A stretch of DNA of 35,291 nucleotides. Origin: a virus. Position numbers and translations under genes: made by a program. How positions within the stretch are numbered: the first letter of the stretch is position 1; every line of letters starts with the position of its first letter. The DNA is taken from UHGV virus genome UHGV-0392586, one strand, 5' to 3'. The notes under the pieces were generated by a model. The model saw only the letters and a list, made by a program, of their open reading frames with translations. It ran no database searches and had not been told where the DNA came from. Shown here one piece after another: positions 1 through 35,291 of this stretch.

Positions 1-782
1 ATAGTGATGTGATGTTAGAGATTTTTAAGCGATCCGGAATCCCGTTTGAAGTGCATAACAGCCATACAACGGCAGATGCGCCACAGACAGTTCGGCATAT
101 CCGGAAGGTATTCCGAGAACTGGAACTGCATGGAATTAGGTGCGAAATAGAAAAACCACGCTATAAAGGAAAATTGATTAGCATGTGGAGCTTAATTCCA
201 GAAAAGCTTATTCCGCCGACAAGAATTGTAAGATACTGTTGCTCTACGCTGAAAGAAACTGGATGTGCAAACCGGTATATCGCAACCGGAGTAAGATGGG
301 ACGAAAGTACTTCCAGATTGAAAAGGGAAGAGTTTGAAAAGCTCGGACAAACCCAAAAAGAGAAAGAAAAATTTACGAAGATAATGCTGATGGAGGATAA
401 CGATGCACGAAGACGGATGAGTGAGCTATGTATGCAGCAGAAAAAAATGATTGTAAATCCTATCATAGATTGGACGCATAGTGATATCTGGGGATATATA
501 AATTCCGAGAAAATAGAGACGTGCGAGCTGTACCAGTGCGGATATGATCGTGTGGGGTGCATTGGTTGCGTGATGGCAGGAAAGAAACGATACAAAGAAT
601 TTGCAGACTTCCCGGGATACAAGAAATTATACATACATGCGTTTGAAAGAATGTTGCAAGAAAGAACAAGGAGAGGAAAAGAGAATACGTGGAAAACAGG
701 AGAAGAAGTTTTTAACTGGTGGATGGAAGACGAAAATATACCAGGGCAAATGAGCATAGAAGACTTTATTACGGAGGAATAG
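1..782 (+). CDS. PAPS reductase family protein (PP-loop ATPase, CysH/DndC-like), C-terminal 259 codons; continuation of 35189..35291
   Basis: Frame joins window end: ...SGGK + DSDVMLEIF; C-terminal CxxC-rich region (CELYQCGYDRVGCIGC) typical of phage PAPS-reductase-like proteins. Confidence 0.75.
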   Translation, partial: SDVMLEIFKRSGIPFEVHNSHTTADAPQTVRHIRKVFRELELHGIRCEIEKPRYKGKLISMWSLIPEKLIPPTRIVRYCCSTLKETGCANRYIATGVRWDESTSRLKREEFEKLGQTQKEKEKFTKIMLMEDNDARRRMSELCMQQKKMIVNPIIDWTHSDIWGYINSEKIETCELYQCGYDRVGCIGCVMAGKKRYKEFADFPGYKKLYIHAFERMLQERTRRGKENTWKTGEEVFNWWMEDENIPGQMSIEDFITEE

Positions 783-785
783 GTG

Positions 786-1169
786 ATGGGAAAAGTTGAT
801 GATTATACAGCCGGTAGATCACAGGGATTGATTCTAGCAAGGGAGATTGTAAAAAAAGACGGTATCGAGGGACTGGAGAAAGAAATCCAGTTCCGGAATA
901 TCACGGGAGTCAATACGGCGCTGACCAGAAAAGAATTAAATATAGCCTGCGAGAAGATAAAAAACATGACACTGGACACAATGATGGTGATCGCAGTCGC
1001 AACGCTGCATGATGAGTTCGATTTTGCTGGGAAACGGTGCAAGAGATTTATTGACCGGATGAATCTGAAAGCAGAGTGCTTGGTGGATGATATGGCAACA
1101 TGGGATGAGTATACAAAGATGATTAAGGACGAAATCGGGATTGAGATGGCGATTAGGAGGAATGACTGA
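786..1169 (+). CDS. hypothetical phage protein
   Basis: ORF with GGAGG RBS 7 nt upstream of ATG 786; tightly packed with flanking genes. Confidence 0.6.
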   Translation: MGKVDDYTAGRSQGLILAREIVKKDGIEGLEKEIQFRNITGVNTALTRKELNIACEKIKNMTLDTMMVIAVATLHDEFDFAGKRCKRFIDRMNLKAECLVDDMATWDEYTKMIKDEIGIEMAIRRND

Positions 1170-1315
1170 TGGGAAGATGCAAATTAACAAGTATATGCGG
1201 ACACGATTATTGCTGCATAGAATGCCTAGAAAACGAAGTGTGCAAAGAGCAGTGTGCAAGAATGGACCGGTATGAGTATTGTGTGGAGTGTCCGGAATAT
1301 GAGGAGGTGGAATAG
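1169..1315 (+). CDS. small Cys-rich protein (48 aa; MGRCKLTSICGHDYCCIECLENEVCKEQCARMDRYEYCVECPEYEEVE), putative Zn-binding
   Basis: ATGA overlap with upstream stop, stop abuts next ATG (1316); 9 Cys including CIEC/CVEC pairs; below ORF-track size cutoff. Confidence 0.5.
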   Translation: MGRCKLTSICGHDYCCIECLENEVCKEQCARMDRYEYCVECPEYEEVE

Positions 1316-1711
1316 ATGAGAGAAGTTCTTTTCAAAGCAAAGAGAAAAGACAATGGTGAATGGGTGGAAGGGTATGTTGTTGCATATCCTTCTGGAAAAG
1401 TGGAAATACACAAAATTAGCAAAGAATTACCAGATATATTACTAAAATGCGAGATTGCTCCAAGTACTTTATGCCAGTACACCGGACTTACCGACAAAAA
1501 CGATAAGAAGATTTGGGAGAATGATATTCTTGTAGAAAAACACAAAGGTATTGTCACTATGAAATATCGTGTCGTATTTGATTTAGAAGAAGGTGCATGG
1601 ATGCTTGAAACAAAATCCGGCGCAAGATATAGAATAGGTGTAGTAAATCAAAGGGATTTTGAGGTTTGTGGAAACATTTTTGATAATCCAGAGCTGTTGG
1701 AGGTGGAGTGA
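1316..1711 (+). CDS. YopX family phage protein
   Basis: REVLFKAKRKDNGEWVEGYVV...YTGLTDKNDKKIWENDIL...EVCGNIFDNPELLE matches YopX domain architecture. Confidence 0.8.
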   Translation: MREVLFKAKRKDNGEWVEGYVVAYPSGKVEIHKISKELPDILLKCEIAPSTLCQYTGLTDKNDKKIWENDILVEKHKGIVTMKYRVVFDLEEGAWMLETKSGARYRIGVVNQRDFEVCGNIFDNPELLEVE

Positions 1712-1827
1712 TGAAAAAAGAGTGCATTAAATGCAAATATTATAAAAACTACTATAAATCAACAGAATGTTATTGCAAAAAAGGTTATTGTGTTATGGAT
1801 AAGAGAAACAGGAGACGAAATAAATGA
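1711..1827 (+). CDS. small Cys/Tyr/Lys-rich protein (38 aa; MKKECIKCKYYKNYYKSTECYCKKGYCVMDKRNRRRNK)
   Basis: ATGA overlaps at both ends (1709-1713 and 1824-1827); CxxC...CxC...C pattern. Confidence 0.45.
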   Translation: MKKECIKCKYYKNYYKSTECYCKKGYCVMDKRNRRRNK

Positions 1828-2237
1828 ACGTACTAGAGAAGATCTTGGAAGAGATAAGCAAAGTTGAAAAAGAGTATGTAACTGGACATAAGGTGTTGTA
1901 TGCGTTAGGTGCTACAGGCATGGCAACCGAAATTAGTGGTATTATCCGTTCGCACATGGATGATGTTCCGGATAATAACGACGGTTGGATTCCGGTAAGC
2001 GAGAAATTGCCGGAAGATGATGATATGAGATTCTATATGTGTATTGTCGAAAATCACGAAGAGGATTTGCCGATGTTCTGCCAGTATGATAGAGAATATG
2101 GATTTGGATTTTGGCATGATATTTACGATTCGACAAGTTTAGGATTCGTTGATACGGTGTTTAAAACAAATGATGAATTGGGGTATGAAAAGGTTGTAGC
2201 GTGGCAGCCACTTCCAGAACCATACAAGGAGAAATAA
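1824..2237 (+). CDS. DUF551 domain phage protein
   Basis: C-terminal WIPVSEKLPE...VVAWQPLPEPYK signature of DUF551. Confidence 0.75.
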   Translation: MNVLEKILEEISKVEKEYVTGHKVLYALGATGMATEISGIIRSHMDDVPDNNDGWIPVSEKLPEDDDMRFYMCIVENHEEDLPMFCQYDREYGFGFWHDIYDSTSLGFVDTVFKTNDELGYEKVVAWQPLPEPYKEK

Positions 2238-2238
2238 C

Positions 2239-2433
2239 ATGGACATTTTAATCACAATCGCATTCTTAACCCTTTACTACATATTGGGGCTTGGAGCGGT
2301 CATAGCATTTAAGGAGACAGGATTGGAAGAGGATGTAAAACTAGAAGGTGCGGATTACCTGATGGCTGCGGGATTCCCGATACTGTTATTTGTGGTGTTT
2401 TTGGATTGGATTGTGCGGAGATTATGGAGGTAG
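2239..2433 (+). CDS. small membrane protein (64 aa, two predicted TM helices)
   Basis: Hydrophobic segments ILITIAFLTLYYILGLGAVIAF and FPILLFVVFLDWIV; tight spacing. Confidence 0.5.
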   Translation: MDILITIAFLTLYYILGLGAVIAFKETGLEEDVKLEGADYLMAAGFPILLFVVFLDWIVRRLWR

Positions 2434-2438
2434 AAAAT

Positions 2439-3035
2439 ATGAGAAAATTTAACTGGGATGAATTTAAAGAAGGAAAATTTGCGGTGCACTGTAAGACCGA
2501 GGAAGAAGCGAAAGATTTTTGCCGACAGTTGTATAAACACGGTATGGTATGGGGGAGTGGGAATAGTTATTTGAGTTGCACACACTATGAGGAATACAAG
2601 GATAAAACGTGCTACGGCGGACAAGGTGGATATCAGAGTTATGATTACTTTGAGAAGTATAGATATGAAATTTTAGAATGGAGCGATTACATGGACAAAG
2701 AATTTACCAAGGCAGATCTGAGAGATGGGATGGTAGTTGAGCAAAGAAATGGTGAAATGTATCTTGTATTGGCCGGGATGGTAGTGAGAAGAGACGGACG
2801 CAATCATATAGGCGGTTATGATGATGACTTGAAATGGGAAGGTTATACAGGAGGAGACATCGTTAAAGTCTATAGGATTACTCCGGAATCACTCAGACGC
2901 ATAGAAGATGTGTTTATTAAAAGCAACCTTGAACTCATTTGGGAACGCACCGAATCGAAGAAAATGACCGTGGAAGAAATGCGACAGAAGTTGGAAGAGC
3001 TGACAGGAGAGGAAATTGAGGTGATGCAGGAATGA
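2439..3035 (+). CDS. hypothetical phage protein (198 aa)
   Basis: GGAGG RBS at 2426-2430 then ATG 2439 (MRKFNWDEF...); ORF-track start 2406 overlaps previous gene. Confidence 0.6.
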   Translation: MRKFNWDEFKEGKFAVHCKTEEEAKDFCRQLYKHGMVWGSGNSYLSCTHYEEYKDKTCYGGQGGYQSYDYFEKYRYEILEWSDYMDKEFTKADLRDGMVVEQRNGEMYLVLAGMVVRRDGRNHIGGYDDDLKWEGYTGGDIVKVYRITPESLRRIEDVFIKSNLELIWERTESKKMTVEEMRQKLEELTGEEIEVMQE

Positions 3036-3241
3036 CAAGAGAGACCATGAAGCGCAGAAAGGAGACGGCAGGAGTCATCCGAAAGATAGATGCACATGAT
3101 ATGGCTAAGCATGAGCCAACAGAGAACGCCAAAAAATGGATGAAAAGAAAGGCGTACTCAGTAGAGGACTGCTTAAGAAAATGGGGAGTAGATACGAAAG
3201 GGAGTGTTGCCAGTGGACAAGAAAACACTGAAAAGGTATAA
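3032..3241 (+). CDS. hypothetical basic protein (69 aa)
   Basis: ATGA overlap with upstream stop; same-strand packing. Confidence 0.45.
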   Translation: MTRETMKRRKETAGVIRKIDAHDMAKHEPTENAKKWMKRKAYSVEDCLRKWGVDTKGSVASGQENTEKV

Positions 3242-3641
3242 ATCGAATAAAGATAGACTTATCCGGATTGAGAATCAGATACAAGAACTCTGTGAACGGG
3301 AATCGACTGTTGTCATGGGGAAGGTAACGGGATCCAGTGTAGATTTTCCGTACACCGAAGTGAGAACGTCTGTCCAAATGTACGATCCTTACGAAGAAGA
3401 GAATATAAGACGGCAGATCAGGAGAAAAGAATCAGACAGACTGCGGATTCTGAAAGAGCAAAAAGAAGTAGAGGACTACATAAATGGGATTGATGATCCG
3501 GAGATTAAGGAGATATTTGAGTTATCGTTTATTGAGGGCAAGAAACAGGATGAAGTTGCGGAGATAGTAAATATTGACAGAAGTTACGTGTCGAAAAAAA
3601 TAAGTGATTATCTCAAACTTTCACACTTTTCACAAAAATAG
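3204..3641 (+). CDS. phage late-gene transcriptional regulator, ArpU/sigma-70 region-4-like HTH (start ambiguous: GTG 3204, TTG 3207 or GTG 3213)
   Basis: C-terminal DDPEIKEIFELSFIEGKKQDEVAEIVNIDRSYVSKKI resembles sigma-70 region 4 / ArpU-RinA-type regulators; positioned immediately upstream of the packaging module. Confidence 0.6.
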   Translation: MLPVDKKTLKRYKSNKDRLIRIENQIQELCERESTVVMGKVTGSSVDFPYTEVRTSVQMYDPYEEENIRRQIRRKESDRLRILKEQKEVEDYINGIDDPEIKEIFELSFIEGKKQDEVAEIVNIDRSYVSKKISDYLKLSHFSQK

Positions 3642-3643
3642 TA

Positions 3644-3652
3644 TGCTATAAT
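3644..3652 (+). promoter_or_regulatory. extended -10 promoter element TGcTATAAT (no good -35; activator-dependent late promoter candidate)
   Basis: TGCTATAAT at 3644-3652 directly after regulator gene stop (3639-3641). Confidence 0.45.
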
Positions 3653-3654
3653 TA

Positions 3655-3683
3655 TTCTAGAACGATTATATATTGTTCTGGAA
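3655..3683 (+). promoter_or_regulatory. dyad TTCTAGAAC-N11-GTTCTGGAA (9-bp RNA stem with one G.U) just downstream of the -10
   Basis: Read directly: ttctagaacgattatatattgttctggaa. Confidence 0.5.
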
Positions 3684-3707
3684 CAATCTTTCTAAACATT
3701 CGGAATA

Positions 3708-3746
3708 CCGCCGGACTTTCACCCTTTCTCGTCTGGCGGTGTTTTT
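3708..3746 (+). terminator. rho-independent terminator CCGCCGGAC-N14-GTCTGGCGG + TGTTTTTAT
   Basis: GC-rich 9-bp stem (1 mismatch) followed by T-run. Confidence 0.65.
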
Positions 3747-3748
3747 AT

Positions 3749-3818
3749 GCGGAGTATAGCATCAGTGGTAGATGTGCGGGGTATCGCCGCGTCCTTGGTT
3801 CGATTCCAAGTGCTCCGC
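3749..3818 (+). ncRNA. tRNA-like element / degenerate tRNA (canonical T-arm CTTGG-TTCGATT-CCAAG, 7-bp acceptor CGGAGTA/TGCTCCG, extra 5' G opposite C73 as in tRNA-His; D and anticodon arms do not fold canonically)
   Basis: Manual folding: T-arm and acceptor fit, but anticodon loop GGUAUCG lacks U33/R37 and only ~2-nt variable region. Confidence 0.35.
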
Positions 3819-4010
3819 TTTGTGATGTAAGATGCAGGCTGCACAGCTGAGGTCTGCGCCGGGAGTGCACACCGGACTTACATTGCAAATGGTACCAAAA
3901 CGCAGATATCCGCAGATCTGCAAAACAAACAAATATAGATTCAGCAATCTATATTTAGTGTCAGTACCCGAGTGCGGATAGGGTAAAGGATGTCAATAAA
4001 AGGCATCCTA

Positions 4011-4084
4011 CCGGACATAGCTCAGTCGGTTAGAGCAGCAGCCTTATAAGCTGTGTGTCACGGGTTCGATTCCCGTTGTCCGGA
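4011..4084 (+). tRNA. tRNA with anticodon UAU (tRNA-Ile, AUA-decoding), 74 nt
   Basis: Cloverleaf: acceptor CCGGACA/TGTCCGG, D-arm GCTC-AGTCGGTTA-GAGC, anticodon arm GCAGC-CTTATAA-GCTGT, variable GTGTC, T-arm ACGGG-TTCGATT-CCCGT, discriminator A. Confidence 0.8.
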
Positions 4085-4244
4085 TTGTGGACTACTGCAA
4101 GGTTCCTCCTTTTTCTTATAAATTTTGATTGTGTATTTGGTTATTTTGGTTTTTGTTGGCGTTATTAATTCTTTCAGCAGTAGTCCTAAATTCTTAGCAT
4201 CCAGAGATGGGTGCTTTTATTATGTTTTAAAGGTGGTGAGTCTG

Positions 4245-4712
4245 ATGGCAAAAGGTAAATATCAAGAGTGGCTAGAGCCGGAAGGCTTGCTGAAGATAGA
4301 GGGATGGGCGAGAGATGGTCTGACGGATGAGCAGATTGCAGATAATATCGGAATTTCCAGAAGCACATTAAATAGCTGGAAAGACAAGTATTCGGACATT
4401 TCGGACACCCTAAAAAGAGGAAAAGAGGTCGTTGATCGTCAAGTTGAGAATGCTTTGCTAAAACGTGCGCTTGGATATGAGTACACGGAAACGACCAGAG
4501 AATATATACCGGAACTCGATGAAATGAAAACTACGAAAAAGGTCACAAAGCAAGTAGCACCGGACACGACAGCACAGATATTCTGGCTCAAGAACCGGAA
4601 ACCGGACAAATGGAGAGATAAGCAGGAATATGAAGATAGGACAGCGATTGAGAAGCTGGATGAAATCTTGAAAGGATTGCATGACAATGCAGCTAAGCAA
4701 AAAGCAGAATGA
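4245..4712 (+). CDS. terminase small subunit (HTH-containing TerS)
   Basis: MAKGKYQEWLEPEGLLKIEGWARDGLTDEQIADNIGISRSTLNSWKDKY typical Firmicutes-phage TerS N-terminus; RBS AAAGGTGGTGAG; directly upstream of TerL. Confidence 0.8.
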   Translation: MAKGKYQEWLEPEGLLKIEGWARDGLTDEQIADNIGISRSTLNSWKDKYSDISDTLKRGKEVVDRQVENALLKRALGYEYTETTREYIPELDEMKTTKKVTKQVAPDTTAQIFWLKNRKPDKWRDKQEYEDRTAIEKLDEILKGLHDNAAKQKAE

Positions 4713-6015
4713 GTACATAATGAGCGCAACTCATAGATGGAATATTAAATCTGGCGCGGTACGTTCCGGAAAGTCTTTTGTAGATACTGCTTATATCGTG
4801 CCTAAAAGAATCAGAGAAAGGGCCGGAAAGCCCGGATTGAACGTCATTATGGGAGTCTCAAAAGAGTCCATAGAGCGAAACGTGCTCCAACCGATGAGAG
4901 AAATCTATACCAGTGACCTGATCGGGAACATCAATAACCGGAATGTGGCAAGAGTATGCGGAGAGGATGTCTATTGTCTCGGTGCGGAAAAGGTCAGTCA
5001 AGTCGCAAAGATACAGGGAGCGTCCATCAAGTATTGTTACGGGGATGAGATTGCAAAGTGGAACAAAGAAGTCTTCCAGATGTTAAAGTCCCGTCTTGAT
5101 AAACCGTATTCCTGTTTTGATGGAGCTTGCAACCCAGAGCATCCAACGCATTGGCTCAAAGAATTCATTGACAATGTGGAGCTAGATATATATCTGCAAA
5201 AGTACACCATATTTGATAATCCATTCCTAAATCCTGGATTTGTTGAGGATCTCTGTAAAGAGTACGATGGGACAATCTACTATGACCGTCTCATTCTTGG
5301 ATTATGGAAAAGAGCTGACGGGTCGATCTACAAGCGGTTTGCAGACAATCCGGAAGCGTTCCGGTGCGAAATCGTGGATGTTCTCTCACAGGAATCAGAG
5401 CATAAGCAATTCCGAAAAGAGGATATCACATCAATCGAGATTGGATTGGACTTTGGTGGCAATCAATCCGGTCATTCATTCGTTGCCAGAGGGTATACGG
5501 ATAATTACAGAGATGTAATTGCGCTAAAATCCCGTAGAATTACGGCGAAAGATGAAAAAGAAGACATCGACAGCAATAGGTTGAATGAGTTGTTTTGCGA
5601 ATTTATCAGGGAAGTAATAGAACAATATTCGGTATGCGTGAAGAGCGGAGATTACGTGCAGTATTGCAACGTAGAATCCGTATTCTGGGACAATGCGGAG
5701 ACAGTACTTGGTAATTCCATCCGAAACGCCGTAGAAAAAGAGTTTCCGTGGATCGCTGTCAAACCGGCAAAGAAAAGACCAATCAACGACAGAATCAGAT
5801 GCACCGTCAAGCTCATGGGGGCTGGGCGGTTTTTTATTACAAAAGACTGCGAATCTCTGCAAACTGCTTTTTCGGATGCAGTTTGGGACAAAGAAGCTGT
5901 TGGGAAAGATGAGCGTCTGGACGATGGCAGCACTGATATTGACAGCTTGGATGCGTTCGAATATACAATCGAGCGCGATATGAAATACCTGATTGAAGAG
6001 GTGGAAGATGTTTGA
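4681..6015 (+). CDS. terminase large subunit (start ambiguous: 4681/4687/4720)
   Basis: Walker A-like SGAVRSGKS near N-terminus, ~440 aa, follows TerS, precedes portal. Confidence 0.85.
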   Translation: MTMQLSKKQNEYIMSATHRWNIKSGAVRSGKSFVDTAYIVPKRIRERAGKPGLNVIMGVSKESIERNVLQPMREIYTSDLIGNINNRNVARVCGEDVYCLGAEKVSQVAKIQGASIKYCYGDEIAKWNKEVFQMLKSRLDKPYSCFDGACNPEHPTHWLKEFIDNVELDIYLQKYTIFDNPFLNPGFVEDLCKEYDGTIYYDRLILGLWKRADGSIYKRFADNPEAFRCEIVDVLSQESEHKQFRKEDITSIEIGLDFGGNQSGHSFVARGYTDNYRDVIALKSRRITAKDEKEDIDSNRLNELFCEFIREVIEQYSVCVKSGDYVQYCNVESVFWDNAETVLGNSIRNAVEKEFPWIAVKPAKKRPINDRIRCTVKLMGAGRFFITKDCESLQTAFSDAVWDKEAVGKDERLDDGSTDIDSLDAFEYTIERDMKYLIEEVEDV

Positions 6016-7411
6016 TGGAATTAAGAGATTATGGAAAGGAATCATGAGGATGTTTGGGTATACAACATTAAAACAGATTATCGGCAAGGATATCGCACTA
6101 TCCAACGACATGATAGATGCAATCAATAGATGGAAACAAATGTTAAATGGGGATGCGGACTGGATTTCTGACAGCATTGTTTCCCTCGGGATTGAAGATG
6201 GAATCTGCCGAGAGTTTGCAGACTGTGCACTTGTGGAAATGGAAACTAATGTAAGTAATGAACGTCTGGACAAGATCTATCAGAAGAATATCACGAGTCT
6301 GAATGAAAACCTGCAGGAAGGCCTTGCTCTGGGGTCATTTGTTTTGAAACCACTGGGAGAATCGGTTGCCGAATTTATTTCAGCTGACAAGATTATCCCG
6401 ATTAGCTTCGGGGATGATGGAAAGCCGAATGATATTGCATTTTTGACCGTAAAAAAGGTTGGGGACGCTGATTATTTCACGAGACTTGAACGGCACTATT
6501 TTATTGACGGGAATCTGACCATAGAAAACAAGTGTTTTCACTCCCAGACAGCGAATGATATCGGTCTTCCGTGCAGCTTAGAAGCAGTGGGAGGGTGGGA
6601 AAATATCCTACCTGGACCGATTACATACCCCGGCATGAACCGAATGGACTTTGGGTATTACCGCAATCCAATTAAAAACAAGGTGGATGGTTCTTCCTGC
6701 GGTGTATCGGTATATGAATCTGCCGCTGAACTGATCCGGAAAGCGGATACACAGGGGGCAAGGCTTGACTGGGAATACGAATCGGGCGAGCGTGCAATAC
6801 ATGTTGACAACAGGGCTCTGAAACAAGACAAGGCAACCGGAAAACTTGGACTACCAAAACTCAAAAACAAATTGTATCGAGGAATGAATCTGGATGCTGG
6901 GAAATACCAAGAACTGTTAAAGGAATACTCCCCAGAAATGAGGGACGAAGCCTTTAAGCGCGGGTTGGAGGAATACAAGCGTGAGATTGAATTTTCCGTA
7001 GGTCTTGCTTATGGAGACCTGTCAGATGCGCAGGAAGTGGCAAAGACAGCCACGGAAATTAAAGCATCAAAGAACCGGAAGTACAACCGAGTGACGGCAA
7101 TTCAGAATAACTTATACGATTGCTTGGAAGACTTCGCTGCGGGACTTGCATTCTACAACAGTATGCTTAATTCGGGATATGAGTTCTCTTGCAAATTCAA
7201 CGATTCCATTCTGACCGATGAGGAAACAGAACGCCAGCAGGATAGACAGGACGTGAGTATGGGAGTGATGTCGCACTTGGAATACCGGATGAAATGGTAC
7301 AACGAGGATGAAGCCACAGCAAAGAAGATGCTGCCGGAACAGAACCAAGTTATAGACGATCAAATGTTTTCAGACTTAGGGGGGGGGCACAAGTACAAAG
7401 TAAAACATTAA
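5993..7411 (+). CDS. portal protein (start ambiguous 5993/6008/6044); ends in G9 homopolymer, possible -1 frame extension to 7560
   Basis: 472 aa, position between TerL and MuF-like minor head protein; see finding on G9 tract. Confidence 0.7.
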   Translation: MKRWKMFDGIKRLWKGIMRMFGYTTLKQIIGKDIALSNDMIDAINRWKQMLNGDADWISDSIVSLGIEDGICREFADCALVEMETNVSNERLDKIYQKNITSLNENLQEGLALGSFVLKPLGESVAEFISADKIIPISFGDDGKPNDIAFLTVKKVGDADYFTRLERHYFIDGNLTIENKCFHSQTANDIGLPCSLEAVGGWENILPGPITYPGMNRMDFGYYRNPIKNKVDGSSCGVSVYESAAELIRKADTQGARLDWEYESGERAIHVDNRALKQDKATGKLGLPKLKNKLYRGMNLDAGKYQELLKEYSPEMRDEAFKRGLEEYKREIEFSVGLAYGDLSDAQEVAKTATEIKASKNRKYNRVTAIQNNLYDCLEDFAAGLAFYNSMLNSGYEFSCKFNDSILTDEETERQQDRQDVSMGVMSHLEYRMKWYNEDEATAKKMLPEQNQVIDDQMFSDLGGGHKYKVKH

Positions 7412-7560
7412 ATGGTGCTCAAACACAAAGTCTTATTGCTATTATGTCTCAATACACAGCCGGAGAGCTGACAGAAGGGCAGGCGGTGAATTTGATCGCG
7501 ACAGCAATTGGAATCGAAAAAGACGAAGCAAGAAAAATCTTAGATGGAGAAGTGATCTAA

Positions 7561-8745
7561 TTGAGAGAAGACTACAAGAAACAACTATCCGGCCAGATTG
7601 AGAAGCATTTTCTGGATTTGGAGCATATGATTTTGGAGGACATTGTTCGCAGAATCAAAAAAGCCGGAAAAATCACAAGCACGGCAGACTGGCAGATCAA
7701 TAGACTACAGATTATCGGGTACTCTTCTGAGGACATCGAAAAGATGATAAAAACCGCGCTGAACCTATCCTATCCGGAAGTGTTTGAACTGTATGACAAG
7801 GTTATTGATTGGGAATATGTTCGTAACAAAGATATCTACGAACAGGTCAATGCGGAATATATCCCCTACGAGGATAATAAGGAGTTGCAACAGCTTGCAG
7901 ATGGCTTTATCCAGCAGAGCAATGAGGATCTGCGAATTGTCACAAAGTCCATGGGGTTTTATGTGGATTACGGCGGCGGTAGGCTTGTTATGACTCCATT
8001 ATCCGACATCTACCAAGGATATCTTGATGAGGCTATTACAGGCGTTGTTTACGGAGCATTTGATTATAATACCATGATTCGCAAGGTAGTTACTCAGCTC
8101 ACAAATAGCGGACTCAGGAGCATTGATTACGCTTCTGGGTGGCATAGCAGGGTAGACGTGGCGGCAAGGAGAGCGGTTATGACAGGAGTATCACAGCTTA
8201 CTGGGAAAATTGCAGAAATGAACGCCGAGAAGTTAGGAACAGAACATTTTGAGATTGCGTGGCACGCCGGAGCGAGACCATCACACGCCGTCTGGCAAGG
8301 CAAGGTGTGGAGCAAAAAAGAACTTGTTACGGTATGCGGTCTTGGAACAGCCACCGGACTACTTGGAGCAAACTGTTACCATGAGTATTACCCTTTTGTA
8401 AAGGGCGTGTCAGAGCGGAATTGGTCTGATTCTTGGCTTGCAGAGCAGAACCGCAAGGAAAGTATACCTAAGACATTTAACGGCAAGGAATACACCTTGT
8501 ACGAAGCCAGACAGCAACAGAGAAAAATGGAAACAGCTATGAGGGCGCAGAGAGAAAAGGCTGTGCTACTAAAACAAGGTGGAGCTGACCCAGATGATGT
8601 AATAATCGCGAAAGCAAAGTATCAAGGACAACTCGGGGAGTACACCAGATTTTGTAAACGAATGGGGCTGCATCAAGAGCGTGAGCGCATCTATTACGAT
8701 ATGCGCGGCAGAGTGGCACCTGTACCAAAACGATTTAGGAGGTAG
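7561..8745 (+). CDS. minor head protein, phage Mu F / SPP1 gp7-like head morphogenesis protein (TTG start)
   Basis: GWHSRVDVAARRAVMTG...HAGARPSHAVWQGKVW motifs characteristic of Phage_Mu_F domain; follows portal. Confidence 0.8.
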   Translation: MREDYKKQLSGQIEKHFLDLEHMILEDIVRRIKKAGKITSTADWQINRLQIIGYSSEDIEKMIKTALNLSYPEVFELYDKVIDWEYVRNKDIYEQVNAEYIPYEDNKELQQLADGFIQQSNEDLRIVTKSMGFYVDYGGGRLVMTPLSDIYQGYLDEAITGVVYGAFDYNTMIRKVVTQLTNSGLRSIDYASGWHSRVDVAARRAVMTGVSQLTGKIAEMNAEKLGTEHFEIAWHAGARPSHAVWQGKVWSKKELVTVCGLGTATGLLGANCYHEYYPFVKGVSERNWSDSWLAEQNRKESIPKTFNGKEYTLYEARQQQRKMETAMRAQREKAVLLKQGGADPDDVIIAKAKYQGQLGEYTRFCKRMGLHQERERIYYDMRGRVAPVPKRFRR

Positions 8746-8748
8746 AAA

Positions 8749-9030
8749 ATGAGCAAAGTAAAAGTAATCAGACAGCCAACAGCGGAAGCAACATTGATTT
8801 TTGAATTTGAGACAGCATCATCCGAATTTCTGGTTAAGAATTTTACGGATGGTGATGTGTATGCATCACTTGAAAAAGATGCGACAAAAGAGCAGAGCGT
8901 ACTGATTCCAGCACAGACAGCACAAAGATTGCAGTATGGCTCTTACGGCGGTGGGAAGAGCAACATCGTCCAAATCATCCCCACAGCAACCTCAGAAAAA
9001 GGAGTGGAAGTACAATGCTTAAAATGGTAG
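8749..9030 (+). CDS. hypothetical phage head-module protein (93 aa)
   Basis: AGGAGG RBS, 3-nt spacing after previous stop. Confidence 0.55.
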   Translation: MSKVKVIRQPTAEATLIFEFETASSEFLVKNFTDGDVYASLEKDATKEQSVLIPAQTAQRLQYGSYGGGKSNIVQIIPTATSEKGVEVQCLKW

Positions 9031-10526
9031 ACGGAACAGGAATCATAGGAGTGGATATGATCTGTCCTCTGGGAGTCTCCACTCCACAGCCACCGAATTA
9101 TGACAGGGTAGAGCTAGAGGGTACAGGGATGCTGGTACTTCCGAACAGCTTGGATGCGCCGCTTGAGAGGTTGGAGCTGGGTGGGAAGACGGAGCAGGTG
9201 CAGACTACTGGAAAAAATCTTGCTAATCCGAGTGAGTTCGTGGTTGGTACTCTTGCAGGAGATACTGGTAATATTATCAAACTAAAACAATACATTACCA
9301 CTGGGTATATCCCTGTTATTCCGGGCAAAAGGTATTCCACTAGCTGCGGAAACAAATTTTCAGCGCATACAATAATTGCATACGATAAAGAAAAGACAAA
9401 AATCAATTCTCCGATAAATATGTCTTCAGAAATGCCAGAAGGTGCAGCTTACATAAGATTGACATACAAGAAAATAGACATGACCAATGTTACAGAATCC
9501 GATATGGAAGAACTGAAAAAAGTTTGCATGGTAAATGAAGGCTCTACCGTTCTGCCTTACGAACCCTACACAGGCGGTAAACCCTCCCCATCACCCGAAT
9601 ATCAGCAGGAGATTAAGAGTGTCGGAAAATGGAATGAAGAGAAGCAGAAGTATGAAGTTAGTGTGAAAGTTACTGGGAAGAATCTACTCAATCTGCAAAA
9701 AGAATCAGATGTAAACGGGCTTTATCGAGGTTGGAAATGCGGGGATGGCGAAAAAATAACATTAAGTATTAAAGACAAAAACAATAATGCAGATATTTCA
9801 GGATGCTTCTTGGGACTTTCCAAAAATGGTGATTCGGCATCTGGAGGTGTTTTATGGTTAGTTGATTCTGGTATAATTAAAGTAAAAGAGGCAACATCCA
9901 CACATCCGTATGTAACCATATATTCTACAACTGAAACAACTATAAAAAAACTTACAGAACGATTTGAGATACAATGCGAACGAGGAACTGTCGCTACAGA
10001 TTATGCACCATACGCCGAACAAACCCTCACCCTCACATCCGACCGCCCACTCACAAAGTGGGACAGACTGGTAGAGCAGGGTGGAGAGATTGGGTGGCTG
10101 TATGGGAGCGTGATAGCAACAATTGATGAAACCGCTAGTATTTCTTTGTATGCGCCCAACGGATTCTATGTTTACGTCAAAAATATTGACAAGAAAGAAA
10201 AAACTGGATATTGCGACAAGTTGTATGCAAAGAGAATGTCGAACGGGGAACCATTTGTCTTATTCGGGAATGCCAATAATAATGGGCTTTATACGCTTAA
10301 CACTCAAGAGTTTTACGGGAAAACAGTTTCGGAAATCAAAGAAAAATTGAAAGAATACCCACTCAATATTATCGGAAAATCAGAAACCACCGAATTCGTC
10401 CCACTCCCACAATCCGAACAAAACGCTATCCGAGCATTAAAAGCCTACTACCCTACCACAGTCATCACAGTTGACGGAGGGGAGCTTGACCCTGATATTA
10501 AAGTAACATACCGAAAGGAGAAGTAA
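9015..10526 (+). CDS. hypothetical virion-associated protein (503 aa) in head module; recurring TGKNL and YxPY motifs
   Basis: AAAGGAG RBS; large ORF between MuF-like protein and scaffold, an unusual position. Confidence 0.6.
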   Translation: MLKMVDGTGIIGVDMICPLGVSTPQPPNYDRVELEGTGMLVLPNSLDAPLERLELGGKTEQVQTTGKNLANPSEFVVGTLAGDTGNIIKLKQYITTGYIPVIPGKRYSTSCGNKFSAHTIIAYDKEKTKINSPINMSSEMPEGAAYIRLTYKKIDMTNVTESDMEELKKVCMVNEGSTVLPYEPYTGGKPSPSPEYQQEIKSVGKWNEEKQKYEVSVKVTGKNLLNLQKESDVNGLYRGWKCGDGEKITLSIKDKNNNADISGCFLGLSKNGDSASGGVLWLVDSGIIKVKEATSTHPYVTIYSTTETTIKKLTERFEIQCERGTVATDYAPYAEQTLTLTSDRPLTKWDRLVEQGGEIGWLYGSVIATIDETASISLYAPNGFYVYVKNIDKKEKTGYCDKLYAKRMSNGEPFVLFGNANNNGLYTLNTQEFYGKTVSEIKEKLKEYPLNIIGKSETTEFVPLPQSEQNAIRALKAYYPTTVITVDGGELDPDIKVTYRKEK

Positions 10527-10527
10527 T

Positions 10528-10815
10528 ATGAACTATGCAAAAATCATGGAAAACGGAACTGTAAGAATCAGCTCCATCAAGAAAGAGGGATACAAACCGC
10601 TCAAGGAAGAGAAGCCAGAGGGATTTAGTAACCTTGTCTTTGTTGGCTATACAGAGACAGAAGAAAATGTAATCAAAGAATACGAGGCTGTCGATGACGG
10701 AATGAGCGCCTACGGTAAATTGCAGAAAGACTTGAAAGCAACACAGGCGGCACAGGAAGTCACAGATCAGGCGGTGCAAGAACTGATTTTAGCAACAATG
10801 AAAATGGGGGTGTAA
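10528..10815 (+). CDS. hypothetical protein (95 aa)
   Basis: AAAGGAG RBS, 1-nt gap from previous stop. Confidence 0.55.
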   Translation: MNYAKIMENGTVRISSIKKEGYKPLKEEKPEGFSNLVFVGYTETEENVIKEYEAVDDGMSAYGKLQKDLKATQAAQEVTDQAVQELILATMKMGV

Positions 10816-10818
10816 GTT

Positions 10819-10914
10819 ATGGCACAGTTTTTGGCAAACAGAATCAAAGGTGGACACTTGACAATTGATAATGTACCGGAGAGCTTGAAAGAGCAGGTGC
10901 AGGCGTTACTTTAA
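10819..10914 (+). CDS. small protein (31 aa; MAQFLANRIKGGHLTIDNVPESLKEQVQALL), XkdX-like small phage protein
   Basis: ATG 3 nt after previous stop; conserved-looking small-phage-protein pattern; followed by terminator. Confidence 0.45.
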   Translation: MAQFLANRIKGGHLTIDNVPESLKEQVQALL

Positions 10915-10921
10915 GAGATTA

Positions 10922-10948
10922 GCACATAGAGATATGTGTTATTTTTAT
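10922..10948 (+). terminator. rho-independent terminator CACATA-gaga-TATGTG + TTATTTTTAT
   Basis: Hairpin followed by T-run, between head-accessory genes and scaffold gene. Confidence 0.45.
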
Positions 10949-11040
10949 GCCTTTTGGTCAGTAGATGAGACCTTAAACAGTCAATTCGTGGCGGTTGGTA
11001 ACACGCCTAAAACTACCTAATGCGAAAGGAGATCGGAAAC

Positions 11041-11589
11041 ATGAAAACAGAATTTTTAAAAGGACTCGGATTGGAACAGGATGCTATTGATAAGATCATG
11101 GCAGAGAACGGGAAAGACATTGCCGCTGAAAAGGCAAAGACAACCAAAGCAGAGGGTGAGCGTGACAATTACAAGAGTCAGCTTGAGACTGCAACGGAAT
11201 CTCTGGAAAAGTTTAAAGATGTTGACCCAACAGCTATGCAGGGCGAAATTGATAAGCTGAATCAACAGCTGAAAGACAAGGATGCTGAGTATGCCGCCAA
11301 AGAAGCGGATCGCATCTTTTCCGACACGATCAAAGAAGCTATCAAGACAGCCGGAGGACGCAATGAAAAAGCGGTCATGGCTATGCTTGATATTGACGCT
11401 TTGAAAGAATCAAAAAACCAGTCTGAGGACATCAAGAAAGCATTGGAAACCGTAAAGGAATCTGATGCTTATTTATTTGGCTCTGATGAGCCTTTTAAGA
11501 ACCCAGTAGGAGCAACTGGCGGCTCTGGCACAGGTGGAGATAATTTCTCGGCGATCAGAGCAGCTATGGGGCTTCCGGCAGAAAAATAA
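11041..11589 (+). CDS. phage scaffolding protein
   Basis: Helical, charged, coiled-coil-like sequence immediately upstream of major capsid gene; RBS AAAGGAG. Confidence 0.7.
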   Translation: MKTEFLKGLGLEQDAIDKIMAENGKDIAAEKAKTTKAEGERDNYKSQLETATESLEKFKDVDPTAMQGEIDKLNQQLKDKDAEYAAKEADRIFSDTIKEAIKTAGGRNEKAVMAMLDIDALKESKNQSEDIKKALETVKESDAYLFGSDEPFKNPVGATGGSGTGGDNFSAIRAAMGLPAEK

Positions 11590-11614
11590 TTTTGAAAGAA
11601 TGAGGTAAAAAGAT

Positions 11615-12472
11615 ATGGCAAATACAATTGCATTAAGAAAAGCATATTCTACTATGCTTGATGAGGTTTATAAACTGGCATCCCTTACAGCCGTATTAGA
11701 CGGTCCAAACGAACTTGTAAAAGAGGGTGCAAACGCAAATGAAATTTTGATTCCGAAAATGACGATGTCCGGTCTTGCAAATTACAATAAGCAGACAGGA
11801 TATGTTGCAGGTGACGTGACACTTGAGTACGAGACTAAGAAATGTACTTATGATCGAGGCCGTATGTTCACTGTGGACGCTATGGACAATATCGAGTCTG
11901 CAGGTGTTGCCTTCGGACGTCTTTCTGGAGAATTTTTGAGAACACAGGTTGTTCCGGAGCTTGACGCTTGGAGGCTTGCATCTTATGCAGGATACGCACT
12001 ATCTGCTAATAAAGTGGCAGCAGCGATTGCAGATGCGAAAGCCGGAATTGCAGCAATTAGAAAAGGCAAGACTGCTATTAAAAATGCGGAGGCAAAGCCG
12101 GAAACCTGTTATCTGTATATCTCTGCCGCACTCAAAGGGGATATTGAGGACCTTGATACAACGGCATCCAAGAAAGTTCTGGAAGGCTGGGCTGGAGTGA
12201 TTGAAGTTCCTGAGGGAAGATTTTTCGACAAAGTCACGTTGACAGCATCTGGAGCCGGCGGCTTTACAACAACAGGCGGTAAGAAGATTGATTTCTTGAT
12301 TGTTGACAAGAATGCAGTAATCCAGAATCAGAAGCACACTGTATCTAAGATTATCACACCGGATGCAAACCAGGATGCAGATGCTTGGAAGTTCGGATAT
12401 CGTACCGTAGGTATCGCAGAGGCGAAAGATAACAAGAAAGTGGCTATCTATGTACATACTGCAGCGGAGTAG
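11615..12472 (+). CDS. major capsid protein
   Basis: 285-aa ORF after scaffold gene, strong RBS, typical head-module position. Confidence 0.7.
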   Translation: MANTIALRKAYSTMLDEVYKLASLTAVLDGPNELVKEGANANEILIPKMTMSGLANYNKQTGYVAGDVTLEYETKKCTYDRGRMFTVDAMDNIESAGVAFGRLSGEFLRTQVVPELDAWRLASYAGYALSANKVAAAIADAKAGIAAIRKGKTAIKNAEAKPETCYLYISAALKGDIEDLDTTASKKVLEGWAGVIEVPEGRFFDKVTLTASGAGGFTTTGGKKIDFLIVDKNAVIQNQKHTVSKIITPDANQDADAWKFGYRTVGIAEAKDNKKVAIYVHTAAE

Positions 12473-12484
12473 AAAAAGGAGTTG

Positions 12485-12871
12485 ATGCAAATGAACTTGT
12501 ATGCGGATTATACATTTTACGTCTCTGAATATAGGGGAAATTTAACAGATGAAGAATTTGATAAATCTGTTATTCCAGCATCAGCTTATGTCCGAAGGAT
12601 TACCTTCGGGCGCGCTGATGACAATATGGAAATGGAAGAAGTAAAGCTTGCCACCTGCTCTGTCTGTGATTTGATTGCAAATGACGAAAAGGTTAGAAGC
12701 AAGCACTCTGGACGTGTGATTACATCCGAAAACACGGATGGATACTCCGTCAGCTACGAAAGCGGAGGAAATGGAGAAACAACAGACGATCTGCTTAAAA
12801 GGAATATATTTGATACATTGTTGCTTTATCTTGAGCCGACCGGACTCTTGTATACGGGGGTAAAATTATGA
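12485..12871 (+). CDS. head-tail connector / DNA-packaging (gp6-like) protein
   Basis: Position right after MCP; N-terminal ADYTFYVSEY...; RBS AAAAAGGAG. Confidence 0.55.
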   Translation: MQMNLYADYTFYVSEYRGNLTDEEFDKSVIPASAYVRRITFGRADDNMEMEEVKLATCSVCDLIANDEKVRSKHSGRVITSENTDGYSVSYESGGNGETTDDLLKRNIFDTLLLYLEPTGLLYTGVKL

Positions 12872-13203
12872 TAACCAACACAGATGCCACGCTTTACGGT
12901 AGGAAATATAACTCAGAAACCAGACTGGATGAGTGGGAACGAACCTACATCCCAGAGGTATGGTGGTACAAAAACGAAAAGTCGCAGATCACGACAGATG
13001 GATTAAAACAAGCAGACACCTACACGGTCAGAATCCCGGATACGAGCGTGGAAATCAAGAAAGACGATTACCTTGTAAAAGGCGATTGTAAGGTTGACAT
13101 GCAGACGATTAAGGACTTGGACGGACTGGACAAGACTAGAATTACATCTGCAAACTACAATACTTTTGGCGGCAATCCGCATATAAAGGTGGTGGGAGTG
13201 TGA
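12868..13203 (+). CDS. head-tail adaptor / head closure protein (hypothetical)
   Basis: ATGA overlap, position in connector module. Confidence 0.5.
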   Translation: MITNTDATLYGRKYNSETRLDEWERTYIPEVWWYKNEKSQITTDGLKQADTYTVRIPDTSVEIKKDDYLVKGDCKVDMQTIKDLDGLDKTRITSANYNTFGGNPHIKVVGV

Positions 13204-13592
13204 TGGCGAAAGGAAAGAAGAAATTTAAGATCGAGACACCGAGAGGTGTAATTTATACGCAAGCAACAAAAGGTGGAAAAGTGACGGCAAGGCTTGACTG
13301 GAATCCCAGCTTTAAGCCAAGTATGGAATCCGGTTTTGCAAACGCACAGTCTTTCGTGGACTCTGAATGCATCCGGCGCATGAACCCGGAGACTCCAAGA
13401 CGGACAGGAGTACTTGTTAAGTCAGCAACCCTTGGCACCGTAATTGGAAGTGGTGAGATCAACCAGATTGCACCTTATGCACGTAGACAGTATTACGAGC
13501 ACAAGGAAAAATCACGATGGTTTGAGCGCATGAAAAACCGCCACAAAGACTCTATCCTGAAAGGAGCAGCTAAGTATGTCAAATCTCATTGA
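13203..13592 (+). CDS. minor capsid / HK97 gp10-like tail-attachment protein
   Basis: Position; C-terminal IAPYARRQYYEH motif common to HK97 gp10-like proteins; RBS AAGGTGGTGGGAG. Confidence 0.55.
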   Translation: MAKGKKKFKIETPRGVIYTQATKGGKVTARLDWNPSFKPSMESGFANAQSFVDSECIRRMNPETPRRTGVLVKSATLGTVIGSGEINQIAPYARRQYYEHKEKSRWFERMKNRHKDSILKGAAKYVKSH

Positions 13593-13995
13593 CAGCGTCA
13601 GATCATACATTCTCACATGTCCGTTTTTAAGTGATGGGCGCGTAAATGTGGACTATATTGGCACGGATATGGGGTATTCTGTTGATCCTCTTCCGTGCGA
13701 TCCGATTATCCAGAGATACATGGACGGTGGGTCAAAGAAACAGTTCCAATTCGCATTTACAAGCCAAGAAGAGTATGACCAAGACGCACGAATTAACATT
13801 GAAAACAGTGGATTTTTTCAGAGCTTCGAAGAGTGGTTGGAACAGCAGAGTTTTAACGACAACCTCCCAAAACTCGAAGAAAAGAAGAACCCAATATCAA
13901 TCGAAACTTTAAACAGTGGTTACTTGTACGATATCAACGAGGAAAAAGCTAAGTATCGTATTGAGTGCCGCTTAATTTATGCACAGGAGGTATAA
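13576..13995 (+). CDS. hypothetical connector/tail-terminator-region protein
   Basis: RBS AAAGGAG; immediately precedes major tail protein. Confidence 0.5.
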   Translation: MSNLIDSVRSYILTCPFLSDGRVNVDYIGTDMGYSVDPLPCDPIIQRYMDGGSKKQFQFAFTSQEEYDQDARINIENSGFFQSFEEWLEQQSFNDNLPKLEEKKNPISIETLNSGYLYDINEEKAKYRIECRLIYAQEV

Positions 13996-13997
13996 AT

Positions 13998-14525
13998 ATG
14001 GCAGAGAAAAAGCCTGAATTAGTTGGACGCCACAAACGGGTGGCATACATGAACACGGACGCTACCGGAAGTTCGCCAAAATTCGAACGCATGACGAATT
14101 TTACAACCATGACAAATGGGAAAAACCCAAAAGAGTATTCCAGACAGTACGTGGATGAGATCGCGGAGCGTGCAGACGTTGTGGGGTACGCGCCGGCAAT
14201 TGAATATTCGTTTGACCGGTACACAAACAACCCGGTACACGAAAAAATCGCAACAATCCACGATGGTGAAAAACTTGGAGATGACGCACATGTAGAGGTT
14301 GTAGTTGTCGATTTCTTCAAGAAAAGTGACAATGGCGATAAGTGTTACGCTACAAAAAGAACCTATGCGGTTATCCCGGATTCTGACGGAGATGGAACGG
14401 ATGCGCTTGTGTATAGCGGATCTCTTAAATCTGTATCCGACATCGAGGAAGGATACGTTACAGAAACCGATTTTACAAGCAAGACGGTTACTTACACAAA
14501 AGGTGATTACGCAGCAACTAAATGA
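13998..14525 (+). CDS. major tail protein
   Basis: RBS ACAGGAGG then ATG 13998; ~175 aa, located before the chaperone pair and tape measure. Confidence 0.7.
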   Translation: MAEKKPELVGRHKRVAYMNTDATGSSPKFERMTNFTTMTNGKNPKEYSRQYVDEIAERADVVGYAPAIEYSFDRYTNNPVHEKIATIHDGEKLGDDAHVEVVVVDFFKKSDNGDKCYATKRTYAVIPDSDGDGTDALVYSGSLKSVSDIEEGYVTETDFTSKTVTYTKGDYAATK

Positions 14526-14545
14526 AAGAAAAGGAGAGTGAGCCA

Positions 14546-14911
14546 ATGAGCCAGTGGAAATGGAATGACGTAGAGCTTGAAATCGATATGGACGATGTAG
14601 AGTTTTTGGAAAGGTATGAAAAAGTATTTGAAAACATCGAGCCGAGGGAGAAGAAGCTTGAAAAGGTTGGAAAAATATCCGAAATAACCAGAGAATATTG
14701 TTTGCTGTTTTATGATATTTTTGATGGGATTTTCGGAGAAGGTACTTCTGAAAAACTTTTTGACGGGAAAATGAATTTAAGAGTTTGCGAAGAGTGCTAT
14801 GATTCGTTCATTGCTGTATGTGAAAAAGAAATCAATGCCGTAAACAAGAGAAGAAATTCTGTTGTTAGCAAATATACTCCGAATAGAGCTCAGAGACGCG
14901 CAAAGAAATAA
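14546..14911 (+). CDS. tail assembly chaperone (G-like)
   Basis: Acidic ~120-aa protein between major tail and TMP; RBS AAGGAG. Confidence 0.65.
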   Translation: MSQWKWNDVELEIDMDDVEFLERYEKVFENIEPREKKLEKVGKISEITREYCLLFYDIFDGIFGEGTSEKLFDGKMNLRVCEECYDSFIAVCEKEINAVNKRRNSVVSKYTPNRAQRRAKK

Positions 14912-14912
14912 C

Positions 14913-15485
14913 ATGAATTTTTTCTACGAAGAGTTGCCAAACACGGTAAATGTGAAAGGTGAAAACATCAAGGTCATTACGGATTTCCGTGAATACATCA
15001 GGCTTTTGGATATGTTAAAAGACCAAGAGCTTGATGCTCTTCAAAAATTTGCGATCATACAGCAGTATTTTCTTGATGACATAGTCGCAGACGAAGAAGC
15101 TATAGGCGCATTGTCCTGCTTTATAACGATGGATACAAATTGCGTAGAGGTTGCGGAGACAGGTGATTGTGGGAGACCACAAGAAAAGCCGAAGAAAAAT
15201 TTGTTCTCGTACTCCATTGATTATCCATATATATTATCCGGCTTTCTCAGGGATTATGGGATTGATTTAATCGACATTAAATATATGCACTGGTGGAAAT
15301 TCAGGATGCTTTTCGATGGTCTGTCTGACGATACAGAAATCAAGCAGCGAATAATGTACCGCAGCGTTGATTTATCGGAAATCAAAGACAAAGAAGAGAG
15401 AAAACGAATTAAAAAGATCCAGAAATCAATTCAATTGCCATCTGAGAGTCTGACGGATTATGATATCGGAAACGCTTTCATGTGA
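14913..15485 (+). CDS. second tail assembly chaperone (GT-like / Gp15-like); starts 1 nt after stop of upstream chaperone (TAAcATG), open frame extends upstream to 14862
   Basis: Position and overlap geometry typical of G/GT pair; no SD in front of ATG 14913. Confidence 0.6.
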   Translation: MNFFYEELPNTVNVKGENIKVITDFREYIRLLDMLKDQELDALQKFAIIQQYFLDDIVADEEAIGALSCFITMDTNCVEVAETGDCGRPQEKPKKNLFSYSIDYPYILSGFLRDYGIDLIDIKYMHWWKFRMLFDGLSDDTEIKQRIMYRSVDLSEIKDKEERKRIKKIQKSIQLPSESLTDYDIGNAFM

Positions 15486-15489
15486 GGTG

Positions 15490-15648
15490 ATGAAGATGGA
15501 CAAAATAAAGAAACCGCCACTGATAAGAAAGTGGTATAGATGTCCGGTGTGCGGGTGCAAACTCTTGATTTATGATAATGCAACTGTCTGTACCAATGCA
15601 TTTATCAAGTGCCGGACGTGCAAAAAAGAAGTAGAGATTAAGATTTAA
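15490..15648 (+). CDS. Com-like 4-Cys zinc-ribbon protein (~50 aa)
   Basis: WYRCPVCGCKLL...IKCRTCKKEVEI matches the RC..C.KLL...I.I.C.RCK pattern of Mu Com. Confidence 0.5.
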   Translation: MKMDKIKKPPLIRKWYRCPVCGCKLLIYDNATVCTNAFIKCRTCKKEVEIKI

Positions 15649-15699
15649 GCACTTTAAATTGAGCCATTGAGCCTGTGCTATCCATAAAGGAGGGATAGT

Positions 15700-18030
15700 A
15701 TGGGTTACGATGGCTCATTAAAATTTAACACAAAAATAAACGAATCCGGATTCAATTCAGGAATTTCCAAACTTGGCAGTGTTGCAAGTGGTGGATTGAA
15801 AGTGATTGCCGGATCAGTAGCTGGCGTTGCCGCAGCATTTGGGGCAGTGTCTAAAATGTCTCTTGATTCCGTTGCAAGCTTGGAACAGAACATAGGCGGT
15901 GTTGAGACGCTGTTTAGAGATAGCGCGCAGACAGTGATCGATAACGCGAACAATGCGTATAAGACAGCTGGTGTATCTGCAAATAAGTACATGGAAACAG
16001 TGACAAGCTTCTCGGCATCTCTTTTACAGGGACTTGGAAATAATACCGCAGAAGCCGCCAGAATCGCAGATATGGCGATGGTGGATATGTCTGATAATGC
16101 CAATAAATTTGGTTCAAATATGACAGATATCCAAAACGCTTATCAGGGATTTGCGAAACAGAACTACACCATGCTTGACAACTTAAAACTCGGATACGGC
16201 GGGACGCAAGCTGAAATGATTCGCTTGATTAACGACAGCGGCATTCTCAACGAAAAAATAGAGAATCTTGACAATGTGTCGTTCGACCAGATCATTCAGG
16301 CAATCCACAAGATTCAAGAAAATATGGGTATTGCCGGAACGACAAGCGCAGAAGCATTAACTACCATAGAGGGCTCTGTACAATCCGCAAAAGCAGCATT
16401 TGACAACTTTTTGAATGGTTCAAGTTCCCCACAGGAGTTGGCAGATGCTGTAAAGTCCGCAGCTGAAAATATAACAAATAATTTGATGCAGATCGTCCCA
16501 AGACTTGCAAAAGAACTCCCAGAAGTCGGAAACCTGTTGATGGAAAGTCTTTCGCAGTCACTTAACTCCGGAAAACTCGGAGAAATGATGCAGATAGGTG
16601 GACAAGTCATTTCCAACATAACAACGGGAATTATACAAGCATTGCCCGGAATTGTGACTGCATCAGCACAGATTATAAGTTCGTTTGCGGAAAATATTAG
16701 CACCAGCATACCGCAACTGTTGTCATCTGGAATTCAGATCATACAGGCAATAGTGAACGGAATGATGCAGATATTGCCGTCTGTTGGTTCGCTTGCAATC
16801 CAGCTTATTACAACTCTATATGAGCAGCTTACGTCACAAGGGCCAAGCTTGTTACAGCAAGGATATGAATTGTTGAGTAATCTGATTGATGGATTCGTAC
16901 AGGCGATTCCAGAAGCGTTGCCGAAAGTGCTTGATTTTATTCAAGGGATCGGTGAAAAACTTGCAGAAGCAGCTCCTGTAATGATTCAAAAAGGATTCGA
17001 GTTGCTACAGAAATTGGTAGAAGGAATTGTGAGTGCAATACCGATTTTGATTGAGCGAGTTCCAGAAATTATTTCGACATTTGCAAACATCATTAATGAT
17101 AATTTCCCAACAATCCTAATGAAGGGTGCTGAATTACTTGGACAGTTGGCACTCGGACTTATTCAGGCAATACCAACTCTGATTGCAAACATTCCGCAGA
17201 TTATAGCAGCTATTGTTGACGTGCTGATGGCGTTCCAGTGGTTAAACCTTGGCAAGAGTATAATTAAGTTCTTGGGTGATGGCATTACATCTATGGTCGG
17301 GTTTGTTAAAACAGCCGGTACTAATATATTAAACGGAATTAAAGGCTCTATTCAGAATCTACCTTCAACGCTTGCTAATATAGGAAAGTCTGCTATTCAC
17401 AATCTCGGGAGTACAATAAGCGGGATGGTGTCTTATGTGAAAACTGCCGCTCTAAAAATCGCGTCCGGAATTGAATCTGCAATTCTTACGCTGCCTGGTA
17501 AGATGGCATCAATCGGAAGCAATATTGTGCAGGGGTTGTGGAACGGAATATCCAACATGACTGGTTGGATTATTGACAAGATTGGAGGATTCGCAAGCAG
17601 TGTTGTTTCGTCCATCAAAGATTTCTTCGGCATACATTCCCCATCCAGAGTTATGCGAGACCAAGTCGGGAAATACCTTGCAATGGGCGTAGGTGTTGGA
17701 TACGAAAAGTATATGCCGTACAAAGAGATGAAAAAAGTATCCGGTAAGGTGGTGTCTCAGTTGTCTGCATCTGTGAGCGGTATAACGTTATCAGTGCCGG
17801 AAAGTGCTGGAAGTCAAACTTACCAGAAAAGCGTTGGAATCCGGAAGTCTGAAAATAACAACGAGCTACTCTATGCAGTAGACCGTCTATCCAGACTTGC
17901 CAACAGACCACTAGAGATTGTTAATAAAATTGACTCTGTAGAGACATCCAGAGTACTTGCAACACCAATGGAAAAACAAATAGAAAAGAATTCTAGTTTT
18001 CGGAAGATGTTAGGAGGGGATAGAAATTGA
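15700..18030 (+). CDS. tail tape measure protein
   Basis: 776-aa, Ala/Gly/Ile/Leu-rich repetitive helical protein after chaperones; RBS GGAGGG. Confidence 0.9.
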   Translation: MGYDGSLKFNTKINESGFNSGISKLGSVASGGLKVIAGSVAGVAAAFGAVSKMSLDSVASLEQNIGGVETLFRDSAQTVIDNANNAYKTAGVSANKYMETVTSFSASLLQGLGNNTAEAARIADMAMVDMSDNANKFGSNMTDIQNAYQGFAKQNYTMLDNLKLGYGGTQAEMIRLINDSGILNEKIENLDNVSFDQIIQAIHKIQENMGIAGTTSAEALTTIEGSVQSAKAAFDNFLNGSSSPQELADAVKSAAENITNNLMQIVPRLAKELPEVGNLLMESLSQSLNSGKLGEMMQIGGQVISNITTGIIQALPGIVTASAQIISSFAENISTSIPQLLSSGIQIIQAIVNGMMQILPSVGSLAIQLITTLYEQLTSQGPSLLQQGYELLSNLIDGFVQAIPEALPKVLDFIQGIGEKLAEAAPVMIQKGFELLQKLVEGIVSAIPILIERVPEIISTFANIINDNFPTILMKGAELLGQLALGLIQAIPTLIANIPQIIAAIVDVLMAFQWLNLGKSIIKFLGDGITSMVGFVKTAGTNILNGIKGSIQNLPSTLANIGKSAIHNLGSTISGMVSYVKTAALKIASGIESAILTLPGKMASIGSNIVQGLWNGISNMTGWIIDKIGGFASSVVSSIKDFFGIHSPSRVMRDQVGKYLAMGVGVGYEKYMPYKEMKKVSGKVVSQLSASVSGITLSVPESAGSQTYQKSVGIRKSENNNELLYAVDRLSRLANRPLEIVNKIDSVETSRVLATPMEKQIEKNSSFRKMLGGDRN

Positions 18031-19496
18031 GCCTATCAGTAAAATTTGACGATCAGGAACTCGGGCGATACTTAAGTGTATTGTCCGGGTTCTCTCCGTT
18101 TAGCGGAGTAAATAGAGAGTCGGAACTCCTTGACGGAGCAGAAAGTGCAAAAGGAGAGGATTTTGGCTATATAACATATAAATCAAAGACACTTGAAATG
18201 CCATTTGAAATTAAAGGCGATATCTTGGCAAGCTATGACGCGATTCAGAAAATCCTGAACGTCACAGAGCCGAAAAGGCTTGTGTTTGGGAATTATCCGG
18301 ATCGCTATTTTTATGCTGTCCCTGACGGTAATTTTGATATAACACAGGTTGCAATGTTTGGGAAAGGCACGATCACATGGCTCATTCCGGATGGGGTAGC
18401 GTACTCAACCGCAGAATTTACCTTTGACGGAGTACAGGAAGACGGCTACCAGACCATAACCATTAAAAACAACGGCACCGAATGGGCGGATGTGGACTAT
18501 GAGATCACGCACCAGCACGAAAACGGCTTTATCGGACTGGTTAGTCAGTATGGAGTGATCCAGCTCGGCAAGCAAGAAGAGACAGACGGAGAGAATTACG
18601 AAGCATCTGAAGAACTGTTTAACGGTTATAGCTTGTTTCAGGACGATCGCGGCACCTCTTATCAGAATCCAGAAAATACCACACAGGGAACACTCGAAGT
18701 CAAGAATGTTGCCGGATATAACGTCATGGCATTAAAAGGTGGACAGGCAACATCCGGATACTGGAACGGTGGAATGAAAACCCTTACTATCCCGGTGGAC
18801 AGCGAGGGCAGACGTGGAGCGAAGAACTTTTACTGTTACACCCAGCACTGGTTCGAGACTGGATTGATGGGACAGACGGGAGCACAGACTATTGCGTTTC
18901 TTACAAGGAAAAATGAAGTGATCTGCTCCATGTCTATTAACAAGAGTGATGCCACAGGTAATACGGCGCGTATCGAGTGGTTTGCCCCAGGGAACACCTT
19001 GCTCAGACGGGAAGAGTTCCAGCCGACAGCCTACGAGGGCAATCCGTTTAACCTAAAAATGGGATGCCACAACGACTTTTTAAAAGAGGGAGAAAAGCTG
19101 CGGATTTTCTGGTATGGAAGTTATATGGAGCGAAACATACCAGAGATTAAGGATATGGAATGCGAAAAAATCCAGATCTGGATCGGGCAGTGGGGAGACA
19201 GAAACCTCACGAACCAGTACGTCACGCACAATTATTTAAAAAGTATCTGGTTCCGTAAGGATAACGTGGAAAAATACCGAGATGTGCCGAACCGGTATCG
19301 TGCTGGAGATGTGGTGTCCATAAATGGAGAGAGTACAAAGGTCTATGTTAACGGGATGCCGGCAAAAAGAGATGAGATTGATGGATCTAATTATCCAAAA
19401 GTTCCGCCCGGAACAACGGAAGTACAGTTCTGCTACTCTTCTTTCTCTGCTCCGCCGCCACAGATTAAAGCAAAAATACGGGAGGTTTACTTGTAA
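18027..19496 (+). CDS. distal tail protein (Dit), likely with carbohydrate-binding insertion (TTG start)
   Basis: Follows TMP with overlapping stop/start; 489 aa larger than classical Dit. Confidence 0.75.
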   Translation: MSLSVKFDDQELGRYLSVLSGFSPFSGVNRESELLDGAESAKGEDFGYITYKSKTLEMPFEIKGDILASYDAIQKILNVTEPKRLVFGNYPDRYFYAVPDGNFDITQVAMFGKGTITWLIPDGVAYSTAEFTFDGVQEDGYQTITIKNNGTEWADVDYEITHQHENGFIGLVSQYGVIQLGKQEETDGENYEASEELFNGYSLFQDDRGTSYQNPENTTQGTLEVKNVAGYNVMALKGGQATSGYWNGGMKTLTIPVDSEGRRGAKNFYCYTQHWFETGLMGQTGAQTIAFLTRKNEVICSMSINKSDATGNTARIEWFAPGNTLLRREEFQPTAYEGNPFNLKMGCHNDFLKEGEKLRIFWYGSYMERNIPEIKDMECEKIQIWIGQWGDRNLTNQYVTHNYLKSIWFRKDNVEKYRDVPNRYRAGDVVSINGESTKVYVNGMPAKRDEIDGSNYPKVPPGTTEVQFCYSSFSAPPPQIKAKIREVYL

Positions 19497-21997
19497 TGGA
19501 CAGTATTAGAATTGCAATTTTAAGTGCAAATAACACGCCTATAGCATTTATGGATAATGCACACAAAAAGTCTATGCACTACTGGGATGATGATCTGCAT
19601 GAGTATTTGCAGGGAGCGGCGAATACCTATACTTTTACGGTAAATGCAAAGCATCCAGACGCAGAACATGTTACAGTCGGAAACAAGGTGGCATTTACTT
19701 ACAAGGGTAAATCTTACTACTTAAATATTGTAAATACCGATCAGACGGAGAAGACAATTACTGCTACGGCATGGTCTCTGTCGTTTGAGCTTATTAACGA
19801 GGATGCTGGCGAATACAAAGCTGGAAAAGCCATGAGCTTTGAAGAGTACCTTGCCGTGTTTGACGCTGAGAGAACGCTTAAATTGGGACTCAATGAGGTG
19901 TCGGACAAACGGATTACCAACGAATGGACTGGCACAACGACCGTGTTAAAGAGATTATTTTCTCTGGCCAATGTTTTTTCTGCGGAGATCGAATTTGAGA
20001 CAGTACTGAACAGAGACTACTCTTTAAAAGAGATTGTCCTAAATGTATATCGGAAACACTCCGATACAGACAGCGGAGTCGGAGAATACCGGAATGACAT
20101 TGTACTGCGGTACGGGAAAGGAATTACCGGAATTCGAAAAACCACAGATGCCGAGAAGCTTTACACCTGCATCCAGCCGACCGGAAAGGACGGTCTGACA
20201 ATCAATGGTCTTGACAAGAAAGAATACGATGAAAACGGCAATATCGAGTACTTTACAGACGGTGCGATCATCCGCGCACCACAGGCAAGGGACCGGTTCC
20301 CATCCAACATCGTAAATAAGGCTGATGCTTATATCCTGATGCGTAAAGAGTACGATACAGACAGCAAGGACAAGCTCTATAGCATGGCATTATCTGACCT
20401 CAAGACCGCATCCGAGCCAGTAGTAACCTACGAGGTGGACGGATATTTTGACACCAACATCGGGGATACGGTAAGGATGCAGGATCAGGAGTGGACACCA
20501 GTCCTTTATCTACAGGCAAGAGTATCAGAACAGATCAGGAGTCTTACCAATCCAAAAACTGCAAAGACGGTATTTACAAACTACAAAGAGCTTACATCCG
20601 AAATATCCGACGATCTCATCAAAAGGATGCAGGACTTGATTTCAAAAAATAAAGTCTACACCTGTTCCATCTCTACAAACAACGGCATTATCTTTAAAAA
20701 CGGCATCGGCAGCACTACACTGACTGCCTACGCTTACAACAACGGTGTGGATGTGTCTGGAAATCTGGAAATCCGGTGGAGTAAAGATGGGACAGAGTTT
20801 TATGTAGGTAGGAGCGTGACAGTAAATGCAGAGGATGTGGATACCAAGGCGGTGTACTCTTTCGTGGCAACTGAAAATGGAATCCGGCGTGGATATTATG
20901 AGGTAACAATCACCAAGGTGGACGATGGAGCACCGGGAGATCCTGGAAAAAACGGGGATGACGGAAAGGACGGTGTAGGAATCGAGAGTGTGACCAAGTA
21001 TTATCTGGCATCCGAAAAAAGCACGGGAATCACGGTATCCTCTCCGGGATGGACGGACACGAAGCAAGACATGACCGAAACCAAGAAAAACCTATGGAGC
21101 TACGACCTTATCCGGTACACCAATAGCACGGAAACCAAGACCACACCTGTGATTATCGGTGTACGTGGAGACAACGGAGAGACAGGGGATAGTGGAATTA
21201 TCATATCTCCCACACCCCCGGAAAATCCAAAAGTTGGACAGCTCTGGCAGACAGCAAGTGGAGAGCCGATTAAAAGATGGGATGGAAGTAAATGGGCGAT
21301 CTATTACATTTCTGTAGAAAATCTGAATGTAGAGACGCTAAGTGCGATTGCCGCAAACCTCGGAACTGTAACCGCTGGACTTATAAAGAGTCTGGACGGA
21401 CACTTTTTTATCCAAGTAAATACCGGAGAGATCTACTCCGAAGATGAAAACGGGATAAACAGCTCTGCGATAAGCAAGGGCGTATTTGTAGCGAATGGGA
21501 TGGACAGCGGCAGACACACAAGCTTGTCTATATTCCCAACGCAGATTGCGCAGTATTTTGACGGAGCCACCATTTCAAACCTTGTTAATTTTAAACGGGA
21601 CGGTATATTTGTTAAAAACTCCGGATCATACGAAATGAACATATCTAAAGCAACAAATTATGACTCCGGAAAGATAAAAGGACCATTCGCCAGCACAAAC
21701 CCATCCAACTATATACAGGCGGAGCTAAAAAGGAGAGGGTGCGTGGTTACATGTAAAATCACGGCACTTATACAATTTCCAAACACAGGATCGCACGGAC
21801 CGTTCGACGAATTAAAGATCCCTGTAGGATATCGACCAGTCGTAGACATAGTAGAGACGTACAGCGAATTGGTTGGTACGTCAATTATCGGGACTGGCAG
21901 GTATTACATTACAAAAGACGGAGGAATATCCATTGTAACTGGCAAGACAGACTACTGTGAGCGCATAAAGACATTTACATGGATTACGGATGACTAA
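19496..21997 (+). CDS. tail-associated lysin / Tal (prophage tail endopeptidase N-terminal domain) with collagen-like GXY repeat and C-terminal receptor-binding region
   Basis: N-terminal region typical of siphovirus Tal; GAPGDPGKNGDDGKDGVG collagen-like repeat at ~20920-20980; TAATG overlap with Dit. Confidence 0.8.
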   Translation: MDSIRIAILSANNTPIAFMDNAHKKSMHYWDDDLHEYLQGAANTYTFTVNAKHPDAEHVTVGNKVAFTYKGKSYYLNIVNTDQTEKTITATAWSLSFELINEDAGEYKAGKAMSFEEYLAVFDAERTLKLGLNEVSDKRITNEWTGTTTVLKRLFSLANVFSAEIEFETVLNRDYSLKEIVLNVYRKHSDTDSGVGEYRNDIVLRYGKGITGIRKTTDAEKLYTCIQPTGKDGLTINGLDKKEYDENGNIEYFTDGAIIRAPQARDRFPSNIVNKADAYILMRKEYDTDSKDKLYSMALSDLKTASEPVVTYEVDGYFDTNIGDTVRMQDQEWTPVLYLQARVSEQIRSLTNPKTAKTVFTNYKELTSEISDDLIKRMQDLISKNKVYTCSISTNNGIIFKNGIGSTTLTAYAYNNGVDVSGNLEIRWSKDGTEFYVGRSVTVNAEDVDTKAVYSFVATENGIRRGYYEVTITKVDDGAPGDPGKNGDDGKDGVGIESVTKYYLASEKSTGITVSSPGWTDTKQDMTETKKNLWSYDLIRYTNSTETKTTPVIIGVRGDNGETGDSGIIISPTPPENPKVGQLWQTASGEPIKRWDGSKWAIYYISVENLNVETLSAIAANLGTVTAGLIKSLDGHFFIQVNTGEIYSEDENGINSSAISKGVFVANGMDSGRHTSLSIFPTQIAQYFDGATISNLVNFKRDGIFVKNSGSYEMNISKATNYDSGKIKGPFASTNPSNYIQAELKRRGCVVTCKITALIQFPNTGSHGPFDELKIPVGYRPVVDIVETYSELVGTSIIGTGRYYITKDGGISIVTGKTDYCERIKTFTWITDD

Positions 21998-22021
21998 AGG
22001 AGCGGATATGGAGATCAGAGC

Positions 22022-22046
22022 AAGACCGTGTTGGTCTTATTTTTAT
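22022..22046 (+). terminator. rho-independent terminator AAGACC-gtgtt-GGTCTT + ATTTTTATACTTT after tail genes
   Basis: Perfect 6-bp stem plus T-run. Confidence 0.6.
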
Positions 22047-22075
22047 ACTTTAAAAACAGAAAGGAAAGTGAGGAT

Positions 22076-22528
22076 ATGAAGAAAATGGAGCAGTTGGCAA
22101 ATGTAAAAGCGTTTTTATGCATGGTGTTTGGAGCTATTGCAGGAGGTTTCGTAAACCTGATCGGAGGATGGTCCGAGGATTTGACTACATTACTCATTTT
22201 TATGGGAGTGGATTTCGTACTCGGATTGCTGATCGCAGCCTTTTGGAAAAAGAGCAACAAATCGGAGAACGGTGCGCTAAGCAGCTACTCTGCATGGAAA
22301 GGTCTGTGCAGAAAAGGGGTATCTCTACTTATCGTACTTATTGCATATCGGCTGGATGTCACTCTCGGCGTAGACTACATCCGTACAGCCGTGGTACTGG
22401 CATTTATAGCAAATGAGGGTATCTCGATTTTGGAAAATGTTGGAATTATGGGCGTGAAATATCCGGAAGCGTTAAAAAAAGCACTGGATGTTTTAACAAA
22501 TAAATCACAGGAGCAGGAGGGCGAGTAA
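22076..22528 (+). CDS. holin (LL-H / phage_holin_4_1 family)
   Basis: IANEGISILENVGIMGVKYPEALKKAL signature, TM segments, RBS AAAGTGAGG; directly upstream of amidase. Confidence 0.85.
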   Translation: MKKMEQLANVKAFLCMVFGAIAGGFVNLIGGWSEDLTTLLIFMGVDFVLGLLIAAFWKKSNKSENGALSSYSAWKGLCRKGVSLLIVLIAYRLDVTLGVDYIRTAVVLAFIANEGISILENVGIMGVKYPEALKKALDVLTNKSQEQEGE

Positions 22529-22571
22529 TCGTCCTCTTTTATTGTGCGACATCGCACAAGGAGGTGAGAAC

Positions 22572-22661
22572 ATGAGCGAACAGAACGAATTTGGCAGAGT
22601 ATCCGCAGAGGAACTGGAAAAAGCATTTGAAACAGAAGAGCAGGAGGAAGAGAAAGAATGA
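22572..22661 (+). CDS. small acidic peptide (29 aa; MSEQNEFGRVSAEELEKAFETEEQEEEKE) between holin and endolysin
   Basis: RBS GGAGGTGAGAAC; stop overlaps amidase ATG (ATGA); preceded by hairpin TGTGCGA..TCGCACA. Confidence 0.45.
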   Translation: MSEQNEFGRVSAEELEKAFETEEQEEEKE

Positions 22662-23461
22662 AAATTGGCTTAAGGGGAGGGCATTCCCCAAATTGTAAAG
22701 GTGCAATCGGTCTGATCGATGAGCAGGCAGAAGTACGGAAGATCTACAATGAGCTTGTACCAATGCTACAGGCAGTCGGTCATACTGTGGTTGATTGTAA
22801 TTCCAATGCATCCAATGTGTCCAGCGAGTTATCTGACGGAACAAATAAGGCGAATAGTGCGGGGTGCGATATCTATGTCACCTTGCACATGAATGCGGCA
22901 GGAGCGGCGTCAGCGGGTGGCACAGAGGTGTGGTTATACGATGCATCTAACCAGACCATGAATACGATCGCAAGTAACATCTGCAAGAATTTTGAAGAAA
23001 AAGGATTTGTTAACCGCGGTGTTAAATATAGTTCCGGCTATCATGACCTGAATGCATCTAATATGCCCGGTATGATCGTGGAGACATTATTTTGTACCGG
23101 AACAGACGATGTGGCCAGATACCGGAGCTTAGGAGCAAGAGGAGTTGCAGAACTGATCGCAAAGGCGATCGACAGCAAAGCATCAACAGGAAGTGGACAT
23201 GGAAACAAACAGAATACAGAAGATCAGAAAGGAGAAGAGACTATGCAGTGTATGTTTACAGTAGAGGGAAAAGGATGTGTATATTGGTATCATGACGATA
23301 AGATTACGGCTTTGGGACATCCGGACGAGATGAAGATCCTGATGGATATTTACAAAGCGAACAATGGAAGAGATATGCCGTCTTATCATTGGACAAAAAA
23401 AGCGCCGTGGCACGCAAGATTGCTTGCGGTTCTGAACAGAAAACCATCTACATCTATCTAA
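22658..23461 (+). CDS. N-acetylmuramoyl-L-alanine amidase (Amidase_3 family endolysin) with C-terminal extra domain
   Basis: MKIGLRGGHSPN...DIYVTLHMNAAG...GTEVW...MPGMIVETLFCTGTDD typical Amidase_3 catalytic residues. Confidence 0.85.
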   Translation: MKIGLRGGHSPNCKGAIGLIDEQAEVRKIYNELVPMLQAVGHTVVDCNSNASNVSSELSDGTNKANSAGCDIYVTLHMNAAGAASAGGTEVWLYDASNQTMNTIASNICKNFEEKGFVNRGVKYSSGYHDLNASNMPGMIVETLFCTGTDDVARYRSLGARGVAELIAKAIDSKASTGSGHGNKQNTEDQKGEETMQCMFTVEGKGCVYWYHDDKITALGHPDEMKILMDIYKANNGRDMPSYHWTKKAPWHARLLAVLNRKPSTSI

Positions 23462-23467
23462 TAAAAT

Positions 23468-23494
23468 CCCCTCGGAGAGCTGATCTCTGAGGGG
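23468..23494. terminator. GC-rich hairpin CCCCTCGGAG-agctgat-CTCTGAGGGG between convergent amidase (+) and integrase (-); U-run on minus-strand side (ATTTTATT)
   Basis: 10-bp stem with one G.T; serves as terminator for the minus-strand int transcript and possibly the lysis operon. Confidence 0.55.
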
Positions 23495-23559
23495 TGAATA
23501 TTGTACCATTTTTACTTCTTTATAATAGGTAGAAAAATAATTGTACGCTCTTGAGAAAA

Positions 23560-23600
23560 GGTTGACCTTTTTGCAACAACCGACAAAAGTCCAACAAACC
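23560..23600. other. candidate attP core for the serine integrase: GGTTGACCTTTTTGCAACAACCGACAAAAGTCCAACAAACC, imperfect dyad
   Basis: Imperfect inverted repeats (GGTTG...CAACC; GACCTTTTTG...CAAAAGTC) immediately downstream of int stop, typical location for serine-integrase attP. Confidence 0.35.
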
Positions 23601-23616
23601 CAGCAAAATCAAGGGT

Positions 23617-25092
23617 TTACGGCATGTGGTAGTAGTATACTTTAAGTTCGTCTTCTTCTCGATCATAGACAATTTTCTCCACAACGCTTCTAAGCACCTC
23701 ATTCTTGGTCGTCGCATCTACGGAATCGGATGAGAGAATATCGTACACATTTTTTACTCTCATCAACATATCATTGTCCTCATTTTTGGTGCTTATTTTC
23801 TCTTCTTTAAGCTCAGACAGTTGTTTTTCTAGACCGTCTTTCTCTCCCTGCACAATCCGTTTATTTTCCTTGTATTCTTCCATAGTATCAATTCCATTCA
23901 TGTATGCCTCTTTGATTCTCTGCAATTTCACATCGATTTTCTTGATCTGATCTTCCAGTATGGTTTTCAAATCCGCAGTATCTTCCGTTTTAACCTCAAT
24001 CTTCCGGTAGGTTATTTTTCCGGTATCCAATACAGACTTAATGGATTCCAATACCGCAGGTTCCAGCTTTAGAGAGCTTATGGAGTTCTTCGCTGCACAT
24101 TTTCCCTTGGAGTATCCGTAACAGCGAAAATAGCAGTATGTCTGCTTATTGTTTTCAATCTTGCAGGCAGTCATCGTCCTTCCACACGCTGGGCATTTAA
24201 CGATCCCAGATAGCCAGTGCTTGTACGTGCTTGCCGGTCTCGCTCCACGTGGGCGGTATTCTCTCTTGTATCGCTCCTGTGCCTTATCAAACAATTCCTT
24301 ACTAATGATTGCAGGTTGTTCTCCCTCAGCGATAATCCACTCGCTTTCTGGCCGGATCTCTTTCGATTCATTAATCGTCCGATTCCACCGCACCATCCCG
24401 CAGTAAGTGGGGTTCTGTAGGATATATTCTATAGACCTTCGTTCAAATTCTTTTCCATGTGATGTTTTAAAGTTATGGCTATTCAAGAGCCGTGCGATCT
24501 CAAACAATCCCATGCCGTCATGCACATACTTTTCAAAAATCAGCTTCACGATTTCAGCCTCTTCCGGTACGATCACTGGCGGTTCTTTATGTGATACAAT
24601 CTTGTACCCAAGTGGTGGGCGTGCTTGGTATCCACCTCGTTCCGCTTTTTCTCTCATTCCTCTTGTTACTTCTCCGGATAGACGGACAGAGTAATATTCA
24701 TCCATCCACTCAATAATTCGTTCGATCAGAGAGCCGAATGGACCATCTACCAGTGGTTCAGAGATGCTTATTACGTCCACGTTATGCTTTTTCTTGAGCA
24801 AGGACTTGTATACAATACTTTCCTCTTGGTTTCGTGCAAATCGGCTGAATTTCCATACCAGTATGGCATCTGCCGGATGATCGGATGATTTCGCAAGACC
24901 GATCATTTTTTGAAACTCTGGGCGTTTGTCTGCTTTTCTTCCGGATATTCCGAGTTCAAAAAAGATTTTCGATACTACATATCCGTGACTTTTCGCGTAA
25001 TCTTTCAATAGCTTCGCTTGAGAATCCGGGGATAATTCATCCTGTTTTCCTGTGGATACACGTACATATCCAAAGGCATATTTTGTTTCCAT
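23617..25092 (-). CDS. int: large serine recombinase (phage serine integrase)
   Basis: N-terminal resolvase catalytic motif YVRVSTGKQ, recombinase domain, zinc-ribbon CPACG...C..C, C-terminal coiled coil; 491 aa. Confidence 0.9.
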   Translation of the reverse strand: METKYAFGYVRVSTGKQDELSPDSQAKLLKDYAKSHGYVVSKIFFELGISGRKADKRPEFQKMIGLAKSSDHPADAILVWKFSRFARNQEESIVYKSLLKKKHNVDVISISEPLVDGPFGSLIERIIEWMDEYYSVRLSGEVTRGMREKAERGGYQARPPLGYKIVSHKEPPVIVPEEAEIVKLIFEKYVHDGMGLFEIARLLNSHNFKTSHGKEFERRSIEYILQNPTYCGMVRWNRTINESKEIRPESEWIIAEGEQPAIISKELFDKAQERYKREYRPRGARPASTYKHWLSGIVKCPACGRTMTACKIENNKQTYCYFRCYGYSKGKCAAKNSISSLKLEPAVLESIKSVLDTGKITYRKIEVKTEDTADLKTILEDQIKKIDVKLQRIKEAYMNGIDTMEEYKENKRIVQGEKDGLEKQLSELKEEKISTKNEDNDMLMRVKNVYDILSSDSVDATTKNEVLRSVVEKIVYDREEDELKVYYYHMP

Positions 25093-25167
25093 GCTATCAT
25101 CTCCTTATTTAATTTTATGCAAAAATGAGTATAAAAATAACAGCCAACGTGCGAACTGATGTTCCAC

Positions 25168-25196
25168 TTGCATGACTGCTCCGAAGATGATACAAT
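25168..25196 (+). promoter_or_regulatory. strong sigma70-type promoter TTGCAT-17-TACAAT on + strand, antisense to lysogeny operon
   Basis: Near-consensus hexamers with 17-bp spacer. Confidence 0.55.
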
Positions 25197-25202
25197 ATTC
25201 TT

Positions 25203-25274
25203 GGATTTCAATCGCATATCTTCGGATATGTATTGCCGTCCCGGTGTTGGTAGCACTGGGGCGGTTTTTATTTT
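25203..25274 (+). ncRNA. candidate ~70-nt cis-antisense sRNA: UUCG-tetraloop hairpin (CATATC-ttcg-GATATG) + terminator CCGTCCCGGTG-N7-CACTGGGGCGG + TTTTTATTTT
   Basis: Promoter, two hairpins and T-run all on + strand in the bPH-int intergenic space; no + strand ORF. Confidence 0.45.
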
Positions 25275-25647
25275 ATAAAACGTGTGACGCTATAAGTCTG
25301 TTTATAGATTGCACATCTGAGTTCGAGGTGAAATCAAATTTCACTGTTCCTAATCCACTAAAACAAACAGTGAGTTCAGAGTCCATATCGAAAGTACCAG
25401 AAGTTTCAACCGAAAACGCTTGCATTTTTGAATATGGCAACGATGTATAATCTTTTTTAGATCCTGTAATACCTTGCACGTTGCATGCAATAATTCTTTT
25501 GTTTGTAAAAACAACGAAGTCTCTCATCGAAGAGTAATACCCGGCCACTTCTTCATCAGTTATAAGCAAGCTGAAAACTTCTCTCGGAATGTTCTTTTCT
25601 TTTCCTTTGCTTAATTTGAATACTTTTTTGTTCTGAAAATCAATCAA
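25273..25647 (-). CDS. bacterial PH-domain (bPH/YokE-like) protein
   Basis: 124 aa; VVFTNKRIIAC...SLPYSKM pattern of bPH domains; in lysogeny-module moron position. Confidence 0.55.
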   Translation of the reverse strand: MIDFQNKKVFKLSKGKEKNIPREVFSLLITDEEVAGYYSSMRDFVVFTNKRIIACNVQGITGSKKDYTSLPYSKMQAFSVETSGTFDMDSELTVCFSGLGTVKFDFTSNSDVQSINRLIASHVL

Positions 25648-25677
25648 TGTATGTTCCTTCTTTCTTAATTCAATGCT

Positions 25678-26142
25678 TTATTTTTTGGTTAACTCGACCT
25701 TTTTTGTAGTTCCCATAGCGGACGCTTCATAACTAATCACACCGTCTTTGTATGTAAATTCTTTTGTATCGTCACTTGATGCTAGTAACGCCATCCCTGT
25801 TTTTTCTTTATCGTTTTCCGATGTCCATGCGTAATCGTTAGTTGGCTCGGTTGGCGCAACGTAAGTGCCAGCCCAGTAAAGTGATTTTGTATTTCCTCCA
25901 TCAGACACCCAATTTATTTCTATTACATCATCAGAAATCGTAGCTTCTTGATATGACCCTTCGACTTCTTCTGATTTCCATGTTCCAGTTAAATTCAAAG
26001 GCTCTTTCTTCTCTTCTTTCTGGTCTGTTGTTTCTTCTGTCTTTGTTTCGGTGTCTTTGGATGGTTCGGCATCCCCACCACATGCTGTAATTGATAATGC
26101 CATAATTCCCGCTAATAGCATTGCTACAATTTTCTTTTTCAT
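25678..26142 (-). CDS. lipoprotein (signal peptide + lipobox LSITAC); candidate superinfection-exclusion protein
   Basis: MKKKIVAMLLAGIMALSITAC lipoprotein signal; located between repressor region and integrase as for Ltp-type Sie lipoproteins. Confidence 0.6.
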   Translation of the reverse strand: MKKKIVAMLLAGIMALSITACGGDAEPSKDTETKTEETTDQKEEKKEPLNLTGTWKSEEVEGSYQEATISDDVIEINWVSDGGNTKSLYWAGTYVAPTEPTNDYAWTSENDKEKTGMALLASSDDTKEFTYKDGVISYEASAMGTTKKVELTKK

Positions 26143-26270
26143 AGTTTCCTCACTTTCTTATGTACCTTAACACCACTTTACTCTATATAAACGCCGAAGC
26201 GGTTATATCGTATTATTACCATTATTTACCTGTAGTTTCCAGATCTGGAATATACTACAATAAAACCACT

Positions 26271-26468
26271 ATGAAAATACTACTCGATAAGATCATGCTT
26301 AAGAAAAATCTATCAGTCCGGCAAGTATCCATTGCGACCGGAATATCAAAATCAACGATTAACCGTATTGCAAACGGTGAAATATCACCGACAGCCGACA
26401 CGCTGGAATTGCTTGCCAAGGGCTTAAAAGTCCGAATTTCTGACCTTATCGACTCTCCATATCAATAA
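26271..26468 (+). CDS. XRE-family HTH transcriptional regulator (65 aa), possibly leaderless
   Basis: LSVRQVSIATGISKSTINRIANGE HTH; no SD before ATG 26271; TATACT -10 ~15 nt upstream. Confidence 0.6.
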   Translation: MKILLDKIMLKKNLSVRQVSIATGISKSTINRIANGEISPTADTLELLAKGLKVRISDLIDSPYQ

Positions 26469-26572
26469 GTGTCCCAGATATGGGACGATTGTCCATTTTC
26501 GCGTAAGTTTCCCGATTTTAGATTGTTAACTTAATAGAGAGGTACATAAGTACCAAAAAATAACAGAACAAA

Positions 26573-26637
26573 TGTTCGAACAAAATATTGATTTTTATCC
26601 ACTGAAATAGTATTATATGTTCAGGGATTTCGAACAT
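26573..26637 (+). promoter_or_regulatory. promoter TTGATT-17-TATTAT flanked by ATGTTC-type operators (ATGTTCGAACA at 26572-26582; ATGTTC-N9-GAACAT at 26617-26637); additional palindrome GGTAC-ataa-GTACC at 26541-26554
   Basis: Read directly from sequence. Confidence 0.5.
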
Positions 26638-26665
26638 GTGTTTTTGCAGTTAGGGGGATTGCGAA

Positions 26666-26764
26666 ATGGACTACAAAAAACTTATCATCGAATTGGTCAA
26701 CAAGTCCAACAATATTGAGGTGTTGGAACTTGTGTACCGATTCTGCATAAAGCTTTTAGGCTAG
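26666..26764 (+). CDS. small ORF (32 aa; MDYKKLIIELVNKSNNIEVLELVYRFCIKLLG) downstream of operator-controlled promoter
   Basis: RBS GGGGGA 7 nt upstream; stop inside terminator stem. Confidence 0.35.
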   Translation: MDYKKLIIELVNKSNNIEVLELVYRFCIKLLG

Positions 26765-26784
26765 GGGAAACCCTAGTCTTTTTT
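26761..26784 (+). terminator. rho-independent terminator CTAGGG-gaaa-CCCTAG + TCTTTTTT; overlaps stop codons of both the small + ORF and the convergent CI-like gene
   Basis: Perfect 6-bp stem with GAAA tetraloop and T-run. Confidence 0.7.
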
Positions 26785-27156
26785 AATTAAGCTCTCTGCG
26801 AGCTTTTCTAGGACATCCCATTCACTTTCATCCAGCTTTGCAAGAGCTTCTACTAATCTTTTTTTAAATGTATCATTTTCCATTATAAGATCAGCAGCAA
26901 AGTCTGTAATCAACTGGTCTCTTGTTAATTGGATAAACATTTCACCGTTTCCGGTTCTTAACCATTCTTCGTTCACATTGAACTCTTTACAAATCAACTT
27001 ATATAAGGATTCTTTTTGATCTGGGCGTTTCAAGCGATCGTATTCTATATTAACAATAACGCTTTCACTGACGCCAAGCCTTTCTCCAAAAACTCTCCTG
27101 GACATACTTAAGTCTTTTCTTAAGATTTCAATTCTTTCTCCTATATTTAATTCCAA
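26773..27156 (-). CDS. CI-like phage repressor (XRE HTH N-terminal domain + C-terminal domain)
   Basis: HTH ILRKDLSMSRRVFGERLGVSESVIVNIE; divergent from early promoter; own promoter TTGACT-17-TATACT overlapping operator O1; RBS AAGGAGG. Confidence 0.75.
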   Translation of the reverse strand: MELNIGERIEILRKDLSMSRRVFGERLGVSESVIVNIEYDRLKRPDQKESLYKLICKEFNVNEEWLRTGNGEMFIQLTRDQLITDFAADLIMENDTFKKRLVEALAKLDESEWDVLEKLAESLIKKD

Positions 27157-27196
27157 AAGGCTTCCTCCTTTCTGAAATCAGTATATCATTATTATA

Positions 27197-27285
27197 CTTG
27201 TTAGTCAACAAGAAAAATATTTAATTTTTTTAAAAATCTTATTGACAAACAAAATAAAACGAGTTATGATTTGTTCATCAACAAG
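27197..27285. promoter_or_regulatory. genetic switch: O1 CTTGTTagtcAACAAG (27197-27212), early promoter TTGACA-17-TATGAT (27242-27270, + strand), O2 TTTGTTcatcAACAAG (27270-27285); repressor promoter on - strand overlaps O1
   Basis: Two 16-bp palindromes with identical half-sites TTGTT; consensus -35/-10 hexamers. Confidence 0.7.
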
Positions 27286-27362
27286 AAAGCAACAACACAA
27301 ACCAAAACAAAAAAACGCTGACCTATCGGCATGACGGGGAAAAAGAAAGCGAGGTGAGAAAG

Positions 27363-27785
27363 ATGTGGGTTTCAAGACGATCATGGGATTGCTTGCTGTA
27401 TCGCATCAAAAAGTGTGAAGATGACATCAAAATTCAGAAGGAAAATACGGAGAATTTAATCAGGAATACTGCAAAAAAAATTCTTGAACAACCAGAAGAG
27501 TTGCGCGAAGAAATTCAGGGGGTTGAACGTATCGAAAAATATATCGATGAGTTTATAGGTCTTGACGAAGAAAATAAGGATAGAAAGATAAAAAAATTCG
27601 ATGTATTGAAATCCATTACTAGAGAGAAAGAGTTTTCTAATATGGTATTTGGCTTGATCGAAGTCAAAAAAACTCCTGAAGCATTTGCAGAACTTCTTGA
27701 AGAGGAGATGCCTGAAAAAGAGCTACCTCATTTAAAAGAAGCAGCTCTTAATGGTTATCCGTTGTTTTTCTCTGGCATGCAGTGA
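27363..27785 (+). CDS. hypothetical early protein (140 aa)
   Basis: RBS GAGGTG, first gene of rightward early operon. Confidence 0.55.
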   Translation: MWVSRRSWDCLLYRIKKCEDDIKIQKENTENLIRNTAKKILEQPEELREEIQGVERIEKYIDEFIGLDEENKDRKIKKFDVLKSITREKEFSNMVFGLIEVKKTPEAFAELLEEEMPEKELPHLKEAALNGYPLFFSGMQ

Positions 27786-27982
27786 GCGCATCCGTTTCTT
27801 CTGATGTCAAGCATGGAAGAAAAAACAACAGCTTCCTCATAGGAACTGCAATTAAAGATATGTTCGGACTTTATATCATTTATGCGGCAGCACGAGGTTT
27901 CGCGGTCTAAATCATGGATTTCACCAGTGTTTTTATTAAGCACATAGCGATTGCCGTTAAATGGCGAATTACAACGTCTCAT
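27755..27982 (-). CDS. Cys-rich small protein (75 aa from internal ATG with AAGGAG RBS; ORF-track start 28012), oppositely oriented inside early operon
   Basis: Minus-strand RBS GAAAGGAGCGATTTT-ATG; Cys motifs SCC...C...CAHC; 31-bp convergent overlap with upstream + gene. Confidence 0.45.
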   Translation of the reverse strand: MRRCNSPFNGNRYVLNKNTGEIHDLDRETSCCRINDIKSEHIFNCSSYEEAVVFSSMLDIRRNGCAHCMPEKNNG

Positions 27983-28108
27983 AAAATCGCTCCTTTCGTA
28001 ATACTCAGGCATGGCAGTGCCCTGTATTTACAGTATAGGAGATAAACGAAAAGAAAGCAATCCCGCCACGGAGGTTACGACGGCAATAAAAATAGGAGGT
28101 AAAAGGTA

Positions 28109-28498
28109 TTGAACGAGTTACAACAGAAATTAGACAGCCGGGAAGTGGCTGAGATGGAGAAAGCGAAAGTTGTATATTTGCTAAAATCCGTTGATAATTC
28201 CGTGAAAATTGGCGTTACGGAAGAGTTTGAAAGGCGATTAAAAGTAGTTCAAAATCAGAGCGGAAAGGTAATAGACAAGTGCTATGTAACTGGATATTGC
28301 TCGAACCCTTTTGAGATAGAAGCCGAATTTAAAAGAATGTATAAAGATAATCGCATAAACGGTGAATGGTACTCTATAGATTTCGAAGAATCAAAGCAGA
28401 TATTGAAAAGAATATTCGATGCAAAAAGAGTTGTAAAAACCAGGCGAACAAATCAAGAAAGCGGAATAGACAAACTGTTGAATTTTATTTTTTCATAG
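28109..28498 (+). CDS. T5orf172 (GIY-YIG-like / MUG113) domain protein (TTG start)
   Basis: VVYLLKSVDNSVKIGVTEEFERRLKVVQ...GEWYSIDFEE matches T5orf172 domain pattern; RBS AGGAGG. Confidence 0.65.
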   Translation: MNELQQKLDSREVAEMEKAKVVYLLKSVDNSVKIGVTEEFERRLKVVQNQSGKVIDKCYVTGYCSNPFEIEAEFKRMYKDNRINGEWYSIDFEESKQILKRIFDAKRVVKTRRTNQESGIDKLLNFIFS

Positions 28499-28510
28499 AT
28501 TGGAGGAAAA

Positions 28511-29251
28511 ATGAGCGAATTAAAAATTTTCAATAACGAAGAGTTCGGTAAAATCAGAACAGTAACGATTGACAACGAACCGTGGTTTGTGGGGAAAGAT
28601 GTGGCAGTAATTTTGGGATATAGCAATCCACAAAAAGCACTTCGTGACCATGTAGATGAAGAAGACAGGACGCTGAACGATTCGTTCACCGTGAATGGCA
28701 CAAAAGGAATTCTTATCAATGAGTCAGGACTTTACGGTTTGATTCTTTCAAGTAAACTTCCGAATGCTAAAAAGTTCAAACACTGGGTAACAGCGGAAGT
28801 TCTTCCCGTACTCAGAAAGACAGGTAGGTACAACTTGCAACAGCCACAGGGCAAAGAACTCCTCGCACTGGCGGTCTTAGAAGCGCAGAAGACCATTGAA
28901 GAGCAGACAGCACAGATTGAGGAAATGAAGCCGAAAGCGATATTTGCAGATGCTGTTGCTACCAGTCATACTTCCATCTTAATCGGCGATCTGGCAAAGA
29001 TTTTGAAACAGAACGGCGTTGAAACAGGGCAGAAGCGCTTATTTGAGTGGTTGCGTGAAAATGGGTATCTGAGTAAGAGAAAAGGAACTGAATGGAACTC
29101 GCCCACACAGAAATCTATGAATTTAGGGCTGTTTGAAGTGAAAGAGACAACAGCAGTCAATCCAGATGGCTCTGTTCGGATTAACAAAACAACCAAAGTA
29201 ACAGGTAAAGGTCAGCAGTATTTTATCAACAAGTTTTTAAATGCAGCATAA
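28511..29251 (+). CDS. phage antirepressor (Bro-N + KilA-C/ANT domains)
   Basis: N-terminal FNNEEFGKIRTV...EPWFVGKDVAVILGY (Bro-N), C-terminal KilAC-like region. Confidence 0.85.
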   Translation: MSELKIFNNEEFGKIRTVTIDNEPWFVGKDVAVILGYSNPQKALRDHVDEEDRTLNDSFTVNGTKGILINESGLYGLILSSKLPNAKKFKHWVTAEVLPVLRKTGRYNLQQPQGKELLALAVLEAQKTIEEQTAQIEEMKPKAIFADAVATSHTSILIGDLAKILKQNGVETGQKRLFEWLRENGYLSKRKGTEWNSPTQKSMNLGLFEVKETTAVNPDGSVRINKTTKVTGKGQQYFINKFLNAA

Positions 29252-29262
29252 GGAGGGTACAC

Positions 29263-29421
29263 ATGAGCGAAAAAGAGAAAGAAATTATCAGAAAAGTAGC
29301 ACAGGCATTGCCGGATATGTCCGACATGAATAAAGGATATTTTCTAGGCTTTGCGGAGGCTATGGCATCGCAGAAAAGCCAGAAAAAGGAAGAAGAAAAT
29401 GAGGACAAGGAGAATGAATAG
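29263..29421 (+). CDS. small hypothetical protein (52 aa)
   Basis: RBS AGGAGGG; first of a run of tightly packed tiny ORFs. Confidence 0.5.
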   Translation: MSEKEKEIIRKVAQALPDMSDMNKGYFLGFAEAMASQKSQKKEEENEDKENE

Positions 29422-29473
29422 GACAACATATCTCGGACAATCCATCCGTCATACATATTAGAGAGGTGGTTCA

Positions 29474-29605
29474 AGTGACTATAAAAAACATCGTAGTAAT
29501 CAACGGCAAAGAGGTAGAAATCAAGGACTTGCCGGACGCTGAACTGTTTGCAGAAAAGCTAAACCGGAAAGCTCTGACCGCAAGAAACTATGAGGAAGAT
29601 AGGTG
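29474..29605 (+). CDS. small hypothetical protein (43 aa, GTG start)
   Basis: RBS AGAGAGGTGG; stop overlaps next ORF region. Confidence 0.4.
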
Positions 29606-29609
29606 ATGA

Positions 29610-29723
29610 CATGAAGCCAGATATGGAAAAAATCATACAAGTGTTGATATCTCTAATTGAAGAGCAAGAACATGTGAAAATTGATTACACACTCGAAAAG
29701 AGGACAGAAGAGGAAACCGCTTA
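29610..29723 (+). CDS. small hypothetical protein (37 aa)
   Basis: ATG 4 nt after previous stop. Confidence 0.35.
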
Positions 29724-29745
29724 GGCGGTAGAAGGGAGGACAAGC

Positions 29746-29931
29746 ATGGAGATTAAGGGAACATACCGCTGCGACACCACCCAGCATCCAAACGCTTTAA
29801 ATAGCTGGGACATCCGGTCTGTATCGGTAGATCTGCCGGAGCAGGACAAGCCTTACTGGCACAAGGTCGCGGCATCCGTGATCGGGTTTGGACTGGCGAT
29901 GCTGGCGTGGTATCTGGTGTTTGGGTATTAA
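29746..29931 (+). CDS. small protein with C-terminal TM anchor (61 aa)
   Basis: RBS GAAGGGAGG; hydrophobic C-terminus VIGFGLAMLAWYLVFGY. Confidence 0.55.
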   Translation: MEIKGTYRCDTTQHPNALNSWDIRSVSVDLPEQDKPYWHKVAASVIGFGLAMLAWYLVFGY

Positions 29932-30016
29932 AAAAGAGTGCTGTCACAGGGCGGCAACCCTCGAGCACTCAGGCAAAAAATCAAGAATATATTAACAGAT
30001 TTTAGGAGGATAAGCA

Positions 30017-30172
30017 ATGGAAAATAAAGAAATCCCTGTAAACAGAGAGGAATATTCCCGTCTTTGCAGGCTGGACGGAAAGATGGATGCACTGATCGGA
30101 TATTTGGCATTAAAAAATGATTATGTGGAAGCGCAGATTGTGAAAGCAATTATTGGCATGGAGGACGAATGA
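30017..30172 (+). CDS. small hypothetical protein (51 aa)
   Basis: RBS TAGGAGGA; ATGA overlap with next gene. Confidence 0.5.
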   Translation: MENKEIPVNREEYSRLCRLDGKMDALIGYLALKNDYVEAQIVKAIIGMEDE

Positions 30173-30354
30173 TGTATGTAGGTATCGGACCGGAGAAAGA
30201 CACGGTAGTAACGGATGACCAAGCATTTGATTACGCACTGGAGAGATGCTTGCATGGAACACCAGATGACCAAAAAGAATTTAAAGAAATGCTGGTGGAA
30301 TGGTTTTACTCCGGGAGTTGGGTAAAGGAAGAAAGCGAGGAAACCTATGCTTAA
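30169..30354 (+). CDS. small acidic hypothetical protein (61 aa)
   Basis: Overlapping start/stop coupling. Confidence 0.5.
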   Translation: MMYVGIGPEKDTVVTDDQAFDYALERCLHGTPDDQKEFKEMLVEWFYSGSWVKEESEETYA

Positions 30355-30967
30355 AAGCTATGAAGAAATGAGGAAAGTAGATGTAAAACCATACCTCGAA
30401 AAAAGAGATGGTATGGACTATTTAAACTGGGCAATGTGCATTGATTTATTACATAAAAATGGGGCTGAAAATGTTTATTTTACTCCGATTCCAGACCCAG
30501 AAACAGGAAGTAGCCTAAGGATGACAAAAGCGGTGTTTAAAGATAAAAACGGAGTTGAAAATAGATGTTACGAGACCAGAATCCGTGTTGTGATAGATGA
30601 TCAAGTGTACGAGATGCAAACACCTGTGATGAATGGGGCAAACCCTGTAAAAGACAACTCTATGAGTCAGCAAAGAGTCTGGAACAGCATGTGCAGGGCG
30701 TTTGTGAAGTGCGTAGCAATACATACCGGCTTAGGGTTCGATTTGTGGCTTAAAGAGGAATACAACAAGATGTATGCTCAAATACCGGAAACGGGGGAAA
30801 ACAGAGCGTCTGAAGCGAAAATCAAGACTCTCAAGAATCTATGCGTATCTCACGGTATCAATCTTGAACGCTGGTTGAGAGAAAACAATAGGACTGAGCA
30901 GACACTTACCGAGACAGAAGCTGCAACAATGTTAAGCACAATAAAAAGGACTTACGGTGATGATTGA
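30347..30967 (+). CDS. Rad52-like single-strand annealing protein (Sak/DUF1071-like)
   Basis: Length, position before NinB/RusA, C-terminal ...AFVKCVAIHTGLGFDLWLKEE resembles Rad52/Sak GxG-hydrophobic motif. Confidence 0.5.
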   Translation: MLKSYEEMRKVDVKPYLEKRDGMDYLNWAMCIDLLHKNGAENVYFTPIPDPETGSSLRMTKAVFKDKNGVENRCYETRIRVVIDDQVYEMQTPVMNGANPVKDNSMSQQRVWNSMCRAFVKCVAIHTGLGFDLWLKEEYNKMYAQIPETGENRASEAKIKTLKNLCVSHGINLERWLRENNRTEQTLTETEAATMLSTIKRTYGDD

Positions 30968-31506
30968 TGAAATTCACAGGAAAATTAAAAGGCCGTTTGA
31001 TAGATTGCCACACCATCCTATTCAAATCCGAAGAGGACTTCCGACAAGCCTATGATGAGTTGAAAGATTATGAGAAATTAACGCTTGAAATAAAGCCATA
31101 CAGAGCAAAGAGAAGCCTTGACGCAAACTCTTACTTGTGGGTGTTACTCGATAAATTAGCGGAAAAGTTGGACATCACTAGGTGGCAAGCGTACCTAAAT
31201 GAATTAAAATCCCACGGTGCTTTTGAGTACATACCGCTCCGGGAAAAAGACATCTATCTGGCACAGTCAGTGTTCCGGATTGTGATAGATCGTGGAGCAC
31301 AGGAAGTAAAAGACCTAAAAGGGAGAACTGAAACATTACACACTCTGCAATGCTACAAAGGGTCAAGCAAGTATAACACAAAAGAAATGAGCAGACTCAT
31401 CAAAGGCGTGTTGGAAGATTGCAGAGAGGTTGGAATACCAGATGCAGACCTTTTGACCCCAGATGAAAAAGAAGAGCTTAGACAAAAATGGGGGATTGAA
31501 CTGTGA
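30964..31506 (+). CDS. ninB: NinB/Orf family recombination protein
   Basis: KPYRAKRSLDANSYLWVLLDKLAEKLD matches lambda NinB core RSLDQNRKLWACLGDVS. Confidence 0.7.
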   Translation: MMKFTGKLKGRLIDCHTILFKSEEDFRQAYDELKDYEKLTLEIKPYRAKRSLDANSYLWVLLDKLAEKLDITRWQAYLNELKSHGAFEYIPLREKDIYLAQSVFRIVIDRGAQEVKDLKGRTETLHTLQCYKGSSKYNTKEMSRLIKGVLEDCREVGIPDADLLTPDEKEELRQKWGIEL

Positions 31507-31883
31507 GCATTGATTACAGTAACATGGCATTCCCTAAGCCGAAGCGCAAGAAAAAGAAAAAAGGTCATCAGAGGACGTCCGGCAGACCAAAGAAGCTGTG
31601 GAGCATATTCACAGAGGATATGGATCACTGCATGTACACCGGAGTTTACGGAGTGGAGAGGCATCATGTTTTTAGTCACACATCGAAAGAAATTGAACTT
31701 TCGGAGGATTATGGTTTTATCGCTCCATTGAGACCAGACCTACATCCAAACGGAACGAAAGCGGGGAAGAATGCAGCGAAAGTTGACAGAGACTTAAGAA
31801 AACGCTGCAAGGAGTATTATTTGCAGCACTATGGAACAGAAGAGCAGTTCCGACAAGAATTTCACTATGTTAGCAAAGGGTAA
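31503..31883 (+). CDS. HNH-like nuclease-motif protein (basic N-terminus KPKRKKKKKG; C..TG...ERHH)
   Basis: Motif resemblance only; sits in nin-like recombination cluster. Confidence 0.4.
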   Translation: MSIDYSNMAFPKPKRKKKKKGHQRTSGRPKKLWSIFTEDMDHCMYTGVYGVERHHVFSHTSKEIELSEDYGFIAPLRPDLHPNGTKAGKNAAKVDRDLRKRCKEYYLQHYGTEEQFRQEFHYVSKG

Positions 31884-31993
31884 CCTTTCGCTATAAATTG
31901 TAACCCGTTCATGGCTGCACAGTACGTCACAAATACCTTAAGTAAGCCAGATTCATTGTCTCCCGGTAACTCCGGGAGCAGAAAGGAGAACGA

Positions 31994-32404
31994 ATGATAA
32001 TTACAATTCCGGGAAAGCCCGTTGGAAAAGCAAGGCCAAAATTCCGCAGAGCCGGATTTAAGGTCATTACATACACGCCGCCCGCAACCAAGAAATATGA
32101 AAAGGAAGTTGCGAGGATTTATAAACAAAGCGCAGGCGTTCTTTATACAGAGATACCTCTGAGAGTTCGAATTTTAGCGAAATTTCCGATTTCAGAGAGC
32201 TGGTCTAAGAAGAATAAGGATAGGGCTTTAAAAGGCGAAATAAAGCCGAATAAAAAGCCAGACTTAGACAACATTGCAAAAATCATTCTGGATGGCCTGA
32301 ATGGAGTCGCATATACGGATGATAAGCAGGTGACCAGTCTGGAAATCGAAAAAGTGTATTCTGATGAGCCTTGCGTGGTGGTCTATATTGCGGAGGATGA
32401 GTGA
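31994..32404 (+). CDS. rusA: RusA family Holliday-junction resolvase
   Basis: IPGKPVGKARPKF...KKPDLDNIAKIILDGLNGVAYTDDKQV typical RusA motifs. Confidence 0.85.
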   Translation: MIITIPGKPVGKARPKFRRAGFKVITYTPPATKKYEKEVARIYKQSAGVLYTEIPLRVRILAKFPISESWSKKNKDRALKGEIKPNKKPDLDNIAKIILDGLNGVAYTDDKQVTSLEIEKVYSDEPCVVVYIAEDE

Positions 32405-33231
32405 TGGCAGATAATAAGAAATACTACTATTTGAAGCTAAAGGAGAACTTTTTTGATTCAGACAGCATGGTTTTGTTGGAGAGTATGCAAGATGGCATTC
32501 TGTACAGCAACATTCTGATGAAAATGTATCTCAAGAGTCTTAAGAATAACGGAAAACTAGTTCTGAATGATGCGATCCCGTATAACACGCAAATGATAGC
32601 AACCGTAACGCGGCACCAGGTCGGCACTGTGGAAAAAGCAATTGATGTGTTCGAACAGCTCGGACTCATAGACATATTAGATGGAGGAACTATTTACATG
32701 TCTGATATCGAACTATTTGTCGGGAAATCTTCCACAGAGGGAGACCGAAAAAGAGCAGAGAGGATGAAGCTGAAACATGCTGAAAATTTAGCACTTGGAC
32801 AAATGTCCGACATTCATCCACCAGAGATAGAGATAGAGAAAGAGATAGAGAAAGAGAATAGAGATAGAGTAAAGAGAAAAGAGAAAGAAAAAGAGGCGGA
32901 AGATTTATTTGAGCGATTATGGAAAATATATCCAGAGAAAAAAGGGAAAGGTCAGGTAAGCAAAAAGAGCAAGGAAAGACTACTTGTTATTGGCTACGAG
33001 CAGTTTGAAAGAGCGATAAATCGATACAAAGAAGATTTAAAAGAAAATGAATGGAGAAAACCACAATACGGCAGCACCTTTTTTAACACCGGATATGAAG
33101 ATTATCTCGACAAAAATTATCAGCCACCAGAGAGGACGGCAAAACCGCCGGTAAGCAGAAACTTAAATAACTTCGAACGCAGAGGATACGACATGGACTC
33201 TCTGGAAGAGCAGTTGTTGAAGTCAAATTAA
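32401..33231 (+). CDS. phage replisome organizer (N-terminal phage_rep_org_N / DnaD-like) with EK-rich low-complexity linker
   Basis: YYYLKLKENFFDSDSMVLLESMQDGILYSNILMKMYLKSLKNNGKL matches replisome organizer N-terminal domain. Confidence 0.8.
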   Translation: MMADNKKYYYLKLKENFFDSDSMVLLESMQDGILYSNILMKMYLKSLKNNGKLVLNDAIPYNTQMIATVTRHQVGTVEKAIDVFEQLGLIDILDGGTIYMSDIELFVGKSSTEGDRKRAERMKLKHAENLALGQMSDIHPPEIEIEKEIEKENRDRVKRKEKEKEAEDLFERLWKIYPEKKGKGQVSKKSKERLLVIGYEQFERAINRYKEDLKENEWRKPQYGSTFFNTGYEDYLDKNYQPPERTAKPPVSRNLNNFERRGYDMDSLEEQLLKSN

Positions 33232-33242
33232 GGAGGAACAAA

Positions 33243-33974
33243 ATGAAAGAAGAATTATTTAAAATGGCACAGGAGTGCCTTTCCGAGGAAGAAGTAAAGG
33301 AAATCCTCAGAAATAAATTCAAGGAATCAATAGAATCGGCAATAGAAAAAACGTTTAGATGGGGAAAAGTAGAAAGTGCACTGAAGAAAAAAATAGAAGA
33401 AGTCATGGTGCCGTACATAGAGAAGTATGATTTTTCGGAATACCTTCCAAAGTTGGATACGGTGCTTACTGAAATTGTAAATTCTGATGCTTGCATTGAG
33501 AATAAAAAGATTCTGGAGAATTTTAAGGATTTATCAATCAAGCAGGAAGAAAAAGAGATTAAAGTCACGGATCTGTTTGAAGCATGGATTAAAATGTGCG
33601 AGAAGAAGATCAGTACAACTGGCCTGGAAGTGGAGTTTGACGATGGACCATACTACGAATCGGTCGGATGCGAGATGCGAATAGAAGAGAGTGAAAGACC
33701 TGTTTGGAGTTCTGTGCATAGGGCGGTGATTGTTTTCGAAAACGATCATGATGAAGAATTAAACATCGAGATTCCGATATCAAAATGGGATTTTGAAAAA
33801 GAGCATACACTTGATAATTTAGGATGTGTGAATATCCAGTCTCTTCGATATCTCGGGGAATTTGACATGTTGTTAATGAGATTGCAAAGAGCGGGAACGA
33901 AAATCATCATAAACGAAATGGAAGCAGATGGAGAAATATGTCCACAGGAAGAGCCGGAAGCAAGCTTTAGTTAG
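33243..33974 (+). CDS. hypothetical acidic protein (243 aa)
   Basis: RBS AAGGAGG. Confidence 0.55.
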   Translation: MKEELFKMAQECLSEEEVKEILRNKFKESIESAIEKTFRWGKVESALKKKIEEVMVPYIEKYDFSEYLPKLDTVLTEIVNSDACIENKKILENFKDLSIKQEEKEIKVTDLFEAWIKMCEKKISTTGLEVEFDDGPYYESVGCEMRIEESERPVWSSVHRAVIVFENDHDEELNIEIPISKWDFEKEHTLDNLGCVNIQSLRYLGEFDMLLMRLQRAGTKIIINEMEADGEICPQEEPEASFS

Positions 33975-33982
33975 GAGGAATT

Positions 33983-34560
33983 ATGGAACCAAAGAAAGTA
34001 ACGATAAATTACGCTCTGCTCTGCAAGCAATTGGAGAAGCAGGGCAAGACGAAAAAGGATTCTCCCTAGAAATGGGGAGAAGCGAAAGTTTTGTGAATTA
34101 CATAGCCAATAATCCAGATCAACCAGAAGCGGTGGAACGGATCATGTGTTTGCTACTCGGGCTTGAGCCGGGAAGTCTGGTAAAAGAACCGGAGAAGAAA
34201 GGAATGACCGCAGCACAGGCGCTTACAGTCATCCGGGATGAGATTTTAGATAATCGCAGAATCATGCAGGAGAATTTCGAGAAAATCTGGAACAAGCTGA
34301 ACACCAACACTGTCCAACTGGAAAAGATTAAGGACAAGGTCAACGAGGTATCTAAGACCGATTATGACAAGGCGGCGGAATGGTTAAAAGATAAAATGGC
34401 AGGTGGGCGATATGACGGAGCGAAGCTGCTCATGGAGTCGGATGCCGCGGGAATCAAACGGTCAGATGTCATGAAAGCGAGAAACGAATTAAAAATAAAG
34501 ATACAGACAACCGGATATGGGAAGAACTCGAAAGCATGGTGGAGCTTAGAAAGGGAGTAA
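33983..34560 (+). CDS. XRE-like HTH protein interrupted by -1 frameshift at A-run 34052-34056 (ATG 33983 frame stops at 34069; rest in frame of ORF-track 33928..34560)
   Basis: RBS TTAGGAGGAA before ATG 33983; fused reading gives HTH-like ...LCKQLEKQGKTKK-GFSLEMGRSESFVNYIANN. Confidence 0.5.
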
Positions 34561-34562
34561 AC

Positions 34563-34691
34563 ATGAACAGAAAAAGATACGGTTTTAGAGTCTATAGGAA
34601 ACAGTCTACCGGATTGAGACACGGAAATATGGATTTGTTTACGCGCGGCAGCACAAAGCGGAAGAGAAAGAACAGGGTGAGAGGGAAATGA
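34563..34691 (+). CDS. small basic protein (42 aa)
   Basis: RBS AAGGGAG; ATGA overlap with next gene. Confidence 0.4.
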   Translation: MNRKRYGFRVYRKQSTGLRHGNMDLFTRGSTKRKRKNRVRGK

Positions 34692-34879
34692 CGAACAATG
34701 ATCATTTAAACAACATAACAGGAGAAATTGATACACCAGAAATCTCCGCAGTGAAGATGATACTTACAAGAATAGATGAGGATTTAGAAAACGATCTGTA
34801 CGAAGAAAACCGTGATAAATATCTGAATTTGTACAAGAGCCAAAAAGAGTGGCTGGAAAGAGAGGTTGAAAATGAGTAG
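34688..34879 (+). CDS. hypothetical acidic protein (63 aa)
   Basis: coupled starts/stops. Confidence 0.5.
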   Translation: MTNNDHLNNITGEIDTPEISAVKMILTRIDEDLENDLYEENRDKYLNLYKSQKEWLEREVENE

Positions 34880-35138
34880 ACCAGCGCACTTTCTGGATCC
34901 GTACAAGTTCCAGATCGAAGAGATGGTAAAACTCGGATGCTTGGATGAGCATATCCATAAAGTCTTGCATGACATCCAGAAAATAGAATTCCCGAAAGAA
35001 ACTCTTATCCGGTACATGGATAAGACTGGGATTCGGAAGAGAAGAGCAGCGAAAAGATGGACGCGGAGCAAAGAGGTTGAGTGGGAAGAGCTTTGCAAGC
35101 AGTTGCGAGGAAATAAGAAGAAAATAAACGAAAAATAG
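34866..35138 (+). CDS. hypothetical basic protein (90 aa), possible DNA-binding
   Basis: ORF overlapping previous stop; basic C-terminus. Confidence 0.5.
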   Translation: MKMSRPAHFLDPYKFQIEEMVKLGCLDEHIHKVLHDIQKIEFPKETLIRYMDKTGIRKRRAAKRWTRSKEVEWEELCKQLRGNKKKINEK

Positions 35139-35188
35139 AAAGGAGCCAACCTCCGGCCGGGGCAAGGGTATACCGGGCTTCTGAGAAA

Positions 35189-35291
35189 ATGGATAAAGAG
35201 AAAAAAGCAATCGAAAGAATTAAAATGGCAAGTGAAATGAGTCTGCATCACTATGGTAGACCGCTTATTTGCACATACAGCGGAGGAAAAG
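35189..35291 (+). CDS. PAPS reductase family protein, N-terminal 34 codons incl. PP-loop SGGK(DS); continues at position 1
   Basis: MDKEKKAIERIKMASEMSLHHYGRPLICTYSGGK + (g)at agt gat... = SGGKDSDV PP-loop motif spanning the window junction. Confidence 0.75.
   Translation, partial: MDKEKKAIERIKMASEMSLHHYGRPLICTYSGGK

What the first reader, a model, noticed from the sequence alone, without database searches (positions are those of the whole stretch)
3644..3960. Promoter - 5' hairpin - terminator - degenerate tRNA-like element - stacked perfect hairpins upstream of the late operon, resembling lambda PR'/tR' read-through control
An extended -10 (TGCTATAAT) with no -35 sits right after the ArpU/sigma-like regulator gene. 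It is followed within ~60 nt by a 9-bp hairpin (TTCTAGAAC/GTTCTGGAA) and a strong terminator (3708-3746). Then comes a 70-nt tRNA-like element (3749-3818) with a perfect T-arm and acceptor stem but a non-canonical anticodon arm and a -1G/C73 pair as in tRNA-His. Further downstream are a long-range stem ATGTAAG...CTTACAT (3825-3883) enclosing GC-rich sub-hairpins, the dyad GCAGAT-N8-ATCTGC (3902-3921) and a perfect 11-bp hairpin AAATATAGATT-cagc-AATCTATATTT (3931-3956). A constitutive promoter terminated immediately upstream of late genes suggests antitermination or attenuation controlling late genes and tRNA expression. The tRNA-like element could be a processing signal or pseudo-tRNA.
Basis: partly seen in the sequence, partly recalled or inferred. 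Interest (0 to 1): 0.55.

Follow-up and report, generated by a model that had tools for sequence, protein, structure and literature searches.

The report
Late-gene leader with tRNA-like element
Between the late-gene activator and the packaging genes of this gut-bacterium phage lies a conserved non-coding cassette, in which an activator-dependent promoter runs into a strong terminator that directly abuts a tRNA-derived mini-structure unable to decode, most likely an RNA-cutting signal.

Summary
The window is a roughly 35-kb temperate phage of the Ruminococcus (Mediterraneibacter) gnavus type. The region 3644-4245 is one non-coding cassette, recovered in more than 165 viral contigs and in six isolated phages.

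The promoter is a RinA/Ltr-type late promoter, not a constitutive one. It has an extended -10, no -35, and direct repeats specific to each regulator class.

A strong terminator follows it. In 167 of 167 loci a terminator U-tract ends 2-5 nt before the tRNA-like element, even where the terminator is non-homologous or extra genes have been inserted.

The tRNA-like slot never holds a canonical tRNA. It holds a 70-nt or 72-nt cloverleaf, or a 44/45-nt acceptor/T-arm minihelix with no anticodon arm. The helices show compensatory changes. Diversity matches the true tRNAs and is about five-fold below third codon positions of neighbouring genes.

Best reading: late transcripts must read through the terminator, and the tRNA-derived element is a processing signal for RNase P and RNase Z, not a decoder. 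Read-through control is plausible but untested. No lambda Q homologue was recognised. There is no Rfam family match.

The parts
3204..3641 (+). Late transcriptional regulator gene (RinA/ArpU/Ltr type, sigma-70 region-4-like)
   Evidence: phrog_36 'transcriptional regulator', E = 1.6e-17. Sub-threshold Sigma70_r4_2, DUF1492 and sigma70-ECF matches. Homologues in relatives are annotated 'RinA family transcriptional activator'.
3619..3634 (+). Two direct repeats TTTCACA, 9 nt apart; putative activator boxes
   Evidence: this is the only exact copy of the pair in the window. Each regulator class in relatives carries its own 2-3 repeats at the same place.
3644..3652 (+). Extended -10 TGCTATAAT of the late promoter, with no -35
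   Evidence: A TGnTAnAAT or TATAGT element sits at the same position in all promoter classes.
3655..3683 (+). 5'-proximal stem-loop of the leader
   Evidence: 11 bp, -12.6 kcal/mol. Most other promoter classes have a hairpin of unrelated sequence at the same place.
3684..3701 (+). Conserved single-stranded CU-rich leader segment (CAAUCUUUCUAAACAUUC)
   Evidence: More than 90% conserved columns in 43 distinct leaders.
3702..3748 (+). Intrinsic terminator T1: 15-bp stem, 14-nt loop with conserved CCCUUUCU, U5 tract, then AU
   Evidence: Conserved in 43 distinct leaders. All stem changes are one-sided and wobble-compatible. -22.4 kcal/mol.
3749..3818 (+). tRNA-derived element, 70-nt form: 8-bp acceptor, 5-bp D stem, degenerate anticodon arm, canonical T arm
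3819..3889 (+). Module B: long closing stem enclosing two GC-rich hairpins; a variable module
   Evidence: At least five unrelated sequence types occur at this slot, all closed by a long stem, and the module is absent in L129/L132.
3890..4010 (+). Block C, near-invariant: HP1 3902-3921, HP2 3931-3956, HP3 3965-3985, HP4 3987-4009. The HP1 loop (3908-3914) is complementary to the HP3 loop (3973-3979).
   Evidence: 88 distinct sequences, 96.9% of cells paired, only wobble-type one-sided changes. HP2 shows compensatory changes in L165/L171.
4011..4084 (+). Genuine tRNA-Ile(UAU)
   Evidence: ARAGORN. Rfam tRNA 74 bits.
4084..4191 (+). Long-range stem IR-D (4084-4098/4177-4191) around a U-rich loop with an anti-SD-like CCUCCUUU
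   Evidence: Compensatory ACCGC/GCGGT in L030..
4196..4223 (+). Second terminator-like hairpin T2, directly before the terS ribosome-binding site
   Evidence: -11.5 kcal/mol. Present in most loci regardless of the downstream gene.
4245..4712 (+). terS, first gene of the late operon
   Evidence: phrog_309 terminase small subunit, E = 4.7e-69.

Best explanation
The region is the leader of the phage late operon.

Inferred by analogy with characterised Ltr promoters: the RinA/Ltr-type regulator binds its own direct repeats at the 3' end of its gene. This switches on a host-sigma-A extended -10 promoter at 3644-3652.

Shown by sequence: the transcript starts with a stem-loop and about 85 nt later meets a strong intrinsic terminator, T1. 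No other candidate promoter precedes terS, and plaque-forming relatives carry the same layout. Late genes must therefore be reached by transcripts that read through T1 and later T2.

Inferred: directly after the T1 U-tract comes a tRNA-derived element that keeps only what RNase P, RNase Z and the CCA-adding enzyme recognise. That is the acceptor/T-arm coaxial helix, the T loop and a GG-containing loop. It most likely acts as a processing (punctuation) signal, not as a decoder. Cleavage would separate the terminator-capped leader from the downstream RNA. Together with the true tRNA at 4011-4084, it would release hairpin-capped pieces: module B plus block C, and the late mRNA beginning with the IR-D stem.
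For: Promoter:
- Six or more regulator classes each carry their own repeats about 12 nt upstream of a conserved -10.
- The same architecture is described experimentally for Phi13 Ltr and TP901-1 Alt (PMC13123087).
- The repeat pair is unique in the window. No comparable promoter lies between 3750 and terS.

Terminator:
- T1 is conserved and stable.
- In 167 of 167 loci a terminator U-tract ends 2-5 nt before the tRNA-like element. This holds for the non-homologous terminators of types X and Y, and after inserted hicAB or membrane-protein genes.
- Isolated plaque-forming phages carry the cassette (PMC10072058).

tRNA-like element:
- None of 102 loci has a canonical tRNA in this slot, and 59 of 102 lack the anticodon arm altogether.
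- The long forms score below the Rfam gathering thresholds (23.5-28.3 bits), whereas the true tRNAs score 61-74 bits.
- Minihelix helices are 99.3% paired. Two T-stem pairs changed on both sides, and 0 of 500 shuffles reach the covariation score.
- There are no indels within any form. Diversity is 0.046-0.048, equal to tRNA-Asn (0.047), against about 0.25 at third codon positions of the flanking genes.
- Both the tRNA-like element and the true tRNA are bracketed within 2-3 nt by stable hairpins.
Against: - There are no transcript data, so the start site, termination efficiency and every cleavage are inferred.
- The whole cassette has low diversity. This could reflect recent spread or recombination instead of selection on the element itself.
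- The covariation rests on few events (two pairs in each form), and the sequences are closely related.
- A processing signal does not obviously require a terminator immediately upstream. That constant adjacency is unexplained.
- One contig (L167) has lost the element's 3' half, modules B and C and most of the true tRNA by a T-loop to T-loop deletion. The cassette may therefore be dispensable.
- The covariance model of the minihelix finds no second copy elsewhere in 0.59 Mb of related phage DNA. It is not a general punctuation system.
Confidence: 0.42

Rival explanations
1. Lambda-like read-through control. The promoter-proximal terminator T1 (and T2) blocks late expression until RNA polymerase that started at this promoter is made termination-resistant, either by a phage factor or by the leader RNA itself. 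A short terminated leader RNA accumulates otherwise. This is compatible with the processing model and concerns the terminator only.
For: - In all 43 distinct leaders that contain T1, T1 lies downstream of the only candidate late promoter and upstream of all late genes.
- Up to three terminators lie in series in L031.
- Type-X relatives add a full consensus TTGACA-17-TATACT promoter in front of a strong terminator. This would be harmful in a lysogen unless termination were efficient.
- The leader has a hairpin followed by a conserved single-stranded segment.
Against: - No Q-, N- or other antiterminator family was recognised in the regulator or in the 20 other early proteins scanned.
- The leader hairpin class does not co-vary with the regulator class.
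- RinA/Ltr proteins are described as activators, and the Phi13 Ltr paper read here does not mention a terminator.
- No alternative antiterminator pairing with T1 was seen.
Confidence: 0.3
2. The tRNA-like element is a decaying tRNA pseudogene in a tRNA-gene hotspot and has no function of its own. T1 is simply the terminator of the early operon.
For: - The neighbouring slot holds interchangeable real tRNAs: Asn, Ile, Trp, Lys.
- The anticodon arm is degenerate or deleted.
- Modules reassort freely.
- L167 shows the cassette can be lost.
Against: - Three independent forms all keep the acceptor/T minihelix, with compensatory changes and no indels.
- Diversity equals that of the functional tRNAs and is about five-fold below third codon positions.
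- No locus has a canonical tRNA in this slot.
- The position relative to a terminator is invariant.
Confidence: 0.18
3. The 70/72-nt forms are working non-canonical tRNAs, for example a GCG reader with a tRNA-Sec-like 8/5 branch, as ARAGORN's 'tRNA-Ala(CGC)' call in relatives implies.
For: - ARAGORN calls the 72-nt form tRNA-Ala(CGC).
- The loop GUCGCG(C/A) is kept in the divergent L72d lineage.
- Non-canonical 8/4 tRNAs are known in phages (PMC5389517).
Against: - The window's loop is GGUAUCG, with neither U33 nor a purine at position 37.
- In most 72-nt copies positions 32 and 38 form a G-C pair that closes the loop to 3-5 nt.
- There is no G3:U70, so alanine identity is unlikely (established knowledge of AlaRS).
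- Rfam scores are 23-28 bits.
- More than half of the family has no anticodon arm.
Confidence: 0.06
4. The conserved hairpins (block C and neighbours) are DNA sites, such as a cos/pac packaging site or another protein-binding site, and not RNA structure.
For: - Block C is almost invariant, loops included.
- It contains 10-nt-spaced CGCAGAT repeats and several palindromes.
- It lies just upstream of terS, where cos/pac sites are often found (established knowledge).
Against: - The same cassette precedes at least four different downstream genes: two unrelated terS types, an HNH endonuclease, and in L031 an integrase-proximal ORF.
- Regulator types also differ.
- Stem changes are G-U-type on the + strand only.
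- HP2 and IR-D show compensatory changes.
Confidence: 0.08
5. The roughly 480 nt between T1 and T2 is one large structured non-coding RNA of the ROOL/GOLLD kind, with embedded tRNA-like domains.
For: - It is located in a prophage next to tRNAs, as described for GOLLD and ROOL (PMC5737381).
- It has an exceptional predicted fold (z = -6.4).
- A possible loop-loop contact exists in block C.
Against: - Rfam finds no ROOL, GOLLD or other family even at E <= 10.
- The modules are swapped or deleted independently. This is unlike a single co-folding RNA.
Confidence: 0.07

Closest known systems
RinA/Ltr/Alt-dependent late promoters of Gram-positive temperate phages (80alpha/phi11 RinA, Phi13 P23, TP901-1 P-late)
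   Same: - The promoter lies directly downstream of the regulator gene.
[quoted passage not shown]
- It has a sigma-A -10 and no -35.
- It drives the packaging, structural and lysis genes (PMC13123087; PMC3152322).
   Different: Here about 600 nt of structured RNA separates the promoter from terS, with two terminators, a tRNA-like element and a tRNA. The one Ltr paper whose text was read (Phi13) does not mention a terminator.
Lambda PR'-tR' with Q antitermination (6S RNA); from established knowledge
   Same: A late promoter is followed within about 100-200 nt by a strong intrinsic terminator that must be passed to express one long late operon. A DNA site for a phage protein sits at the promoter.
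   Different: - This promoter looks activator-dependent, not constitutive.
- The regulator is sigma-region-4-like, not a Q family member.
- No pause element or antitermination activity has been shown.
tRNA-like processing signals: MALAT1-mascRNA, and the tRNA-like/pre-miRNA units (TMERs) of murine gammaherpesvirus 68; from established knowledge
   Same: A non-decoding tRNA-like structure is embedded in a longer transcript and followed directly by stable hairpins. Host RNase P and RNase Z define the ends of the neighbouring RNAs.
   Different: - Those examples are eukaryotic or from an animal virus.
- Here the element can be reduced to a 44-nt acceptor/T minihelix and always follows a bacterial intrinsic terminator.
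- Cleavage has not been shown.
tRNA-like domains without an anticodon arm: tmRNA TLD and bacterial/phage YrlA Y RNAs (PMC4201824)
   Same: Acceptor stem, T arm and a GG-containing D-loop analogue, with no anticodon arm.
   Different: - There is no Rfam match to tmRNA or Y RNA.
- The acceptor stem is closed locally instead of by distant 5' and 3' ends.
- There is no Ro-binding helix and no G3:U70.
Non-canonical phage tRNAs with 8/4 branches and tRNA-Sec (PMC5389517)
   Same: Extended acceptor stem (8 bp), long D stem, best weak Rfam match to tRNA-Sec.
   Different: - The acceptor/T branch is 13 bp and there is no long variable arm.
- The anticodon loop is degenerate.
- The score is far below the gathering threshold.
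ROOL and GOLLD RNAs (PMC5737381)
   Same: Structured non-coding RNA in prophages next to tRNA genes.
   Different: No covariance-model match, and a modular, swappable architecture.

Membership tests
RinA/Ltr-dependent late promoter | Lies immediately downstream of, or overlapping, the 3' end of the late-regulator gene and upstream of terS | tested here: met
   The -10 is 3 nt after the regulator's stop codon. terS follows at 4245.
RinA/Ltr-dependent late promoter | Direct repeats upstream of the -10 that serve as regulator sites | tested here: met
   TTTCACA x2 at 3619-3634. Each regulator class has its own repeats at the same position. Binding itself was not tested.
RinA/Ltr-dependent late promoter | Sigma-A type -10 without a usable -35 | tested here: met
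   TGCTATAAT. The TTCACA hexamers lie 12 or 21 nt from it.
RinA/Ltr-dependent late promoter | Activity requires the regulator | not testable with these tools
   Needs reporter or in vitro transcription assays.
Lambda-type Q antitermination module | Intrinsic terminator between the late promoter and the late genes | tested here: met
   T1 at 3702-3748, and also T2. This is a sequence-level prediction only.
Lambda-type Q antitermination module | Q-family antiterminator encoded upstream | tested here: not met
   The regulator matches sigma-70 region 4, DUF1492 and phrog_36. None of the 20 other early proteins scanned matches an antiterminator family. Some ORFs have no match at all.
Lambda-type Q antitermination module | Constitutive promoter producing a short terminated RNA | tested here: not met
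   There is no -35, and regulator-specific repeats are present. Whether the RNA exists is not testable here.
Canonical tRNA | Detected by tRNA finders or a covariance model above threshold | tested here: not met
   No ARAGORN call. The best clan match is tRNA-Sec at 25.4 bits, below both the tRNA gathering score (29) and the tRNA-Sec gathering score (47).
Canonical tRNA | 7-nt anticodon loop with U33 and a purine at position 37 | tested here: not met
   The loop is GGUAUCG. The anticodon arm is absent in 59 of 102 relatives.
Canonical tRNA | 7-bp acceptor stem plus 5-bp T stem | tested here: not met
   8 + 5 pairs, all kept in 10 distinct long forms.
tRNA-Sec / allo-tRNA | Long variable arm, plus a UCA anticodon (Sec) or a 12-bp 8/4 or 9/3 branch (allo-tRNA) | tested here: not met
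   The variable region is 2-3 nt, the branch is 13 bp, and there is no UCA (PMC5389517).
tRNA-like processing signal (RNase P / RNase Z substrate) | Conserved acceptor/T-arm coaxial helix with a T loop, independent of the anticodon arm | tested here: met
tRNA-like processing signal (RNase P / RNase Z substrate) | Actual cleavage at the 5' and 3' borders | not testable with these tools
   Needs end mapping or enzyme assays.
ROOL / GOLLD large RNAs | Match to the family covariance model | tested here: not met
   No such hit at E <= 10 in 3400-4400, nor at gathering score in the whole window.
cos/pac packaging site | Co-occurs with a particular terminase or packaging module | tested here: not met
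   The same cassette sits upstream of two terS types, HNH plus terS, and non-packaging genes.

The most novel reading that the evidence does not exclude
The terminator-abutting tRNA minihelix and the invariant block C form a phage-specific RNA device, not a passive leader. Two versions fit the data.

1. Host tRNA-processing enzymes carve out a stable, roughly 190-nt hairpin-capped RNA (3819-4010). Its near-invariant core, with a possible loop-loop contact between 3908-3914 and 3973-3979, would bind a host factor.
2. The anticodon-less tRNA mimic acts as a decoy or sensor for enzymes that target the tRNA acceptor end or elbow, for example tRNA-directed defence toxins.
Probability: 0.18. Interest if true: 0.75.

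Novelty: new variant of a known kind. Interest (0 to 1): 0.5.

Why it matters
These phages infect R. gnavus, a gut species linked to inflammatory bowel disease. The cassette is present in well over a hundred gut viral contigs and in all sequenced isolates of the group examined.

If the reading is right, three things follow. Late-gene expression in a Gram-positive temperate phage would depend on passing promoter-proximal terminators. A phage would keep a stripped-down tRNA mimic purely as an RNA-processing or regulatory element, a tactic so far documented mainly in eukaryotic systems and a herpesvirus. And the current 'tRNA-Ala' annotations in GenBank records of these phages would be wrong.

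The cassette also offers a compact, testable model of how tRNA genes embedded in an mRNA leader are expressed without destroying the message.

Tried and rejected
- **Rfam.** I searched 3400-4400 at E <= 10, the whole window at gathering score, and five relatives. Only the true tRNAs, sub-threshold tRNA-Sec hits and an unrelated GP20-b RNA appeared.
- **Packaging site.** I rejected the cos/pac reading as the main explanation because the cassette is independent of terminase type.
- **Coding potential.** Short ORFs cross the region, and RG-TP1 gp15 is annotated there. Module swaps and non-triplet indels argue against coding.
- **Second promoter.** I looked for a second copy of the regulator boxes or another late promoter and found none.
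- **T1 loop.** The resemblance of the T1 loop (ACTTTCACCC) to the regulator box does not co-vary with box class, so it is coincidence.
- **Base-pairing targets.** Cassette segments matched other parts of the window only as 10-13-mers at about the chance rate.
- **Distant analogues.** The regulator found one genome hit only. terS relatives in Anaerostipes and Enterococcus phages have no cassette.
- **Additional minihelix copies.** The covariance model found none in 0.59 Mb.
- **Block C covariation.** There were no two-sided changes in the alignment, so it is inconclusive.
- **Memory-only leads, not tested.** The leader hairpin plus GCUUUCCAAACAA resembles the boxB-boxA order of rrn antitermination. 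The acceptor stem plus U73 resembles tRNA-Gly. A T-box-like UGGA in the window's leader is absent from most relatives.
Full report
**Context.** The window is a complete-looking temperate siphophage genome. It runs from early genes to a late regulator (3204-3641), then a 600-nt non-coding stretch, then terS (4245-4712), terL and the structural and lysis genes to about 23.4 kb. An integrase and lysogeny module on the minus strand follow, then more early genes. Its closest public relatives are phages of Ruminococcus (Mediterraneibacter) gnavus. These include phiRg507T2_2, phiRgPS_6, phiRM10 and RG-TP1. The papers describing them mention tRNA genes only in passing (PMC10072058, PMC13435783).

**Observation check.**
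- The extended -10 TGCTATAAT (3644-3652) starts three bases after the regulator's stop codon and has no -35.
- The 5' hairpin (3655-3683) folds as 11 bp.
- The terminator T1 has a 15-bp stem, a 14-nt loop and a U5 tract, at -22.4 kcal/mol.
- ARAGORN does not call the 70-nt element at 3749-3818. Rfam scores it only 25.4 bits, against the tRNA-Sec model, whose gathering score is 47. The genuine tRNA-Ile(UAU) at 4011-4084 scores 74 bits.
- The long-range stem, the GCAGAT dyad and the 11-bp hairpin are all there.
- The whole leader folds much better than shuffled sequence (z = -6.4).

**Comparative material.** Two further scans, using the cores of the short tRNA-like forms, added about 50 loci without that selection bias. 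All of them carry the same cassette in the same order:
1. promoter
2. leader
3. terminator
4. tRNA-like slot
5. variable hairpin module B
6. near-invariant block C
7. a true tRNA
8. a long-range stem (IR-D)
9. usually a second terminator-like hairpin, T2

The modules reassort freely between loci.

**Promoter.** At least six regulator classes occur upstream of the terminator, some unrelated in sequence. Each class has its own two or three direct repeats, 9-11 nt apart:

| Example locus | Repeat |
|---|---|
| window | TTTCACA x2 |
| L013 | ATTTATA x2 |
| L035 | ATTAACA x2 |
| L046 | ATTAAAC x2 |
| L005 | TTGTCCG x3 |
| L004 | ATGTCAGT x2 |
| L017 | TGTTCTAAA x2 |

In the classes checked, the last repeat ends about 12 nt before a TGnTAnAAT or TATAGT -10. 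Three classes with different repeats share an identical -10 and leader, so the repeats travel with the regulator gene. This anatomy matches Ltr-dependent late promoters. [quoted passage not shown] In TP901-1, Alt binds direct repeats at -76 to -32 (PMC13123087; RinA, PMC3152322). The window's repeat pair is unique in the window. No other plausible promoter lies between it and terS. I therefore take 3644-3652 as the late promoter, regulated and not constitutive.

**Leader and terminator.** Most promoter classes place a hairpin of unrelated sequence just after the predicted start site. The type-X leaders (for example L017) have a purine-rich segment there instead. A conserved CU-rich single-stranded segment follows, then T1.
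- T1 shows only one-sided, wobble-compatible changes. This is consistent with an RNA helix on the + strand but is not covariation.
- In 167 of 167 loci with enough upstream sequence, a terminator U-tract ends 2-5 nt before the first base of the tRNA-like element.
- This holds where T1 is replaced by non-homologous terminators (type X, for example L017).
- It also holds where extra genes are inserted between T1 and the element. Examples are hicAB with its own promoter in L031 and membrane-protein ORFs in L129. In each case the insert ends in another terminator that again abuts the element.
- There is no room for a promoter between the U-tract and the element. The element, the tRNA and the late genes can therefore only be reached by read-through.
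- The isolated, plaque-forming phages have this layout, so read-through must occur in vivo.

**The tRNA-like slot.** Among 102 loci the slot holds four forms:

| Form | Loci | Notes |
|---|---|---|
| 70-nt cloverleaf | 10 | the window's form, loop GGUAUCG |
| 72-nt cloverleaf | 33 | ARAGORN calls it tRNA-Ala(CGC), and GenBank annotates it so |
| 44-nt minihelix (A2) | 40 | acceptor stem, 13-15-nt GG-containing loop, T arm |
| 45-nt minihelix (A3) | 19 | same plan, about 60% identical to A2 |

- None is a canonical tRNA.
- The long forms have an 8-bp acceptor stem and a 5-bp D stem. They score 23.5-28.3 bits, against 61-74 bits for the true tRNAs.
- The 72-nt form lacks G3:U70. In most copies its loop can close to 3-5 nt.
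- The minihelix helices are 99.3% paired. Two T-stem pairs changed on both sides, and no shuffle reaches the observed covariation.
- The long forms are 97.3% paired, with two two-sided changes in one lineage.
- No form shows length variation.
- Nucleotide diversity is 0.046-0.048 for the two minihelix forms and the 72-nt form, and 0.017 for the window's 70-nt form. tRNA-Asn is 0.047 and tRNA-Ile 0.015, against about 0.25 at third codon positions of the flanking terS and regulator genes.
- What is conserved is the top half of a tRNA, the part recognised by RNase P, RNase Z and the CCA-adding enzyme (established knowledge). The decoding half is not conserved.

**Hairpins downstream.**
- Module B exists in at least five unrelated sequence types. 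All are closed by a long stem that starts 2-3 nt after the element. It is missing in L129/L132, so it is dispensable.
- Block C (3890-4010) is almost invariant, loops included, in 88 distinct sequences. Its four hairpins show only G-U-type one-sided changes, so RNA structure is compatible but not demonstrated.
- The HP1 loop is perfectly complementary to seven bases in the HP3 loop. The three changes seen at internal positions of that helix keep pairing, and two sequences lose the terminal pair.
It has a conserved 7-bp core and true compensatory changes in L165/L171.
- The same cassette precedes two unrelated terS types, an HNH endonuclease and other genes. It also follows unrelated regulators. 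This argues against a cos/pac site or a regulator site, and for a host factor or an RNA-level role.

**Mechanism.** The best-supported account has three parts.
1. An Ltr-type late promoter.
2. Obligatory read-through of T1 and T2.
3. Excision of the tRNA-like element and the true tRNA by host tRNA-processing enzymes.

Stable hairpins sit within 2-3 nt of every predicted cut and would cap the released pieces. Part 1 rests on sequence anatomy and published analogues. Part 2 is a logical consequence of the layout plus the viability of the isolates. Part 3 is inference.

The arrangement, and the consensus promoter in front of the terminator in type-X relatives, make it attractive. However, no antiterminator family was recognised.

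The rivals are set out separately with what would refute each: a pseudogene, a working odd tRNA, a DNA site, and a single large RNA.

**Comparison and novelty.** The promoter belongs to a known kind. The terminator-then-late-genes logic resembles lambda PR'/tR' in function, but the module is not a member of that system. The non-decoding tRNA-like element followed by hairpins works most like MALAT1-mascRNA or the gammaherpesvirus tRNA-like/pre-miRNA units (from established knowledge). In shape it resembles the anticodon-less tRNA-like domains of tmRNA and YrlA. It matches no Rfam family.

I found no description of this cassette in the two papers on these phages that I checked, nor among the top-ranked hits of three wider literature searches. 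I rate it a new variant of known kinds. It is moderately interesting, and the unexplained invariant pairing of a terminator with a tRNA minihelix is the most intriguing point.

Noticed in passing
window 10956-11019 (+): Rfam GP20-b RNA motif above its gathering score (43.9 vs 36.2 bits), immediately upstream of ORF 11020-11589.
   Followed up: no
window 4011-4084; L012 5753-5827, L017 5058-5132, L041 10237-10311, L129 8076-8150: The true-tRNA slot of the cassette is interchangeable: Asn-GUU in most loci, Ile-UAU in the window, Trp-CCA in others. In some loci an Asn body carries a G34-to-U change that ARAGORN reads as tRNA-Lys(UUU). Discriminator A73 accompanies 5 of 13 UUU copies but only 3 of 116 GUU copies. 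This suggests an identity switch in progress.
   Followed up: partly
L031 8790-9590; L129 6939-7900: Extra genes are inserted exactly between T1 and the tRNA-like minihelix: a hicAB toxin-antitoxin pair with its own consensus promoter in L031, and membrane-protein ORFs in L129. Each insert ends in another terminator that again abuts the minihelix. In L031 the cassette is followed by a small ORF and a tyrosine integrase, not terS.
   Followed up: partly
L167 (around 1352-1400): A deletion joins the T loop of the minihelix to the T loop of tRNA-Ile. It removes modules B and C and most of the tRNA, and leaves a hybrid whose acceptor strands cannot pair.
   Followed up: no
window 4100-4117 (+): The loop of the IR-D stem carries GUUCCUCCUUUUUCUU. 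This resembles the 16S rRNA 3' end and is complementary to the Shine-Dalgarno sequences of terS (4229-4239) and several other genes. CU-rich motifs also occur in the leader (UCUUUC) and in the T1 loop (CCCUUUCU).
   Followed up: no
L001 1565-1637 (MT980836 36041-36113); L002 1477-1620 (PQ571303 5395-5538): Public annotations look wrong. The 'tRNA-Ala' of MT980836 is the non-canonical 72-nt element, which lacks G3:U70 and scores below the Rfam tRNA threshold. The same label appears at this slot in MT980837, MT980838 and MT980840 in the BLAST hit table, but I did not inspect those records. The 47-aa CDS gp15 of RG-TP1 runs across the leader, T1 and the minihelix.
   Followed up: partly
L017 4700-4770 and similar type-X loci: Type-X relatives have, besides the regulator boxes and a TATAGT -10, an overlapping full consensus promoter TTGACA-17-TATACT with TG. 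It sits about 55 nt upstream of a strong terminator that abuts the minihelix.
   Followed up: no
window 9-782 (+): The first ORF of the window matches phage 'phosphoadenosine phosphosulfate reductase' families (phrog_424, E = 6e-30), a PP-loop enzyme class often tied to nucleic-acid modification.
   Followed up: no

What the first reader, a model, noticed from the sequence alone, without database searches (positions are those of the whole stretch)
7379..7560. G9 homopolymer at portal 3' end with a -1 frame that stays open for 57 codons and ends exactly at the next gene start
Positions 7379-7387 are nine consecutive G (three Gly codons). In the annotated frame the portal stops 8 codons later (HKYKVKH*), leaving a 150-bp apparently non-coding gap in an otherwise tightly packed module. 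The -1 frame from the G-tract reads ...GGAQVQSKTLNGAQTQSLIAIMSQYTAGELTEGQAVNLIATAIGIEKDEARKILDGEVI* and terminates at 7558-7560, abutting the TTG start of the MuF-like gene at 7561. Possible explanations are a programmed -1 ribosomal slip giving two portal isoforms, a phase-variable tract, or a homopolymer length error where the true tract is G10 or G7. A 38-aa ORF from ATG 7444 is another possibility.
Basis: seen in the sequence. Interest (0 to 1): 0.65.

Follow-up and report, generated by a model that had tools for sequence, protein, structure and literature searches.

The report
Variable poly-G switch in portal gene
A run of nine G's in this gut phage's portal gene knocks a small, conserved end-domain of the portal protein out of frame, and because the run differs in length (G6 to G10) between otherwise identical relatives, it most likely acts as a slippery on/off switch rather than a one-off error.

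Summary
G9 lies at 7379-7387. The portal frame stops eight codons later, and the -1 frame stays open to TAA 7558-7560, directly before the TTG of the MuF-like gene.

The -1 frame encodes a real portal domain, a confidently predicted three-helix bundle. It is fused in frame to the portal in close relatives (G7, G10) and in many distant portals that have no G run.

Tract length is hypervariable.
- The window's lineage shows G6 to G10.
- Three contigs with zero mismatches over 1.4-2.4 kb carry G7, G9 and G10.
- The tract is the only frame-breaking indel in about 4 kb of coding DNA.
- The domain's reading frame is intact and under purifying selection in every out-of-frame contig.

A census of 80 viral loci carrying this domain found 24 with the domain out of frame. 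All 24 have a G run at the junction, in at least 12 linker lineages, and both the -1 and the +1 offset occur.

Best reading: a hypermutable poly-G contingency tract toggles an optional portal C-terminal domain, and the window is in an OFF length. A dedicated -1 ribosomal frameshift signal is not supported. An assembly error in this particular window, or low-level recoding on the G run, cannot be excluded.

The parts
6008..7411 (+). Portal gene as read with G9 (OFF state). It gives a 467-aa A118-type portal ending ...DDQMFSDLGGGHKYKVKH*. The mechanical ORF starts at TTG 5993.
   Evidence: phrog_533 portal protein, E=5e-114. Homologues are named 'A118 family predicted phage portal protein'. Homologues start at MFDG and overlap the terminase stop by 8 nt.
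7379..7387 (+). G9 homopolymer, the hypervariable tract at the boundary between portal body/linker and C-terminal domain. In-frame lengths are G7 and G10.
   Evidence: Relatives carry G6, G7, G8, G9 and G10. Zero-mismatch contigs L008, L009 and L017 carry G7, G9 and G10.
7387..7560 (+). C-terminal portal domain in the -1 frame: AQVQSK-TLNGAQTQSLIAIMSQYTAGELTEGQAVNLIATAIGIEKDEARKILDGEVI*. It is a three-helix bundle, not joined to the portal in this sequence.
   Evidence: Fused in frame in P0001/L002, P0002/L003 and others. Always at the extreme C-terminus of its proteins. AF2 pLDDT 87.5, three helices. 13 synonymous versus 1 non-synonymous polymorphic codons.
7357..7547 (+). Segment (linker, G tract and domain) that is absent from the common 450-aa portal alleles such as Ruminococcus phage RG-TP1. 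It is 191 nt here and 189 nt (63 codons) with G7.
   Evidence: Alignment A1, RG-TP1 annotation, and 118 of the 120 best homologues being 436-452 aa.
7561..8745 (+). MuF-like minor capsid protein 2 gene. Its TTG start directly follows the domain's TAA. The same abutting or overlapping arrangement is seen in all related lineages.
   Evidence: PF06152, E=3.7e-118. Gene tables of L002, L003, L019, L022 and L032.

Best explanation
The G9 run is a hypermutable simple-sequence tract (a contingency locus). It sits exactly at the linker between the portal body and an optional, conserved 52-aa three-helix C-terminal domain. Strand slippage during DNA replication adds or removes G's. G7 and G10 give a 516/517-aa portal carrying the domain (ON). 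G6, G8 and G9 terminate 5-8 codons after the tract (OFF). The OFF product is roughly equivalent to the domain-less 450-aa alleles that dominate this portal family. The window is in an OFF length.

Shown: the tract, the two frames, in-frame fusion in relatives, length polymorphism on identical backgrounds, an intact and selected domain ORF, and recurrence of the architecture across lineages.

Inferred: that the polymorphism arises by replication slippage at high rate and is reversible; that the domain lies inside the capsid on the portal crown, by analogy with the topology I recall for SPP1, P22 and HK97-type portals; and that switching changes virion properties. Because the domain's stop abuts the MuF-like start, switching may also change translational coupling to that gene.
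For: 1. In-frame fusion. P0001 (516 aa, 90% identical, G7) and P0002 (518 aa, G7CGG) carry the domain in frame. SPP1-type portals in L007 and L012, and 56 of 80 viral loci, have it fused, mostly without a G run.
2. Tract lengths. The window's lineage has G6 x2, G7 x5, G8 x1, G9 x2 and G10 x1. A sister lineage has G7 x2 and G9 x1.
3. Identical backgrounds. L008 (G7), L009 (G9) and L017 (G10) have 0 mismatches over 1376-2438 nt and differ only at the tract. In a second lineage the tract is the only indel between 98-99.5% identical genomes carrying G6, G7 or G8.
4. Specificity. The tract is the only frame-breaking indel across terminase, portal and MuF coding DNA at about 10% divergence.
5. Selection on the domain. 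Its ORF is intact in all OFF contigs, with 13:1 and 14:2 synonymous to non-synonymous polymorphic codons.
6. Census. All 24 out-of-frame loci have a G run at the junction, against 5 of 56 fused loci (Fisher p=7e-16), in at least 12 linker lineages. G runs of 8 or more occur 35 times at the junction and once elsewhere in 627 kb.
7. Reproducible OFF lengths. P0224 (G8) is on 17 contigs, P0250 (G9) on 12 and P0198 (G8) on 5, from different projects and assemblers.
8. Locked variants. L040 (G5TG4) is fixed ON, and the 450-aa deletion alleles are fixed OFF.
Against: No reads are available, so within-population heterogeneity, the switching rate and reversibility are not shown. Assembly consensus at long G runs can be wrong. 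Among IMG/VR loci with an uninterrupted G run of 6 or more, only 4 of 26 are in frame (P=0.036 against 1/3, samples not independent). This fits drift toward short stable tracts, but also fits a scheme in which OFF is the norm and the domain is made by recoding. No phenotype is known for the domain: it has no Pfam, PHROG or PDB assignment.
Confidence: 0.6

Rival explanations
1. Homopolymer length error in this particular assembly. The true tract would be G7 or G10, and the phage simply encodes a 516/517-aa portal with the domain.
For: The nearest in-frame relatives have G7 or G10 with otherwise near-identical flanks. The domain ORF is perfectly intact. Long G runs are error-prone on several platforms (general knowledge).
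Against: G9 is also found in L009, an independent and different strain, and in L016. OFF lengths recur on 5-17 independent contigs per lineage from different assemblers and in two loci whose IMG ids look like isolate-genome taxon ids (L043, L090; my inference from the id format). No other homopolymer indels occur in coding DNA of the compared contigs.
Confidence: 0.15
2. Programmed recoding. The out-of-frame arrangement would be the normal genotype, and a fraction of ribosomes (-1 on G_GGG_GGG here) or of RNA polymerases (adding or dropping G's) slips on the run. The phage would then make mostly short portal plus some long portal.
For: G_GGG_GGG formally fits the X_XXY_YYZ pattern in the portal frame. 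OFF genotypes are the majority among loci with long G runs (22 of 26), yet the domain stays under purifying selection. In several loci the domain frame is closed by a stop right before the tract, so no independent start is possible (L050, L052, L061 and others). Low-level frameshifting on a G string is documented for herpes simplex thymidine kinase (PMC5009743).
Against: There is no downstream RNA structure beyond chance (z=0.53 and 0.61). The required shift differs between loci: -1 in 16 and +1 in 7 of the 24 split viral loci (my tally; one locus untallied), and +1 in the P0198, P0224 and P0250 lineages. Tract length varies within a lineage, and the same strain occurs in frame. As I recall it, programmed transcriptional slippage in bacteria uses A/T runs, so a G run would be unusual.
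Confidence: 0.15
3. Plain decay. The domain would be dispensable, the G9 frameshift a fixed neutral inactivating mutation, and the downstream ORF a young pseudogene remnant.
For: 118 of the 120 closest portal homologues lack the whole segment, including cultured phage RG-TP1, so loss is tolerated.
Against: All OFF contigs in several diverged lineages keep a stop-free domain frame while the other two frames carry 2-4 stops. Changes are about 13:1 synonymous. OFF and ON alternate on identical backgrounds. Poly-G is maintained specifically at this site.
Confidence: 0.1

Closest known systems
Hypermutable poly-G tracts in Campylobacter phage genes (Sorensen et al. 2021, Cell Rep 35:109214; cited in PMC12823448)
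   Same: A phage-encoded G homopolymer inside a structural-gene coding region, whose length changes switch the reading frame and create subpopulations.
   Different: As I recall that paper, which I did not read here, the tracts lie in receptor-binding or tail genes of lytic Campylobacter phages and change host recognition. Here the tract is in the portal gene of temperate Firmicutes gut phages. It toggles only a C-terminal add-on domain expected to face the capsid interior, and the rest of the protein stays functional.
Contingency loci in coliphages T2/T4 (Gomez, Barrick, Waters 2025 preprint, PMC12633550)
   Same: Homopolymer repeats of 6 or more in phage ORFs give reversible frameshifts by polymerase slippage, and are said to occur in every functional gene class.
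   Different: The demonstrated cases named in the section headings of the outline, agt and rIIA, are not virion structural genes. Searching the paper for 'portal' and 'C-terminal' found no occurrence. Here the site is conserved positionally across many diverged lineages.
Herpes simplex virus thymidine kinase G-string (G7 +/- 1) with compensatory frameshifting (reviewed in PMC5009743)
   Same: An indel in a run of G's puts the downstream part out of frame, and low-level frameshifting on the G run still yields some full-length product.
   Different: That is a eukaryotic virus under drug selection with a single gene. No evidence for recoding was obtainable here.
Programmed frameshifts giving C-terminally extended phage structural proteins (T7 10A/10B; Listeria phages A118/PSA capsid and tail proteins; tail chaperone G/GT). 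From my own knowledge, not checked here.
   Same: Two isoforms of a virion protein that differ by a C-terminal extension encoded in another frame.
   Different: Those sites are fixed in sequence and direction and conserved among relatives. Here relatives are in frame or shifted the other way, and no stimulatory element was found.

Membership tests
Simple-sequence contingency locus (phase-variable homopolymer) | Homopolymer tract of about 7 or more within or next to a coding region | tested here: met
   G9 at 7379-7387 inside the portal ORF.
Simple-sequence contingency locus (phase-variable homopolymer) | Tract-length polymorphism among otherwise identical or near-identical genomes | tested here: met
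   L008 (G7), L009 (G9) and L017 (G10) have 0 mismatches over 1.4-2.4 kb. G6, G7 and G8 occur among 98-99.5% identical genomes.
Simple-sequence contingency locus (phase-variable homopolymer) | Length changes switch the downstream coding sequence in and out of frame, and it stays intact in OFF states | tested here: met
   G7 and G10 are fused. G6, G8 and G9 stop within 5-8 codons. The domain ORF is intact in all OFF contigs, with 13:1 and 14:2 synonymous to non-synonymous codons.
Simple-sequence contingency locus (phase-variable homopolymer) | High, reversible switching rate within a clonal population, seen as read-level heterogeneity | not testable with these tools
   No reads or cultures are available.
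Simple-sequence contingency locus (phase-variable homopolymer) | A phenotypic difference between ON and OFF states | not testable with these tools
   The domain's function is unknown. It has no Pfam, PHROG or PDB match.
Programmed -1 ribosomal frameshift site | Slippery heptamer X_XXY_YYZ in the zero frame | tested here: met
   G_GGG_GGG is in register with the portal frame. This is a formal fit only, because every long homopolymer fits.
Programmed -1 ribosomal frameshift site | Downstream stimulatory hairpin or pseudoknot | tested here: not met
   Folding 7379-7500 gives z=0.53, and 137 of 200 shuffles fold at least as well.
Programmed -1 ribosomal frameshift site | The same out-of-frame arrangement and shift direction conserved in relatives | tested here: not met
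   The closest relatives are in frame. Other lineages need +1.
Programmed transcriptional slippage | Long homopolymer, typically an A or T run of 9 or more in bacteria (typical-run criterion from my own knowledge, not checked here), with the gene's functional product encoded trans-frame | tested here: inconclusive
   The run length is adequate (G9), but the base is G. The trans-frame arrangement is frequent but not fixed. RNA data are unavailable.
A118-type phage portal protein (phrog_533) | Full-length profile match, and position between the terminase large subunit and the MuF-like gene | tested here: met
   phrog_533 at E=5e-114 over residues 6-456. TerL lies upstream (PF03237) and PF06152 downstream.

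The most novel reading that the evidence does not exclude
The poly-G run could be a conserved dual-use recoding site rather than a simple mutational switch. On this reading, out-of-frame genotypes are the norm across a dozen or more gut-phage lineages. Slippage of the ribosome or RNA polymerase on the G run, in either direction, would then make a sub-stoichiometric fraction of domain-bearing subunits. That fraction would set the number of C-terminal three-helix modules per portal dodecamer, and through termination next to the MuF-like start it would also set the dose of the minor capsid protein.
Probability: 0.15. Interest if true: 0.8.

Novelty: new member of a known kind. Interest (0 to 1): 0.6.

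Why it matters
Portals are among the most conserved and least 'negotiable' virion parts. Known phage switches (invertible segments, DGRs, Campylobacter-phage poly-G tracts) act on receptor-binding proteins.

A mutable tract that adds or removes a conserved domain on the portal would extend bet-hedging to the head interior and the packaging or ejection machinery. It recurs in at least 12 linker lineages, spanning both A118-like and SPP1-type (PF05133) portals, most of them from uncultured phage contigs. That would point to a functional trade-off for this uncharacterised three-helix domain.

There is also a practical consequence. Gene callers split these portals into 'portal + small hypothetical ORF' (for example P0198, P0224, P0250), and catalogues may treat them as frameshift errors.

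Tried and rejected
- **Database matches for the domain.** Pfam and PHROGs searches of the 60-aa extension, and a PDB sequence search, gave nothing.
- **Short-query homologue searches.** A 50-aa query of the OFF tail returned only fragments and was uninformative for a census. The 129-aa query was biased towards short proteins, but it did reveal the split-ORF lineages.
- **Genome-contig scan.** The DNA pattern gave only two hits (L011, L012). L011 was a chance match; L012 is a distant SPP1-type portal carrying the domain fused.
- **RNA structure.** Nothing beyond shuffles was found downstream of the tract or around the MuF start. A frameshift stimulator and a coupling hairpin are therefore both unsupported.
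- **Cultured phages.** INPHARED holds no close homologue of the domain. Only 34-36% matches were found, inside the portal genes of Streptococcus phage Javan383 and a Vibrio phage.
- **Fold search.** No significant PDB match. The homeodomain-like three-helix hits at E about 0.5 are not evidence of DNA binding.
- **38-aa ORF from ATG 7444.** Rejected, because it starts inside helix 1 of the domain and the sequence just upstream shows no purine-rich ribosome-binding site.
- **Independent small gene.** Rejected as a general explanation. In several loci a stop codon lies immediately before the tract in the domain's frame.
- **Literature.** Searches found no report of a poly-G or frameshifted portal C-terminal domain.

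Full report
**1. The observation**

Positions 7379-7387 are nine G's. This is the only G/C homopolymer of 6 or more in the window and its longest homopolymer of any base.

In the portal frame the sequence reads TTA GGG GGG GGG CAC AAG TAC AAA GTA AAA CAT TAA, so the protein ends ...SDLGGGHKYKVKH* at 7411. The -1 frame reads ...RGGAQVQSKTLNGAQTQSLIAIMSQYTAGELTEGQAVNLIATAIGIEKDEARKILDGEVI* and stops at 7558-7560. The next base starts the TTG of a Phage_min_cap2 (PF06152, MuF-like) gene.

The upstream gene is a portal (phrog_533, E=5e-114). It lies in a temperate siphovirus genome with this order:
- terS, terL, portal, MuF-like gene, scaffold, major head protein;
- tape measure protein, Dit, tail fibre/host-specificity (Tal-like) protein, endolysin;
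- a large integrase (phrog_95; second match to phrog_125 DNA invertase, which suggests a serine recombinase) on the minus strand.

Homologues begin at MFDG..., so the true portal start is probably ATG 6008.

GGG is 19% of Gly codons here, so three GGG in a row has p of about 0.007.

**2. The open -1 frame is a real portal domain**

The closest cultured relative is Ruminococcus (Mediterraneibacter gnavus) phage RG-TP1, about 90% identical in DNA. It has a 450-aa portal and lacks the whole segment 7357-7547. Its portal stop lies 9 nt before the MuF-like TTG. The segment is 191 nt here, which would be 189 nt or 63 codons with G7.

Of the 120 best protein homologues, 118 are this short form. P0001 (516 aa, 90% identical) and P0002 (518 aa) carry the extension fused in frame. 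Their DNA shows TTA-G7-CAC and AAT-G7-CGG.

The same 'K[TS]LNGAQTQSLI...' module sits at the extreme C-terminus of unrelated SPP1-type portals that have no G run (L007, L012). A scan of 1.84 billion representatives finds it only at the C-terminal end, either of proteins of about 470-590 aa or of short ORFs.

AlphaFold predicts a three-helix bundle with pLDDT 87.5. Foldseek gives no significant PDB match. The best viral-model matches include portals of several families (target lengths 452-719 aa), at TM 0.65-0.73 but with non-significant E-values. Distant tblastn matches also fall inside annotated portal genes.

The domain has no Pfam, PHROG or PDB assignment.

**3. The tract is hypervariable**

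Pattern scans of viral, metagenome and genome collections, together with protein-based look-ups, gave these contigs of the window's lineage:

| Tract length | Contigs | State |
|---|---|---|
| G6 | L006, L015 | OFF |
| G7 | L002, L005, L008, L013, L014 | ON |
| G8 | L010 | OFF |
| G9 | window, L009 | OFF |
| G10 | L017 | ON |

Three further variants belong to the same picture.
- L040 has an interrupted tract (G5TG4) and is fused.
- L043 has G7 with the adjacent C missing and is out of frame.
- The sister lineage has G7 (L003, L004) and G9 (L016).

L008 (G7), L009 (G9) and L017 (G10) show zero mismatches over 1376-2438 nt and differ only at the tract.

Across about 4 kb of terminase, portal and MuF coding DNA at roughly 10% divergence, the tract is the only frame-breaking indel. 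There is therefore no sign of general homopolymer error in these contigs.

The 52-codon domain frame is intact in every out-of-frame contig. Its polymorphisms are 13 synonymous to 1 non-synonymous.

**4. The architecture recurs widely**

Short ORFs P0198, P0224 and P0250 led to three further lineages with different linkers and with portals of either PF05133 or A118 type. In each, a G8 or G9 run lies at the junction and the domain is in the +1 frame. They were found on 5, 17 and 12 contigs from different projects and assemblers.

For a census unbiased with respect to frame, I searched viral contigs with an alignment of the domain, which gave 80 loci.
- 56 loci have the domain fused, and most of these have no G run.
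- 24 loci have it out of frame.
- Every one of those 24 has a G run (G5-G10) exactly at the frame junction.
- Only 5 of the 56 fused loci have a comparable G run (4 uninterrupted G7 plus L048, G6CG4; Fisher p=7e-16).
- At least 12 distinct linker lineages are involved.
- By my tally, 16 of the 24 have the domain in the -1 frame and 7 in the +1 frame; one was not tallied.

In one well-sampled lineage ('QVRQDDGG-AEVQGK') the lengths are G6 x5, G7 x2, G8 x1 and G9 x1. The tract is the only indel between 98-99.5% identical genomes, and the domain shows 14 synonymous to 2 non-synonymous codons.

In 627 kb of fetched loci, G/C runs of 8 or more occur 35 times at this junction and once elsewhere.

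**5. Mechanism**

The data fit a hypermutable poly-G contingency tract at a domain boundary. Replication slippage changes the G count. G7 and G10 give a portal with the domain, and other lengths stop 5-8 codons later.

Because domain-less alleles dominate this portal family, OFF products should still assemble. That would explain why OFF genotypes are common. Rapid and reversible toggling would explain why the domain remains intact and selected.

The pooled length distribution peaks at G6-G7 in both well-sampled lineages, whichever of the two is in frame. This looks like mutational dynamics, with shorter tracts being more stable, rather than selection for one frame.

A dedicated -1 ribosomal frameshift is not supported, for three reasons.
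- No stimulatory structure is present.
- Relatives are in frame.
- Other lineages need the opposite shift.

Three things cannot be excluded.
- **An error in this window.** This needs reads to settle.
- **Low-level slippage on the G run that supplies some long portal from OFF genotypes.** Two observations leave room for it. Only 4 of 26 loci with an uninterrupted G run of 6 or more are in frame (P=0.036 against 1/3, samples not independent). Frameshifting on a G string is also documented for HSV thymidine kinase (PMC5009743).
- **Simple decay.** The selection data argue against this.

Two further points are inference only.
- The domain probably faces the capsid interior on the portal crown. This rests on my recollection of solved SPP1, P22 and HK97-type portals.
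- Its stop always abuts the MuF-like start. ON and OFF states might therefore also alter translational coupling to that gene, or docking of its product.

**6. Comparison with what is known**

Phage poly-G phase variation is known for Campylobacter phages (Sorensen 2021, cited in PMC12823448). As I recall that paper, which I did not read here, the tracts lie in receptor-binding genes. A 2025 preprint describes homopolymer contingency loci in T2 and T4 and predicts them in all gene classes (PMC12633550).

Neither source, nor my other literature searches, describes a portal case or a positionally conserved tract that toggles a C-terminal domain.

I therefore file this as a new member of a known kind (phage contingency loci), with an unusual target. 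Full membership still lacks read-level evidence of switching and a phenotype.

**7. Verdict**

- Interest is 0.6.

Noticed in passing
window 7357-7547 vs L001 (RG-TP1) 4362-4363: The whole linker, G-tract and domain segment is a clean presence/absence polymorphism. In most relatives it is flanked by a short direct repeat ATGGA (ATAGA on the left side in the window), which suggests deletion between repeats produced the common 450-aa portal allele.
   Followed up: partly
window 9212-10385 (ORF 9015-10526, 503 aa): The gene between the MuF-like gene and the scaffold gene is poorly conserved or replaced in all relatives, while both flanks stay about 90% identical. It has only a weak match to phrog_11541 of unknown function. 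It looks like a swappable cassette inside the head module.
   Followed up: partly
window 7561-8745 vs L002 4552-6255, L003, L022, L032: The MuF-like minor capsid gene downstream of the domain varies greatly in length: 394 aa here, 560-584 aa in L002, L003 and L022, and 790 aa with intein and PBECR2 hits in L032. This suggests variable C-terminal cargo domains.
   Followed up: no
window 8746: There is a single-base indel polymorphism among relatives in the 3-nt spacer between the MuF-like stop (8745) and the next ATG (8749). It is the only other recurrent 1-nt indel in this block, and it is intergenic.
   Followed up: no
window 14522-14911 and 14862-15485: Two overlapping ORFs lie immediately upstream of the tape measure gene (15700-18030), which is the usual place for the tail assembly chaperone programmed frameshift. 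No obvious slippery heptamer was seen in a quick look at 14840-14930.
   Followed up: partly
window 5993-6015: The mechanical portal ORF starts at TTG 5993, but homologues start at the ATG at 6008 (MFDG...). That start overlaps the terminase large-subunit stop by 8 nt, as in L002 and L003.
   Followed up: yes
L046 vs L048 (viral contigs): In another lineage the tract is interrupted. G5CG4 is out of frame and G6CG4 is in frame, so a one-G difference still toggles the domain. L040 (G5TG4) looks like a stabilised ON allele of the window's own lineage.
   Followed up: partly

What the first reader, a model, noticed from the sequence alone, without database searches (positions are those of the whole stretch)
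25168..25274. Candidate cis-antisense small RNA between integrase and bPH genes
A near-consensus + strand promoter (TTGCAT-17-TACAAT) is followed within ~70 nt by a UUCG-tetraloop hairpin (CATATC-UUCG-GATATG) and a GC-rich terminator with a T10 run. There is no + strand ORF. The transcript would be perfectly complementary to the minus-strand lysogeny-operon mRNA in the bPH 3' end and int 5' leader region. It is a plausible antisense regulator of integrase expression, or a barrier to late-operon read-through.
Basis: seen in the sequence. Interest (0 to 1): 0.6.

Follow-up and report, generated by a model that had tools for sequence, protein, structure and literature searches.

The report
Antisense RNA cassette guarding phage integrase
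The flagged spot is very probably a real ~70-base small RNA gene, one part of a conserved ~190-bp control cassette that sits in front of the integrase gene in hundreds of Lachnospiraceae gut phages, whichever type of integrase they carry, and that probably switches integrase production off.

Summary
The -35 matches consensus only in TTG. The -10 is an extended TGaTACAAT. The T-run is TTTTTATTTTAT, not T10.

The unit is not in Rfam 15, and no paper searched contains its sequence. It was found in more than 200 loci from IMG/VR phage contigs and 46 Lachnospiraceae species. It always lies directly upstream of, and divergent from, an integrase gene. In the first 118 loci, 63 were large serine recombinases and 55 were tyrosine integrases, in at least 11 families.

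The evidence for a + strand RNA gene is:
- TTG sits exactly 17 bp upstream of the -10 in 71 of 74 sequence contexts.
- The UNCG hairpin stem covaries.
- The wobble pairs fit the + strand.
- An intrinsic terminator follows.

The unit is part of a larger cassette. On the minus strand (int sense) there is a covarying hairpin plus U-run, which I call T(-), about 35 nt before the int start. The invariant 20-mer that holds the sRNA core promoter reads, on the minus strand, as an anti-Shine-Dalgarno box. That box can pair either with the sRNA-complementary region or with the int ribosome-binding site.

Best model (inferred): sRNA pairing frees the box, which then occludes int translation, while T(-) insulates int from upstream transcription. 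attP, a small ORF and a protein operator are rejected or disfavoured. No transcript data exist.

The parts
23617..25092 (-). int: large serine recombinase, 491 aa. This is the gene the cassette is attached to.
   Evidence: Pfam Resolvase, Recombinase and Zn_ribbon_recom domains; ORF list.
25090..25107 (-). int translation initiation region, called region 1 here (minus-strand RNA AAGGAGAUGAUAGCAUG). It is a near-copy of the + strand box and is complementary to the minus-strand reading of that box.
   Evidence: Box:TIR duplex energies have a median of -12.9 for integrase sites against -7.4 for 680 other SD-bearing translation start sites.
25129..25142 (-). U-rich tract after T(-), UUAUUUUUAUAC. 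The same bases form a minus-strand extended -10-like motif, TGTTATTTT (25134-25142), which could be a promoter for int.
   Evidence: TG-T-TATTTT occurs in 159 contexts, a median of 37 nt before the int start codon. Most members have 8 U in the 10 nt after the stem.
25139..25180 (-). T(-): a minus-strand RNA hairpin that, with the U-tract, looks like an intrinsic terminator or insulator about 35 nt upstream of the int start codon.
   Evidence: In the window the minus strand folds at -16.2 (z = -3.0) and the + strand at -9.9 (z = -1.5). Across 96 unique variants with 77 distinct inner sequences, the minus strand folds better in 79, and there are 174 G.U pairs on the minus strand against 54 on the plus.
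25168..25173 (+). -35 element TTGCAT of the sRNA promoter. It lies inside the T(-) stem.
   Evidence: TTG sits exactly 17 bp from the -10 in 71 of 74 unique contexts, even where the T(-) sequence is completely different.
25181..25200 (.). Invariant 20-mer CCGAAGATGATACAATATTC, with two apparent roles. On the + strand DNA it holds the promoter spacer, the extended -10 and the discriminator. On the minus-strand RNA it reads GAAUAUUGUAUCAUCUUCGG, the anti-SD box, called region 2 here.
   Evidence: Exact matches in more than 120 viral contigs and 46 species genomes.
25188..25196 (+). Extended -10 element, TGATACAAT.
   Evidence: Sequence. It is invariant in the canonical class and reads TGATATAAT or TGATACAAT in the divergent V2 class.
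25203..25274 (+). Predicted sRNA of about 70 nt. The start site is inferred from the -10 position, not measured. Its 5' tail (25203-25212) is complementary to the apical loop of the minus-strand H2 helix.
   Evidence: Fold at -31 kcal/mol, z = -5.85. Family alignment.
25209..25235 (+). sRNA hairpin 1 with a C(UUCG)G tetraloop (core 25214-25231). Its complement on the minus strand is region 3, the anti-anti-SD, UCCGAAGAUAUGCGAU.
   Evidence: Covariation across 51 distinct sequences: 86.3% of cells paired against 69.1% in shuffles; 65 double-sided changes against 21.8; score 0.509 against 0.203, with 0 of 500 shuffles as high.
25235..25276 (+). T(+): intrinsic terminator of the sRNA, with the stem at 25235-25265 followed by TTTTTATTTTAT. 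It would also stop any + strand read-through coming antisense across int.
   Evidence: Terminator scan. Stem variants keep pairing through U-G to C-G and A-U to G-U changes and through indels.
25273..25647 (-). bPH_1-domain gene. It is the variable right-hand neighbour and is not part of the conserved cassette. Its stop codon lies in the T-run of T(+).
   Evidence: Pfam bPH_1, E = 1e-40. The right flank is non-homologous among family members.

Best explanation
The finding is a real, conserved small-RNA gene. It has its own promoter (TTG-17-TGaTACAAT), a roughly 10-nt single-stranded 5' tail, an extra-stable UNCG hairpin and an intrinsic terminator, giving an RNA of about 70 nt.

It is the antisense arm of a portable integrase-control cassette of about 190 bp (window about 25090-25276). 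Lachnospiraceae temperate phages place this cassette immediately 5' of int, whether int is a serine or a tyrosine recombinase.

On the int-sense (minus) strand, RNA crossing the cassette contains four elements in order:
1. Region 3, the complement of the sRNA hairpin.
2. Region 2, the complement of the invariant promoter 20-mer, which reads as an anti-Shine-Dalgarno box.
3. The T(-) hairpin plus U-tract.
4. Region 1, the int SD and AUG.

Proposed mechanism (inferred):
- Without the sRNA, region 3 pairs with the box (helix H2) and the int ribosome-binding site is free.
- The sRNA's 5' tail docks on the H2 apical loop and the sRNA invades region 3.
- The freed box then pairs with the int SD/AUG and blocks translation.
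- T(-) additionally stops or thins transcription arriving from the prophage genes upstream.
- T(+) stops + strand read-through.
- Net effect: int is kept off except when minus-strand transcription outruns the sRNA.

Shown by sequence and comparison: the existence, conservation, strand bias and covariation of each element, and the energetic preference for the 3:2 and 2:1 pairings. Inferred: transcription itself, the start sites, and the direction and size of the effect on Int.
For: 1. Conservation as a module. About 145 bp is alignable in phages whose left neighbour (int family) and right neighbour are unrelated.

2. Obligate linkage to int. In 118 viral loci the divergent left ORF is an integrase: 63 large serine recombinases and 55 tyrosine integrases, in at least 11 clusters below 50% identity. 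Pfam confirmed representatives. The same holds in 46 species genomes. All but one (L217) of the unique upstream regions of int homologues at 61-100% identity carry a recognisable cassette variant, judged by eye.

3. A + strand RNA gene.
- The -35 TTG sits at a fixed 17 bp in 71 of 74 contexts, even where the surrounding hairpin differs.
- The extended -10 is invariant.
- Hairpin 1 covaries, with 0 of 500 shuffles reaching the observed score.
- Its loops are UUCG, UCCG or UACG in 60 of 64 cases.
- The fold has z = -5.85.
- The terminator is kept through compensating changes.

4. A minus-strand T(-).
- Mean MFE is -17.1 on the minus strand, -12.0 on the plus strand and -6.6 for shuffles.
- The minus strand folds better in 79 of 96 variants, with 174 against 54 G.U pairs, followed by a U-rich tail.
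- The inner sequence is completely replaced in some genomes while hairpin plus U-run persists.

5. The switch.
- In 105 unique members the box pairs upstream (region 3) with P = 0.86 in the free leader.
- It pairs with the int translation start site with P = 0.91 when the sRNA-complementary part is blocked.
- The 3:2 duplex averages -15.9, against -7.7 for shuffles and -10.7 when only the CCGAAG core is kept.
- The box:TIR duplex has a median of -12.9 for int against -7.4 for 680 other SD-bearing start sites in the same loci (Mann-Whitney p = 5e-22).
- That duplex is stronger as minus-strand RNA in 110 of 113 cases.

6. An independent class (V2, int about 62% identical) has different sequences in all three regions yet the same logic. 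Its start site GUGAUACAAU pairs with box AUUGUAUCAC. The box pairs with the start site at P = 0.92 when the sRNA region is blocked, and pairs upstream at P = 0.50 in the free leader. L256 changed the box (GGAGATGATAC) and has a UCCG hairpin loop and a matching start site, all of which stay complementary.

7. The variable sRNA 5' tail corresponds to the apical loop of H2, where sequence is unconstrained.
Against: - No transcript, start-site or termination data exist for either strand. Everything rests on sequence comparison and thermodynamic prediction.
- If T(-) is an efficient terminator, it would stop transcripts before the int SD. The cis version of the switch then needs read-through.
- No antiterminator that competes with T(-) was found. 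H2 abuts T(-) but does not overlap it.
- A nearly invariant minus-strand TGTTATTTT at the foot of T(-) could be int's own promoter. In that case int mRNA would lack the box, and box:TIR pairing would have to act in trans.
- The box resembles the 16S anti-SD, so some pairing with any strong SD is expected. The control shows enrichment, not exclusivity: 3.4% of other start sites reach the int median.
- The strand bias of the 3:2 pairing is weak. The minus strand is stronger in only 73 of 118 cases.
- UUCG loops are poor kissing partners.
- Family members are related, so counts are not independent events.
- L217 keeps T(-) and the start site but has no box or sRNA. L154 and L169 keep the sRNA but have no T(-) or int. 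The parts can therefore exist apart.
- In the window an alternative fold pairs the T(-) 3' arm and U-run with the start site.
Confidence: 0.5

Rival explanations
1. Insulator and promoter-competition module with no RNA-RNA regulation.

- T(-) stops prophage or moron transcription from entering int.
- T(+) stops late or antisense transcription from entering the lysogeny genes.
- The + strand promoter matters only because it competes with, or collides with, a divergent int promoter (TGTTATTTT, -10 elements 48 bp apart) or with incoming minus-strand polymerases.
- The short RNA is then a by-product.
For: - Two terminator-like hairpins face outward from a central promoter.
- A nearly invariant minus-strand extended -10-like motif lies at the T(-) foot.
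- IS200 and Tn916 use terminators as insulators for their recombination genes (PMC4513863; PMC11658703, abstract).
- No + strand terminator was found between the lysis genes and T(+).
Against: This model does not explain several observations:
- Hairpin 1 is kept by covariation with UNCG loops.
- The promoter spacer and discriminator are invariant over 20 nt.
- Integrase translation start sites of unrelated families are complementary to that 20-mer, with a minus-strand wobble bias.
- The V2 class changed all three regions coherently.
Confidence: 0.2
2. A trans-acting phage sRNA. Its main targets would be other phage or host mRNAs, and its position next to int would reflect only a convenient module boundary.
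For: - The RNA has a free 5' tail and a terminator, like typical base-pairing sRNAs.
- L154 and L169 carry the promoter and sRNA without T(-) or int.
- One partial complementarity exists elsewhere in the window, at 31391-31440.
Against: - The 5' tail, the usual seed, is the least conserved part.
- The trans hit lies within the top 0.1% of about 7000 windows, which is what chance gives.
- Linkage to int is almost absolute across at least 11 integrase families.
Confidence: 0.1
3. DNA-level element. The three related sequences (at the int start, in the promoter, and in the hairpin) plus the GAAC-N4-GTTC palindrome would be operators for a DNA-binding regulator that controls divergent promoters.
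For: - The motif GAAGATGATA occurs three times in alternating orientation.
- A GAAC-N4-GTTC core is common between the two -10 elements.
Against: - The palindrome core is dispensable. L142, L145, L151 and L155 have quite different hairpins.
- The arms covary rather than being conserved.
- Mismatches between repeats are systematically those that give G.U on one strand: T(-) has 174 against 54, and the 2:1 pairing favours the minus strand in 110 of 113 cases. A duplex-DNA site would not show this.
- Spacing between the copies varies.
- The neighbouring regulators and integrases differ among phages.
Confidence: 0.05
4. The element is attP or a recombination site, or it encodes a small protein.
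For: - It is adjacent to int and contains inverted repeats.
- A 39-aa + strand ORF (25159-25278) spans it.
Against: - The attP of phiRgPS_6 was mapped experimentally to 19,654-19,674. That is between the endolysin gene and the 3' end of int, while the element lies on the 5' side at about 20,984-21,125 (PMC10072058).
- The same element accompanies both serine and tyrosine integrases.
- In IMG/VR prophage-type contigs the contig ends just past the int stop codon.
- The ORF has no SD. It is interrupted by a stop codon in phiRgPS_6 and has lost its ATG in phiRg519T2.
Confidence: 0.02

Closest known systems
IS200 tnpA control: left-end terminator, SD-sequestering 5'UTR stem-loop and the cis-antisense sRNA art200
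   Same: - A DNA recombinase gene is guarded by three layers in about 150 bp.
[quoted passage not shown]
- The cassette here has counterparts of all three: T(-), box:TIR pairing and the + strand sRNA.
   Different: - art200 overlaps the SD and the first codons and blocks 30S binding directly. This sRNA stops about 110 nt short of the int SD and would act indirectly, by freeing an anti-SD.
- Here the terminator lies between the anti-SD and the SD.
- The anti-SD doubles as the sRNA core promoter.
- The gene is a phage integrase (serine or tyrosine), not an HUH transposase.
- The hosts are Lachnospiraceae, not Enterobacteriaceae.
- There is no sequence similarity.
Countertranscript control of plasmid rep genes (pT181 RNAI/II, pIP501 RNAIII, ColIb-P9 Inc RNA, R1 CopA). 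This comparison rests on my own knowledge.
   Same: A small constitutive antisense RNA, encoded inside the leader of the controlled gene, binds the nascent leader. It changes which of two alternative leader structures forms and so shuts off the downstream gene. Pairing starts between a single-stranded segment and a loop.
   Different: - In pT181 and pIP501 the output is formation of a terminator that competes with a pre-emptor helix.
- Here no helix competing with T(-) was found. The predicted output is RBS occlusion.
- The controlled gene is an integrase, not a replication initiator.
IS10/Tn10 RNA-OUT against RNA-IN. This comparison rests on my own knowledge.
   Same: An antisense RNA from a promoter opposing the recombinase promoter keeps transposase or recombinase translation low and dose-dependent. 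Pairing nucleates between a 5' end and a hairpin loop.
   Different: RNA-OUT covers the RNA-IN start codon and RBS directly. The promoters there are convergent and overlapping, and there is no intervening terminator or anti-SD relay.
Phage antisense RNAs: lambda OOP, P22 sar, P1/P7 c4 and P4 CI. This comparison rests on my own knowledge.
   Same: These are short, constitutively made phage RNAs with their own promoter and terminator. They are antisense to lysogeny-control transcripts. OOP is 77 nt.
   Different: - OOP targets the 3' end of cII.
- sar and c4 target ant.
- P4 CI causes premature termination.
- None is attached to int. Lambda int is controlled post-transcriptionally from the 3' side (sib).
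- There is no sequence or structural homology. Rfam gave no hit.

Membership tests
Any Rfam 15 family | Score at or above the family's gathering threshold. | tested here: not met
   The gathering scan of the whole window found only a tRNA and GP20-b elsewhere. The permissive scan of 24900-25500 gave only sub-threshold chance hits: Spot_42 at 18 bits against a threshold of 80, and L10_leader at 17 against 44.
Cis-encoded antisense sRNA (countertranscript) | Own promoter on the strand opposite the target transcript. | tested here: met
   TTG-17-TGaTACAAT. The TTG spacing is kept in 71 of 74 contexts and the extended -10 is invariant. This is sequence-level evidence only.
Cis-encoded antisense sRNA (countertranscript) | Defined 3' end, an intrinsic terminator, giving a short discrete RNA. 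| tested here: met
   A 14-pair G+C-rich stem plus a T-run, conserved with compensating changes.
Cis-encoded antisense sRNA (countertranscript) | Both the sRNA and the overlapping sense transcript are actually made. | not testable with these tools
   No transcriptome data are accessible. No paper searched contains the sequence.
IS200-type recombinase control (terminator, SD-sequestering structure, art200) | A terminator protects the recombinase gene from impinging transcription. | tested here: inconclusive
   A covarying minus-strand hairpin with a U-rich tail lies about 35 nt before the int ATG in nearly all members. Termination efficiency is unknown, and the U-tract could instead be an int promoter.
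IS200-type recombinase control (terminator, SD-sequestering structure, art200) | The SD is sequestered by an intramolecular mRNA structure. | tested here: inconclusive
   Box:TIR pairing is predicted at P = 0.91 when region 3 is unavailable. It is enriched over other translation start sites and shows a minus-strand wobble bias. This is prediction only.
IS200-type recombinase control (terminator, SD-sequestering structure, art200) | The antisense sRNA overlaps the SD or start codon. | tested here: not met
   The sRNA spans about 25203-25274, while the int SD and AUG lie at 25090-25106.
pT181/pIP501 countertranscript-driven transcription attenuation | A leader pre-emptor helix overlaps the 5' arm of the terminator and is disrupted by antisense pairing. 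| tested here: not met
   H2 (region 3 paired with the box) ends immediately 5' of T(-) and shares no bases with it. T(-) forms in both states.
Phage attP site | Contains the crossover site, is specific to its integrase, and is split in the prophage. | tested here: not met
   The attP of phiRgPS_6 was mapped on the other side of int (PMC10072058). The element is shared by serine and tyrosine integrases and is intact in prophage contigs and genomes.
Type I toxin-antitoxin antitoxin RNA | A convergent small hydrophobic toxin ORF overlaps the sRNA. | tested here: not met
   There is no such ORF opposite the window's sRNA. A separate type I-like pair sits next to the family sRNA in other genomes.

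The most novel reading that the evidence does not exclude
A horizontally mobile integrase-control cassette in which one invariant 20-nt sequence works at two levels. As DNA it is the core promoter of an antisense sRNA. As minus-strand RNA it is an anti-Shine-Dalgarno relay. Together with the sRNA-complementary segment and the int ribosome-binding site it forms a three-way RNA switch, flanked by two outward-facing terminators. The cassette has been swapped as a unit between serine and tyrosine integrases across Lachnospiraceae phages. It would time Int synthesis to the window after infection or induction before the sRNA accumulates.
Probability: 0.4. Interest if true: 0.8.

Novelty: new variant of a known kind. 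Interest (0 to 1): 0.68.

Why it matters
Post-transcriptional control of integrase is poorly described outside lambda's sib retroregulation. Very little is known about how lysogeny is regulated in the abundant temperate phages of gut Lachnospiraceae, including phages of Ruminococcus (Mediterraneibacter) gnavus, a species linked to inflammatory bowel disease.

Three things would follow if the model is right:
1. A conserved RNA cassette that accompanies integrases of two unrelated superfamilies would be a general, testable handle on when these prophages integrate and excise.
2. It would add an undescribed RNA family to the catalogues. It is absent from Rfam 15.
3. It would offer a compact natural part (promoter, antisense RNA and RBS relay) for controlling serine integrases in engineered Firmicutes.

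It would also show one DNA sequence constrained simultaneously as a promoter and as an RNA regulatory element, which would explain its extreme conservation.

Tried and rejected
1. Rfam, both at gathering thresholds and with a permissive scan. Nothing was found at the site or in a related locus apart from a weak BsrG-like hit belonging to a neighbouring element.

2. attP. Rejected from the mapped attP of phiRgPS_6 and from the mixture of integrase types.

3. Small protein. Rejected because the ORF is broken in relatives and has no SD.

4. RNAalifold on the MAFFT alignment of the upstream half gave no consensus structure on either strand. The alignment was not structure-aware. Per-sequence folding and ungapped stem counting were used instead.

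5. My first idea was that the long palindrome left of the promoter is a protein operator with a GAAC-N4-GTTC core. I dropped it after finding hairpins that lack that core and after seeing the strand-specific wobble bias.

6. My first idea about CCGAAG (spacer) and CUUCGG (loop) was that they pair in a + strand RNA. On the + strand the promoter is not transcribed. The pairing is better on the minus strand, where it is part of the longer helix H2.

7. Search for an antiterminator competing with T(-). None was found.

8. Search for a conserved minus-strand promoter inside the cassette that could drive the leader. None was convincing. Only TGTTATTTT at the T(-) foot is conserved, and it lies downstream of the box.

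9. Trans-target scan of the window. The best non-self hit, at 31391-31440, is at chance level.

10. Literature. No paper contains the sequences. The two R. gnavus phage papers do not mention the element. Fremin and Bhatt's HMP2_7457 (67 bp, Firmicutes, near integrases, expressed) could be the same RNA, but no sequence could be retrieved to check.
Full report
**1. What is in the window**

The 35-kb window is a temperate siphovirus-like genome related to Ruminococcus (Mediterraneibacter) gnavus phages. Around the finding the gene order is:
- holin and amidase endolysin on the + strand, ending at 23461;
- a 491-aa large serine recombinase on the minus strand (23617-25092);
- the flagged intergenic region;
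- on the minus strand, a bPH_1 gene (25273-25647) and a 154-aa ORF;
- HTH regulators and an antirepressor further right.

- TTGCAT at 25168-25173, a 17-bp spacer, TACAAT at 25191-25196;
- hairpin GCATATC-TTCG-GATATGT at 25214-25231;
- a 14-pair terminator stem at 25235-25265, followed by TTTTTATTTTAT.

Corrections to the description:
- The -35 matches consensus only in TTG.
- The -10 has a TG extension (TGATACAAT).
- The T-run is interrupted.
- Mechanical + strand ORFs exist but are not conserved.
- The RNA overlaps the bPH gene only at its stop codon.

The 72-nt RNA folds at -31 kcal/mol (z = -5.85).

**2. It is a conserved module tied to integrase**

Megablast against phage records matched little of the flanking genes (7-10% of the 2.7-kb query). 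The intergenic stretch, however, was found in phiRgPS_6, phiRg519T2 and RG-TP1. In the first two the neighbouring integrase is a 384-aa tyrosine recombinase, not a serine recombinase.

Exact-pattern scans gave the following:
- The hairpin 20-mer occurs in 42 IMG/VR contigs.
- The promoter 20-mer also occurs in 46 species genomes, almost all Lachnospiraceae: many Mediterraneibacter species, Blautia, Dorea, Faecalimonas, Muricomes, Agathobacter and others.

In every orientable locus the divergent ORF on the left is an integrase. There are 63 large serine recombinases and 55 tyrosine integrases, in at least 11 clusters below 50% identity, with representatives confirmed by Pfam. Sequence to the right of the terminator is unalignable between phages.

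Starting instead from the integrase protein, 80 homologues at 61-100% identity were fetched. Every unique upstream region except L217 carries a recognisable cassette variant, judged by eye.

**3. It is not attP and not a coding sequence**

The attP of phiRgPS_6 was mapped experimentally to 19,654-19,674. That lies between the endolysin gene and the 3' end of int. The element is on the other side of int (PMC10072058). Prophage-type contigs end just beyond the int stop codon.

The 39-aa ORF across the element has no SD. It is interrupted by a stop codon in phiRgPS_6 and has lost its ATG in phiRg519T2.

**4. Evidence for a + strand RNA gene**

- The -35 TTG is at exactly 17 bp in 71 of 74 unique contexts. 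This includes genomes where the surrounding sequence is completely different.
- TGATACAAT is invariant in the canonical class. It reads TGATATAAT or TGATACAAT in a divergent class.
- Downstream, the first 10-25 nt vary freely.
- A hairpin closed by C-G around a UNCG-type loop follows. Among 64 unique hairpins the loops are UUCG 52, UCCG 5, UACG 3 and UUCA 4.
- The hairpin stem changes by compensatory substitutions, for example GCATATC/GATATGT, GTATCTC/GAGATAC, GTACATC/GATGTAC and GTACGTCC/GGCCGTAC.
- On 51 distinct sequences, 86.3% of cells pair against 69.1% in shuffles. There are 65 double-sided changes against 21.8. The covariation score is 0.509 against 0.203, with 0 of 500 shuffles as high. 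Slid controls reach at most 0.178.
- Some members have one or two extra hairpins.
- All members end in a G+C-rich hairpin plus a T-run whose stem varies by U-G to C-G and A-U to G-U changes and by indels.
- The wobble pairs in these helices fit the + strand.

**5.

*T(-).* The region left of the -10 (window 25139-25180) overlaps the -35. It folds far better as minus-strand RNA:
- In the window the minus strand gives -16.2 and the plus strand -9.9.
- Across 65 unique variants the means are -17.1 (minus), -12.0 (plus) and -6.6 (shuffles).
- Among 96 unique hairpins with 77 distinct inner sequences, the minus strand folds better in 79. It carries 174 G.U pairs, against 54 on the plus strand.

On the minus strand this hairpin is followed by UUAUUUUU(A/G)UAC, so it has the form of an intrinsic terminator. 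It ends a median of 37 nt before the int start codon. Some genomes have an entirely different and shorter hairpin there, without the GAAC-N4-GTTC core. That argues for an RNA structure rather than a protein operator. I call this element T(-).

*The box.* The invariant 20-mer reads on the minus strand as GAAUAUUGUAUCAUCUUCGG. It is complementary to two other parts of the same minus-strand RNA:
- Region 3, the complement of the sRNA hairpin. In the window this pairing forms a 16-bp helix, H2, with one bulge. Its apical loop is the complement of the sRNA's 5' tail.
- The int SD-to-AUG region (window AAGGAGAUGAUAGCAUG).

*Folding of 105 unique family members.*
- In the free leader the box pairs with region 3 at P = 0.86, leaving the ribosome-binding site open.
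- When the sRNA-complementary part is constrained to be unavailable, the box pairs with the int translation start site at P = 0.91.

*Controls.*
- The 3:2 duplex averages -15.9. Shuffled region 3 gives -7.7, and keeping only the CCGAAG core gives -10.7.
- The box:TIR duplex has a median of -12.9 for 41 unique int start sites and -7.4 for 680 other SD-bearing start sites in the same loci. Only 3.4% of the others reach the int median (p = 5e-22).
- The box:TIR pairing is stronger as minus-strand RNA than as plus-strand RNA in 110 of 113 cases.

*Independent variants.*
- The V2 class (int about 62% identical) provides an independent replicate. Its start site is GGAAGGUGAUACAAUG. Its box is built on TGATATAAT or TGATACAAT with a different spacer. 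Its T(-) is short, and its sRNA hairpin has a CCUUGG loop. The box still pairs with the start site (GUGAUACAAU with AUUGUAUCAC, an A-U to G-C change relative to the canonical class). The same two-state behaviour is predicted: the box pairs with the start site at P = 0.92 when the sRNA region is blocked, and pairs upstream at P = 0.50 in the free leader.
- L256 changed the box to GGAGATGATAC. It has a UCCG hairpin loop and the start site GGAGAUGAUAC, so all three remain mutually complementary.

**6. How it most likely works**

*Shown by sequence and comparison:*
- a conserved + strand transcription unit;
- a conserved minus-strand hairpin plus U-tract;
- three mutually complementary segments with a minus-strand bias;
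- near-absolute linkage to int.

*Inferred:*
- Minus-strand RNA entering from the genes upstream meets T(-), which insulates int. In this window those genes are the bPH operon, which has promoter-like sites near 26212-26277.
- In molecules that read through, H2 keeps the anti-SD box occupied, so int can be translated.
- The constitutively made sRNA docks with its free 5' tail on the H2 loop and invades region 3.
- The released box then closes the int ribosome-binding site.
- T(+) both ends the sRNA and stops + strand transcription arriving antisense through int. No other + strand terminator was found between the lysis genes and this point.

*The main uncertainty is where int mRNA starts.* A nearly invariant TGTTATTTT at the foot of T(-) could be an extended -10 promoter for int. 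It occurs in 159 contexts (window 25134-25142). If so:
- The box would act in trans, from transcripts terminated at T(-).
- Competition between two divergent promoters 48 bp apart becomes a further or alternative mechanism.

No helix competing with T(-) was found, so a pT181-type attenuation mechanism is not supported.

**7. Comparison with known systems**

The closest architecture is IS200. There the transposase gene is protected by a left-end rho-independent terminator, an SD-sequestering 5'UTR stem-loop and the 90-nt cis-antisense sRNA art200 (PMC4513863). The differences are:
- This sRNA does not overlap the SD or AUG.
- The anti-SD is also the sRNA promoter.
- The terminator lies between the anti-SD and the SD.
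- The gene is a phage integrase.

The system also works like plasmid countertranscript systems and IS10 RNA-OUT. It resembles lambda OOP in size and autonomy, but not in target. These three comparisons rest on my own knowledge.

It is not in Rfam 15, and no paper searched contains its sequence. The R. gnavus phage papers do not mention it. A 67-bp expressed Firmicutes motif found near integrases (HMP2_7457; PMC8040213) might be the same RNA. This could not be verified.

**8. Verdict**

- The sRNA gene is very likely real. My estimate is about 0.85.
- The specific three-way switch is a well-supported but untested inference, at about 0.4-0.5.
- It is a new variant of a known kind: antisense and structural control of a recombinase gene. 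It is widespread in gut Lachnospiraceae phages and directly testable.

Noticed in passing
L161 4620-4880, and about 15 other Lachnospiraceae genome loci (e.g. L141, L158, L160, L165, L172, L180, L182-L185): Right after the family sRNA hairpin, a consensus + strand promoter (TTGACT-17-TATAAT) drives a second ~110-nt RNA with its own terminator. It is convergent with a 27-aa hydrophobic minus-strand ORF (MTTYEEFMVILTVSTLIVAILNYRK). Rfam gives a weak BsrG-like hit (E = 0.003, below threshold). This is probably a type I toxin-antitoxin pair. It is absent from the window.
   Followed up: partly
window 25134-25142 (minus strand): TGTTATTTT at the foot of the T(-) hairpin is almost invariant (159 contexts) and lies a median of 37 nt upstream of the int start codon. 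It could be an extended -10 promoter for int rather than, or as well as, the terminator U-tract.
   Followed up: partly
window 10956-11019 (+) and 4011-4084 (+): A GP20-b RNA motif (Rfam RF03003, 43.9 bits, above the gathering score) lies upstream of the ORF at 11020-11589 in the structural-gene region. A tRNA gene scores 74 bits.
   Followed up: no
window 23462-23616: This is the 155-bp gap between the endolysin stop and the int stop. It is where attP is expected, by analogy with the mapped attP of phiRgPS_6. It was not analysed for the inverted repeats typical of a serine-integrase attP.
   Followed up: no
L154 and L169; L217: The cassette can be broken. L154 and L169 keep the promoter, sRNA and downstream RNA but have unrelated sequence in place of T(-) and int. 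L217 keeps T(-) and the int translation start site but has no box or sRNA.
   Followed up: partly
window 31391-31440 (+): Partial complementarity to the 5' half of the predicted sRNA. The duplex scores -29 kcal/mol and a cofold gains about -15. This is within the top 0.1% of about 7000 windows, which is roughly what chance gives.
   Followed up: partly
window 25087-25236 (minus strand): In the window the 3' arm of T(-) plus its U-run (GCUGUUAUUUUU) can alternatively pair with the int SD region through G.U pairs in the predicted MFE. This would be a possible second way to occlude the ribosome-binding site. It was not checked across the family.
   Followed up: no
L054, L074, L109: Three family members carry about 70 extra nucleotides with additional hairpins between the promoter and the terminator. 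This gives sRNAs of about 130-140 nt and shows that the transcribed part tolerates large insertions.
   Followed up: no
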